In this document: piece after piece, positions 1 to 64,000 of the stretch | Numbering within the stretch: position 1 is the first letter of the stretch | Layout of the letters: every line of letters begins with the position of its first letter | Source: Microthyrium microscopicum | Lineage: Eukaryota | Assembly (NCBI GenBank): GCA_010405405.1 | Contig: MU004240.1 | Location: forward strand, 572,316 to 636,315 | DNA length: 64,000 nucleotides | Direction of reading: 5' to 3' | Program-made: the position numbers and the translations under genes | The notes under the pieces: generated by a model | Databases searched by the model: none | Seen by the model: the letters and a program-made list of their open reading frames with translations, nothing else | Told to the model about the DNA's origin: nothing

Positions 1-2271
1 CACGCTGCTGCTATGCCAGCGCTACAACTACCAACCATCGGCATTCCGCCGTCCACTCGTCTCATGCCTACAGCTACTACGGCAGCTGCACCGACCAGTC
101 CTACAACTAGCACGGCTACGAGTCCAATTGGCGCATATCCTGTACCCAACTCATCGAACGCCCGAAACCGTCCACCAAATCGGTCAAAAGCTTCTACGTA
201 TACGAGGAAAAGCGCTTGACTTGCCAACCAATGAAGCAGCGCCGCACTACCTAGCAATGGGATCGCCGTGCGCAGTGGCAACGCTAGGAGATAAGATGTT
301 CGCTGAGCGCCATGCGCGTCCGCAGAAACCCTCAATCCCTTCGGCGTGGTAGCGAACCGTGACCAGGAAGACGCAAGATGGAAATTCGTTAGCAGAGATG
401 TCGTGAACAGATGGACGATGCTGAGAATAAGTTGCGGTGTATTAGTTAGCAGGACGTTTAGCAGGAGTCCACGGGCGCCGGATTGGGGAAGGGCGGTGGG
501 GAGGATGGTGCGGTCGTCGATTGTTCCTAGGCCTAGAGCGAGGAGGGCGCGGGGCGTGGAGGAGTCGAGGGCGTGGAGGTCGCGGAGGGAGAGGATTAGG
601 AGGACTAGCAGGCTGATGAGTGTTGTGAGGACGAGGGTGGTGGTTGTGTAGAGGCGGCGTGGGCTGGCGGATTGGTAGCGGCGGAGGGGGGTGAGGGAGT
701 AGGTTTGGTGGAGACTGTGGAGAGTAGACCAGATGGGCTGGGCGGTTATGGTACTTGCTGGGAGGAGACACATGTTAATGGTATGGGGGTCGGGTGTGGT
801 CATGAAGCTGGCGATGGCATCGCCGAGGGTTAGGAGTGGAGGGGCTTTGACGAGAGCGACGGCGACGTAGGCCTGGAATCTGTTAGTATAGAATTAGATC
901 GAAGCTAACACTATGAAAAGATCAAATGGTCTTTTCGTAGTGAGATCGTCGAATACCGATCACTTTCGATGCGATCCATAGCACTCGGTTAGGAACGCAT
1001 TCTATGGTAGCCATCGAGTACGAAGAGAGGCATGACTGTTTTTATTCCGACGAATGTCGTTAACGAGTGGGGTTTGGGCCGGGGAATGTTACCATTATGA
1101 CAGTTTTCACCAGGTTTAGGACAATGACGGTAACGCAGATATGTAGACTCGTTTGCAAACGGCAGCGTTCGGGGACGATTTCAGATAAACAGTGCTTTAC
1201 GCGCGCACCAAAGGGGGTCCAATTGTTCTTGATTCTGTCAATGTTGCCAGAGCATTTAAGCGTGCCGACGGATGGGAGTTGTGCGCAGACCCAGTTGGCG
1301 AGCGGATGGTATTCGAGCGTGATTCCTAATGGACTGGAGATGTATGGCTTGTAGCGGTGAGTGGCATTGAGCAAGTGTTGTTCCTCTACGATTAAGAGGG
1401 CGCCTCGCTTGGTTGGATATGCGTTGCTATATGCGGTGATACAGTCCTGGGGGTTGAGATATTCTAGGACGTTGTAGGCTGCGAGGAATCGGAAGCGTTC
1501 AGCAAGGGTTTCGGCGTCGGATTGGAGACGAAGTTTTTCGGATCGTGTTCCGTTTTCGCGCAGGTCGTCGTCAATTGTGTTTAAATCGAATTGTATAGGC
1601 GTAGTGGAATTGAGAAATTGACCGTCGGAAGAGAGGATGTCGTAATCACGTAGAGCTAATGAAGTGAACACTGCCGAGTTGTAACTGAGAAATATTAGCC
1701 AGATTATCTGTAGTAGATATTTGTTGACTTTATACAAGAGATGAAGTGGAAGAGATGAAGCCCCTAGAAGTATCCATAGAAAAGCCCGCTTACGACATAT
1801 ATATCGCAAGTTCTTGAGGCTGATATTGCCAATTGAAAGCCACTGGTTCTTGGAATGAGCTATATCAACATCATGTCGAGTAGGTGCAGACAATATCTGC
1901 ATAACGTAGCTACTGGCTCCCAATAGTACTGTACTCAGCAGATTGATTAGGAGATGCAGACCGAGACTGATGTTTTTCGTTTTCTTGCAACTTCCCTCGA
2001 AAAGAATACGTTGGCCAGTTGTAGAGTCGTCAATTCTGCTGCCGTACCCAAATATTGCTACCAGTGTGAGCGCGATATTGATCAGCAATACTACTGAAGC
2101 AGACGCCGCAGCAGCCAGAACGCCAAATCTCCAACCGTTGATATTTTGCCTTCGCCAATTTTTAATCGAAGAATTCGATGTATTTCCATGCTCTTTAGGG
2201 ATAATCGACAACTGGGAGGATGCTCGTGAAAGCTGGTGCTTGCCATCTTTGAAAAACTCGTCCGGCGACAT
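1..2271 (-). CDS. DUF6536-type multi-pass membrane protein; 3' end runs off the window
   Basis: ORF 1060..2304 has the motifs 'LHLLINLLSTVLLGASSYVMQILSAPTRHDVDIAH' and 'SSLPLHLL/YNSAVF' (in-frame intron ~1684-1733). After intron 873-1092 the frame continues as 'PLLTLGDAIASF...NTPQLILS...GAQRTSYLLALP...LHWLASQALF...MPMVGSCSAGIAAA' to position 1. Start is uncertain; first in-frame ATG is 2271. Confidence 0.85.
950..1055. mobile_element. Truncated, degenerate copy of the ~213-bp MITE inside the 220-nt intron of the DUF6536 gene
   Basis: 980-1050 'agcactcggttaggaacgcattctatggtagccatcgagtacgaagagaggcatgactgtt' aligns with 7640-7710 'agcactcgataacaaagcgtggcagatgggagccatagaagtcgatgggggcacgccagtt'. 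Confidence 0.6.
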
Positions 2272-4817
2272 CACTGAAGGCTTGTAGACCAACAACTCCA
2301 ACAATGGACTCTTTTCTACTCTTCATGGGCGTCTTGACATTTTGAGAAGATGACGGGAATGTGGAAAAAACAAAATCTCACAATTGCAGCTTTTGCTAGT
2401 ACTTGAAATGGGTCAAGTCTGAGCCATGAAACCTGCACAGAGCCTCCTAGACAAGGAACCCAGTGACTGGGCAGGTACCAAGCTGCACTGAAAGATTCAA
2501 ATTGTCATGGATTATTCTTCGATTTTGCTAGAATATCGGTTCAGCTTCAGCGCAGTAAATCCTCCAGGATTTGAAGTTCATGCAAAGCAACAACTACTGG
2601 GCTAGTTGAACGTTTCAATGGTTCATGTTTCGACTCATCTTCCACTCACGACTTGAAACTGTTTAGCCAGCATGACGATCAATTTTGAACAGCCAGAATC
2701 ATTGCTCAACTAGAGAACGCAGTAAAAGCTATCTTCTTTGAGTGTACTAATTCGCACCAAATAGAATTGACATGTATCAACGGTATGCAATCGATGAGAA
2801 AGAGCAGTAGTATCCCGTTGGTTTAGACAATACAGGAAGTCCTCGATGTTTACAATTTGAAAGACCTATCGATGAAACCCTATTGAATCAGTTGAATTTC
2901 TTGGATAGGATATTATGATTATGCTATCGATAAGCCAGCCTCAGGACGCTGCAAACCATGTACACTCACTGTACCCGCCGTAGTAAACATGAGCGCCTGC
3001 AAAGAAGGTAGCAAAGCCAACGAGGAAAAACATTGTAGAAAGGTTGGACTTTTCCCGCTACTGAGATTTCCATTTCATAAAAGCATCATCGAATGCTTCG
3101 CAACATGTATCGTAAGACACAAGCAATCACAGTTGAGCCACTTTCACCACTCATTCCGGAGGACAAGTTTCCATGTGGCGAAAAATAATCTTCATACTTG
3201 GCTCTTTCAGTCTCTGACTTCCAAGTTGCTAAGCGTCTATAGAAATCTTAGCACTCTTGAAAGTTGATGAGTTTAGGCAGATCAACAACACTGCCACACC
3301 CCACACATGTATGATACCCCTGAATGCAATCATTAATAGAATAACAAACCCCAAAAGCCAAGATCGACTAGCTAATATAACCTCTTGGGTGCTCGTCTTA
3401 GCAACTGACAGGTCAGTCTTGATCGAGGTCTTAGGGACTCCCCGTAGCAGACTTTCTCATCTTTTGGTTGGACTGGCAATAAAGTGGTCCGCTGTGAATT
3501 CGCACTCGCTTCCAGAGCTGTGTATTCGATCGCAAGTTACGTTACTTGGCTATGTGGTATAACATTGGCAGTTAAAGAAGCCTTTCCAACTCGGAAAATT
3601 CTTTGTTATCCTTGTTCAGCGGTGGTTGCCAAGAGCATTGAATATAGGGTCAGTTGTTGAAAAGAAACTCTTTCTGGTTGGGCTCGCGTGGTGGGAATTG
3701 AGTAAAAGCCGAGAATCTCATAAGACAAAGTAATCTAGTGTTTATGATCTTCTGCTGACCGCGTAGTTTCCCCACAGAATACACTATTATTAAAATTCAG
3801 TGATTCATGACCCTCACGCCACCGTATGCCGCATGTTCCCGCCCCTAAAAGACATGTGCTGATAATAAATCTTAAGTTTTAGCGTAGCTGAGACATGAGC
3901 AAGGCGCCCTAGTTAGAAATAGTCTTATAGAATGGTATAACAGACGTTGATATAGAGTCGAGTTCCTGAGATGACTAGGGTACCCAAGTACTTCCACGGC
4001 AAGGGTAAGTCCAGTCTATATAGGAGGCAAATGTGAACCCTTTCATATTTCGAGATTCAAATAGCCAAGAGTAGGATTGATGGGCATACAAGTGTATACT
4101 CGTAATAAGACATGTTCATAAACATCGACTGAAAGTCAATGATGAGAAAGTGTCAAGATATCGTGCCAGTATGCAGTGCATATTGATAAAGTCGAATCTG
4201 GACCATTTCGCCGCATGTTTGGGTCATTCTAGAAATCGAAGCGAAAACGTGACAGTTCACCTTATCTGGCCATTTAATATATTCCACCCAAACCGCTGTG
4301 GCGATTACTTCGAGCTCATCTAATTGGGCATTGCGGCATGTTGTCGGAGATTGAAGCTTCTGGCCTGTCGGGAGATCCGGGGCTTGAGCAAAGACAGCTG
4401 CTTGAGATGTAGATTTCTGACAGCTACATATGAATTCAAGGATTGTACCGATTAGATTTTAGTCGGGGGTTCGAAATATTGGCATGGAGCAACCTGAAAT
4501 ATGAAACACCATACCATCTGCTCCAGGCGCATCTGGGTGTATAGGGCACAGGCCCTTGGGTCTCTAGATTAAAGTAAAGAACTAACAGAGCTTTCGCCAT
4601 TTTCACACTGAATTCCGGAGAATGGGCCGGTACTAGTGAGCAGGTTCAATTAAAAATTCCCCAGAAGTATTTAACTGGAGAATGGACCCCTTGTTGTGGG
4701 CCAAGCGTGAGAATAATACATAAGACCACGAGGGCCTTGAGTTTGCTAGACGATTTTGACTACCTGTCTACTTTGGTCCATTGTATAATCTTCAAGCCCA
4801 CGGGCCAAACGTCCACG

Positions 4818-6568
4818 ATGAAATCCTTCCTTTTGGCTTTGGCTGTTGGCCAGACCCTCGCCGCCGCAGTACCACCGCAGCTTAATCAAGGAACGAAAAT
4901 TGTCAAGAGACAGTCGGCGGATCTAGTATCAGCCCTATCAGCGCTCATGGGACCAAGTGGTGGACTTCTTGGTTCGACAATAAAGGGAACACTGGGAGAA
5001 TTCAAAGGAAGCGAGCAAGCCAGTAAGATTAGATTGTGGTAACAGGAATTCGACTTGAGAACTAACACTCTCTCAGCGGAAGCATACATGGAACTTGCGA
5101 AATCGATGGGCGCCACTGAAGATAAGGCTGGTTATATGGGAGTTGTCAGCAATCTCTGGACGAATCGTATGTCGCAACTGTGCAATAAACTTGTGATTAA
5201 AACTAATGTGAAACTAAAGAGGGATACGGAAAGGTACAGCCAAGTGCAGGATCAGCACCACGACGAGAAGACAAGCCCGCAAGAACAAAGGTTGCTGGTT
5301 CTCAATCGGTCAAGATGCGATACGGTCCTTACAAAGTTCAAAACTCTACGTACAAGAGTGCAATGGACGAATACGGAATGCTTGCCAACTATGTGGAAAG
5401 AAACATCGAGAAGTGAGTCCATTATCAGGCCCTAAGCAAAAGGGGTTTAAGTTAACAAAAATAGGCCCTGTGTAAGATGCACACTCCTCGGAATGACTGC
5501 AGGTCTCGAATACGAAAATGGTAAAAACGCCAACATCGACACCGGTCTGTGGCTGCACCAGTATGTTTCTCTCTAATATCATTTTGACCTCGATGCTAAT
5601 GAAAATACAGCATGGTCATGTTCAACGTTGGAGACGACCGCCAGGATGCTACTTGTCACCAGAGAGAGATCTCGGTGCCTCACGTTTTCATCGGAGAGAC
5701 CCCACGAAACTCCGAACGCTTCTTCCTCTCCGGTAATGAGAGAACTCCCGTCATGTTCACGGAGTGGGGAGTAGGAGATGCCGGATACAATATCAAAACC
5801 TCAGACAAGCTAGCAGTCATTATCGATATCATGAACGATACTCCTCGAGATGTCGTAACGTGGCTCACCATTCAATGGGATTTCATTGACGGCCATCCAT
5901 ATGACTACGAAATCAAGCCAATTTGGCTTGATGCCCGACAATGTGGTACATCTGAAGTTAACCCACCCGCTGGACAAAGTAAGTGAATCAACCTTTCAAC
6001 ACATACCAAATTCTAATTCCTATCCTAGAAAAGTTCACAATTGATTATAAGTGGAAATCTGATGTTGCCGGACAAATTGTTGGGACTATTGAGCATCTAC
6101 ACGACGGTAAGATTTCTATCTTCCAGTTCAGAAGGTTATTGTTGCTAATAATCCGCAGGTGGTACAAACATGACAGTCTCTATCGACGGAAGACTGGCTT
6201 GCGACAGTGAATCCCTTTATGGAACCAAACCCGAATACATCAGTGCACCAATGGCACCAATGGCACCAGCTCCAGCTCCAGCAACAAGCGGTACTGCTGC
6301 TGCAGGAGGACACGCAGGTCACGGCAGCGCCACACCACCTGGGGCTGCTGGAGGAGGACATGGACATAGTATGGGTGCAGGAAAGCACATCAGTGTACAA
6401 AAAGCCTGCTATGGACCTTCGCTTTTAGAAAAAACGTTGAAGATTGGACAGACAGTAGCCATGTCAGGATACTACGATTACAACAAATACCCCGGCCAGG
6501 TCCATGAGGATGGCAAGCCAGATGAAGTTATGGGACTAGGCATTGTATATTACCGGGTCAGACGCTAA
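4818..6568 (+). CDS. Uncharacterised secreted protein (multi-exon) with HH / HxH / Met motifs suggestive of a PHM-like copper monooxygenase fold
   Basis: Signal peptide MKSFLLALAVGQTLAAA and a KR site. Spliced exons give 'SVKMRYGPYKV', 'GLEYENGKNANIDTGLWLH/HMVMFN', 'ERFFLSGNERT', 'EHLHD/GGT' and 'DEVMGLGIVYY'. Stop TAA at 6566-6568. Confidence 0.8.
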
Positions 6569-7504
6569 TTTGCATTTTTATTTTCATTAGCATTGTACAA
6601 AATTACTTCTTGTTAGACATAGAAAGAATATTCAAAAAATAATTCTCAATATCAATTCAGTCATAATATCACAAGAACGAGTCAAACATTCGTTTGGGGC
6701 CAAAGCAAATATCATCTAGCAGACTTAACACCTTAATGTGGCCGAAAAGGGCAAGATGGCAGAACATTAGACTTTTTAGATGACCTGAGACTTGCTCTGG
6801 AAAGTCGTTCAATTTGCTGTTTCAGGACATTAGCCATGTGATTCCAGGGGTGTATACATGTCGGGGGCTAGACTCGCCTGGAAAGTCATATATATCAAGC
6901 TATTCTTAAGGCGCTAAGGTTGGAGAGATTACTTTGGTACCTACATTATGCTGATAGCCGCATCGTCCTTTGTCTTGCCTCATGAAAGTCATCCCATGTA
7001 CTTCCTTTCTCAGGTGAAAACCTGCCTTTCTTCAAAGTTATGTCTCTAATGGTACAAAACGAACGAAGAAGTCTAGCTGGAACTATCACAGTCTTACCTG
7101 CTGATGTCTTTTTACTGGTTGTAGTTTACGCTTGAAAGGTTATGATTAGTCGTTCGTGGTTAAAGATAGTGCGCATTATAGATTGGCGGCGTAAAGGACT
7201 TCAAGTAGTACATTCGGTTATGAGGCCGCGTGAACCCTTGATGAAATTGGGGATGTTTAGTGGGGACTCTGAGAGGATTGAATGTCAAATGTTACGGGGG
7301 CGAGGCTCTCTGTTCCCAAACCCTGGGCAGCGGACGAGTTTATGAACGAGTAAACGAGGGCCAATGAGAATTCTATCGGATATTACTGACCGAGCACGAG
7401 CCTCATACGAGAGATAGGATATGGATCTAGGTCTCCTGCAGCATCAGAAATGTTCCTAAAAGGTGACTTTGCCACTTTCTCAAGAACTTCTCTTCATAAC
7501 ATTC

Positions 7505-7717
7505 CAACCGGTGGACAAAATAACTGGCGTGCCCCAATCAACTCCAATGATTCCCACCAACGCTTCCAAACAGCGAATACTATAATTTCCATCACAATCG
7601 ATCGATAGTGGTAGACTAAACGTAGTCCTTGGGAAACAAAGCACTCGATAACAAAGCGTGGCAGATGGGAGCCATAGAAGTCGATGGGGGCACGCCAGTT
7701 ATTTTGTCCTTCGGTTG
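7505..7717. mobile_element. MITE (213 bp) with ~60-bp imperfect terminal inverted repeats and 6-bp flanking direct repeat
   Basis: Left end caaccggtggacaaaataactggcgtgcccc; right end ggggcacgccagttattttgtccttcggttg. ACATTC lies at 7499-7504 and 7718-7723. Confidence 0.85.
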
Positions 7718-9463
7718 ACATTCAATGAAATGAGAACTGAAAACACTTGGTTTCTGGGTAACCTGATGGATCACTCTCGGGTCCATACATTTTGAGGTAT
7801 AGATACGTATCTGTCAGCTTAGCCTTGTATCAGGACCATGTCTTCAGGATAAATTTCGGAAATGCAGACTGCTGTGATCCGTGATTGCTTTAACTGGCTC
7901 AGTCTTGCTCTGAATTAGATTAGGAAGAGGCAGTATAAGTTAACTTCACGCTGCTGATGGGCCTAAGAGCCAGAAACCACTCTGGAAAGACATCTTTGTT
8001 GGTACTTGATGTGTTGTCAGTTAAGATGTCGTTGGAAAAAGCGGTGATGGAAGTGGTGTTGACAATGTGGCGTTCCCAGAACGGAAGTTGCGACCCATTT
8101 TAATTGTTGATGTTGCGTGAGAAACGCGTCGCTCGCCAACCTAACATGCCTCCCTACGGACTCGCCAGCAAGAGAGCGCGTTCATTTCTCACTGAGATAG
8201 TATCTGCTCCCCAACTTCTACGCGGACGGGATGTCAACGGAATTTGAATGCGATGAAAACGCCCAGTGGACATTTGACTAACGACTGGTCGCCGCTTCTC
8301 CGCTACTTGTAGCATTCTGGGTTTAGGTCAAGCAATCAAAAGTTTGCTGCTGATGTACCAGATTTTCCGTGCATGAACTGCTTCAAAAGCCGACAAGCCA
8401 TATGTTAAGAGAAGAACGCTCGCTGCCTGTGAGATTCGATGTCAATGTATCTTCCGTGGATAATTTACGATTTCCCCGGATTTTGAACCCTTGTCGCCAC
8501 CCATTTGTATTGGCCCGAAGGTCGCATGGCGCCATCAGGCTTTTTACGTTATGGATCGCGCTGCCAGGATTCAATTCGATTTCTGAGACTATTTATTCGA
8601 TCTTGCTCTCTGAAATCCGGACCCTTAGCGTGATCTGGTAGGTTTTCTGAGTCAACGTTCAGAATGCACACAAATCACTGAGTATTGTTGAACGTGTGCT
8701 GCACTTGGATTCTCCAGGACCGACCGTTAAATCAATATGCTGGGTTTCGACAATCAACGAAGATTGCAAACCTGATTTCCGAACTCCCTGGGTGGATGCC
8801 CATTCCTCTGCATGTTCTACTTAGACTTGAAGTCGAGTCTCATCAGCCTGTTTAGGCCTGTGCCAGGATCATTTTCGCTGGATCACGAAGGCGTCCTTGA
8901 ATGGCCATAGATCCTAACTTCACTCGATGAAGTGTAGTAGCGGTCAAGTTAGACTTGCAAATCAGGAGATATTCTCCCCCGACTGAAGGGTGCAAATTGT
9001 TCTACCTCGAGAATGAAATTAATTCCCTGTCTTACTCTGACTTCGAAGTTTATATCATCACAAAGATGGTACTTTGCGTGAAAGTTTCATAAGACTGAAG
9101 TTCTCGAAGCAAGACTGAAACTTCATGCGACTTCAGTGACACTTTTCAGTGGTACTTGAGAAATCTCCGCTCTCAAGACGGAGCTGCTTCAAGGTTTTGT
9201 ACAATGGCGGTGGCTTCACAAGGGATATCAGGGAAGTTATCATGCATGATTCAAATGTATTTGGTTGGGTATATGACCAGGTTAAACAAAGACTTCCCAG
9301 CCAAGAGTAGCAGTCACAACATGACATGATCCTCAACGAGACCACCTGCTACTCAACCAATTATACCCAACAGAGATACCGCTGAAATGGAGAGCACATC
9401 CTCATCCAGTCAGCATCTCAGATCTACCCCCATCGTAGATTTGCCAATTCACCTGAGCACAGC

Positions 9464-9973
9464 TCAGATGAAGTCCCAGGTAAGCGAGGCTCGGCCAACG
9501 CCTAGGGGGACGCCTAGTGCACCCCAGACACCAGTAGTAGCGTCGAGGTCTCCAGGGTTGCAGCTAACGCCTACCATGAACTGTTAGCTATTTGAATTGT
9601 CTCCGAAATACCTATACTTACATCTATCCACAACAGTGGCGACGTAGTTCTGTCCTTGTCCATTCGCGGTGGTGATGTGAACCTTACGACCACAGTAAGG
9701 ATTGTTGTTTGGATTGCCACCAGGAGTGGCAGGGTCGAAGATTGCGTGAGAGATTGCGACAACGGCATCACCGTCGCCGTTGTTGTAGCCGCAGGCTCCA
9801 AGACCTGGGGCGTAGTAGGTGAGTTGGCCTGCCTCCTGGGCAGACTCGGTATTTCGCTTGAGCATGGCGCTAGAAATTGTTAATGCTTTCATTAGTCGTT
9901 GTAAAAGGGAAACTAACCGGCCGTTGACGGCGCTTACGACTAGAGCGACAAGGAAGGCTTTGAATGCAACCAT
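9464..9973 (-). CDS. Secreted RlpA-like double-psi beta-barrel (expansin-like / Asp f 7-like) protein
   Basis: Signal peptide MVAFKAFLVALVVSAVNG, then 'GQLTYYAPGLGACG...VVAIS...NPNNNPYCGRKVHI...ATVVDRC/VSCNPGDLDAT...GVGRASLTWDFI*'. Two introns. Confidence 0.9.
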
Positions 9974-10328
9974 GATGATCAAGTTGTTGGATGAGGTTGA
10001 GTTGATTGTATAAGAGAGGATTGCGTGAGGAGCTTTGGTTGATATAGTTTTGGCGGTGTTGTGCAAGTAGATGTTGTGTTTGAAAGATGGAGAAAGTTTG
10101 GAAAAGCTGTCAGAGCAATGGTTTAAATAGTGTTAAAATTGTCGAAATCGACGTGAAATTCACTTTGTGGTCCAGGACCAGTGACTGACGCAAACCGTGA
10201 CAGTTACCTCACGCTATTATTTGCTAAGGTGAAGGTGATCATGCTTCCGACCTCAAAATTGACGCCGCTGTGTTGGAATGGCGCAATCGATCAGAATGAG
10301 GAAATTCTCAGAATAACACGTGCGTTGA

Positions 10329-10372
10329 CTTGAGCACGAAGGGAATAGCTTGAGCACGAAGGGAATAGCTTG
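10329..10372. repeat. 20-bp tandem duplication
   Basis: cttgagcacgaagggaatag occurs twice, followed by cttg. Confidence 0.9.
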
Positions 10373-11426
10373 CCGATATGTGACATTATTAGGAGCCGAT
10401 ATGGAAGTAGCGGATGTTATTAGTATTTCAAGATTGGTCAATCTGGTCATTCACAACTTTGTCAAAGTACTCAAGACTTTTCACCTGTTTATAAGGTGAT
10501 GAACTAGTTTGATTTAGCTTTAAACGAAGAAGGTGTTGGTCGAGTGTTGGCTGACACAACTCAAAGTGGCTGGTTGCCGTCACTGATCTGCCATCAACCA
10601 ACGAGGGAGATCTTCTTGTTTTAACTTAGCGACTGATGAATTGAGCGAACAGACAAATGCCCCACAGTTTCCTACCAGTCTCTCTGTGGAGTATAGATCC
10701 ACTAGACGATGCCTCTCTCAAGCCACCTCAGGGCGATGAACGAGCTTGCCTTTACCAAGATATCGAGGTAAATACAATAAGATATATAAGTTTCATTGAG
10801 AAGGGTTAAGAAAATGCGGTTCACTTGGACGCTTTCCAAAGAGCGGGCGAAAAAGTCAGAAGTACAATGTAGTCGGCCGCAACTCCTATGAAGATACTCC
10901 GTAGTGGAAGATAGTCGAACAGCTTATGTTTCACTCAATTTTCGTGGGATTCGAGACCTAAAAATGTCGCTTTATGACTGAAGCAATGAAAAAGGAGCAT
11001 TCAAGAAGGCATTTTCGTAGGATATGTCTTTGTCTTATTGGCTAATGTTTGATCTACCAATAAACAGGCCCTTTTCTAAAACATTTTTTCTGTTGCCCCG
11101 GAGTTTGTATGTGGTCCAATTTGATTCCAATGACCTCAAAAGAAGCACTGTTGATGTACGCCTTGTACGTCCACTTTTTTTTGATGCAGCACAAATACTG
11201 TGGCCCGCCATTTCTTTTACAGAAGGCGCCGCACTTCTCCCCGTCGTAGCATGGCGGTTTGTTTGGTCCGCATTTGTCTATAGAAACAACTTAGGTTAGC
11301 AATTCGTACGGAAGCTGAGAAGATCAACTGATAATAACATACCGCCAACATTATGTGAATTGATTCTATCGTCCTGAAGTTGTCCTACAATGTTTTGTGT
11401 TGTTACTAACAGGGGTAAATGATACC

Positions 11427-11639
11427 CAACGGGTCGGCAAAATAAATGGCGCGCTCCCATCAACCTTGTTGGCTCCCAGATGCTATGCTCTTTTATCGAG
11501 TGCACTATTTAACATAGAGGTTGTTCAGAATCGAATAATTTATCGAATACAATGGAAAATATAGCACCTTTTGCTTAAGAGCGTTGGTGGCAGCCATCAG
11601 AGTTCATGGGAGAAGGTCATTTATTTTGCAATGCCGTTG
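11427..11639. mobile_element. MITE, second copy of the ~213-bp family
   Basis: Left end caacgggtcggcaaaataaatggcgcgctcccat; right end atgggagaaggtcatttattttgcaatgccgttg. Internal 'ttatcgagtgc' is shared with the other full copies. ATACC flanks both sides (11422-11426, 11640-11644). Confidence 0.8.
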
Positions 11640-12078
11640 ATACCTTATAAGAACTTGACTAGGTACTTAGCTCAAGATATGTGATCGCAGCAGGGAAATT
11701 GTTCTAATCTGACCAATAGTTGTGGAAGATTTTGGTCGGCGGGATCCTATAAGATCCCGTAGAATCCCGCAGGATGCAGAGGCTCAAGGTAGAGCAAGGT
11801 AGGGACTGCACTGCCACGACTTGACTGCCTTGGGCACAAAGATCGATGTTTCAGTACTACAAACGGACACTGTTGAGGATTCTAGGGTATAATCGAACGG
11901 TATAAATCCTCACTGTTCCTTCGATCCGGATCTTTGCTATTTCCTGTGGCATTTCTCTACGGTTCTCAGGCGATAGAAGTCTCTTCCCAAATCCTGTATA
12001 TTACTACGGAAACATCATCTTCCAGCCATTAGATGCCCAACTGCACGCGATCATCATTGCTTCAAAAATTGAAGAATC

Positions 12079-13024
12079 ATGGCTGGTTGTAAGTGTACTC
12101 TCAGTTTGAGGATCTCGAAGCTAAACTGACCGTCCAAAGTTTGGGATTCCGTATCACAGCTTAGTGCTCATCATGGTGTAATGGTACTTCTGACTAGCTC
12201 TGTTGTTCTGCTCTGTAAGCCTACTTGAAGTAATATTTGTCTTCAAGACTTAACCGATATAGGCGTTACGGTGCTTGGATGTTCGCACTATCTTCCAGTA
12301 TCAGCCCTTCACATCGCGTCAATCACCTTTAGCAAGCCGACTATCGGTGCGACGCATAAGATGAACTCTGAATTCCGCATCGGGTACCTTGGACTGTGCT
12401 CCCGCAGTTTCAACAAGTCCTGGATATGCACCTCTCGTAGTGCACAATCACTTGAGACTGTCAACAAAAACTATTCCAATCAGTTACAGATTGCACTTCA
12501 AGCTTATCCTGGGACGGTCTATGCTATTGCTATGTAAGATTTTTTCTCAGAAACTATCTGATATCGTATATTAACAAGCGGCTAGAGCTGCGACCGTCTT
12601 GTTAGGCTGTATCTGCAATGCTCTGTTTCTGAGGTTTCCTGGCTGGCAAACTTTAGAACTTGATAAGCCGAAGACCTCTGAGTCAAAGCAGATTGGAACA
12701 GACATCAATGGATCAAAAGGCGACGAATCGAAGGACGATATTATTTACGTCATGGAGTTTCCTTCATCATATCTTCAACGAGCTGTTGGGGTATCTCTAA
12801 TACTGGCCATGTCAGTGTTATGGAGCGCACAGCTCTGGCAAGCTCTTGCAATATGGTCTGTCACCTCAGGGTTGAAAGATAAAGGTTCCAATATCGAAGC
12901 GAAGATTGGACTCCTGTCGATGGGTATGAATTGGGGCGCTTGTATCCTTTTAATTAGCGCGTCGATTCGATGGTGTTTTCAGTACACGTTGATGAGATCT
13001 GCTGAGAAATCGAAGGAGGACTAG
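12079..13024 (+). CDS. Fig1-like Ca2+ regulator / membrane-fusion protein (claudin-like, 4 TM)
   Basis: Micro first exon ATGGCTGGTT|gtaagt. Later exons read 'VLGCS...EFRIGYLGLC...WIC', 'RFPGW', 'MEFPSSYLQRAVG...AQLWQALA...MGMNWGA', which matches the Fig1 family pattern. Confidence 0.65.
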
Positions 13025-13613
13025 CAAACATGATCACGTTGCACTAGCAGTACGGGTTTGAGTTCTTCATTCAAGACCAGTTTTATGACCTTTACAATCG
13101 AAATTGGGGATCAGTTTCGTTATCATACGGAGTAGTGCCAGAAAGTTGAATTACACTGTGGCCATTGATAAATACCAGGTACCTAAGTATAGGTACGGCA
13201 TCCCCGTTAGAGAGTGTGAACAAGACTTTTGACGCCTGACAGCCGGAAGCTCTAACCCCCAGTCATAAAATTATGAAAGAAGCACCAAAAGCGTGGCCAA
13301 AATAAATGAATTGTCTGGCGAAAACTACCATCGACTGCAATGTCTGCCATAACACTTACTATAGAAAGACGCCTGTCATCCCCATCAAGTACCTACCTAC
13401 GCTCCCTATGCCAACATCCATCGCATTATCAATGGCCACAGAAAATGCCTAACCGGGAGAAACAATTTCTAGAAACAATTATAAACAATTATCAGATTGC
13501 ACAGAAAAGAAAGAGTTGCAATGTTCAGCCTGATCAAGGGGTCGAAGTGGCGGCAAGTTCCGTTCAGCTGGGGAAAAGACAAGAATTGCTTTTTCCAAAT
13601 GCTTGACTCTGCT

Positions 13614-14088
13614 TATGCCAGGGCGTGGGTCGGGTAACCCATTGGGTTCGACCCAAAATATGCGGGTTCTTGGCGTTGGGTCGGGTTTTCAAAATATTTT
13701 ACAAAACCCGTACCCAACCCAAGCCAATTAGGCTAGCCTTGGGTTAGACCTAAAGAACCCAAAGGACCCAAATTGGGGACCCATTGGATCAGTTTAGGTT
13801 TCCTTAAGTTAGAGCTAGGCCTAAAAGGGTAAAGGCTAAGCCCTTTTAGGCCTAGCCTAGACTAATTTTTAGGTCTTAGTAAGCGCTAAGCTACTTTAGG
13901 CCTTAGCTTCGACCCAAATGGGTTCTTAGTAAAGCCAAATCTACTTACTAAGCGACCCATGGGGCTAACCTAAAAAGATTAGGTTGGGTTGGGTCGGGTC
14001 GTAAAAGTTATAAAACCCGACCCACGTGGGTTGGGTTTTGAAATTACAATACCCGTACCCAACCCGACCCAACCCATGCCCAGGCATA
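13614..14088. mobile_element. Non-autonomous hAT-like DNA transposon (475 bp)
   Basis: TIRs tatgccagggcgtgggtcgggt / acccaacccatgcccaggcata. Perfect 8-bp TSD ACTCTGCT at 13606-13613 and 14089-14096. Many subterminal GGGTT/AACCC and GGGTC/GACCC motifs; TpA-rich core. Confidence 0.9.
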
Positions 14089-14839
14089 ACTCTGCTATTG
14101 ACTTCCAAGCATAACTTCGCGAAGACAACCTTACAGCTATGGGGGCTGTTCCTTTTTATCGTAAGGTAAAATGGCAGATTAAATTGCCCTCTCAAGCTAC
14201 CATATATAGAGTTCGGCGAAGAAATTATTTCCATACGATATTGTTTTAGTGAAGTTATCGTGAGGAACTATAACGGAGTCAACTCCGCGGCAGCAACAAC
14301 AACAAATTTATGACTTTTTCAGCTCAGGCGCGTCGACAAATCAAACCATGCGCCCAGCATTTCGGAGCGCCTTTGGCTTTTTATACACCATGCACCAGGG
14401 CGGCAATGCTCTAGATTTGTCTCTCTGTTCAATTCTTGGCGGCCTTCTTGTCACAACACCACTCACATCTCTTTCAACCCCCGCAACTGGCGTCACCCCT
14501 AGTGATGGCTGGCGTTAATGTCCAGCCTCGAACCTTTGTCCTCTATTCCGTTTTTACAGCCAAGCACCAGTGGTTTGCTCCGCCGTGTCAAGTGCGCACG
14601 AAGCAGTTGATGCCAAGTTTCAGCAGAGCCCCATGGCGATGAAGGTAGGCGAACCGCAAAAAGGGGAAGGTCCGCCGCAGATCTTGGTGTTTTGCGATGG
14701 ACCTTAATTCTTTCTTTGGCGCAGGTCTTTACAAAATGAGCAATACAATCATTTGAACTATACCCACACTCTTTGTCTATCGACTTGTTGAACTCCTATC
14801 AATCGTTTCGAATTCTCGGGGCCTCTCTTAGGAGTCGAG

Positions 14840-17800
14840 ATGGCCAAGGAGTCGGAGTTTAACACTGGACAGAGGAACGTTAACGACGGAAAATTCGGAT
14901 CGCGCCGATATCTCATCAAAATATACTCTCTTTTCGCTCTTTTAATCGTCACACTCGCTTTGATCGGAATCCTCGAGTATGCGAATCGAGGACTGCCAAC
15001 CAACTCCGGAGCGCATTACAATCCATTGAGCACGGGAACCGAATCCATTTCTCATACAGCAAAAGCCACCTCTAGTGGCCAGAGTACTCTTTTGGTCACA
15101 AAGACGGGCAATGTTCGGAAACGACAAGTTCAGACTTTAGTCCCAGGAAATGTATCAGTCGACATAACTTCGACTTCTTCGTCCTCTTCGCTATCAACTT
15201 CATCCTCTGCATCAATCACAGCAGCTACAACTGAGCTGTTTGTTCCTCCAGTAGTCACTGCCGCTCCAGCATCAACATGTCCAGGTGTCTCTCAAGGATG
15301 TACTTGCCCATCTGACAACGAAGTCCCGGACTGTAGTTGTACTGTAAATTCTGCGGCCGCCATCTGCACTTGTACATTTCTCAGCGACACGCCAGATGAA
15401 TCTGGAGCCAACACTCATTACTTTCGACAATGTACCTGTCCCCCAGATCCATGTACAACGTGCATGTGTCCAGCTGGTAAGTAAATTCCCATATGACTCG
15501 TACCCAACGTTGGCATCGTTCTGTGTTCTGGTGTAAATGCGCTATCGTTCGAGGCTAGCCGTCGAAACTCTAGCGAAATGTCATTCCTTTCTCAATTGCT
15601 ATGCGACCCACCGCATGACAAAATATGTGGCGCGCTCCCATCCACTACGATGGCTACTATAATTCACGCTTCGTTATCGAGTGCTTTATTTACCATACAA
15701 GACGCTCGAGCTTTCACGCCTTATCGAATGCATTGGCAAATATAGCACCTCGTGATGAAAAGAGATACTGGAAGCCATCAGCGTTACTGGGAGCGTGCCA
15801 TTTATCTTTGCCATGCATTTTGCGGCTTCTCATCAACCCCCCTGATCAGCAAACAAAAACTAACAGGAATAGACCCGTCTGGAGTATCTTCCCGTAGAAC
15901 GCCCTGTTCATGTCCTGAAGATCCAGTTGCATCAGGCTGCTCTTGTGTAAGCTCAGCTCCGTTCGACTCTACATTGACGATGTGTGATGGTGCTCGAACC
16001 TGTACATGTGGTGTACTTGTCAAGCAAGCGCAATGTGTTCCGCCAGTGGCCGTCTCAAGTTCGTCCAGTACTAGCACAACATCGACAACATCGACTCCTG
16101 AGCCCGTAACAAACTCTACGACATCATCTAGCACTATTTTCCCTTCCTTTACTCCAGTCATCAACACAACGGACATATCCTCAAGCTCTTTTCCATCTCC
16201 GTCTTCGAGCATAGTATCGAGCGTCACGCCCATTGCCACGTTGAATTCGACAACCCCTATAATTCGCCAGACGCCAATTCCGTCTATTGCTCCGAACTTA
16301 ACAACTACCTTCGATCCCACTGCCAATTGCCTCGGGGCAGAAACAGGTTGTGCCTCGATTCCCATGGTAATACTGACGACCACCATAAACGAGAATAACT
16401 TTACAACGGTTGTGCCAGTCACTATCATTCCATCTGGACCTGTTATCGCCAATAGCTCTTCCGTTCCAGCATCTCTTTCCAGCTCAATTGACCGGAGCGA
16501 AACTCCGGTAATTCTTTCTGCATCCCCACCAACGAGATTACCACCAACGACTTCCGTATCTGTATCGTCCCTTCCAGTCTCTGTCCCTCCTGGCCAAACA
16601 TCGGTTACCCCTATCGTATCAATGGTGACGACCACCAATTCTCGAAACCAAGTTATAGTAACACCAATCACTGTAACTCCCAGTGTTATTGCGCCGATTA
16701 TATCGCTATCTACCACTACGAATGCTGAAAGTAAAGTCATCGTAATCCCGGTGACGGTAGTCCCGAGCTTGCTGGCACCAATTGTGTCGTTATCAACCAG
16801 CACCAATTCTCAGGGTCAAGTTTTCGTCAACTCAGTCACTATTACACCTACAGCAACTCCGTTGGCACCCTCCAGACCTCCAATCTTATCCCTTTCAGTT
16901 GGTACAAATAGTCTGGGTGTGGTGACAACCGGCACAATTACTTTGACTCCTGCAACAACGGCCCCAACTGGTATTATTTTCTTCGTTTCCAACTCGCAGA
17001 TAAGCAGTGATGGTAAGTTCTCGCAAAAGACTACAAGGTCTTTTTGAAGCGCATGGACTGTCATGGTAATCTTTTCTAACGAATTGCAGGTACGGTAATT
17101 GGCGTAACACCAGTCACTTTTCTTCAAGCGCAGGCAAATCCATCTCTTCCTGCCATCACTTCTTCTGGCTCGGTTCTTAGTATTCCTACAGCTTATATCG
17201 AGCCCAATGCAACGCCAGGCCCGCAAAGTGGTGGTTCTGGAGCGGGTGGAGGAGGAGGTGGTGGTGGCGGTACAAACACACCTGGAAAGACAAGTTCGTC
17301 AAAATTCACCCTTCGCGCCTGGCCACAAGCAAAGACTTTCTTGGGAGGTTACATGCCAGTTATACTTGCCAAGTTCTACAACATGGCCTGGGGAACGGTG
17401 TTCTATGCCGCTGTCGACTCTGCTGCGGTGAACATGCTCACCAATCCCAATGGAGCCACTGTCGCGCAATTGATTAGTGGCATGGATGGCGCTGCTTGGC
17501 TGTCTTTTGTTCCGTTCATTGCATCCATGGCTGCCGTGCCTTTTGTTACGGACAGCGTGTATTTCGACACTAATTATGGATGTGACAATCCCAATCCGTT
17601 GAACCCAACAAATCCGTGTTGGCCACCCAAGATGACTGCCAATACTTGGGTCATTCGAACCGTTCAGAGTTTATTATCAGTCACTGCCCTTTCTACGGTG
17701 GTGTTGATTGCCATGTGGTTCAAAAAGCCCCATGGAAGTACAAACGATCCAACGAGCATTGCGGCAGTTGCAGCGATTGCAGGCCATCCTGATGTGCAGC

Positions 17801-18797
17801 GAGACTTTGCTGTTGACGTCAATACCAGTGAAAGTGACTTGAAGAGGATGATGAAAAACAAGCGGTATACGTTGACAGAGTTCCCTGGCGATGGTACACA
17901 ACTTTACGGCTTGGTTCCCATGAATGTTCCAGATTCTGATGGGAAGGACAGTTTTCTTTCCAAAGTGAAGGGTTTCTTCGGCTCCATCTTTGGTTCAAAG
18001 TGGAAGAACAAGGCCTTTGCTTTGGATGTGATGTTCGTCGCCTACCTTATCGGTCTTCTGGCAATTGTTGGAGTTCACATTGCCAACGTGGACAAGACCT
18101 CTTTGATGGATATTTTCCAAGGTAGCTCGGTTGGCAAAAGGATCTTCTTCGCTGTCCTTGCTGCTGTGGTTTCAATCAATCTTGGGCGTATTGAACGAGG
18201 TATGAAATCCAAAGCGTACCTACCGGATCTGCAAATAACACAAAGCTAACTATTCTTTCAGACACACAGACTTTGACCCCGTACGCGGAGTTACGAAATC
18301 TAAATGCGACGCCAAAAGAGACCATCCTGCTCCGTCGACACACCATACCCTTGACTTCAATACTTCCGATGCTCTTAAATCGACACTACTTTGCCTTCAC
18401 CGTGGCGTTTGCTGCTTTGCTAGCAGAGTTTTTGATCATCACATTGAGTGGTCTTCCCTATAGGCCTGGCCAATTGCGTTCAGAGTTTGTCTTCTGCGCC
18501 ATCAGCTCATGTATCATATTGGTGAATCTGATCATCGTGATGATCGGATCGATGGTTTGGCGCGCCTTTGTTGTACCTGAACTACCTCGCAAACCAGACA
18601 ATGTGGCAAGTGTCATGACCTATGTGTGTGAAAGTAGAATGGTCCGCGATTTTGCTGGACTAGAGAGAGCGAGTCAGAAGGAAAGAGATAAAGCGATCAT
18701 TTCATTGGATAAGAGATATGGCTATGGGATGGTTGAGAAACAAGTTGGGAAAAAGAGCTGGGCTGTTGACGATATGGGAGGAAATGCTGGGAGGTAA
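14840..18797 (+). CDS. DUF3433-type multi-pass membrane protein with Cys-rich and Ser/Thr/Pro-rich extracellular region
   Basis: Exons ~14840-15476, ~15867-17012, ~17090-18199 and ~18261-18797. N-terminal TM, then 'GGYMPVILAKFYNMAW', 'DPTSIAAVAAIAGHP', 'LTPYAEL', 'LPRKPDNVASVMTYVCESRM', 'KRYGYG'. Confidence 0.8.
15609..15822. mobile_element. MITE, third copy, inside the ~390-nt first intron of the DUF3433 gene
   Basis: Left gcatgacaaaatatgtggcgcgctccca; right tgggagcgtgccatttatctttgccatgc. Internal 'gttatcgagtgcttt' is shared with the 7505 copy, and 'ttatcgaat..a.tgg.aaatatagcacct' with the 11427 copy. Outer ends are approximate. Confidence 0.8.
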
Positions 18798-19293
18798 TCC
18801 GAAGAGTTCGATCCTTTTCGTCCTGATTTAATAATGTGAATATGGAAAACATGTTATCTGCTATATAGCGGTGCAGGACTATTTAAGTAATGTCAATGAA
18901 TATATGGATGTAGGAAGTCGATATCATCTTCAACTCTGAGAAGCTCTGTGACCTCTTCCACAAGCTTAGTAGCAGATGCAATATCATGTAGCATTTAAAG
19001 GTATGTTTGCACTGGAATATGTCGGATTTTCCAAATTTGCTCAAAGGCTTTTTGTACTGGCTTTGACAAAATGGAGTGCTTTGTCGATCGTTACCAGGAT
19101 TGAGATGATCAACAAGTGTTGGTGGATGCATCCATTGAGTGGCAAGATTGTGTCTGCCTGCTCCACCTCTCGTAGGTACTTACCTACTTAGGTAGTCAGT
19201 GATCCAACTCTCGTCTTTGATGATCCAGACTTGCGTAAATAGGCCGACAAAATCAAATCACTACACTTACCTATTGACTGCTTTCGTATCTTG

Positions 19294-21005
19294 ATGTTAC
19301 TGCCACCTTGTCTCGTGTTGGCAGTTTCAACACTCCCTTTCGTAGTCTCTGCTATTCCAGCACTTCGCACATCGCAATGGCCAATTCAGATTCCCGAGGA
19401 AGACATTCGGCTAAGCCAAAGCAATCGTGTTATGGAACAAAACGACACGATATGTGATGCTGGGTCCAAGCAATGGAGCGGAACCGTAAATCTAGGAAAA
19501 GGAAGAGACATGTTTTTCTGTAAGATATCAATTGGCTACCTCTCAACAAGACCTGTCTGTACTGTAGTCTCATGAGCTGATGGTTCCTAAGGGTATTTTG
19601 AGAGCCTCAGTCATCCGAAAGATGACCCTTTAATTATCTGGTTGAATGGGTATGTTTATTCCTCAAGTACTTGGGTATATAACATCAGATTTATCCTCAT
19701 CTGTTCATAGTGGACCAGGAGCCTCGTCTATGCTTGGCTCGTTCTATGAAATAGGGGCGTGTTTAGTTGACAAGACCCAGAATTCAACATATCGCAACCC
19801 AAACAGCTGGACAAATCTTGCAAATATCGTGTTTATTGAGTGATCAAGCACCCGCTTCATGTAGGGAAACATATTCGCTAACGTTCGCAGTCAACCCATT
19901 GGCACTGGCTTTTCATACACCGAGGATCGGAAACTCTGGGCTCAAACTCTTCAAGACGCAACTTTGGATTTCGACAAATTTCTGGACGGTTTCTTCGCCC
20001 TCTTCCCTCAGCTAGACAACGGAAAACGTGATGTTCACTTTGTTGGTGAATCATTTGGAGGCCAATATGCTCCTCATTATGCGGCTGCTACAAGGCGGGA
20101 TTTTGCATCGATCATTCTTATAAACCCCTGGATTGACCCTGTATATCACGTCCTAGCTCGATGGGAGCATATATGTGCTTCTGGTAAGGATTATATGCAC
20201 TTTAATCAAACACTTTGCGTGCATATGGAAGAAGGCTATTCAACATGCGAGACTCATGGAAACGAGTGTCAACTCACGCAAAATCCAAGTATATGTCTAG
20301 AGGCGTTCAACGTATGCCTCTCTGGCATTCAAAAGTGGGTTGAAATGGGCATGGAACATCGGGATTGGTATGATGACAGGAACAAATGCTTGAAGCCTGA
20401 GGATTGTGATTCTGGTAAGGCTCGTCCTTCTCACTAATGCACATTTCGGGGGCCACTGACTTCTCCAAAATAGGATTCTCCCCTGTCAGACGATATCTTG
20501 ATTCAGACAGTGTGAAGAAAGCTCTCGGATTGAAATCATCTTTCAAATACGATCCAATGAATGAAGCTTTCAACGAAAAATGGACAAATGGTGTTGATGC
20601 TACAGTTCCCTCAACCCGGCAGATCGCTACTTTACTGGACGCGAAAGATACCAAAGTTCTAATCTTGAACGGGAACAATGACATCTCAGTGTAAGTGTGC
20701 TCTCATCTATCTGATTGGTTCTAGGCGCTGACCAATATGTGTGTAGACCAACTGCAAGCCTCGTCAGAACGCTAGATAACCTGCCCTGGAGTAAGCACGC
20801 AGCTTATCTCACCAAAAAGCTGTCGCCCTGGTACTACAAAGATTCCAGTGGTTCTCAACAGCTCGGGGGCGAATTGAAGCAAGTTGGTAACTTGGCTTTA
20901 GTCACTGTCAACAACGCAGGACATATGAATGTTCACGATCAGCCGATAGCGACCTTATCCATCTTACAAAAATGGTTGAAAAGTAGGAAGTTATCAGTTG
21001 AGTAG
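19294..21005 (+). CDS. Secreted serine carboxypeptidase (peptidase S10, CPY-like)
   Basis: Signal peptide; 'DDPLIIWLNG/GPGASSMLG', 'NPNSWTNLANIVFI', catalytic 'GESFGG', 'LNGNND' and 'NAGHM'. Multiple introns. Confidence 0.93.
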
Positions 21006-21698
21006 CAAGTGGTGCGGTATGAACAAAAGTCATGGTTGAATATGGTCATTACCTTTCAGTCCATCATGCGACCTTCGAATATAGCTCGCTGAACAATTTC
21101 CGCGTAATATCGAATGAATGCAGCCTCCTTAGCAATGTAATGTGTTCCCCAAGCAATCAAACAATTCTCAATAGCCTTATCTTGAAGTAGATGTCAACCT
21201 CTTGTCGTCTTTTGTGAGGAGGATGAACGGCCCGATTGAACCCTAAATTCCCAAGACTGACGGTCCGTTCCAACAAAACTACTACCTTCTACTATACCAT
21301 TTGATTGATTTCTGTTCCCTAGAATACCAATATAAGCCAGGAATGCGAGCCAATGATCAGCTCAAGCCATGGTCAATGCCACAGGTCACAATTATCCGTG
21401 GAGCTCGTATATCTTGGATTCTTAGTTCAACATAATGAAATTAGCCAAATAGTATACGATCTCCCCAGATCGTACTAAGTGTCAGTCCAGTCAAATATAC
21501 AACTTCGATTCGTATCTGATATCTTGCGGGTACTTCGCGGGAGATCGACGAACTAGTGATTGATTATCACGCTTTCATATATATCTTGCTTCAAACTGCT
21601 TTCGGTTTCGTGAGATGTAGTGTTTGTGGTGCCTATTTTGACCTGAGTACTGTCTTTACCTACGTCGTAAATTTCAAGAGCTGTCGATCCCAACCGCC

Positions 21699-23869
21699 AT
21701 GGCTCCACCAGCTGCATTAGAGAATGCCACCGTTCCGAATACTCTGCCCAAGGAAGCCGCGAAAGAGATCAGTACCATTGCCGTCGAATCAGTTGATTCT
21801 ATACAAACAGATAACATACCAAATCTGGTTGAGAAACCAAAGACCGCCACTAGCACCACATCTGCCCCAGCAGCAGAGAAGCCTTCGATCACTGCCAAAT
21901 TGGCCGCTACTCTACCCTTCTCCATTCCCGAAGTCAGAGCTAAATACATCACCGAACGCGACAAAAGACTGCGCCCCGACGGCAACAAACAATATGGCGA
22001 ATTCAAAGGCGACTTCGCCCACTATCTAGACGACCCATACATACCCAAAACACCCCGCGAGCCACGCACAGTAGACATAGACTTCCTCATCCTAGGCGGC
22101 GGATTCGGTGGTCTCTGTCTAGCTGCTGAATTGACTAAAGTTGGCGTCAATGACTTCTTGATTGTGGACAAAGCTGGTGACTTTGGAGGAACTTGGTACT
22201 GGAATCGCTATCCTGGCGCTGCTTGTGATATAGGTAATAACTCTCCCTCGCAGAGAGGAGTGTATGCTAACGTGGTTCAGAGAGCTACATCTACCTCCCT
22301 CTCCTCGAGGAAACTGGCTACATCCCTAGCGAGAAATACGTTCGCGCGCACGAACTTCTGGCTCATTGTACCCGCATTGGCAAACACTTTGACCTGCACC
22401 GCCGCGCGCTCTTCCACACTCAAGTTACTTCTCTCGTCTGGGACGACAAAGTGCATCGATGGACAGTTTACACTGACCGCGGGGATGTCATTCGTGCTCG
22501 CTTCGCCGCGAGTGCAAGTGGACCACTCAATATGCCTAAGCTCCCGGGCGTACCTGGCGTTGGCACGTTCAAGGGCCATAGCTTCCATACAAGTCGCTGG
22601 GACTATGCGTATACGGGCGGCGATTCGGCGGGCGGACTGGATAAGTTGGCTAACAAACGCGTCGGCTTTATAGGGACAGGCGCGACAGGCGTGCAAGTTG
22701 TCCCGCATTTGGGCGCTGGTGTGCAGAAAGGTGATGGCAAATTGTTTGTCTTTCAGCGTACGCCGTCGACGGTATTTTGGCGGGGAAATAAGAAGACAGA
22801 TGAGGAGTGGGCGAAGAACCTCAAGCCTGGGTGGCAGAGGGGGCGGCAGGATGACTTTATGAAGGCCATGGCGGGTGGACAGGGCCAGGATCTAGTGGGC
22901 GATGAGTGGACGGCGATCTCGCGTTGGATGAGAGAGAAAGAATTGGCGAAAATGGAAGGGTTTTGGGGCGAGTATGGGAGTTTGTTGGAGTTGGCGGATA
23001 TGTGGAATATGGATCGAGCGAGGGGGCGATGCGAGAGCGTTGTGAAGGATGGGAAGACAGCAGAGGCGTTAAAGCCTTGGTATCGCCAGTTCTGCAAGAG
23101 ACCGACGTTTCATGATGAATATCTAGAGACATTCAACTTGAGTAACGTAGAGCTGGTGGATACAAAAGGGCAAGGCGTGGATAGAATTACGGAAAAGGGT
23201 GTTGTTGTGGATGGGAAAGAGTATGAGCTTGATTGTCTGGTATATGGCACTGGATTCGAAGTCTGGACTCCTTATTCGCGTCGATCTGGCTTTGAGGTGT
23301 ATGGAAAGAACGGAGAGACAATGACAGAGAAGTGGAGCGATGGTGTACGGACACTGCATGGTCTTTTCATGAACAACTTTCCCAACCTCTTCATAATGAC
23401 CAACGCACAGTCAGCTTTCACGGCAAACTTCGTTCATGCCATTGGGAGGCAGGCGGAACACATCGCCTGGATTATTCAACAGTCAAACGAAAAAGGAATT
23501 GAAACGGTCGAAGCAACAAAAGAGGCTGAAAATGCCTGGGGCGAAACAATCATCGCCACATCTCGTCTAAACCTGGAGTTCCAGCAGAACTGTACTCCGG
23601 GCTATTACAATCTTGAAGGCGATATTGATGGCTCTCTGCTATTCAAGAGAAGCGGCAACTATGGCCTTGGACCAATCGCGTTCTTCAAGCTAATGGAGGA
23701 GTGGCGAGAGAAGGGCGAGTTTGAGGGCCTACAGTTGACTGCTTTCGAAGGAAATGTAGTCGAGCCAAAGACACAGAGCGGTGGAAATGGCAACATCGAA
23801 GCTGGAGAGGCAAACGGAGTAACCAAGTTGAGCATGGCGACCGAACCGATAGTGGTCGCAGCAGCATGA
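21699..23869 (+). CDS. Type I Baeyer-Villiger monooxygenase (cyclohexanone monooxygenase-like)
   Basis: GGGFGG, 'GGTWYWNRYPGAACDI/ESYIYLP', BVMO fingerprint 'FKGHSFHTSRWD', second Rossmann motif 'GTGATG', 'CKRP', 'CTPGYYN'. Intron 22234-22280. Confidence 0.95.
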
Positions 23870-24035
23870 AGGACCTGCTTATCTTTCGTTGGTACAGAAG
23901 TTTAGTTCATCGATTCGATCTGTATATATTCTATCCTCCGTATATTCGCGAAACTGTCCTGTATATACATCAACACAACACATATAGCTTACATCGCAGT
24001 ACACATCCGAAAGCTGCAACTTGAAAAATGATAAA

Positions 24036-25942
24036 TCAAAGCTTGGCACCTTGCTTCTTTCTCTCCGCGCGATCTTTGTCCCGAAGGAGTCGACGCAAGA
24101 TCTTGCCACTTGGACTCTTTGGAATCTCGTCGATAAACTCTATGCCACCAGCAAGCCATTTATGCTTGCTCTTCTCTCTCTCGACATGACGAGCAATTTC
24201 TCGTTTTGTCATGCGCTCTGATTCCTCGAGACCAATGCTGTTGGACTTGACCACGTAGGCTTTTGGTACCTCACCAGCTCTGTCGTCCGGCACGGCTATG
24301 ACACAGCAGTCGGCAACTGCTGGATGCGTGAGAAGATGAGCCTCGAGTTCTGCTGGAGCCACTTGGAGACCCTGACGGAGTTAGCCAAGAACACAGCCTA
24401 ACCATGCAACTAATCTTACCTTGACTTTAATAAGCTCCTTGATCCGGTCGGTGATAAATATATGCTCGTTACCACTCGGAGCGATTCTCACAACGGCTTC
24501 ATCGCCTGTACGCATCCAACGACCTTGAGAATCAGTGATGTATGTTTCCTTATTCGCTTCTTCGCGCTTGAAGTATCCTAGTGTGACAGCTGGACTCTTT
24601 ACCCAGAGCTCACCAGGGGAATCATAGGCTGTAATTTCCTCCATGGAGACAGGATCGATAATCTTGCATTCCACGTGTGGTATTATGGAGCCCGATGAGC
24701 CAAACCAGATATCGTGACCGGACGAAGAACAAACCACAGTCGCCGTCTCCGTCAGGCCATATCCTTGACGAATTAACCATGATGGATATTGTTTTGAGAG
24801 CTCATCTGCAGTCTCCGCTCCTAGTGGAGCAGCCCCCGTGAAGATGATTTTCACACTGCTTATGTCAAACTTTTCGAGTGCAGCTTTGTTCTTGACCATG
24901 GCAATGATGATTGGCGGGACCAAGTAGAGCGAAGCAATTTTAAATTGTTGAATCGAAGTCAAGTACTGTACCATGTCAAACTTGGGCAAAACAATAACTC
25001 CGTCGCCGCGATATGGTGAGACATGGCAGATGACTACCAACGAGTAAATATGGCTCATTGGAAGGAGTCCTAGGCAATTCTCCTGGTACCGTTTGCCCTC
25101 TGTAAATGGAATCGTCTTTCGATAGAAGTTGTCGAACGAGGCAATTTGCAATGAGTTTGCGATCACGTTAGCATGCGATATCATCACGCCTTTCTGTAGG
25201 ACATTAAAAACAGACAGACCCAATCATTTGACATGAACTTACCGGTAATCCGGATGTTCCACTAGAATAGCATAGGAACGCCGTTTTCTTGGCGCCATCA
25301 CCTTTCTGCCAGTTCAACGACTCCAACTTTGGCAATTTCCCGCCACGCTCGACTAGATCGCTCACCGTCGTGAACCCTTCTGCTTTCGCACCACCTGTTA
25401 TCGCATCTGGTAGCTCGAGTATATAAACGCGATTTTTTGGAATGCCAGCTTTCGCGGCAGCCTCGAGCGTAGTCTTCAACAATGGCAGGCAAGTAAATAT
25501 ACATTTGGCGCCACTGTCTTTCATCTGGAAAGCGACCTCGGCAGTGGAATATGCGGCGTTGGCAGGAGTCTGAAGGCCTCCAAGGAGATGGGTCGCCCAG
25601 GCGAGAGGAAGGGTATCGAGCTGTCTTGCATTAGAGACAGGACCGTCTACGGAAGATTTGACCTACAGTATTCACGCTGAACACGCCAACGACTTTATCC
25701 CACTCGCTGCCTTGATTAACCTGCCATCCAAGCTCTTGTGCTAATCCGCGTGCAAGAAAATCGACGCGCTCTTTCAGCTCCACAGGCGAGACTGTTTGGC
25801 CTGTTACACCACAGGTGAAGAAGGGTCGCGATTCGCTGAGCGGTACTCGGCCATGCTCCTCATTGAAAATGAATTCTGGGATAGAGATGGAATCCGGGGG
25901 GCTGGGCATGGAAGGAACCCATGATGGCGGATAGAAAACCAT
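24036..25942 (-). CDS. Peroxisomal aryl/acyl-CoA ligase (4-coumarate / phenylacetyl-CoA ligase-like, AMP-binding)
   Basis: 'YSSGTSGLP/KGVMISH', 'QGYGLTET', 'MRTGDE', 'DRIKELIKVK', 'IPKSPSGKILRR'. C-terminal PTS1 AKL; 3 introns. Confidence 0.95.
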
Positions 25943-27046
25943 GACTTTGGTGCTTTGAAGATGGATCTCTCTACCTACCACCTAAAATACATAGGCAGGC
26001 AAGATGTAAATAATGAACTTGTGATAAGAGGGACGGAGAAAAGGATGTGGAAGATAGCAAAACAGTCAGCAGGAGGAATCTACGATCTCCAAAGGGTACA
26101 GGTTGTCCACAAAGTGATGATATCCACCCGCCTCCACACGACGCTAAGTCGGCAAAAAGGGAGTGGAGTGTGGAGTGTGTGGGGAGCACGTTTCTAGAAT
26201 TATTACCGACATGCGGGGGTGGAGCTTGGACCTTTCCCCAGGATTTATATCAAACTCAGCCTGATACTGAAGTTTGCCAGACCTCGCGTTTCTGCTCTCA
26301 TTTTTGTATGAGGTTTTATGATGTGGCAATTCTAGTCATGACACCAGTCGACAACTAGACTGCTATGACTAGGTAGTGATATGGGCGGGTTCAATAAAAG
26401 CCCGTGATGGAAAAATTAGCATAAGCAAGTGGCATTTGTGAGCAGTAGGCTCATCTACAGCGGGTAATACCCTTTTCGGATAAGTTTCTTAGTCCTGTTG
26501 ATGGTATAAATCATGTTCCACATACTTTGAAATACTGCTCATCTAGAAGGAGAGTAGCAGCCATCGATATCCTATGTTTCACCTGTATCTACTTCCTCAT
26601 GCGAAGGAACACCATGCTGCGACAGAAGGTAGGGAAATATTGAGGTTGAGGAAGCAAAGGTTTTTGGGCAGAATAGAGCTTCCATTCAGGCGGGAGATAC
26701 GACTCTACCTTTCATAATGCATTTGATCGCACTGATCTTTTTGCTTCAGCCTGCGCTTGTTGCACAGAAATTGCCACATCAGTATAGGACATGGCTGTCG
26801 ATTGTCTTTGCTATACATGTCCGCCAAGATCAGCTTCAGGTAAGAATGATGAAGTCTATTACATTTGATTAGGTCAGTCCCTAGTTATTGTGCTGGTGGT
26901 CTCCGTGATAATGAATAGTACATCTTGTTGATCCTGTTGCTTTCTGCTGTTTCTCTGGGACAGCGATCAATTTTAACTTCCTCTAACTTCCAGTTGCCTG
27001 TAACATGAAAATGTTAGTGCTCGTTGTTCCAAGCAAATAAAAAGGT

Positions 27047-27893
27047 TCAAGGCGGGCACTCTACCTTATTAAAAACAGCTTGACCGGTCATTGCCATGTT
27101 ATCAACCGCACTCTTCAGAGTACCGCCCACAAGCATGACCGTTGCAGCCACCACCTTGAGCTGCTTTTGTTCAAGCAGTTTTTGCGCATTGAAGCCCCAT
27201 CTATCAATCAAATCCTGGCTTTGCTGTGACCCACTGAGAGCTGGGTAGTCTTTCTGCAACGCCTGAAGATCGTCGTGGCTGATATTGACCTGTCCCGAGG
27301 AACTGCTTGGACGGCTGAGAATGAAGACGTAGCGATGTGGCCTTGCGGAACTGTGTTGAAGAAATTATCAGCGCGATGAATTGGAGGCATGGCCCCAAAC
27401 AGGTTCGTACGTACATGTAGTTGGGCAGAGGAGCAGGCCCAATATATGGCGAGATGGCTGACTCTTTTGGTACAACAACCTTGCCGGAGGTATCAACAGA
27501 TACGCCAGTAGCTAGCCAATGCCGTACTTGGCCAAAGTTCGCGTCATTCTCGCCCAGCAGGTCCTGCGATATGTCAGCTCTGAATTGGAAGTTAAAAGAG
27601 CAGTGTGGAACTAACAGGGTCGGCCATGATAAGTACGTAGTCGTCGTGCTTTTCATCAGGCTGAGAGTCATTAGCATTGTTCACTTTTCACGTCGCTCGA
27701 ATTTCCATACAGTTGGGTTCAATTGAAGCGTTGGCTCAGGTTGTGTAGCCTCGCGGTCCAACTCTTTTCCAGGGACGTCAATGCTGACATTTGGCCACTC
27801 TACAATGAGGCCATATTCTACGGAAGTGCTTTCTGGTAACACATCTGGAATGACCTTGTTCTGGTGAAGTATAGCTGTTCGATCCTGCGACAT
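27047..27893 (-). CDS. Phosphatidylethanolamine-binding protein (PEBP) family
   Basis: 'VIPDVLP', spliced 'YVLIMADP/DLL...QVRHWL', 'YIGPAPLP', 'PHRYVFIL'. Confidence 0.88.
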
Positions 27894-30206
27894 GATGAGA
27901 GCAATCTAAGCCGGTTTGATATCTCGAACGGTGGTGAATGCGGTCTGGTTCACGAGATATGGGCAAACAATGCGTACCAAATTGATGACTGAATGGTGTA
28001 AACGAAAAAGGTAAATTTTGAAGAGCGGCAATCGCCATCATACACATTCAGACAGGGACATTTGTTATGACGTTAACATGACGACAACGACCCTGAGGCC
28101 AAAGACTGTGGCGGATGAGCGTGTTGTGCTACTGACGCATGCATGCATGAAGATTATTCCATCTCGAATAGCAGAGTAGACAAGAATTACCACCTCAACA
28201 CGAAGAAAATACTGGACGCAGAATCGATAAGATCATTGGCGACACCGAATCGATCATGATCTCCACGTTGTGCCTAGCTTGATGGAGGTTCGGCTGTCAA
28301 CGAGGTCAGCACTCTTCAAGGCTGAGGCTCAGCTTCAGGTAAGATTCTAGGACACAAATAGCGAGGCAAATTGAGAAAGTAGCAAGTATTGCTCGTGATA
28401 GAAGATATACTTTTTTCTGTTTGGCAAACAACAATTGATGTAGAAAGAATGGCGCTAATCCTAAACAGGGGGTAACTAAAAGCTCGTTGTGCGTTCCTAA
28501 CGACGCGTCGTGCCTGACCCATCCTTTTCTCAAATGCCAATTGCCAGTGTCGGAATTACCTGTCTGCCTTTTGCAGCAAGCTGTCGTGCTCTACGCGCAT
28601 AAAAATGTCAACTATGATACATGCCCTGGTAGCGACGACTTCAAGAACAAGGTGATAAGTACTGGTTCACGCGTTGTGCTGACCTTAGTCATAGAGCTCT
28701 TCATGTTTTAGCCAAAGTACAATTCATTACCTTTTGAATCCTCTACTCCTTCCTACCTTACCTCCATATTCTTGTGTTTGACCATAGAGCTTGGATCCGC
28801 AGGTTTTCCTGGCCAGTTGTGCAACTTGCTTGTGACATGTGCGCCATTCGCAATCAATTGTTGCCTGTTTGGCGCTAGGAGATACCCAATCGTGCCGGGT
28901 CCATCGCATATATACCTGGCCGACCAGTATGATACCAGAGAGGGGGATCAGAGGCTGATATTCTGCATATCTTGGGAGGCCTGGAGGTCGTGGCTTTCAT
29001 CGATCTCATGATGACTCAAAGAGCATGGGAATGTTTATAAGGCCATGAATGGATTTCAAGTTCGGATCGATCAACGTATGCTATCAGGCAAAGGACCATG
29101 AGAAGCTCGGCTTCTTCATGGTATTGAGAATTTGTGATACATTGCCTCGGACTGGACATTGGCAACAGATCGTGCCTGGCCGTACTGTGTTTCAGCTAAC
29201 ATATGGAATGAAACTTCCCAGATTCTACGATCAATTGGACTGGAGACTTTTCCTAGGTACTAATGCCGGAATGTATCGGCTTTTTAGTTCCCGCAACTCC
29301 ATTGGACTTCTCTGCTCCGACTTTGGAAGGAGCTTGAAATGTCAAATGTCCTCTATCCTTGAGTTTCTTCACCCAAACCTTCATCAAGTGGACACTCGCG
29401 ACTTGCAGGTCATGTTGATACTTAGCAAATTCCGATGAAAGAGGTGAAGACCAATGAGGAACAATGAATTCTATATGATTCGATGTCAATATGGCTCAGA
29501 TGTCCACGCGGGGTCTGTGTGCCTGCTCTTTCTATTTTCTACAGGCTTTCGCCAGGCGCTCTTTCCCTCTGCTGCGCGGCAACCTCAGCTCGCAATAGCG
29601 TGCTGGTCCTGGTGATGGAATCCGAAATCACTTGGACAAGATGACATGACCTCAATCAGTCACCTCTTCCCCACATGCACCTTGAAAACTCCTCATCCTC
29701 ATCAGCGGCGCTGATTATTGTTGAGCTTACTTGGCGAGAGTACTCTGGAGCCCGTCTCAGGCAGCCTATCCTCTACCTCATTAGCTGTTCTCCACAACTC
29801 GACCTGTCAAAGCTCTCAAAGCTCTCAAAGCTCTCAATGACTCGCCTCAATCGCGAAACCAGCTTGTGGTGACCTGCTACCAGAAGTGAATTGAGACTAA
29901 GATCGAAGCCTCGTATCGGCACTTAAAATATCCACCATTCATCCAGATCAATCCTCTTGTTCTGCAACTACATCCACGCCACAGACTCAAAATCGATTTG
30001 CCAAAAGCATCTTTGCTCCTTATATCAACTCGAGTCCTCCTGTTCTGTTCGATATACGCCCTGCGTTCTCGTATTTCGATTTCGTAGTTCGGATTTGGAT
30101 TTGGATTTCGTTTGACCAACGCCTACGCGCACGCTCGTCTTTGCACTTTCCCATCTCAGCGCGCTCTCCCAAAACACGCATCGCCTTGCATCCACATCTA
30201 TATAAC

Positions 30207-32579
30207 ATGTCTCCACCTCGCCGCTCGTCCAAACGCGCGGCTGATCAAAACCCCGTCACTTCGTATTTCCTACCCAGCAATGCCACAAGCTCCTCCCCGG
30301 TCTCCAAAAAGCAAAAGATGATCGAGAACACAATCTCCTCTGCTGAAATTGTGCCTACTTTGAACCAAACTCTACCAATCCCTTCTTCTTCGACACTTTA
30401 CCCATTATCAGCGCACAATGGTACGACAGAGCCGTTCGAAGTCAGATTTGCGAGGGTGAAATCAATCGCTGCTCTGCCAAATGCAGAAAAACCACTGCCT
30501 GTCGGAGAGCCGCCTGTCTGGTCCAAATATCGCAACACGATGTGCGAAACCCTGGACTACTTTCGAGCATACCAGAGCGGAACTTCCTCCAAAGGCGAGC
30601 TGTACCGAGGCAGCTTGATAGCTGGCACCACTTATCCTGGTGACTGGCAGGACGCGAATCGAATCATCAGCCGGCATGGTGGATGTTCCGGAAAACAGGA
30701 TGGAAAGTCTGGGCTTATTAAGAGTCAAAAGTGGGACCTTCAGTCTACAGCCTTTCAGAGGCTCATCGACGACCAAATACCCATCCCCTTTATTGTCGGT
30801 TCAGATTATGAAGGTAGCATCTGTCAGCTTCCCAGCGATAAGCCGTTCTCTGTCATGGGACATTTTCTGCCACAGTATATGTGGATGGCCCGTCAAGGAA
30901 AGCACAACATCATCCGATACTCTCTGCGCCGGTTGCCAGATCAGCCGGCTTGGTGGAATGGTCAAGGATTACCAACTCTCGACGACGTACTACCTCCACC
31001 ACAGGAGCTAGAATGCGCGACGTGCTGCAAGTCATATCTTCAGGTCTATACCGCTTGGATGTGTCTAAATGAGAAATGTGCGGAGTTCTGCAAAGTTTCT
31101 GGCACCCAGCTTGATTGCGCCGTGCTGGAGTACAATCCGCATTTTCTGTGCATGGAGCTGCCAACACCCATTCCTCAGCCCACAGAACCACTTGTTCCAC
31201 ACCAGTTTGTTCCCTCAACCGGTGAAAACTATGCCTTCAATCTCGCAGTTCGTGCAACTAAAGGCAATGTTTGTCCCACGTGCCGACAATGTGTTGGTCG
31301 AAGTCGTCTAGTTGGCAAAGCCTGGGAGTGTGACAATCCTGACTGTAACTATTCCATTACAGTGCCGCAAGGGGTGCTCACCGGCCCAAATGTTACTGCT
31401 GAGCAGCGTCCTTTATTATACAACGGACAGGCAAGATGTAACGACGTGGTTTGCCAGGACTTGAACTCGCCCATCACCATTCGCAAATTCTTCGACGGCG
31501 CATACACGTACAAGCGCTATGACATCCCCGGGACAGACAGCTTCGTTGTTCATATTGCCCCGAATAGAAGTGGTCTGGAAGGACCAGCTCGTCCGCATGA
31601 TCTTTTCGAGTCACTACAGAAGGAGGACGTTGGAATGAAGCGCCGATTTGTGGGGCCACATCGCGGGCACACAGCCAAATTCACGGCACAATTCAGCACC
31701 AACGTGGGCTTACCATACAACTATGTTGCTGCTGAACAGAATATCAACGAATCTACGACGTCTTTTGCTGAGTCTCCACAGGTTTTGCACGACGCTTTCG
31801 CTGGGTGCAACAACTGGGGTAAAGTAGCTGTCGGTGATGGCTATCTGAACTGCAATGAAATGCTGGCACTGGGATATCTGGAGAAAAATAAGATAGGCTA
31901 TCATTCAGATGGCGAAGAAACCCTCGGTCCAACGATCATCACCCTGAGCCTTGGTCACGTTGCCCAAATGAAGCTGCGGATGAAAGAAAAGTACTGGCAA
32001 GGATACAGCGATAAGAACGTCTACGCCGACAAGAAGAAGCCGGTACCTAATTGCTGCAACTATGAAGAGCGGCTCAAGGCCTGGGAGACGATTGCCAGTA
32101 TCCAGGCGGACCCATCGAAACTTCAGGCAAAGAAAATCGAAGAGATCCAGGCTATTCAGGCAGCCACTGTCGCCAGCTCCAAGAAGGCTAAAAAATCGCT
32201 CACGCTCTTCTTGGACATGGAGCTCAACCATGGTGATGTTGTCATCATGCATGGCGAGCCATTACAGGAATTCTTTGAGGTGAGATATTATTGTTATTCT
32301 TCATCAGTCTAAAACTAACTTTCTTAGCATGGTGTTGAACCCAAAGGGAACATGAGATTTGCGCTGACTACCCGACACATTCTTCCACATAAGGTTCAGA
32401 ATGTACTTCCCGACGGTTTTGATGCATCAATTCCGACGGTTCAATTCACCCACCCTCTGGCTTCGTCTCCTGGTCAAGGCTTTGCAGATGGGGTCAATTA
32501 TCCCAAATGGCTTCATCCTGATGCGACCAGCCAAACAGACAATTCTGACCCTCCGCCCACTGAACAGAGCATTGTGTAG
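30207..32579 (+). CDS. AlkB-like 2OG-Fe(II) dioxygenase with N-terminal SRA/SAD-like and Cys-cluster regions
   Basis: 'LDYFRAYQSG...RIISRHGG', CxxC clusters, 'FSTNVGLPYNY', HxD 'IGYHSDGE', 'GPTIITLSLG', 'LNHGDVVIMHG'. After intron 32280-32327: 'HGVEPKGNMRFALTTR' (distal His and RxxxxxR). Confidence 0.88.
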
Positions 32580-33059
32580 GACTCTGATGCTCTTCAGATG
32601 GGAAAGGCGACAGTGCTGTCGGTCGAGGATACTGAGATAGAAGAAGCGTCCCCGGAGTACGAAAAGATCTTGGTTCCCAACATCGTGGAGGCACTGGGCA
32701 CCTACGGTCGTCCTGAAGATGAAGAGATGAAGGACATCTGATTGCTCTTCGGAACAGGATGCGATGTAGAAGACTTGTAGGGAGCGGATGCTTGTTGATT
32801 GAATTTTGGATAACGCTTAACGCGAACATATATAGCAGAATAACAGCCAGGTTCAGACGCATTAATAGACGCATTACTTCACTTCTTCCTCCATCGATCT
32901 ACGCTGCATGATGTGACTCCCCTATGTTTTGGAATACAAACCTTTGTCTTGTGCCAGATGAAGGTTGCCCATGATTTATTGGGTTCCATGCCATAAGTGC
33001 CTGACTTCCTATAGTATTGATAATCACATGTACTTCAACTTTTGATCCTCACCTCTACA

Positions 33060-33245
33060 CGTAATCTCGTTGTGCTGGAAGAAGGCCCTGCGTTGGTGGA
33101 TATTCCGGCTGAAAATTCAATCCTAAAGATTGTAAATGAAAAGTTTGCGGACTGGACAGTGTTTGGCGTCGCGCATCGGCTAAACAGCATTAAGATTGGA
33201 TCTGATAGTCATGATGGATCACGGGCGCGTTGTTGAGTTTGCCAC
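33060..33245 (+). pseudogene. Relic of the C-terminal nucleotide-binding domain of an ABCC-type ABC transporter
   Basis: 'LVVLEEGPALVD...IVNEKFADWTVFGVAHRLNSI', then after a frameshift 'DLIVMMDHGRVVEF'. This is a decayed Walker B, D-loop and H-loop; the rest of the gene is absent. Confidence 0.75.
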
Positions 33246-33499
33246 TTGGTGGCTACAGCAGTGGTGAGATATAGACTCCATATCCGGAGGGTCTATGAGG
33301 CGCAGGGAATCACGGGAAGATGGAGTAGCAGTCCAAGTCTAGATTGAAGAGTGCGTGTATCTATAAACCCAGTATCTACACAGCAGAAAGGTCTAAAGTC
33401 TTTTTTCCTTTTTTCTTCAGACATCAGACTAGACAATATACGGTTCACAAAACACAAAACATGATCATGCCTACCTCAGGCCCAACAAGCCGTCAACGC

Positions 33500-36400
33500 T
33501 TAAGGCCTTAGCCCTGATCGCGGATGGTGCTTGAAATACTCGGCCGCTTGCTTCCCATCATCACTCTCGCCCGCAGCATCCTCGTCAGAGCCTAGCTCTT
33601 CAGCGGGGGTAACCATTCCATTGCATATTCCGCGCGCGACGATCCCCGGGTGCAGTAGCTCTGCTGTAGAAGTAGAATCAGCACGGACACTGGCAGCAGG
33701 AGTAGTAGCAGGAGCATCACCAACCGGCTGTGAGGTTGTAGTAGCACTCGGCTTCCTCTCTTCATCTATATGCCGCTCTTTCATGAGTTTATAAGCGTGT
33801 TGCTGACCCAATACAAACCCTTGATCGTAGCCTTGTCCGCGACCGAGTGCGAGACCATCGTTGTAGCCAGCGCTGTAGCCCACGTGGTAGTCAGGATGGA
33901 AGCCAGCGGCTGCCTCGCGAGGGATCTGGCTCTGAGAGGGCGTGTCCTTTGCTTTTGTGGAAGGTCCCGACTCCTTGGCTTGGTTGCCGCTTGTAGTTGC
34001 TTGCCCAGCTGGAGGCTGCCAAGCTGCAGGAGAATTTGGCGGCGCATCAACGGACGTGGTGCTCGGCGGATCGATGGCAGTAGGCTGGCGAGCAACGTTG
34101 TTCTGACGACCACGCTCAGGACCATTGGCCGCCTTACCAGTAACAGTAGCCGTTTTCGATCTTGTAACCCGACCAGAAGCAGCAGTACGAGGATCAGGAG
34201 TCGGATGCACAGCAACAGTCCGACTAGAAACAACATCCCGAGAAGCCTCTGAAGGATCGCGCCACCAGGCCGCAGCGACTTGGCCCGTAGGCAAAGACCA
34301 GTTTGGCTTAAAGACGCCCTTCGCTGGAGGATGGTATTCTGTGGGGCCAACATCCATCTGGCGGGCCGTCACCGCCATTCTGAAAGGTCCCTTGAACAAC
34401 ACCTGATGCTGAAAATACTCCTGGATGATTCTATTGTGCATCAACGAGAATCCACCATGCACCACAGGGAATACCAGTAGCTGTGTCGGACAAGCATTGT
34501 GTTTGTTGGTCTTCATCTTTGGATCCTTTTTCCACGTCAAGATCTTTTCTGCCCGCTCTTTGCCTGTCAGACCGTCTAGTTCGTCCTATCGTTCTAGACG
34601 TTTCCGCCAGTTGCAGGAGCCGATCAGGGGCTTTTCGTCTATCCACTTGCCACCTTTGGTATGACCAAAGTACTTTTCGTATTTCAGGCGAAAATACATT
34701 TTGCCAGAACAACCTAGGGACAGACTCATGATGTTATTCCCAACGGCAGATCCGCCAGTAGCTTCACTGTCATCGTGATAGGTCATGCCGGAATCTTCTT
34801 GGTATGCGGCGATGAGCATTTGATTGAATTGCTCGGTAGCGTTGGGGGCTGCTTTGTTTAAATAATAAGTCATACGATCGCGCAAATCATGGATGATTTC
34901 AGGTGCTTGTTCGAACGACGGCCCGCTTGAGGACGCCAGGTATTTGTAAGCTGCACCAATATTGAGTTGGAAATACTGGCTGTATGCTATACCATTGTCC
35001 ACTGCAAACATCTATTAGACCTCGAATCTTTTTGAAAGAGAACAGCGTTCAGGAGTAAAGCGTGTTGGAGGTGGAGACTTACTGCCATATGCACGAATCT
35101 TTGAGTTCCTTTGCACTTCGAAATGCTCTCCATTAGGTCTCTGTGGATCAACTGGTCCATAATCTGCAGCCTGGAGTTCTTTGAAATTCTGATTGACACC
35201 GCCTGGACCTTCTAATGGAGTTTTGTCGGGCGTGCCAACCATGATGAAAGCATCAGCAAGAACCGGATCCAAGAAGGTGTATTTGGTCAATTTGTAGGCG
35301 CCATCCCAGGTTTCCGTAGCTGCGATCAGGTCCTGGCCTGCCTTCTGAATACAATCGACTAGAGAAGGTCCCTCGCCCGTTCTGGGGCTATGATTTGGAA
35401 TACAATCATTTATGCTCAGGATAGAACTTGGAAAGTCCCACGAGCGTGGTGTTGACCCATGATCACTTGGACATTGAATAGCTCCCTCAGCAATGCGTAG
35501 CCGAGGCACGACTTGATGACATCCTCCATCCCCAGCACATACCACTCCACGCATTGCTAATTCCGTCCAGTACTCAATGGCCGGATTCACGCCGGCTCTA
35601 GGTGTGAAGAGTGGTGGAATGAGATCACCCACAACATGTTGATTAGTGAGCTGTGTTTCTTGCTTCAAAAACCGAGGATCATACAGTGCCAAATCGTCGT
35701 TCTGAGGCTCTAACCTGTTTTGCAACTGCCAAAAGCTCTTGCAATTCCCATTGAGACACATCCAGTCGACCACAAAAATCTGCCAGCTGGGCTGTTTACA
35801 AGCCCCGCAAGTCTGTTTGACAGCAGGTGGGAAACCTCCGGAGGGAATTATCTCTGCCACTTCTTTAGCTTTCTCAGGCCACCAAGGGGGATGGCTCCGG
35901 TCCACTCGCTCCATCCGCATGACAGCTGTGGGCTTTAGTTTATCGTCACACAGTCTCATCTCATCCCAGCGATGGGTGACAATGAACCAGTCAAGAACAT
36001 TGTATGTGTTTTCCTTGAAAGAGAACGGTGCACGTTCAAATCCTCCTTGTATTAGAACAGCGACAGGGCGTTGACTTTGAATAGCTTCTGTTACGGCAAT
36101 ATCGTGACCTGGGCCACGCCCCGGGCCTCGAGTGATGATTGTATTGCCGTCAAAATAATCACGGTCAAAAGTGTTCTTGGCCATCAGCAAGCCGAGAAAC
36201 TTGGACGATCCTATTTCCTTCGATGATTTATGGGTATAGATGCCACCATCCATGATTCTGAAGTACGGCACGCATGTGGTCAGGACTTGGCGACTGCTTG
36301 ACTGGACAGGAGGAGTAGATATCAGCGGTTTGGGTTCTTGTCTTACTGAATCATAGGCGAGCTTACTGGCCTCCCCCAGGGTCTTCTGCTCACCATTGAT

Positions 36401-36505
36401 GGTGACTTGTATTGCAAAGGTAGGAGAATGTCGTACAGCATTGGGAATATGGAAAGGTCCGGTGGCTTGAGCCAACTGGTTCGTGGTGCGACGTCTAGGC
36501 GGCAT
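33500..36505 (-). pseudogene. Paralogous SRA-like/AlkB dioxygenase interrupted by one in-frame TAG (34586-34588)
   Basis: Same motif order as the 30207 gene: 'VPYFRIMDGG', 'CGACKQPSWQIF..WMCLN..C', 'YHDDSE', 'IMSLSLG', 'VVHGG..LMH', 'QHQV..RMAVTAR'. One intron ~35003-35082. ORFs 34586..35011 and 33500..34540 are in the same frame, separated only by the TAG. Confidence 0.8.
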
Positions 36506-37783
36506 GGCTTGAAGACGAACAATAGAAGATACCGATCTCGCACAAGTAGACGGTGATCAGAAACTCTGTTGGGGAACCTATGAGTCGACGAAGAACGATG
36601 CTGGGAGAACTTGGCCTGTGGGCAAGTCCCCATATATACCTCCGTACTCCATATCAGTTCGCTCACTGCGTCTGTTTGACTTTACGGTGTCAGAATATTC
36701 AAGTTTCCATCTCCAGTGTTGGGACTTCCCAATGTAAACAATCCCATGTAAGAAATGACATTGTGTATAATTCCATCCAGGATTCAAGGAAGCTGGTGGT
36801 TTGATTCTGGAAGTGTTGTGAGCTCTATGTTTGCACGCAAGAGCTTCGAAGCAAGAGTCAACAACACAGAGATCCAGCAATTGCCACAGCTTGACAATGA
36901 TATAGGTACTAGCAAGGAGCAATTGTAATTGTCAGACAACATAGAAGAACGCGACGCGATGATATTTTGATGTCGTTGAGGTCTGATTTGACGCTAGGCT
37001 TCTTCGGGACTAGCGTCATCAGATCATCTCGTTGTTATGAACTGCGTTCAATTGAACTTGTAAAGATCACGACCATTCCATCACCTCGAAATTACTCTCT
37101 TACTGTGTCTTTTGGCTTTTGGACTTTCACGTCATACCGCATTGATCTGATTGCAGCCATCACAATGGGACCGAGAGCTCTCTCGCTACTTGAATGCGCC
37201 ATGAAGTCCCATCCACACGATGCCACCACCGCGATCTCTCAGAGCATTTAATGGCATCTGCCTTACCGATATGCTGTTGAGCGAGACTTGAACTCCATGT
37301 GGCAATCGATGGTTCAATTCGCAATGGTGGCTGTCTAGTGGAATGGGGACCTTCAAAGACTTTAGAACGTGTCCACAGACACGGAATATCATCATTGTGC
37401 CTCGATATCGGCCCGGCCAGTCTATGATCAAGTAGTATCTACAGTCCATCGACTTCCTCAAATGGCCACTGCACTCATGCTCGGGCTTCCTTGCAGCGAA
37501 TCTACAGGGCAGTGACCAGCGAGGGGCACCATCCATGCCCCGATTAATCTATCGTGACACTGCTATCAAGATGAGCACAAGGACAGAAGCACTGATCACT
37601 TTACTGACATGCCTAGATGGCTTGAGAGTTTTTAGCAATGGCTCGGCGACTGATATGCAAGCTTTTGCTAATTGTCTTTTCGTAGTCGAACAGTATAATG
37701 ACCGCTGAGTTCAGTATACAGCCAGACATATACTAGGTTTCAGTCAAATAATTCCTGCTCCTTAGTTCATAAAGCCAATAGCT

Positions 37784-39464
37784 ATGCCAGCAGCACCCTC
37801 TTCAACACTCACCCCATCGGGGGTCGGCCCTACACCTCCCTCCCACGCCCCACGCATCCTGTTCATCGGCGCTGGCTCTCAAGGTCATGCCTATGCCGCT
37901 CCAATCACACGTAATGGCCTTGGAACAATCGTCGGCATCTGCGAGCCAATACCATACAAGCGACAAGAGTTTGGCGGTCGATACATCTGGGGCAAACGAC
38001 CACCACTTGCCCACGAGCAGTTCTTGTTATGGGAAGACTTCATCAATTACGAGCTCAGCCGGCGGGAAGCTGTAAAAGCGGGCGATATTGGTGAGGATGA
38101 TGCGCAATACAAGGGTGTTGATGCTGCCTTTATCTGCGTTTTGGATGAACTACATATCAAGGTCGTGAAAGCATTGGCTCCTTTGGGGTTGCATATTATG
38201 TGCGAGAAGCCACTGGCGACGAATTTGCAAGACTGCGTCAGTATAATGAGCTCTGTGAAGAGGGAGTGGCAAGTTTTGGGCAGAAAGACGATCTTTGGAA
38301 TTGGTCATGTGCTACGCTACAGTCCGCAGAATATGATGTTGAGGAAACTTATACGGGAAGATAAGGTCATTGGGGATGTTGTCAGTTTGGAGCACACGGA
38401 ACCTGTTGGCTGGTGGCATATGGCGCATAGCTTTGTCCGGTATTTGATCATATTTCCTATGTTCTAGGTCGATACTAACGATATTCAGTGGTAATTGGCG
38501 TCGAGATGATACAACAGCACCAATCCTCCTCACAAAATGCTGCCATGATATCGACTTCCTCATGTGGCTCTTATGCTCTCCCGCATCCTCCACTTCGGCA
38601 GATCCACCTCATGTGCCATCCTACATATTCTCCTCAGGCAATCTAACACACTTTCGCAAAGCACGCAAACCACTAGGCGCTGGCTCCGCAACAAACTGCA
38701 TGTCCTGCCCCATCCAGGAGAAGTGCGCGTACTCCGCCAAAAACATATATGTTAACAAACACTTCCGCAAGCGCGACTTTGACTGGCCCCTCAAGATTGT
38801 AGTCCCAGAAATCGAAGATCTCTATGAAGAGCAAGGCAAAGAGAAGGCCGAACAGCGCATCCTCGAAGTGCTCGCTGAAGACTATACCGCCGAAACCCCA
38901 GAGTCGGTGGTCAAAAGCAGGCCCTGGTTTGGCCGCTGCGTGTGGGAGTGCGACAACAATGTTTGTGACGATCAGACTGTTACGCTTACGTGGGAAGATG
39001 ATCCGCTATCTACCACGCCAGCGATAGATGGCGAGATTGTACAGCTCGGTGACAGAGCAGCTAAGACCGCCATATTTCACATGACTGCGCCAACAGAAAA
39101 GATCTGTGAGCGCAGGGGCCGCATCTATGGCACTGAGGGCGAGCTCACCTATGACGAAGACTATGTGTCTGTTTATGACTTTGCAACGGACAAGAGCACG
39201 CGCTACAGAGCGAAAGCGGGTCAAGGCCATGGACATGGAGGTGGCGATGATGCATTAGCAGAGCACTTTTGCCGTGCGGCGCAAGCTGTTTTATCTGGTG
39301 AGATGGAAGTAGAGCTGGCACAAAAGACTTGGCTTGGTTGCGACCTCGAAGAAGTTGTGCGCAGCCATGTTGCTGTGTTCTTTGGAGAGATTGCTAGAAC
39401 GGGACGGACGGTTGTGGACTGGCGGAAGATGTGGGCAGATATGGTGGAGAAACCACTTGCATAG
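37784..39464 (+). CDS. Gfo/Idh/MocA-family NAD(P)-dependent oxidoreductase
   Basis: 'FIGAGSQG', 'CEKPLA', 'GHVLRYSP', 'EPVGWWHMAHSFVR/GNWR...LLTKCCHDIDF', 'GRCVWECDNNVCDDQ', 'GHGGGD'. Intron ~38440-38488. Confidence 0.92.
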
Positions 39465-39900
39465 ACAGGAAGGGGAGGTGATTTTCGAGTAGTGCCAACT
39501 TCTGGTACTTGCTATCATACATTCCTTCAACTATTTTTATGAATCTGGATCGCTTCAGATGGGACTGATGTGCAAGCTCGGATTTTCTGCCTACCGTGAC
39601 CCCGATCGCCAGGTCAGAACCAGGGGTATCAACCTTATTCTTGATGGCTGTGAATAGTGTCATGATGCAGGAAAGTCTGGTTTCTGTCAGCATATCTATC
39701 ATCGCATTTTATACCTCCCTAAGAAGGCAGGTCAGTGCTGGCCTCGGCCCAAAATTATACCCTCCCTCCACGTTATACTCAGCCCACTAAACGTATTTCA
39801 AAACATCCAGTTTCCTTTCATTCAATACAGCCTGCTAAATAGCAAGGCAGCCAGCTATTGATCAAAGTCTCACTGATTAGAGCAACAGAGCTCTTCCACA

Positions 39901-40545
39901 ATGGCTTCAGCAGATGCGCTCTTCTCACCGAACTTAGTGCCTGCGGCGGTACAGGAAAGTCTCCCCGATGGTTTGATCATGCGACCTCTTCAACGCGATG
40001 ACTATAAGCGCGGACACCTAGAGGTGCTAAAAGATCTTGCCCATGTTGGAGATATCACCGAAAGCGAATGGATAGACCGGTTTGACTGGATGGTGAACGC
40101 AAATGGAAGCTACTTCATTCTCGTAATTGTCGATGATAGTCAAGAAAGAGGAAGAATAGTTGGGACTGGTACTTTGATTGTAGAAAAGAAGTTGTAAGTA
40201 GCTGCCGTGGTACTTTCACATCATACTCGCTGACTTTGGAATAGTCTGTTCAAACTGGGTACCCAGGGACATGTAGAGGATGTTGGCATTATCAAAGCAT
40301 TGCAAGGGAAACGTTTGGGGACGAAAATGATTGAGGCTCTCGACCATATCGCCTCTCAGCTCGGCTGTTACAAGGTATGAGTTGTGTTCTCATCCAGTGA
40401 GACGGGTGAAACTGACTCAGCTTTCTAGACCATCTTGGACTGTTCGGGGACAAAGGAACACTTCTATGTAAAGTGTGGATATGAGAAGGCTGGAACTGAG
40501 ATGCATCACTACTACGACTCTGAGGCTCAGAAATATCGGGTATAA
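39901..40545 (+). CDS. GNA1: Glucosamine-6-phosphate N-acetyltransferase-like GNAT
   Basis: 'MRPLQRDDYKRGHLEVL', 'VGTGTLIVEKK/F', 'GHVEDV....QGKRLG', 'GCYK/TILDCS....FYVKCGY'. Two introns. Confidence 0.85.
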
Positions 40546-41160
40546 AATCTTGAAAAGCCCGACGCATTGTACAAATCCAGTACATATCTTCGCCGAGCAG
40601 GACACACTACTAAGTTCAAACTAGGTAGTTCTTCGCTGCCGCTCAATACTCAGCACTGTGCAGACCCCATGTTCGGGATTTTGGAGTCGCAACCCTCTCC
40701 AAAAGTGTGTTCTCCAGCCATTCTACAGTACTTGTAAAGGCTTTCGATTTAGTCTTGGAAGATTAGATTGCATTTCATCTTGGCAGTAATAACGATCCTC
40801 GTATAACACGTTTAAGCATTGATCTACTCTCTAGATTCAAGATCCAAATGCCAATTGCTGCCGGCCCCGACCCGATCGACTCATTATATTAGCCCTCGAT
40901 CAATCATAATCGTTCTTTAGATTGATCCGGTACCTCATCACATTTGATTCGAAAAATAATAGCAGCCGTTTCAAGCGGTAGCTCCCTACGTTATCGCCAG
41001 CACTCTACCTCCCACCTTTAGTTTCAATTCCAGGGGAACCCATTTCTCGCAAAATATCGAATATTGCCCAGGCATGTCTCAGGCTACATCTTAAACATTT
41101 GTGAGATAATAAGGTGTTAATGGGATTGCCACGTTTTTCAGACATGCAATAGCTTCCTTG

Positions 41161-43991
41161 ATGGCTACATCGAATCCTCTGGACAAGAAGCTAGAGCTTG
41201 ACCCGGATCTTGCGAATTCGCCGTATAGAGGTCACAGTCACGAGAGCAATCGTCCTTCTCTTCACGATGAAGAAAAAAGAGCAGGGCTAGGAACACTGGG
41301 GCTACCAGTCATTCTAGACGAAGATGGCGAAGAGCAATACAATGCTCCAGCTGAGACAGCAAAGGACCTCATTACAGAAGTCATTCATGTCACTGATGAC
41401 CCAACGCTCAACCCATGGACTTTCAGAACCTGGTTTCTTGGTAATGACATATTCGTGTTTCTATTTACATGCTAACATTTTTGAAAGGGATTGGTTTATC
41501 AGTATTCGGTGGCACTTTAGCCACCATCTACTATTTCAAGCCTCAGACAGTAGTCATCTCTACAGTCTTCCTAGCAGTTATAAGCTATGTCTTAGGCGAA
41601 GCCATGTCTCTTTTCATTCCTAGAAAGTCTATTATTGGTAAATTGTTCAATCCACATCCGGTAAGTGACTTCCAAAGTTCCAACTGAGCGTCCAATTCTT
41701 CTGTACACTAACATATTATCAGTTCAATAGCAAAGAACATGCAGCAATCGTGGTCATGGGTTCTGCTGCGGCGAATGCTCCACTCGCCATCGAAGTTCTT
41801 GCAGTACAGAAACTTTATTATGACACGGTGCCAAGTGCTGTAGTCGGTGTCTTTCTAATTTGGTCTTCTCAATGCCTGGGCTATGGAATAGCTGGTCTCA
41901 TGCGACGTGTTCTAGTTTATCCAACGAAGGTAAGTCCCCTGAAATTGACCTCTACTTTTCGAGAAATTGCTAAACTCGGTAGATGTTGTTCCCATACAAC
42001 TTGCCTCTGAATTCGTTGCTAGAAGCTTTACATGGAGAGAAATTCGCCGTCAAGAAAAAGCTTCGCGTTTTCTACATTGGCTTCACAGTTCTTTTTCTGT
42101 ATGAAATAATTCCAGAGTATATTATGCCTGTACTAGTTGGCGTTTCCGTGTTCTGCCTTGCGAAACGAGACAGTCTCCTCTTTACCAATTTATTTGGTGG
42201 CTCTAACGGCAACGAAGGCCTCGGAATACTATCGCTATCGTTCGATTGGCAATATATCTCTAATCCCAATCCTATGTGGTATCCACTCAATACATTGAAT
42301 AACAACTTCGTTGGTACGTCGGAAGCTTACGACAGCGAAAACTTGATTTCTAACTTCTGTCAGGGTATCTTCTGTGCATTGCCGTATTTACTGGAGTGTA
42401 CTACGGGAATATCTGGAACGCTTTAAAGTTTCCATTCATCAGTCAGCTTCTTTACACCGAAGAATCAAACGGCACCAACTTTGTGCAATTCAATCAGACA
42501 GCCGTTTTGAACGAAGACATGCAGATTGATATGGCAAAAGTTGCCGAGCAAGGTCTTCCCTACTTTGCTTCAACATTCGCGGTCTACATTCTAGCTACAA
42601 ACCTGTCCATCACGGCTACATTTTCTCATCTCCTGATCTGGAACTACGATGATATCAAGAATGCATGGGCTTTCCTAACGCCATCGAGTCTGAAGAGATT
42701 AACCAAAGCACGGACCTGGCAATTCTGGAAGCATGATGATTCCAAATGGGGAGGAGAGAATGATCCAGAGACAGATCCTCATTATCGACTTTTGCTAGCA
42801 TACAAAGACACGCCGAATTGGTGGTATGGGATTCTATTTGTAGCATCCTTATTCATTGGTCTGGGACTACTTTATGTCACAAAGTCAACATTACCATGGT
42901 GGAGTTATTTTATTGCATCTTGTGGACTTGCGCCTATATGCATCCTCTTCTTCGGGGTGCAATACGCCATCACTGGTTACAATTATAATGGTTGGTACAA
43001 CAACTTACTCCACTGGACTTTGCTGATCGTCATGACTAGTACAACCAGTTATTCAAATGATTGCAGGCTATCTTCACCCAGGTTGGTTGTCCGGCTTTGA
43101 TATCCAAGTGATTAATATGCTAATTTTTCGTAGGTAAACCAATGGCAAATATGTATTTTGTGCTGTTCGGATACAACAGCGTCGTTCAAGGTCAGCTTCT
43201 TGTTCGAGACCTGAAGTTTGCTCAGTATGCGCATCTTGCGCCAAGGTGTACACTGGCGATGCAGCTGGTAAGTTGATTCCCTGAATGTGCTGTGAAAGTA
43301 TGGCTGATGAGGTTGCAGATGGGCACATTGATTGGCAGTATCGCTTCATATTTGATGATGGTATCTATCACTGACAGCCAGCGTACTGTCCTTCTCGATA
43401 TACAAGGCACAAATATCTGGTCAGGCCAGGCGATTCAGACGTTCAATTCACAGGCAATTGCCTGGGGTGGTTTCTCCAAGTCTCTATTCCAAGTTGGTCA
43501 ACGATATCAATGGGTTACCCTAGCATTTTTGATTGGCTTCATTCTTCCACTTCCATTTTGGATCGCACACAAAGTCCTTGGTGCCAAATGGCGATTCGAC
43601 GCAGTGAACACCGCGCTCATATCCAACTTCATTGGTCTACTTTCAGTAGGAATCAACAGCGTGACACTGGCTTGGTTTGCGGTAGGCTGGTTTTCGCAGT
43701 TCTATCTCCGAAAGTATCGGGCAAACTGGTTTATCAAGTACAACTACATTCTCGCAGCCGCCATGGATGGTGGAACTCAAGTGCTTGTCTTCATCCTTTC
43801 ATTTGCAGTATTTGGTGGTAGTGGAAAAGAGGTAAGTGCAACCACATATCAGCCTAGATCGCATAGATTTAACGTTGCTTTAGCATAAATTTCCAGCTTA
43901 TTGGGGCAACAACTTCCAAGATGGAAACAACGATTACTGTATGAAACTGCCAGGTGCTGATGCTGGAAACAGCACAGCTGGCGGTGGATAA
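41161..43991 (+). CDS. OPT-family oligopeptide transporter
   Basis: 'DDPTLNPWTFRTWFLG', 'NPHP/FNSKEHAAI', 'NEGLGILSLSFDWQYI', 'DPHYRLLLAYKDTPNWWY', 'DLKFAQYAHLAPR', 'KYNYILAAAMDGGTQ', 'FPAYWGNN'. About 8 introns. Confidence 0.95.
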
Positions 43992-44979
43992 AGTATGATA
44001 ATCACTGAGAAAGGATGCATGGAGCATATAACTATCCTAGATAATACCGGATAATGACTAGAAGTTCTGATTGATCACCTTCAAATCTGAACAACGCCAT
44101 TCAATTTACGCGATATTTGGTTATCTGCACAATTAGATAGGTCAAAGTCGCTGAGTATGAAAATATCCAACACCAGTAGAGATGTTCTAGAAATTTGTAT
44201 TGCCAGCATTACTGAGTAGCCGTCAAATCTAGACCTTGTGATTCTCTACCAATAAAATTAAACCAAACCTGGTGATCTACTGGCGGTCCGATGCGTAGAT
44301 CTTAACTGCAACCCCATTATCTCCTAGGTCCAGGAAGAACATGTCCATTCTTGGCTAGCCTTCAAAAGCTTATCGTCCAAATGCTACAGGTCTTTACTGG
44401 GATACGAAGTCAGTTGTGGGGAAATTGCTTGCTGGATGAACCTTGGTCTCCTAGATCGTGATGTGTCAGTGGCTTTCAACATGGGTCAGTACTCCATGAT
44501 TCATTGAGTGCACAGCAGGATTTGCACGATACTCGAATTGCATTGAAGAACAGCAGATTCATTGGCACGAAGCGAGGTTGAGGATCTATACCTCGTTTCT
44601 TTGACCTGGATTACTTTCTCTATTCTTCGGCGTGTTCTGACTCAAGAATGGAGCTAATCATGATATTGGCTATGGAATATCCAATCCGGGATCGAAGTTT
44701 TGATCAGGTCAGTTCTGTAGCTGCTCTTGAACTAAGAGCCTGGCCGATCTGTAGTCCAAAGATCTGGGAACTTGCCCAGAGTCCGCTGTCATGACTGTTA
44801 CCTTCCAAAAGGCTCATTTTACCATCTCAAGTAGTCCGCTATTCATCTTGTCCCTACTGAGATGATTAACTATGAGATCGTATAAGATGTGAATCACGAT
44901 CCCTTCAGTAAGCAGAGCGTGTCAATATCATTTCATCCATCTTCGCAAGTTAAACTACGAGCAACGCCCTTAGGTCATC

Positions 44980-46000
44980 ATGCTTCATCCTATTTCCAAA
45001 GCTCTTGCAGGCTTATCCCTTCTTGGTCTAACTCTTGCAAAGCCAATTGTTAGCAACCCGGACGACACTGGCGACAACGATGCTATTACTGCCGTTTGGC
45101 AACCAGCTGTAGGCAGTTCCTATCAGATCATTCTTGAAGGCGTTCTTGATGTATCTAATGGAATCACTCCAAATGTCGATGTCTATGATATTGATCTCTT
45201 TTATCACCCTGCAGAGACAATCACCACACTTCATAATGCTGGAAAGAAAGTCATCTGTTACTTCAGTGCTGGTACCGCAGAAGATTGGCGCCCTGACTAC
45301 GCTTCTTTCACCAGTGACACCAAAGGCAAATGTCTTCCTGACTGGTCTGGAGAAAGCTGGGTCGATTACACCAAGTCAGCTGTTTGGGATATAATGGCTG
45401 CCAGAATCAAGCTGGCAAGTGAGAAGGGATGCGATGGCATTGATCCTGACGATATGGGTATGATCAATTCCAATTCTGAAGCCGGCAATGATTACTGACG
45501 CGCATCAGACGGCTATGCTAACGACAACGGAGTTGGCCTCAGCGAGAAAGGTGCCACGACCTATCTCAAGAAGTTGGCGGCTGAAGCAGCAAAGTACGGC
45601 ATGGGCACCGGCTTGAAGAACGCACTTGAGATTCTCCCCTCGGTGAAGAATCAAGTCCAGTTCGCCGTCAACGAAGAATGCGTGCAGAATTCAGGAGATT
45701 GCGCTTCATACAAAAGCTTCGGAAAGCCGGTATATCACATCGAGTATGTTGACTCGCGCTCAGTGTCTTCAAGCAAGCTCTCTTCGGACTGCCTGAAGAG
45801 CAACAGTGCCGATTCAGTCGGCTTTACTACTGTTGTAAGTACAATTATTCCGGAGGAATTCTTGATCTAACTGTTCCCAGGTTAAGACTCTGAATCTCGA
45901 TGGCTGGGTAGCTTACTGTGACGGAAAGACCGCGTTGTCACCAACCACAGCTGATGGAGTGGTTAAGGGACAGAAGCAATGTAAAGCAGATTCACCATAG
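44980..46000 (+). CDS. Secreted GH114 endo-alpha-1,4-polygalactosaminidase (Ega3-like)
   Basis: Signal peptide; 'VWQPAVGSSYQIIL', 'VYDIDLF', 'GKKVICYFSAGTAEDWRPD', 'KGCDGIDPDDM/DGY', 'GLKNA', 'FAVNEEC', 'GKPVYHIEY', 'LDGWVAYCDG'. Two introns. Confidence 0.93.
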
Positions 46001-47353
46001 AAAGTGGATATGATCTGAGTTTCTAGCTCTCACAAGTTGGAAGGAGCTCCGATTATAATAATTCGTAATTGTAATTGATGCGCACTGCAGCTGTTCTTAC
46101 TCTGATCATGAGTTGAAAACGGATGAAAACATACCTAACGATGGAATCCAACAAGTCATATATTGCCCTCGATGGGTGTCTGAACTACTAGAACAACTGC
46201 TTGACAGCTGGAGCACCTGAATTCAGCCAATGAACTGTTCTGATTGTACTGGAAATAATATGGTATGAACAGAAGCGTTCAGTGATTGATGCCGTTCCAT
46301 TAACCTGACATAAAGTGCCCACAACTCAATTGTTGCTAATATGAACTGTTGTCAATCCAACATAAAATCAAAGCTTCTGTATGAAGACATCATTCAATTT
46401 GTCACAATAGGCATCCGCAGTTCAAGCAAAGCATTTTGAAAGTTCAAGGATTTGGCGAGAATGTTTCTCGAAAAGTTGAAACATACGAAAATGATAGGTA
46501 AGATTTGGAACTCGGAAATCGTTCATGTAAGTTGATGTGGAGAAAGACAATCTTACAGCCGCTGAGCCTCGATTTTTCGACAAGGCTCCCACAGCTCTGG
46601 TTCCGTTCTTCTTTGTTGTCTTATTTCGGGATCTTCAAGCCATAAACGAAACATGTACAAAAAATCAACATTGCTGGCCAGACCAACATGTTGAGCGGCA
46701 AACACCAACAACAAAACAACTATTATAATCACCAACCTCCCTCCCAATCCTCTCAACCATCGATTCAACAATGTCTCAGTGAAGTTAAAAGCCTCATTCC
46801 GCCATTATTATGATACTTTGAATGCCGTTGATCCAACCACTCGCCTCAGCCACAGCACATTCCTCATCTAGGCCTTCATTACCGCCCGTCCAACCACCAA
46901 GCAACCTTGCCCATAACATTTAGCGCCACCGAGTCCCAAATCTCCGGTCCACGGATTCTTTGCACGACCCCAACAATCGACAATTCTCGTCTGCCCAGCC
47001 TTGCCCGCCGAGGCTGGGGAAAAATATGCCACCTTCCGTACACGCAAGCAAATCAACACCAGGGATGTCCAATGTGGGCGGCCGTCAGGAAGGTCAACTT
47101 GTTGCTTTGCTGTTCACCCTGCAGCGTGCCAGGAGTCAAGCACGCGTTCCCCCCAGGAGCAAGGGAAAGGGCTATTTTGCCTTTGCCTTCCTTGCCACGG
47201 GATCTGTATAGTGCAGTCTAAAGGAAAGTTTGTTCTATGCAGAAATATCCATCTGTCGTGCGGGCAAGAATCCAAGTCACCCAGGTCCGGCGGCGGGGAT
47301 GCTGACTGGTCGCGGGCCGCAGAAGCGAGATTTCCAGGGGCGCTTTGTGCATT

Positions 47354-50300
47354 GGGGACCGTCAGCCAGTAATTTTGGCGCCAGGATTTGAACTCCTCTG
47401 AACTGAACAGATCTACAGATCTAGCCTAAAGTAGTGATTATATACGTTAGTGGTAATTTTGCGTAATATTATGTAGGGATAAATACTTATATATAAATTT
47501 CCTTTATATGCGTTTTTTAGCTATGATCTTACTTAAAATACTACTAAAATAGATACTATTAAATAGCGTTTAATAATAATTACTATAGTAGTAATAATTC
47601 TACTACTTCTATATCTTATAATAGCTAAGGATTAAAGAGAGAGAGAACTACTACTAGAATACTACTATTTTAACTAGAATCTTAAGGATAGATTAGACTA
47701 CTAAATTGTTATTAAGTATTAGTATATTACGCTAAATCTATATTAAAGAATGCCTATAGTACTAATTTATATAGCGTAAATTTTTAAAGCAAGAGATCTT
47801 AAAGCTAGTAAAGCTCTTTAATCTTAAGAATCTTTCTCTACGAGATTATTTAAATCTATACTAAAAGAGGCCCTTTCTGCTTTATATAGTATTATATAGG
47901 TTAGCAAAAATATATACTTATAATAATATCTATTAGCACTTTAGTAAAAGTATAATATACCTAAAGACCTACTTTAATACTACTATTATATATCTTAACT
48001 AACGTTATACTAAATTCCTACTTAAATTCTATCCTTTTTTAAACGTAGAAAGATGTTGCTAATACTCTAAAGTAATTAATTGCGCTAGTAGTAGTAATAT
48101 CTTTTAGGGTTACATTAATAAGACCTATATTAATATCTATAGGCCTAAAGGACTAATTTAGTAGTTATTATATAGTAGATATGATAAAGCTTACTGTTTA
48201 AAACACTAGGTCGTTTGCTATCCTAATAAATTAATAATAGTAATAGATTTAGGATATCTAAGAGGTTTAAACAATCTAGGCATATTACTAGCGTTAGGTC
48301 TTAAAGATAAACTTTAATAAGTTAGTATTTATCCTATATAGATGTAAATATAACTTACTTCTTTTAAATATTTAATAAAGGCTTAAAATTACTACTATAT
48401 AGTGACGTAGCCTATTTAAACAATGATTTAATTATATTACTATTCTAAGAGAATCTAACCTAAATTTAGTACGACTTTAATAAATAGATATCTAAATATC
48501 GTATTGCTATTAAGTAGGTATTTAGTAATATAAAAGCCCTCTTTAAGGGAGAGATATCTAATTTTAGATTAGGTCTATAGATAGGATTAATACTAGTTAA
48601 AGTGTATATATTAATATTATTCTTACTTACTAACTACTATACCTATTATTAAAGGAATGTAGTATTTTCTTGCTTTTAAATTAATCTACTAACTATTTAG
48701 TAGTATCTTAATCTAAATAGTATATTTAATAATATAGTAGATAAAGGGGATTTAGAAGATATTAAGTATTTATTATAGTGAAGGGTAGAAAAGAAGTTAT
48801 AGAGTAAAGTTAGATATTCTTATTAAAAAAGGAGAAGTTAATAGGGTAGGGCTAGCTAATTATTTAACCCTAGTGTATACTTTTAAAGCTTTTAGTATCT
48901 ATTATAACATTTCTATAAAAACTAGCTTTTATATTTACTACTAATTTATATAAGAAATACTAGAATATCCTTCTTAAAGCCTATTATTGCAAAGACTCTT
49001 TAATATGCCCTTTATCTCTATTATCTCTAAGCGTATAATCTTTACCTCTTCCCTTAATTCTATAACTTTAATCCCTCTACTACTACTACTACTACTAATA
49101 TTCTTATTATTAATAATATTCCTATAATAAGTACTATCCCTATCTAAATTTATTCTATCTAACTAAAGAACTAGATAATTATAAATACCTATAACGCTAT
49201 TGATTTTAGCTATGAATTTTTAAATTCTATAACCCTAAAGAATACTTATATTCCTACTTCAAACTAGTAGAGCCTATGACCTAGTGGGAGTTCTAAGAAC
49301 TAGTCTAGAGCGAGAGGTAGTTGCTTTAATACTCTAATCTAGTGCTAGTAATAAAGATGTTAAAGGTAATAGTAATAATAGTAGATACGAAGTATCTTTA
49401 GGCTTAATGGTATTTATCTTAACATCTTTATCCTCTTTAATACTAATTAGAAAAGCTCGCTTCTTAGAGAACGTAAGGCTAAGTATTTCTTAAAGTTCTA
49501 TAGTATCTTTATAGCGTTAATGAATAGCATCTTATAGGGACCTCTTCTATTAAATAGTATTCTTATACCTTTAGAATGTCTTTATAAATAGGTCTAGGTT
49601 AATGTAGAATTTATCTATTAGTATAATATATCTTAACTCTTTTTCTAGTTTAATAATCTATAGTTTAATAGCTTTCTTAATAGCCTATTAAAGAGCCTAT
49701 CTAGAGAGGCCTTATAGTAAACTAGTATCACTTTTATACTTAGCTATAATATCTTTCTACTACTAAGTCTTCTATTTAGTAATAGCGTTACTACTATTAC
49801 TACTATACGCTTATCTATAATGATTTGTAACCCTAATAATATTAATAAGGGTGTAAGATTTGTATTCTAATTGCTAGCGTATTTCTTAACGTAAAGATAT
49901 AGTTAAAGGTACCCTAGTAGACGCCTTAGTAGCTACTTAACCTCCTCTTCTATAAGAGTGCCCTCTAGTAGTAATTTAGCTAGTAGAGGGCTATATTAAT
50001 AGAATTTAAAGAGCTTATAATAAGCTCTAAGAGTCGTTCTAGCTATAACTATCTAATACTATAGTGGTTTAATTTTATGAGTAGTTGTTAAGAATTGTTA
50101 TCTAATCTTTATGCTGCTATAACTCCTATTAAGACTTAAAATACGCTAGATTCTATGATATATTCTATAAGTCTAATATTGGCGTAGCCCTTAGAGATTA
50201 AGGCTATTATAATAGGAATCTTATTAGCTAAGAATTGTCTAGTAGTAGAGGAATTAAGTTATCTAACTCTAGATTAATTTGGATTAATAGGTATTAAAAT

Positions 50301-50732
50301 AAAAGTAGTATTAAATTATTTAATATTAGCTATTATATCTTAAATGATTTACTAATGGTAGTAATAAGATTATCTAGATTTCTACTTTATCTATATAAAC
50401 TATAGTATTTTATACTCCTTTAATATTAAATTTAGCGTTATTAACATATTACTACTTTAGCGCGTTTAATGCGTAAAATCTACTATCTAAATATTAATAT
50501 TCTATACTACTAAAGATCTATATCTTAAGATTATTATATAACGTTGAAATTACTATTATATCTAACCTATTTTGGTTAAAACATACGCTAAAAAGCTAGT
50601 TTAAACGAGTTTAAAGCCTTTGAACTGAGTTTAAATGGTTTAAACTAAGTTCAAAGCGCTATACCCTTTTTGGCGAAGATCTACCCCTTCGGCGTTCTCC
50701 GTTGGAAGTCTTTTAAACTGCTGACGGTCCCC
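47354..50732. mobile_element. Full-length PIF/Harbinger DNA transposon (3379 bp), heavily RIP-mutated
   Basis: 13-bp perfect TIR GGGGACCGTCAGC (47354-47366 and 50720-50732). 3-bp TSD ATT (47351-47353 and 50733-50735). Interior is very AT-rich with TpA excess and has no ORF in the track. Confidence 0.93.
47523..48720 (+). pseudogene. RIP-inactivated Harbinger (DDE_Tnp_4-type) transposase
   Basis: As read: 'IF*GYINKTYINIYRPKG..**LLYSRYDKAYCLKH*VVCYPN', 'LLYSDVAY', 'FNK*ISKYRIAIK*VFSN'. Reversing C>T/G>A changes gives WGYIDGT..ICRP..YSGY.K.H.LK.Q...PDG, LYGD.AY and FNK.MS..RIAVE.VFG. Bounds approximate. Confidence 0.85.
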
Positions 50733-51417
50733 ATTGCGGTGCCTGGGTCACCAAAGGTGAAGAATGGGGGTGTCACCCGAGGGTAGGGGGGCATTGTCCA
50801 GTGTGACGGTACAGAGTAAGTCTGTGTAAAGTTACGTAGTGTCGGGGAGGCTGAGTTGTAACGTCAACTCTAAATTTCAATAATCTGCGCAAGGAGGGCT
50901 ACTACATTTGGTGGCGAACAAGGAGTTTATTTTATGATTACCTGGTTCTAGAGTCAACGTCCAAGCAACGGTCATGGTAGATCACTTTAGAATGTTTGGA
51001 AGAAGAGTTTTTGATCAAATATTTTTGATTGTTTTTGCTAACCGCTGTGAAAGCGTTTTTGTAGCCGCTGTACAATGCCTTGGAGCAGATATGAGACTGC
51101 TGTGCTCAACATGTACAACTAGCTATGATCCAGGTGATTTCCCAAGGTATGTTATTTCTGTTTGCCAAAAATGCACCTTGCCAACCCGCCTAATTGCCGT
51201 GTCCCAACAAAAGTTCAAGAAGTGAAATGAAAGGCTATGCATGAAGCCGCGGAGGTGAAACGTGCCCTCGCGGGAATCTCCTAAGAGTAACAAGAAGTGA
51301 AAAATGAACTGTTATCTAAAAGTTAAACAACAAGAATTCATTCTCCGCAAGTCACAGACTAAACGGAGCAAGCTGTACGTGGTATAATGCTGGAAAAAAG
51401 TTCAAATCGCCAAGAGA

Positions 51418-52653
51418 TCAGAAGAAAGAGAATCTCTTGTGAGCTTGTGCGTGGCGGCGGTGTGCGTGACGCTTGGTGTTTCCAAGCGCAATCGCTTTGA
51501 CGGCACCACCGGTGCACTGCGTACCGGCCGCCATGGCCATGGGTGTAGCACAGCCAAATGCGCACATGCCGAATTGTGTTGAACTGATGCAGTAGAAACC
51601 AGGAGTCGTGCAAGCTTGCTGACCGTTAGAGCAGGATCCTGAAATAGCACCACCAGTAGATCCTGAGGCGGGAGGAGAAGCTGGAGCAGCGGAGGCAGCA
51701 GCTGAGGGAGCAGCAGCAACGGACGAGGCGGCGGCTGGAGCAGCTGTTGCAACAGTAGCCAAAGTTGTGGCAGCAGCACTAGCGCCGGAGCCTTCAGCAA
51801 AGGCACCAGCAGAGGCGCTGGATGGAGCGGAAGACACAGCAGCAGGAGCGGCAGCAGTAGCAGATGAGCCAGAAGCAGGGGCAGCAGAAGCAGCTGACCC
51901 AGAGCTGGAGCCACTGCCAGCAGAACTTTCAGATGAACATACGCTGTTGAGCTTGAGCGGGTAGTTCAACTTGCTGTCTTGTGTAACGTATTTGCCCGGA
52001 TTGGGGAATTGAGTGTTGAAGTTCTCAACCGTTGCACATGTACCAGAGGGCGCTCCAATGTTGGCAGCGAACATTGTGGGAAGGCTGGTAAGATCGCCAG
52101 TGCCACCAGTAAAAGAAACCTTCGCGCAGTTCATGTACATCTCACGGTTGCCAATGTTGTTGAACCAAGTCCAGGAAAGTACGGCAGCACCATTCTTGAC
52201 CTCTGGGGGGATTGTGAAGGTCAGATTCTGATTGACACAGTCAGTGCCGGAAGGATCGGTGCAGGCTCCGAAGCCGTCATTTAAGTTGCCAGGTGCGTTG
52301 GTTGGGCATCCTCCCAGAAAGCTGTGAATGACGTTCCAGTTTTCTGGCTTTGCTTGGTCTGCTTTGTCGGTTGCGTATGTGATAGAAATCTGGCATGACC
52401 CGCCACCGTGAACAGCAGTGTTGACACCACCAGCACCGAGGTCAAACTTCAAAGGTTGAACAGAACCTACGGCCATGTTGGTAACTGTACCTTGCGTGGT
52501 ATCCGCACCCTGGCAAGGAAAGTTGCTTCCAGACGCATCGAGTGGTGATTTGCTGAAGGAATTGGGAATTGGAACAGGTGTGTCGATGAAGAAATGGGCG
52601 GCAGCAGTGTTGATTGCAAGGCCCATAGCGGCCGCGATCATGGTAGTTCTCAT
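51418..52653 (-). CDS. AA11 lytic polysaccharide monooxygenase (chitin-active family) with Ser/Ala linker and C-terminal Cys-rich module
   Basis: Signal peptide followed by His1 (HFFIDTPVP); 'SGSNFPC', 'AVHGGGSCQISITY', 'WTWFNNIGNREMYMNCA', 'FPNPG'. C-terminal 'FYCISSTQFGMCAFG...MAAGTQC'. Intronless. Confidence 0.93.
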   Translation of the reverse strand: MRTTMIAAAMGLAINTAAAHFFIDTPVPIPNSFSKSPLDASGSNFPCQGADTTQGTVTNMAVGSVQPLKFDLGAGGVNTAVHGGGSCQISITYATDKADQAKPENWNVIHSFLGGCPTNAPGNLNDGFGACTDPSGTDCVNQNLTFTIPPEVKNGAAVLSWTWFNNIGNREMYMNCAKVSFTGGTGDLTSLPTMFAANIGAPSGTCATVENFNTQFPNPGKYVTQDSKLNYPLKLNSVCSSESSAGSGSSSGSAASAAPASGSSATAAAPAAVSSAPSSASAGAFAEGSGASAAATTLATVATAAPAAASSVAAAPSAAASAAPASPPASGSTGGAISGSCSNGQQACTTPGFYCISSTQFGMCAFGCATPMAMAAGTQCTGGAVKAIALGNTKRHAHRRHAQAHKRFSFF

Positions 52654-54694
52654 ATTGATGGATTTTGGTGTTGTGAAGAAATTGAGGGGTATCAAATCAA
52701 AGATGCTATACCGGATAGCGTCGTAGGTTTTCAAAAATCGAAAAGTTGGAAACGTTTAGATGGTTGTCTTGTGAGTTGGTTGAAGAACCTGTTGAGATAG
52801 ATTTGGCAAAGGTGCGAATGCTCTTTTTCTTCACAGAAGATTGAAAGGAAGGTATGCAAAGCCACAGGCTCGCTATGAAGGAATGACTGAACTTTTGTTG
52901 GGATCGCTGGGATGGGAGGAAAAGAAGAGTCTGGGCATGATGGGAAACATTCTTATATATGTTTTACAGCCTTCCAAGTTCGCCTCCCGTTAGAAACAAT
53001 GAGAGAGCTAAGCTTTTGCAGGCAGGGGCACAATTCATCTCGACAGGGGATGGTGGTGCGTTCGCAATCCCGCCGCAGCAAGACAAAGGAGATCATCAAC
53101 AACCAATATCCAGCAGTGGATCCCCTCTGCAGTGGAACAGGCACGGAGGTGATGTCTGGCCTGAATCTAGTACAGACCAGATGCAGGCAAAGTATTCGCG
53201 GGAACAAGATGCGCGTGTTACCATGACTCTCCTGTTTCGGACAAGCTGCGTACTGAAGGCATCTCCCTAAGGTAAAAGTGGTGGGATTGGACAAAACAAT
53301 CGCTGGGGTGCATGGTTTCGAAACAGCTGAAATTCCTTGTCCTGGAAGAATAAAACAAAAGTACTCAAGACACTGTCGAAGGCACCAGAAAAATTGAAAG
53401 TAAGCTGATCCACTTTCAGGAGATGGGACTGCACGACGTGTGACTGGTGGGCGAAGCTCTCCTGTGGCGTAAAAGCGCTGCAGGAACAAGGGCTTGCATG
53501 GTCATCTTGAGTGGTGATAGGTCCAGTGCACATCCGAATACTCTCTTGCCTGCCCAATCAAGCTACCCTGACAGTTCCGTTGACAATGTTTCTTCGGGCT
53601 TTTCCATCGTGTCTCTGCAAGGGAGCTGGTTTTTACGGTTTTGATTCTCTACTCTTTGCGCTCTTGAATCCACTCCGCTTCAGCTGCGCGTTTCGCCGAA
53701 ACAAATCTTTTGTCTAAGATGTTATTCTGCGAACCGCCGTGGGATGTGCACACGTATTGCTGATTTGGTTGGCTCTGATTTTGGCCAAGCTGAAACAATG
53801 AGTACGACTTTTTGACCCAGGCAATTCCGCACGATGTAGTCGTTCACTCTTTGAGATTTTCATTACGCACTGGAAATAGCAAGCTCGTGCTGCAAGGCTG
53901 CGAACATGTTGTATATCGGCCAGAAATAGGGTAAATGGCTGACAATTGCCCTGTTTTTGAGAACTCAAGGAGTTCCAGTCGTATGCATTCCATGTTTGGC
54001 AGTCTGCAAGGCAGCTTCTTTGCAGCTTTTACTGCAGAACAAACAGGTTGTCTAGTCACTGCGTGTCAGATTGGCCACACTTTGACAGATCTTTTTCATC
54101 AACATCTCGAGGAAATAGGGGGAGAGTCAGTGTTGTTGAGACTCACGATAGACAGCGCCTAACGCAGGCGAATGGTAGAAACTAACCAAGTCAAGTCGCA
54201 CATGCACCGCTACATCTGGTCGGCCAAGTCAAAGAGCGTCAACATGATTCTCCAATATTGGATAAGCGCTCGAAAATTGAGAACTGGTTGTGCGATGCAA
54301 TTGATGGAGTGAAGTTGGGCGGGCAGCTCACAAGCGTTCTACCGTATGGAGCAACCACGACTTCGCTCCTTCCCCAGGTGCCACATGGCCGGACCCTCCC
54401 GTTTTGACTCTCCCGCTTTGGGCGCAATTTTGAAATTTTTGAGCAATTGCACAAATTTAAAACGGACACCACGATCGGACTCGTGATAAATACCTCGTAG
54501 TTCATAGTTCGGCGGGGTTTTCATGTCATCGCTTTGCTGAGGTTGGAACTTGCCCGTTGGTGTGAAACAAAACACTTTAGAAACATGAACAAAATCATTG
54601 TAGAAAAGCTTAATCCATGAACGTACATAGTCTTGCAGCGGCAGAAATGGTAACCAATCCACCAAAATCTGACAGACCAGACTGCAGGTTTTCA

Positions 54695-57600
54695 TCAAAG
54701 CCACCCGCCTTCTTTTACACTGCCAGGCTGCCATTCAAACAACTTCCACGTAGAAATATTCGAGGAGTTCATGTTTTCACTTTTGAATGACAGCCCGGTT
54801 GTTGTTCTTGTTAGACCGATCACGTATGGGTGCTTTTCGATGCCAAGGTGCGATTGTTCGTCAGTGCCAATGAATGTGCCAAAGCCATACTTTTGGGCAG
54901 ATGTAGTGATGAGTGATTGTTGGTCTCCTTGAGTGGCAGTGGACCGATAGTCTTCGACTGCGTGACTTGCTGCATAGTAGGCTAAAACAGAACCGATGCT
55001 GGTTGGTAGTCGTGCCAGAATTTTCCAAGGCCTTCGTAGATAGAGCGCCACTGCCGTACATATGTAGAGACCTAGAATGACCTCCGCGATGATGAAAAGA
55101 GATTTTGACATAAAAATCCGCACTTGTGGAGTACTCATACTGCCAATAATCCGAGCGTTTTTGTTTGCGTTGGGTTCAAGAAGACGGCCCATATTCTGGC
55201 TGATCATGATGGAAAAGAGTTTAGAGTATTGAGCTGCGACTGGTGCAATCATTTCTTTGGGGTTCGGGGGTGAACTGTTAGGATCCAGGAAAGCCGAAGA
55301 ATTTGTGTCCAACTCCAAAAGGTAGTTGTTGAAGTCTGACGGAAACGAATCATTGGCCCATGTGAAAGCCCTTAGCGGAAGCCAGTCAATGATGAATTGG
55401 TGCATTTGTCCTAGTAAGTCAGATGAAGATGTAGTAAAGAGGTTGCTGACGTTCTTGGAAACGTCTTTGACGGCGAGCTGTTGTAGAACATGGCCAGCGG
55501 AGTCAGTCAGAACTTCCGCGGTGCCAGTTTCAATGGCACCACGGCAGATAAGCGCGGATGATTTAAAAGAAGTCAGGTTGTAGCTTGGAATTCCGTTGCT
55601 GGTATCCAAGTAGCCGTCGTCGGATGCGTTCATTTTTGCTCTCAGCCACGCAGCGACAAAGTGCTCGCTACAGAAAACTTGGTTGGCTAAGGTATCATTG
55701 GCACTGGCAGCCAAAGCAAAATAACCTTCTGCATGTACGGAACCGTTGGCAGCTCCACCCATCTCTATATCTTTGGTAAAGTTACCAAAGGCTCGTGGCA
55801 GGCAGTGCACAGTCGAGCCATTGACATCCAGCTCAATCGGGATTTCTAGTAGGGCGGATTGGATAGTGAAATTATCAGACCTGATTCTATTGGCAGCTTT
55901 GATGCTTGTTTGCAATACATCGCAATTGACTGATCCTCCAATTACTTGAGTCTCGGCACGATGAGTCCAGGTTGAATTTTGAGAGTCCCCAAGTGGAATG
56001 AAAGGAAGATAGAACCAATTCTTATCCGCCCAAGATGGCATTAGTGTGTGTGCAGTATCGTTGGACATTCCAGCAAAAAAAGGTTCAGAGAAGCCCTTAG
56101 CCTCAGGGGTAAAGGGCACCGCCAATCCATCCAAAGGAACAAAATGGAGTGAGTATGGACTGGAATAAGCGGCTGTGGTTGAGTGGAAGACGGTGTTTTC
56201 AAAGAAAAGGGCACTCAAGGCAATGGCAAAGACGTGAGCAAGAAGTGACATGAAGCAGACCATGGCGAGTAAAATATGCTTTCTCTTCAGAGCTTTCCAG
56301 AAGACGAACTGTGGGGGAAGGGAGGAGTAATCCAAAGCGATGCTGTTCTCTCCGGATTGTTGACCCTTTCGGAGACTGTCAATCGGTTCCAGTAAGCATA
56401 GGTTACGATTGAGAACGACCCAAAAAGGCTCAATTAGGGTGCCGACAGCGGTTGGAAGATAGTTTTCTATCAATTGTCGAATTATTTGATTCTGCGACGG
56501 TAATGGAAGACCTAAGAAATATTAGCTCATATAACGATGCTTTGGAAGACAATCAGCCATAATCACCATTGCTTGACATGATTTTCCAGTAAAGAATTGG
56601 CAGCAAGATGAACCCGAAGATCAAAAGGAAAACGAATGCGACTCCTGTTCGTAGTAGAAATTCTTTTGGGTAGATGCCGTTCACAGCTTGAGCGGAAGGC
56701 CTGTCTATGCTGCTTATTGATGATTGATCCGATGTATTATTCTCGTGGCGTGGTAAAGTCAGGGAAATTGCTGGAGCCAACGAAGAGGAGCGGTGTTGTA
56801 GCTGGTATCCGTCCTGCGAGAAGCATTCTTCTAACCTTTCGTTGCTTGCCTGGTCATGCGGCCCAAATTGCTGTAATAGAGCCTTGTCGTTTGCAGTGAG
56901 CTCCATGATACTGTTTATAGAGGCCGGATCTTCACATAAATGTAGAGGTCGTACATTTACCGACCGCCATATCCAAATAGTGGTTAACACAGTGGCCGCA
57001 AGTAGGCCTTGAGCAATGTAAGCAAATACTGGCACTACAACGATACCCTCGGTTGCGAATGTGCTGCTTCCTAAGGAAGACGATGCTGGGTCCGTATCCT
57101 CCGACACGACGGTCGACATTTGTAGTGCAAAAAGCAAGCTATACGCCGAATGAATCGATTGAACTAGAACGGTGGGATCTAGATAGTCCTCCGCGGGTCT
57201 TTGTGTAGATCCAATGGCGAAGGGTGTGATCTTGTCTAAGTTTGTCACACTGATTGATCTCCCATACAAGAAAGAGGATTGATCGGGCCAGGATGTAGTG
57301 GGGAAATTGGTTCTCTGCGAATTCTGCTGCGCACCTAGGTTGATAGCTTCCTCAAATCCAGTTATATTAAACATCTGTCCGGGTATTGAGACTGGAGTAC
57401 CAATATGTCCAAAGTTTAGGATTTCGTGAGCCGGATTTGATATGGTGACTTCGGCATCCTGCACATAGAAGTTGGATCTGCACCATCGTCTGGTAATGTT
57501 AAAGTGTTTGAAGACGTCAGGTTCCGCCGTGTAGTTTTTCAAGGCCGCCGCGGATAACAGAGGCTTCGAGTATTGAATGAGGAAGGTGTTTGATTGGTTT

Positions 57601-58713
57601 TGGGGACAAGCGCCTCGATCCAAAGAGTATTGAGCGGAATCTCCACTCTTATAGCCAGCAAAAATCATCTGATATGGCCTCGATTCATCGAATTGTAGGG
57701 TAGGGGATGGAGCGGTCATGTGGCAGCCCCATGTACTATTCAAGAATGTAATATTGGACTGGTCAAGGTACTGAATAGGTTCTTCGCAGGAAATGTCCGC
57801 TCCATAGCGTTTGGTCATACCCGTCAGTGATCGAGTGGCCGCTGCAACCCCTACGTCAGACGTCTTGATATCTGTGAACGGAGCTACGGCATAATCTCTT
57901 GTTACGAAAGGGGGCAACGTCTCATTGAGCCAAAGTATGTTCATTGCTGAATAGACCGATTTTGTAGACAACGTTGTTTCTTGCTTACTCAGCGGAAGAA
58001 ACTGTGTTGATCGTTGCGTTGAGGTAGACCTGGTGATATTGACTGTACTGGTGGCAAAGATACCGGCTTGAACGGGTGTAAGTCCCCATGTCGTGAGCAT
58101 CACCGCCAAAGAGGCAACGAAGACAGCCCAGTGCTTGAATTTCAGCGCCTTGGTCGGCACCGAAGCAAGAAAATCCGAGGGATAATGGAGTAGCAATGAC
58201 TCTCTTCCCGTCGCGCCTCCCGGCTTCGACAGTTGAAAGTATGGCTCCATTCGCCGTATATCCATGTCGATCCATGCCCAGATCATGCCGTAGGCGACGA
58301 ATATGATGCTTGGGAAGTTGTTATACAAGAAAGTTTTCGACAGAGGCAGTTCGCTAATGTTAGGAGCAAATATCAGTCCACCATTCTTCTGACTCTGCAT
58401 ATGGAGCAACTGTATTGCTACTATCATCAATAGCGTAATGAAGATGACAGTCCCCAAGAAAATAGAGCGTAGCGTTTTGGGCTTCCATGGTTCTCCTGGC
58501 CCTGATCAGTCGAAATTTCCGGAGTGTTTGAATTGAATACTTACGCTGAGTTGTGCACTTTTCATCATCGAGCTCTGTCGCCATTCGGGTACCAGACCCG
58601 GTCAACGGCCATTTAGGCGTTGACGATGCTGAGTTTCCAGGACCACGAGGGGCACTGCTCCACGAGGTATGCATATTATCCGGCGAGAGAGGCGAGTAGA
58701 GGAACCGATTCAT
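54695..58713 (-). CDS. DUF3433-type large multi-pass membrane protein
   Basis: 'PWKP', 'WAWIDMDIRRMEPYFQLS..G.....SLLLHYP', 'DPASINSIM', 'NYLPTAVGTLIEPFWVVLNRNLCLLEP', 'LPTSIGSVLAYYAASHAV', 'YGFGTFIGTD...HLGIEKHP'. Introns ~58502-58544 and ~56512-56566. Confidence 0.88.
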
Positions 58714-59668
58714 TTTCAATCGCAACCTGGGATGTCAAAGTTAAAGAGTAAAGCCACCAACATGACCATATCTCTGTACAGCGGTTATTATCAAAACGCC
58801 TCATTACTCGCGCTTCAGAAGTAAACATTTCTCTAGTTTGACATGTACTACCGCGAATAGATCTAAAAATAATCCACGAAGCCTTGTACCTACAGCCGCG
58901 TTTGGCACCACCAACCATGACTTTTTCTACGCCGCACTCAACGAATACCACTGCGGATGGGGACCAACATGGCCAAGACTTGATGTGCAGGCAGGTCTAG
59001 GTAGAAAGAGGCATATCATTAGTCCAGAGCCGCTGTGCGACAGATGATTTTCAACGGATGGCTTGAATCCCGCTGCATACTGCCTGTAATTGGAGTGTTG
59101 TTGAGTGCGGCGAGGTTCGGCGCTTAGCTGATCGATTGGTCGGTATACTGTGAAACCAACAACACCCGCGCGGACGGGATGCATGATAATAGGTCAGTTG
59201 TAGGTCTAGATTTCAAGATCCATTGCTGAAATAAAGATATCTACCTCTGGCAAGTTCTCAAATTCGATTTGCAGTGGTGGAATCAAACATAAGGAGGGAA
59301 TCGTTGATGACCACTTCATGTGCGAGCTGCTCTGATCCAGCTTAGACAACGATCGATACTCTACCTCTCACACATCAAAGTATTCCAAGGCTCTTTCCTT
59401 GACTGGTGAGCCTGGTTCTTGCCGTTGCCGTAAAAGGCCGACATCTCGCCAGAAATCTTTTTTGTGGACGCTGGGGTAGTCAGGGTATTGTCGGTATCGC
59501 TAGGAGTTAGAGTGCATGGGGCTTTGCATTCCATCAACACCGGCGATGGTGCTGCGTTGCGAATCGTGAAGTGGCCGACCAGTCAACGAACACATCGCAG
59601 CAGATTCTGAGTTAGTCGATGACATAAGGCGAAAATATCTTTGAACATGCGAGAAGAGAGTTGAGCAG

Positions 59669-59806
59669 CGCGTCTTGAAACGTTGAAACGCGAGTGCATG
59701 GACCGCCCATCACGCTCTCACGTGGTGTAAATTGCAGCGCGCTAATGCCAACAAGGTTAGACTCTCACGACGCGTCTCCTCTCTTCTCAGATTGACTTGC
59801 TACGCG
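59669..59806. promoter_or_regulatory. Cluster of MCB-like (ACGCG/CGCGT) sites upstream of SMC3
   Basis: CGCGT at 59669, ACGCG at 59688, ACGCGT at 59770-59775 and ACGCG at 59802, all within ~200 bp of the ATG. Cohesin genes are MBF targets in yeasts. Confidence 0.55.
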
Positions 59807-59871
59807 GGGAATTTCGTTCCTCACACTGAATGCTGCCTGCGCTCACTCCTACGAGGCGCTGACACGTCAAG

Positions 59872-63590
<3,719 letters not shown>

Positions 63591-63774
63591 ACTGCCACGG
63601 GGACTGGAGCAATGGACTGGGGGTATAAATAGGAGGCATGCAAGATATCCAACCGTGTGGGAGTTTTGCAAGATTCGTAATATTGTTACTGTGTATGATA
63701 CCTCGCTTTAGCGGTCTTTTGGACGGAAGTAATGATTAACTTGTTCCAATTATGCTACATGGTCTACCTGCTAA

Positions 63775-63951
63775 TTAACCTGGTGACCGACCGTCTGTGC
63801 CTCGACGGGGGCTATTTGTCGCTGATCCTCCAGGTTTCTTGATCAGGCTGGCGAAAAAGCTGGAGAGCTGCTCGTTTCGTGCCTTTTCATCTTCGACTTC
63901 GCCCGGTGGTGTCTTAGGCGGCTCTGAATCACCCTTGGCCGCGTTACGGTT
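63775..63951 (-). CDS. Last exon of a probable cytoplasmic dynein light intermediate chain (gene continues beyond the window)
   Basis: After acceptor 'ctaacctgatattcatag' the frame reads 'NRNAAKGDSEPPKTPP...NEQLSSFFASLIKKPGGSATNSPRR...PG*', resembling the conserved DLIC C-terminal 'L..FF..L' helix. Confidence 0.65.
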   Translation of the reverse strand, partial: NRNAAKGDSEPPKTPPGEVEDEKARNEQLSSFFASLIKKPGGSATNSPRRGTDGRSPG

Positions 63952-64000
63952 CTATGAATATCAGGTTAGAAATGAGCTGGAATTTTGGGAGAAATTTCTT

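Follow-up and report, generated by a model that had tools for sequence, protein, structure and literature searches.

Copper type II, ascorbate-dependent monooxygenases carry two uncoupled coppers about 11 Å apart and perform ascorbate- and O2-dependent hydroxylation. To our knowledge, two-copper enzymes of the PHM type have been studied almost exclusively in animals. Since the 1990s, Nod19 proteins have come up in work on nodulation, stress, virus infection and apple scab, with no biochemical function assigned.

PAM is reported to be missing from fungi and land plants (PMC6529398, excerpt). V. inaequalis has 39 Nod19-family rows among its non-enzymatic effector candidates, with expression peaking early in infection; the same source calls Nod19 function 'currently unknown' and labels the AlphaFold model a double-stranded beta-helix (PMC9632046, excerpts). 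Its main text never uses the word 'monooxygenase', and 'peptidylglycine' does not occur in the eight supplements searched. In bean, Nod19 has been validated as a target of miR398b, a microRNA of the copper economy, and follows copper status (PMC3882225, excerpt), while Arabidopsis NOD19 has a signal peptide, a membrane anchor and no assigned function (PMC10326430, excerpt). In the openly searchable literature, we found nothing tying Nod19 or PF07712 to PHM or to copper catalysis; a Nod19-PHM fold link may already stand in subscription papers or on the InterPro/Pfam clan pages.

Here we describe a gene from a 64,000-nucleotide stretch of the Microthyrium microscopicum genome, referred to as the window. 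With a probability of about 0.6, its 479-residue product would be a secreted oxygenase with two non-coupled coppers that belongs structurally with PHM and DBH and has had its N-terminal site rebuilt.

The gene and its product

The gene lies on the + strand and has these parts:

4818-5022, 5077-5166, 5220-5412, 5465-5560, 5611-5978, 6029-6106 and 6159-6568, + strand: exons
5023-5076, 5167-5219, 5413-5464, 5561-5610, 5979-6028 and 6107-6158, + strand: introns
4818-4910, + strand: putative signal peptide (about residues 1-17) and short propeptide up to KR, from hydropathy and a dibasic scan, cleavage placed by inspection
4911-5166, + strand: helical N-terminal extension (about residues 32-99), from DSSP helices and the alignment

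Removing the six GT-AG introns, each 50-54 nt long and with a branch-point-like motif, leaves a 1440-nt coding sequence for 479 residues and a stop, with no internal stop. An acceptor for intron 2 at 5221 was ruled out, as it breaks the frame and gives 16 stops. Six exon frames scanned against Pfam before splicing gave no useful match. A search with exon 5 retrieved a 479-residue hypothetical protein of Microthyrium microscopicum (P0001) at 100% identity over the query, and this database sequence agrees with the spliced product. Judged from the sequence and the database gene model, the gene is real and intact, with seven exons.

An earlier note on this DNA had described a secreted, Cys-containing protein with the motifs WLHHMV, EHLHD and DEVMG, and the spliced product agrees. 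The N-terminus is hydrophobic in a hydropathy scan, with no second hydrophobic segment, and the six Cys are each retained in 94-96 of 96 homologues. The second His codon of WLHHMV is split by intron 5561-5610, EHLHD falls in exon 6 with the following Gly codon split by intron 6107-6158, and DEVMG occupies residues 465-469. The KR at residues 30-31 is a Kex2-like site in the dibasic scan. The helical extension after it is confined to the closest fungal relatives and precedes the part that aligns with PHM. An N-glycosylation sequon, N270-D-T, immediately follows M269 (5834-5842), and further ones are at N140 and N347.

Other features of the window are as follows:

1-2322, - strand: DUF6536 membrane-protein gene, upstream and divergent
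9584-10132, - strand: small secreted-looking protein with no Pfam match at E <= 0.01 (unspliced frame), which we take to be RlpA/expansin-like from its appearance
14792-18797, + strand: large DUF3433 membrane glycoprotein gene, rich in Ser/Thr and Cys
48001-50000: AT-rich block (GC 0.26 versus about 0.46 elsewhere), which may be a repeat mutated by RIP

Among the gene's neighbours, DUF6536, DUF3433, serine carboxypeptidase and flavoprotein genes were found and no redox partner.

Relationship to the Nod19 group

The sole Pfam match of the 479-residue protein is SURNod19 (PF07712), at 20.5 bits (E 2.4e-4). This is below the gathering cut-off of 25 bits, which 4 of 16 close homologues tested pass; a protein about 47-50% identical to ours (P0009) scores 32 bits. 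Near-full-length homologues, chosen by coverage and length out of 165 collected proteins, number 96. PF07712 is matched by 65 of them at E <= 0.1 and the PHM domains PF01082 and PF03712 by none, and the 479-residue protein likewise matches neither. The library search gave 1016 relatives at E <= 0.001, 150 of which were listed.

Clusters of the ESM Atlas are close to the protein at 0.95-0.96. SURNod19 makes up 20-32% of the neighbouring ascomycete clusters and 82-93% of the actinobacterial ones, and one cluster at 93% has a TM of 0.71/0.84. By these matches the protein is clearly homologous to PF07712 members and belongs to the Nod19/SURNod19 group, with a weak Pfam match of its own.

In the M. 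microscopicum genome, 63 family matches fall at about 43 loci, or 46 with extra PF07712 matches, an estimate because many matches are weak. Of 301 genomes sampled from the phylum to which a Streptomyces genome belongs, 46 also matched the family profile (four unpublished genomes included). At five Streptomyces and Nonomuraea homologue loci inspected by eye, the neighbours are TetR-like and large regulator-like genes, with no pathway evident.

Predicted fold

AlphaFold2, run with a 96-row alignment, gave a model with a mean pLDDT of 88.2 and a pTM of 0.85. Helices lie N-terminal of a core that starts at about residue 110 and is nearly all beta, in keeping with the beta-rich protein first proposed, and the structural alignment with PHM begins at model residue 105-110. 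The predicted model has the two beta-sandwiches of the copper type II monooxygenases (PHM/DBH/TBM). PHM entries came top in Foldseek (best E 6.6e-9), with DBH and PNGase F next. VIA-align over 48,161 chains gave a Z of 15.4 for PHM (rmsd 5.0, 248 aligned) versus 9.7 for DBH and 8.4 for PNGase F. The PHM fold anticipated in the earlier note, which had named PHM and PNGase F for comparison, is the model's best match by both programs, with a loose whole-chain fit in Foldseek (TM 0.34 by query and 0.49 by target, rmsd 8.4). PHM and PNGase F are grouped in one clan (PMC8812541, excerpt). An ESM feature search leaving out PF07712 clusters had PHM-type copper monooxygenase clusters as its three best hits, at 0.85-0.86, the level of a lead.

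Profile searches of the PDB with two family profiles (A1 and A2) returned zero matches at E <= 10, and a third profile (A4) found cupredoxins only, through the tails of bacterial members, and no PHM. Five bacterial PHM-like proteins found via PF01082 (L058-L062) connect the two groups: sequence searches with them retrieve rat PHM and human DBH at E 7e-6 to 9e-6, and their C-domain aligns with that of the Nod19 family, the HxH and the Met of one falling on those of the other (E about 5e-5, probability 66-69%). The link of the family to PHM is thus structural and two-step, with no direct sequence-profile match.

The CuM-like site

Three conserved positions lie in the C-domain:

6094-6102, + strand: His340-x-His342, CuM-like pair, each His in 95 of 96 homologues and aligned to the bacterial PHM-like HxH
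6530-6532, + strand: Met468, CuM-like thioether ligand from covariation and profile alignment, in 93 of 96 homologues
6386-6388, + strand: His420, conserved extra His, in 80 of 96 homologues

The His-x-His and distal Met that make up a CuM site are present as H340, H342 and M468. Mean-field covariation between the strands of H340 and M468, a weak signal from under 180 rows in which two control strand pairs had no clear register, is best at register 808 (mean z 1.21). This register sets H340 opposite M468 and so supports the CuM-like site independently of the model. Through such strand registers, covariation also indirectly supports a clustering of the His and Met ligands in space.

The five PHM-like ligands singled out in the earlier note (H194/H195, H340/H342 and M468) are each found in 93-96 of the 96 homologues and co-occur in 92; six including M269 do so in 79. 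HH, HxH and M are invariant in a 35-row alignment of fungal and actinobacterial sequences. The protein has nine other His, eight of them in just 1-17 of the 96, the exception being H420, so the His/Met set is conserved beyond chance. H420 was ruled out as a CuH ligand by its position in the C-domain. It aligns, with low confidence, with a Gln that matches Q272 of PHM, a second-shell residue of CuM hydrogen-bonded to the ligand H242 (PMC12164859, excerpt).

This conservation bears on whether the protein binds copper at all. A PHM fold that is metal-free or holds another metal, as a PNGase F-like hydrolase or a carbohydrate-binding effector, would have a precedent in PNGase F, which shares the fold, and would suit the non-enzymatic class given to the V. 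inaequalis members (PMC9632046, excerpt). We consider it highly improbable: HH, HxH and Met have the order, position and near-invariance of the PHM copper set, and the Z of PHM exceeds that of PNGase F by 7 units. It is also improbable that the protein is a copper oxidase or reactive-oxygen enzyme in which one site or both would carry out uncoupled chemistry on O2 or H2O2. Such activity would fit the proposed Nod19 role in oxidative stress, but that role is drawn from expression correlations only and the His, His, Met set at CuM is exactly that of the coupled hydroxylases.

The CuH-like site and its third ligand

The candidate ligands of the second copper are in exons 4 and 5:

5556-5611, + strand: His194-His195, CuH-like pair, in 96 of 96 homologues, the His195 codon split by an intron
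5825-5833, + strand: Asp267-Ile-Met269, candidates for the third CuH ligand

A CuH site combines His-His with a third His. H194 and H195 are in place, and the residues at both candidate third positions, D267 and M269, are not His. The earlier note had seen no third His and suspected a remodelled site, and the alignment bears this out. Among 172 rows with HH, taken from 176 covering the site and 203 aligned, position 267 is E in 96, D in 50, M in 17, H in 7 and Q and G in one each. Position 269 is M in 139, H in 10, A in 8, V in 5, K in 3, Q and D in 2 each and I, E and L in one each, so that 20 rows carry a residue other than His, Met, Asp and Glu there. PHM itself depends on its three CuH His, which counts against the two-copper reading: the substitutions H107A, H108A and H172A leave at most about 5% of the activity (PMC12164859, excerpt).

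Actinobacterial homologues help to align the two candidates with PHM. Position 269 is Met in 13, His in 10 and Asp in 3 of 26 (left from 30 loci once three in unpublished genomes and one interrupted by stops were set aside), and the His-269 forms read M-x-H-N, paralleling Q-x-H-Y of PHM. Register 462 is best in 39 of 40 overlapping covariation subsamples (side peaks at 460 and 464), so that H195 faces D267 and L193 faces M269; in PHM, H108 contacts Q170 (PMC12164859, excerpt; PMC6123673). The His-269 relatives, this register and the PHM contact favor D267 as the counterpart of Q170 and M269 as that of H172. On this alignment Met269 is probably the third CuH ligand. A role for Asp267 instead, or a site shared by both residues, is a lesser possibility. 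A weak, ungapped profile alignment of the N-domain (local mode, probability 17-45%) aligns the PHM-type His with D267 rather than M269. Position 267 is also the more constant of the two ligand-capable sites, and position 269 lacks a ligand in many divergent members.

Of the 39 V. inaequalis Nod19 rows, 26 were inspected by eye, and Met occupies position 269 in 7 of these. Where Trp precedes HH by two residues, residue 269 is mostly Met (7 of 9), and where Tyr takes the place of that Trp, Met is absent. The corresponding codon here, W192, is at 5550-5552. Tyr192 might substitute for a lost ligand, and in actinobacterial members residue 192 is often His or Met. H219, invariant in 17 close relatives, was rejected as a general third ligand, as it is in 17 of 96 homologues overall.

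Other conserved features

Two further elements are specific to the family or unusual in composition:

5732-5743, + strand: family-specific GNER motif (residues 236-239), candidate substrate-binding or second-shell residues
6242-6385, + strand: Ala/Gly/Pro loop (residues 372-419), disordered (low pLDDT around 388-412), with 4 His and 3 Met

E238 of the GNER motif is invariant in the 35-row fungal and bacterial alignment. Met makes up 11.5% of the disordered loop versus 4.1% of the core across the 96 homologues, 71 of which have at least two His/Met in the loop, a possible copper-recruiting element.

Arg240, Asn316 and Tyr318 of PHM bind the peptide C-terminus (PMC12164859, excerpt). Their equivalents are I338, L470 and I472, and Arg is absent from the six commonest residues at position 338 across the homologues. 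With these replacements peptide amidation is unlikely, and the protein falls outside PHM proper.

C210 and C306, both in exon 5, are nearly invariant and in different subdomains, and D207, R231 and D302 covary. With these three residues, the two Cys may tie the domains together, limiting an open/closed hinge of the PHM type. Direct covariation support among Cys pairs was found for C358-C427 only.

Electron supply and bacterial relatives

A cupredoxin-type C-terminal motif, C-x2-H-x2/3-M, is present in 14 of the 26 actinobacterial homologues. All 10 that have His-269 are among these, and the His-269/cupredoxin proteins probably form one clade. The tail of the actinobacterial profile matches amicyanin (E 5.8e-8), and a Pfam cupredoxin is above cut-off in one of the 26. 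In one actinobacterial ESM Atlas cluster, 38% have a plastocyanin/azurin fusion. The cupredoxin fusions suggest that the Nod19 family undergoes redox turnover.

One protein of 1018 residues (P0090) joins a Nod19-type domain to a complete ferric-reductase module. No second fusion of this kind was found among 522 candidates, and it may be a merged gene model. The M. microscopicum genome has 19 ferric-reductase and 3 cytochrome b561 matches, none adjoining a family locus; the closest ferric-reductase match is about 31 kb from one.

Ten actinobacterial homologues (L029, L031-L034, P0096, P0127, P0143, P0159 and P0164) have an N-terminal multi-pass membrane domain with conserved His, and a long linker rich in His. 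In L032 this membrane domain had no Pfam match. In four actinobacterial PHM-like proteins (L058-L061) the His3 site is complete, and at least two of them carry a CxxCH haem motif; 301 genomes gave five strong matches.

These relatives bear on a reading without turnover. A His-to-Met change favors Cu(I), and two His2Met sites and a His/Met-rich loop could hold extracellular Cu(I) for uptake, buffering or delivery to other cuproenzymes, a role proposed for the LPMO-like X325/Bim1 proteins. The loop is retained in most homologues, the third ligand is variable, the actinobacterial linkers are rich in His and bean Nod19 tracks copper status (PMC3882225, excerpt). We nonetheless think a purely copper-binding role unlikely, since the paralogues are divergent and number in the dozens (about 43 loci here and 39 rows in V. 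inaequalis), which better fits substrate diversification, the cleft residues E238, R239 and H420 are invariant and not ligands, and the cupredoxin fusions indicate electron transfer.

Proposed function

As a two-copper oxygenase, the protein would be secreted and then trimmed by Kex2. H340, H342 and M468 would hold the catalytic copper, CuM, where O2 would be activated. H194 and H195 with M269, a His2Met set replacing His3, would hold a second copper for electron storage and transfer, with D267 in its second shell or as an extra ligand. This copper would be recharged by an outside reductant, perhaps a small molecule or a cell-surface reductase; in some bacterial relatives a fused cupredoxin would do this. 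The family-specific E238/R239 and H420 would hold a substrate in the cleft, where it would become hydroxylated, and this substrate would be something other than a glycine-extended peptide. We would guess at a plant-surface or apoplastic molecule, such as a cuticular lipid, a phenolic or a wall component, with paralogues covering different ones, given the large expansions in M. microscopicum and Venturia and the early-infection expression in V. inaequalis.

Tentatively, Nod19 of fungi, plants and actinobacteria could be a third, unrecognized branch of the non-coupled two-copper monooxygenases. Its fungal part would have His2Met/His2Met sites and dozens of secreted paralogues in leaf-associated ascomycetes, and would be a new class of enzymes for the extracellular oxidation of plant-surface or apoplastic substrates. 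If so, copper enzymes would include both the plant Nod19 controlled by miR398 and the 'non-enzymatic' candidates of V. inaequalis. The predicted PHM fold and the conserved copper ligand set give the Nod19 family a directly testable function, and the natural His-to-Met change at CuH would offer a ready probe of how H172 and the electron-transfer copper act in PHM, which is disputed. Were the substrate a plant-surface molecule, a class of secreted fungal copper oxygenases would be added beside the LPMOs.

Comparison with known systems

PHM (PDB 1PHM, 1SDW and 3MLL) shares with the 479-residue protein the predicted tandem beta-sandwich, the secretory pathway and a disulfide-rich make-up, as well as HH, HxH and the distal Met in matching order and on matching strands. 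Identity is about 10%, the third CuH His of PHM is replaced here by Met269 or Asp267, and the 479-residue protein has in addition the helical N-terminal segment and the His/Met loop. DBH (PDB 4ZEL) and tyramine beta-monooxygenase share the catalytic-core fold and the CuM ligand set. They differ at 12% identity, and the 479-residue protein has an altered CuH site and showed no DOMON domain. In the Nod19/SURNod19 family, HH and HxH are as here in all 26 V. inaequalis rows inspected. Like our protein, the five bacterial haem-c-fused PHM-like proteins (four of which look haem-fused or were found via a haem-fused protein) have the same domain order and an aligned HxH and Met, but they retain the third His in Q-x-H-Y and a partial PF01082 match.

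Follow-up and report, generated by a model that had tools for sequence, protein, structure and literature searches.

The window, a 64,000-nt stretch of the Microthyrium microscopicum genome, contains two convergent genes of one family. Paralogue 1 (P0075/KAF2665469.1; 30207..32579, plus strand, intron 32280-32327) is intact and encodes a protein of 774 aa. The second gene occupies 33500..36505 on the minus strand, ends in a natural TAA stop (33500-33502) and specifies a protein in which an SRA-like domain and a Cys-rich region are joined to an AlkB-type dioxygenase. The public annotation splits it at an in-frame TAG into two adjacent models, the upstream one (P0003/KAF2665471.1) running from an ATG at 36505 to the TAG and the downstream one (P0002/KAF2665470.1) from an ATG at 34516 to the end of the gene. 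The two paralogues share 26% protein identity. A limited literature search, which covered the sources in part, yielded no description of an SRA-AlkB fusion family, and no title on this gene stood among the matches listed for M. microscopicum.

With the TAG read as W, the product matches PF13532 at 35.3 bits against a gathering cut-off of 31.2, and the upstream model P0003 scores 34.9 bits. The HxD...H triad and the RxxxxxR pair align with family-conserved columns: the HxD iron ligands H75 and D77 (numbered on the exon-2 translation; 34769..34777, minus strand) lie upstream of the stop, and the distal His H198 and the Arg residues R207 and R213 (34361..34408, minus strand) lie downstream of it. 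The structural model of the dioxygenase has a mean pLDDT of 80.8 and retrieves ALKBH3 and ALKBH2 as its top Foldseek matches (E about 1e-7, TM 0.46-0.56); a search with a profile of the family finds ALKBH3 at E 2.4e-9, and a single-sequence PDB search gave no match up to E = 1. In the model the stop, at residue 138 in exon-2 numbering, falls in helix 131-141, and strands 173-179, 184-188, 196-202 and 206-215 are all encoded downstream of it. The SRA-like domain (35867..36205, minus strand; residues 33-145 of the model of 35084-36301) was recognized by structure, with the SUVH5 and UHRF1 SRA domains as top Foldseek matches (E 7e-5 to 1e-3, TM on target 0.41-0.55). PF02182 (SAD/SRA) gave no Pfam match in the protein of the window, and three of the 17 homologues scanned score 18.5-24.4 bits, short of the 30.7 cut-off. 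Mean pLDDT is 65 for the whole N-terminal model, with values of 70-92 in the SRA-like domain and 70-96 when the first Cys cluster (35741..35809, minus strand) is included. This cluster keeps all four Cys that are invariant in the family alignment; the second has lost two of its five, in a region that models poorly.

The TAG lies at 34586..34588 on the minus strand, with its middle A at 34587, in the codon series ...CGT CTA GAA CGA TAG GAC GAA CTA GAC..., and the translation across it reads GSCNWRKRLER*DELDGL. We compared the window with independent re-assemblies of two DNA runs that probably come from the source sample (X3 and X4) and with an RNA-derived run from a different sample and study (X5). 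The presumed RNA origin of X5 is supported by three splice joints of the GT..AG type in its contigs. Over 33500-36505 the X3 and X4 contigs and a 3047-nt spliced transcript contig from X5 are identical to the window, and no contig carries another letter at any position. The transcript contig is collinear with the window across 33725-35001 with 0 differences and has no splice joint near the stop; a 36-nt GT..AG stretch around the TAG would be in frame as an intron, yet the RNA contig has no joint there. Because both DNA re-assemblies and the transcript contig match the window through the stop, assembly or sequencing error and an intron excising the stop are ruled out as its origin; with contigs from all three runs in agreement and three splice joints elsewhere, an artefact of either kind has next to no probability. 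The TAG is thus a true nonsense codon of the genome, and the frame through the AlkB catalytic domain is interrupted in DNA and mRNA contig alike. The earlier note had described a single TAG in the catalytic domain of the second AlkB paralogue that no plausible intron removes, both of which are borne out, and had also offered an assembly error, which we reject. A further run (X6, organism C) contains a small share of the words searched and gave two short contigs, 33744-34083 and 35302-35601, at a depth of at most 5, neither spanning the TAG.

Of the three joints, two mark introns spliced in the RNA contig: one of 81 nt at 35002..35082 (joint 35001/35083) and one of 65 nt at 36302..36366 (joint 36301/36367), both GT..AG on the minus strand. 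The 65-nt intron is absent from the annotated model and its removal puts the annotated ATG out of frame with the sequence that follows, so that the sole transcript form seen lacks 65 nt of homology-supported coding sequence, a second frame problem in the gene. The third, an alternative intron of 61 nt in the C-terminal tail (33664..33724, minus strand), is represented by both spliced and unspliced contigs. The RNA evidence as a whole consists of contigs from one data set of unspecified sample stage, and contigs drop minority variants; for these reasons partial editing of the transcript could be hidden.

The residue that the stop replaced was most likely Trp, through a change of TGG to TAG. Paralogue 1 has W at the stop column (RLKAW versus RLER* in a MAFFT alignment), as does the nearest neighbour in the family tree, P0009. 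Among 149 distinct homologues (P0151 was left out by the coverage filter) the column holds W in 51, N in 17, H in 16, K in 11, a gap in 10, Y in 9, Q in 8, L in 7 and other residues in 20. Trp is therefore the commonest residue at this position without being invariant, and the proposal that the stop replaces a Trp stands with that reservation. Downstream of the TAG 361 codons are open, matching the roughly 360 claimed earlier, and the distal Fe-binding His and 2-oxoglutarate-binding Arg residues said to be kept there are indeed present. Over this stretch of 1083 nt each of the five remaining frames contains 8-20 stops, and 0 of 5000 shuffles were free of stops. A scan of the 64-kb window for pairs of ORFs of at least 100 codons parted by a single stop found seven, of which this one alone is parted by TAG and the other six by TGA or TAA.

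Judged on its sequence, the stop-bearing copy has diverged further than any other family member, and weak constraint on its catalytic domain is of long standing. Among 1.84 billion representatives identity to any relative stays at or below 36%; 5.8 billion clusters, when searched, returned the copy itself and matches at 28% and 27% only, and no longer relative was found at E <= 0.001 among 461 candidates. Its terminal branch is the longest of the 150 tips in the family tree (1.81 versus a median of 0.35). At 63 family-conserved catalytic columns it keeps 68% upstream and 63% downstream of the stop, where family means are 88% and 90%; the near-invariant residues E60, G78, D183, G189 and E197 are lost while all five Fe/2-oxoglutarate ligands are kept. 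Constraint is weak in the N-terminal part too, which over 78 conserved columns keeps 59% versus 84% for the family, the sixth lowest value of 100.

Mutation by RIP was considered as the source of the TAG and rejected, as the gene's paralogue in the window, at 26% protein identity, is no duplicate of high nucleotide identity, and the gene carries no RIP dinucleotide signature. Its indices are 0.62 for TpA/ApT and 1.40 for (CpA+TpG)/(ApC+GpT), compared with 1.61 and 0.26 in the nearby block 47500-50500, all read against the usual index thresholds. The earlier hint at a RIP-type context is formally true and carries no information, since every TGG>TAG change is a TpG>TpA change.

Folding of the transcript places the stop in a predicted stem-loop (34561..34615, minus strand) whose 19 bp are spread over five helical segments. 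Its core is a perfect 7-bp stem in which 34594-34600 pairs with 34573-34579, and the loop AUAGGA (34584-34589) contains the UAG, whose adenosine has a predicted unpaired probability of 1.0. The site has U at -1, G at +1, G at +2 and A at +3, and thus has the published context of premature-stop correction: an in-frame UAG, a U at -1 and an A in a predicted hairpin loop. Over 61 nt the MFE is -20 kcal/mol (z -4.41), a stability that none of 200 shuffles equalled; it lies in the top 1.9% of 3241 gene windows and is the highest at any of the gene's 22 UAG trinucleotides. Of 3000 synonymous re-codings, only 0.73% reach an equally good fold. When this re-coding test was calibrated across both paralogues it was passed by nine of 388 windows (2.3%) at five places, and among about 120 windows in exon 2 the stop hairpin is the sole one that passes. 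The plus strand folds likewise as DNA, with a C in the loop.

These results lead us to regard a young nonsense allele, yielding a truncated and catalytically dead product, as the probable explanation. A TGG>TAG change would have arisen in a lineage-specific, strongly diverged copy of the SRA-like/Cys-rich/AlkB-type family that is still transcribed and spliced into an mRNA carrying the UAG. Translation would then end inside the family-specific helical insert, and termination there would remove the last four jelly-roll beta-strands, the distal His and both 2-oxoglutarate-binding Arg. A product that has lost these elements could not be an active dioxygenase, and from the structural model we infer that it is inactive. 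The lesion itself is presumably young, and the downstream frame would be intact because too little time has passed since it arose. A stop that is genomic and present in spliced mRNA, an intact downstream frame and the extreme divergence of the copy make the recent nonsense allele the best supported of the three options put forward in the earlier note, which had set it beside the assembly error and an editing-gated gene. An intact downstream frame with all five ligands would be equally expected if the frame were still used, and the adenosine of the UAG occupies a loop whose hairpin is unusually stable; both observations count against a young nonsense allele.

Continued use of the downstream frame is what editing would provide: a sexual-stage A-to-I deaminase would convert UAG to UIG, read as UGG (Trp), and full-length dioxygenase would be made only then. 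The available text of the work on F. graminearum reports U at -1 in 86% of edited sites, A or G at +1 and G at +2, with 62% of sites lying in hairpin loops and more editing where the hairpin is stable (PMC4817773), preferences that fit the UAG described here with its -1 U, +1 G, +2 G and loop adenosine. Hairpins of this stability are less frequent than composition or the protein sequence would predict, although 2.3% of windows pass the re-coding test as background. Editing would also restore the residue that is commonest at the column and present in paralogue 1 and P0009, ahead of an intact ORF with its ligands. The loop might itself be prone to mutation, as a C lies in the loop of the plus-strand DNA and unpaired cytosines deaminate faster. 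No A>G is present in the one RNA data set (contigs of unspecified stage), near-invariant residues have been lost along with some of the Cys of one cluster, and the transcript form seen breaks the annotated N-terminal frame. The host lineage also argues against editing. As far as the text available to us goes, sexual-stage A-to-I mRNA editing is documented in Sordariomycetes and Pezizomycetes only (PMC11087585, PMC7306014, PMC13431901), the Ame1-Tad3 interaction that it needs arose in Sordariomycetes, and editing is reported absent from Botrytis (PMC11087585, PMC7306014). M. microscopicum is a Dothideomycete and so falls outside the lineages with documented editing; the literature searched documents none in Dothideomycetes, a paper that came up for the class together with A-to-I editing naming it for gene expression alone and the abstracts of the other matches dealing with F. 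graminearum. The corresponding part of a 2020 review describes editing in pseudothecia-forming fungi as still unexamined (PMC7306014), which leaves room for it. Overall we consider an editing-gated gene unlikely.

Two further possibilities would leave the stop in use, wholly or in part. The truncated protein could be the working product, an SRA-like reader with the first Cys cluster that lacks catalysis, for example a binding or competing factor, while the dioxygenase half drifts. The confidently modelled SRA-like domain and first Cys cluster (pLDDT 70-96), the match of the N-terminal domain to solved SRA domains, the four retained Cys and a transcript that is made and spliced are consistent with such a role, which we nevertheless hold to be quite unlikely: the N-terminal part is itself one of the family's most diverged (59% versus 84%, sixth lowest of 100), the splice form seen disturbs its frame, half a jelly-roll would be unlikely to fold, and the open downstream ORF is explained no better than by recency. 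Low-level readthrough of the UAG could instead yield some full-length enzyme from the intact downstream frame, with local RNA structure present; the stop, however, lies inside the loop and not upstream of a stimulatory structure, and the context UAG-GAC is not known to match a readthrough motif. We hold this to be very improbable.

If the TAG is a plain nonsense allele, the consequence is a routine correction of the annotation, in which two adjacent 'hypothetical protein' models become the halves of one broken SRA-like/AlkB-type gene. If instead the site were edited, it would give the first hint of sexual-stage mRNA recoding beyond Sordariomycetes and Pezizomycetes and would add a third and very large class of fungi to those with stage-specific A-to-I recoding. 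Such a finding would bear on whether editing of mRNA in fungi had a single origin or several, and would tie a modified-base reader/oxidase to sexual development, switched on only in Dothideomycete fruiting bodies.

Human ALKBH3 and ALKBH2 and E. coli AlkB (8jnr, 2iuw, 3btz, 2fd8) have the same double-stranded beta-helix fold, HxD...H triad and RxxxxxR pair as the modelled dioxygenase. Identity to them is about 17%, and the protein described here differs in a helical insert of some 60 residues that is peculiar to its family and contains the stop, and in a large N-terminal SRA-like domain and Cys-rich region. PUK1 and roughly 70 other premature-stop-corrected genes of F. graminearum, with their Neurospora counterparts, have a UAG in the catalytic domain of an otherwise open gene according to the text available (PMC4817773, PMC11156358), and share with the M. 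microscopicum gene an annotation split or truncated at the stop, a U at -1, an A in a predicted hairpin loop and a Trp as the residue that editing would give. Unlike those genes, this one shows A in a spliced transcript from the available RNA (one set, contigs, stage unspecified), belongs to a class without documented editing and has, in the searches made here, no orthologue that could show the TAG to be conserved. An ordinary unitary pseudogene or null allele likewise has a single stop interrupting an intact frame, is still transcribed and shows the faster divergence of a redundant paralogue adjoining an intact copy; what sets the M. microscopicum gene apart from an ordinary nonsense pseudogene is that its stop coincides with the loop of an unusually stable hairpin.

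Read on the minus strand, the codons CGT CTA GAA CGA TAG GAC GAA CTA GAC place an in-frame stop at 34588..34586 within the SRA-like/AlkB-type gene at 33500..36505, and the surrounding translation is GSCNWRKRLER*DELDGL, in agreement with the coordinates and peptide of the earlier note. The public annotation of Microthyrium microscopicum (Dothideomycetes, order Microthyriales) cuts this one gene in two at the TAG: an upstream model of 612 aa with C-terminus ...RKRLER (P0003, KAF2665471.1) and a downstream model of 286 aa that starts at the next Met (P0002, KAF2665470.1). The intact paralogue 1 (P0075, KAF2665469.1; 774 aa) lies at 30207-32579 on the opposite strand.

We compared contigs of four public sequencing runs with the window over 33500-36505; those of one run, X6, do not reach the stop. 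Two DNA runs, X3 and X4, each yielded one contig with 0 differences; their sample is a possible source of the assembly and hence not independent of it. Run X5, whose sample and study differ from those of X3 and X4, gave a 3047-nt contig that also has 0 differences and is interrupted by three minus-strand splice joints, at 36366..36302 (65 nt), 35082..35002 (81 nt) and 33724..33664 (61 nt, with both spliced and unspliced contigs seen). Because all three joints end GT..AG on the minus strand, X5 is RNA-derived. Over 33725-35001 its contig and the window are collinear, which leaves no intron to excise the stop, as the earlier note had anticipated, and the mRNA carries UAG, a consensus reading from a sample of unspecified stage in which partial editing could hide, as contigs lose rare variants. 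An assembly error, one of the options first raised, is effectively ruled out by the identity of the X3, X4 and X5 contigs to the window. The TAG is a genuine nonsense codon, and the SRA/AlkB-type paralogue that carries it is transcribed and highly diverged.

The transcript has a further oddity upstream. The 65-nt intron is spliced in the only transcript contig seen, is treated as coding in P0003, and encodes residues aligned to the family motif KP.P..G.P.VW. With it removed, the annotated ATG at 36505 opens an ORF of only 70 aa, and the long frame runs from an ATG at 36633, 36441 or 36396 preceded by several upstream ATGs, presuming collinearity of the window with the 412 nt of contig past 36505. 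This points either to a mis-annotated N-terminus or to a main transcript form that adds a further defect to the broken copy. At the other end, splicing of the alternative 61-nt intron (33664-33724, minus), the form used in P0002, alters the last residues of the C-terminal tail. Elsewhere in the window, at six more spots one frame is open for at least 100 codons on either side of a single TGA or TAA (5040-5042, 17299-17301, 24381-24383, 25631-25633, 45496-45498 and 63174-63176); these may be in-frame introns or chance.

In the family to which both paralogues (30207-36505) belong, an SRA-like fold, typical of modified-base readers, is joined to two Cys clusters and an AlkB-type dioxygenase, an architecture whose description was not found in a limited literature search. 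At E <= 1e-10 its representatives number at least 130. Foldseek matches the N-terminal domain to the SRA domains of SUVH5 and UHRF1 (E 7e-5 to 1e-3), and Pfam SAD_SRA gives sub-threshold matches in 3 of 17 homologues; the two Cys clusters lie in the same N-terminal part. Exon 2, with the TAG read as W, scores above the gathering threshold of Pfam 2OG-FeII_Oxy_2. A profile of 21 family members matches ALKBH3 (E 2.4e-9), ALKBH2 and E. coli AlkB, and ALKBH3 and ALKBH2 are the first structural matches of the AlphaFold model (pLDDT 80.8). In that model the stop is residue 138, within helix 131-141 of a family-specific insert, and four strands C-terminal of it carry H198, R207 and R213; on this basis a product ending at the TAG would be unable to bind iron and 2-oxoglutarate properly. 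The C-terminal tail, elsewhere of low complexity, contains a Gly-spaced repeat, GYSAGYNDGLALGRGQGYDQGFVLG (33785-33868, minus; residues 378-405 of the exon-2 translation), with a sub-threshold match to Pfam Yae1_N (17-18 bits, cut-off 27.5).

Which codon the stop replaced can be judged from the family. Among 149 distinct homologues the stop column holds W in 51, N in 17, H in 16, K in 11, a gap in 10, Y in 9, Q in 8, L in 7 and others in 20. W is thus the commonest residue, as well as the one in paralogue 1 and in the nearest tree neighbour, P0009, and it accounts for 51 of the 86 rows whose residue is one base change from TAG. Replacement of a Trp, as first proposed, is therefore the likeliest origin, and alignment suggests that the stop most likely arose by TGG>TAG, short of proof. 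The RIP-type context invoked for this change carries no information, because any TGG>TAG is TpG>TpA. A 3-kb AT-rich block at 47500-50500 (GC 0.23-0.29, close to 0.25; TpA/ApT 1.61; (CpA+TpG)/(ApC+GpT) 0.26), where stop-to-stop ORFs of 80 aa or more are lacking between 47426 and 50937, is probably a RIP-degraded repeat, and its indices indicate that RIP-like mutation has acted in this genome; judging by the same two indices, it has not visibly acted on the broken gene (0.62 and 1.40, respectively).

The likeliest reading of the broken copy is a young loss-of-function allele. It is highly diverged: with HMMER run exhaustively against 1.84 billion representatives, nothing but the two halves of the gene itself exceeded 36% identity, 5.8 billion clusters yielded the copy itself and two matches at 28% and 27%, the two paralogues are 26% identical, and its terminal branch is the longest among 150 catalytic domains (FastTree; 1.81 vs a median of 0.35). 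Of 63 conserved catalytic-domain columns it matches 68% before the stop and 63% after it, where the family averages 88% and 90% (150 rows, paralogue 1 counted twice), so divergence is alike on both sides and gives no hint of extra downstream decay. Near-invariant positions are altered (E60Q, G78S, D183G, G189N, E197Q), N-terminal conserved columns are matched at 59% vs 84% for the family (78 columns), and 2 of 5 Cys are lost from the second cluster, a poorly modelled region. All five metal and cofactor ligands are retained, including the distal His and Arg, and the open frame of about 360 codons reported past the stop is in fact 361, where the other five frames have 8-20 stops and 0 of 5000 shuffles are stop-free.

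The 61 nt around the site are predicted to form a stem-loop, in which a perfect 7-bp stem (CGUCUAG/CUAGACG) closes the loop AUAGGA that contains the UAG adenosine (MFE -20 kcal/mol, z -4.41; equally stable shuffles 0/200). Along the gene it ranks within the top 1.9% of 3241 windows, and among 22 UAG trinucleotides it is the most stable; hairpin loops hold 34% of all adenosines. With the protein fixed, an equally stable fold arises in 0.73% of 3000 synonymous re-codings, and in 0.43% the A stays in a hairpin loop as well. When the same test was calibrated on both paralogues, sampled at every fourth codon, 9 of 388 windows passed at p <= 0.0067; they fall in five places, of which the stop window alone lies in exon 2. 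This sets the true background at about 2% rather than 0.7%. The predicted fold is unchanged with G at the site. The + strand as single-stranded DNA folds alike and leaves the mutated C in its loop, and cytosines left unpaired deaminate faster; the hairpin might account for how the mutation arose instead of reflecting a function.

An editing-gated gene, in which the UAG is corrected by A-to-I editing, is a specific and cheaply testable minority hypothesis that we consider improbable, since a low prior is weighed against a moderately unusual context. The transcript consensus in X5 is UAG, and the host is a Dothideomycete, whereas sexual-stage editing is known, in the available parts of the literature, from Sordariomycetes and Pyronema (PMC11087585, PMC11156358, PMC7306014, PMC13431901). 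PMC11087585 and PMC7306014 report editing absent in Botrytis and place the origin of the Ame1-Tad3 interaction, needed for editing, within Sordariomycetes; according to PMC7306014, pseudothecia-forming fungi had yet to be examined by 2020. Among the abstracts and excerpts returned by a search for A-to-I mRNA editing and Dothideomycetes, the class is named only for gene expression and the rest concerns Fusarium graminearum. The neighbours of the adenosine (-1 U, +1 G, +2 G, +3 A) match the preferences given for F. graminearum in PMC4817773, and it sits in the loop of a predicted stable hairpin; in F. graminearum 62% of edited sites lie in hairpin loops, stable hairpins being edited more (PMC4817773).
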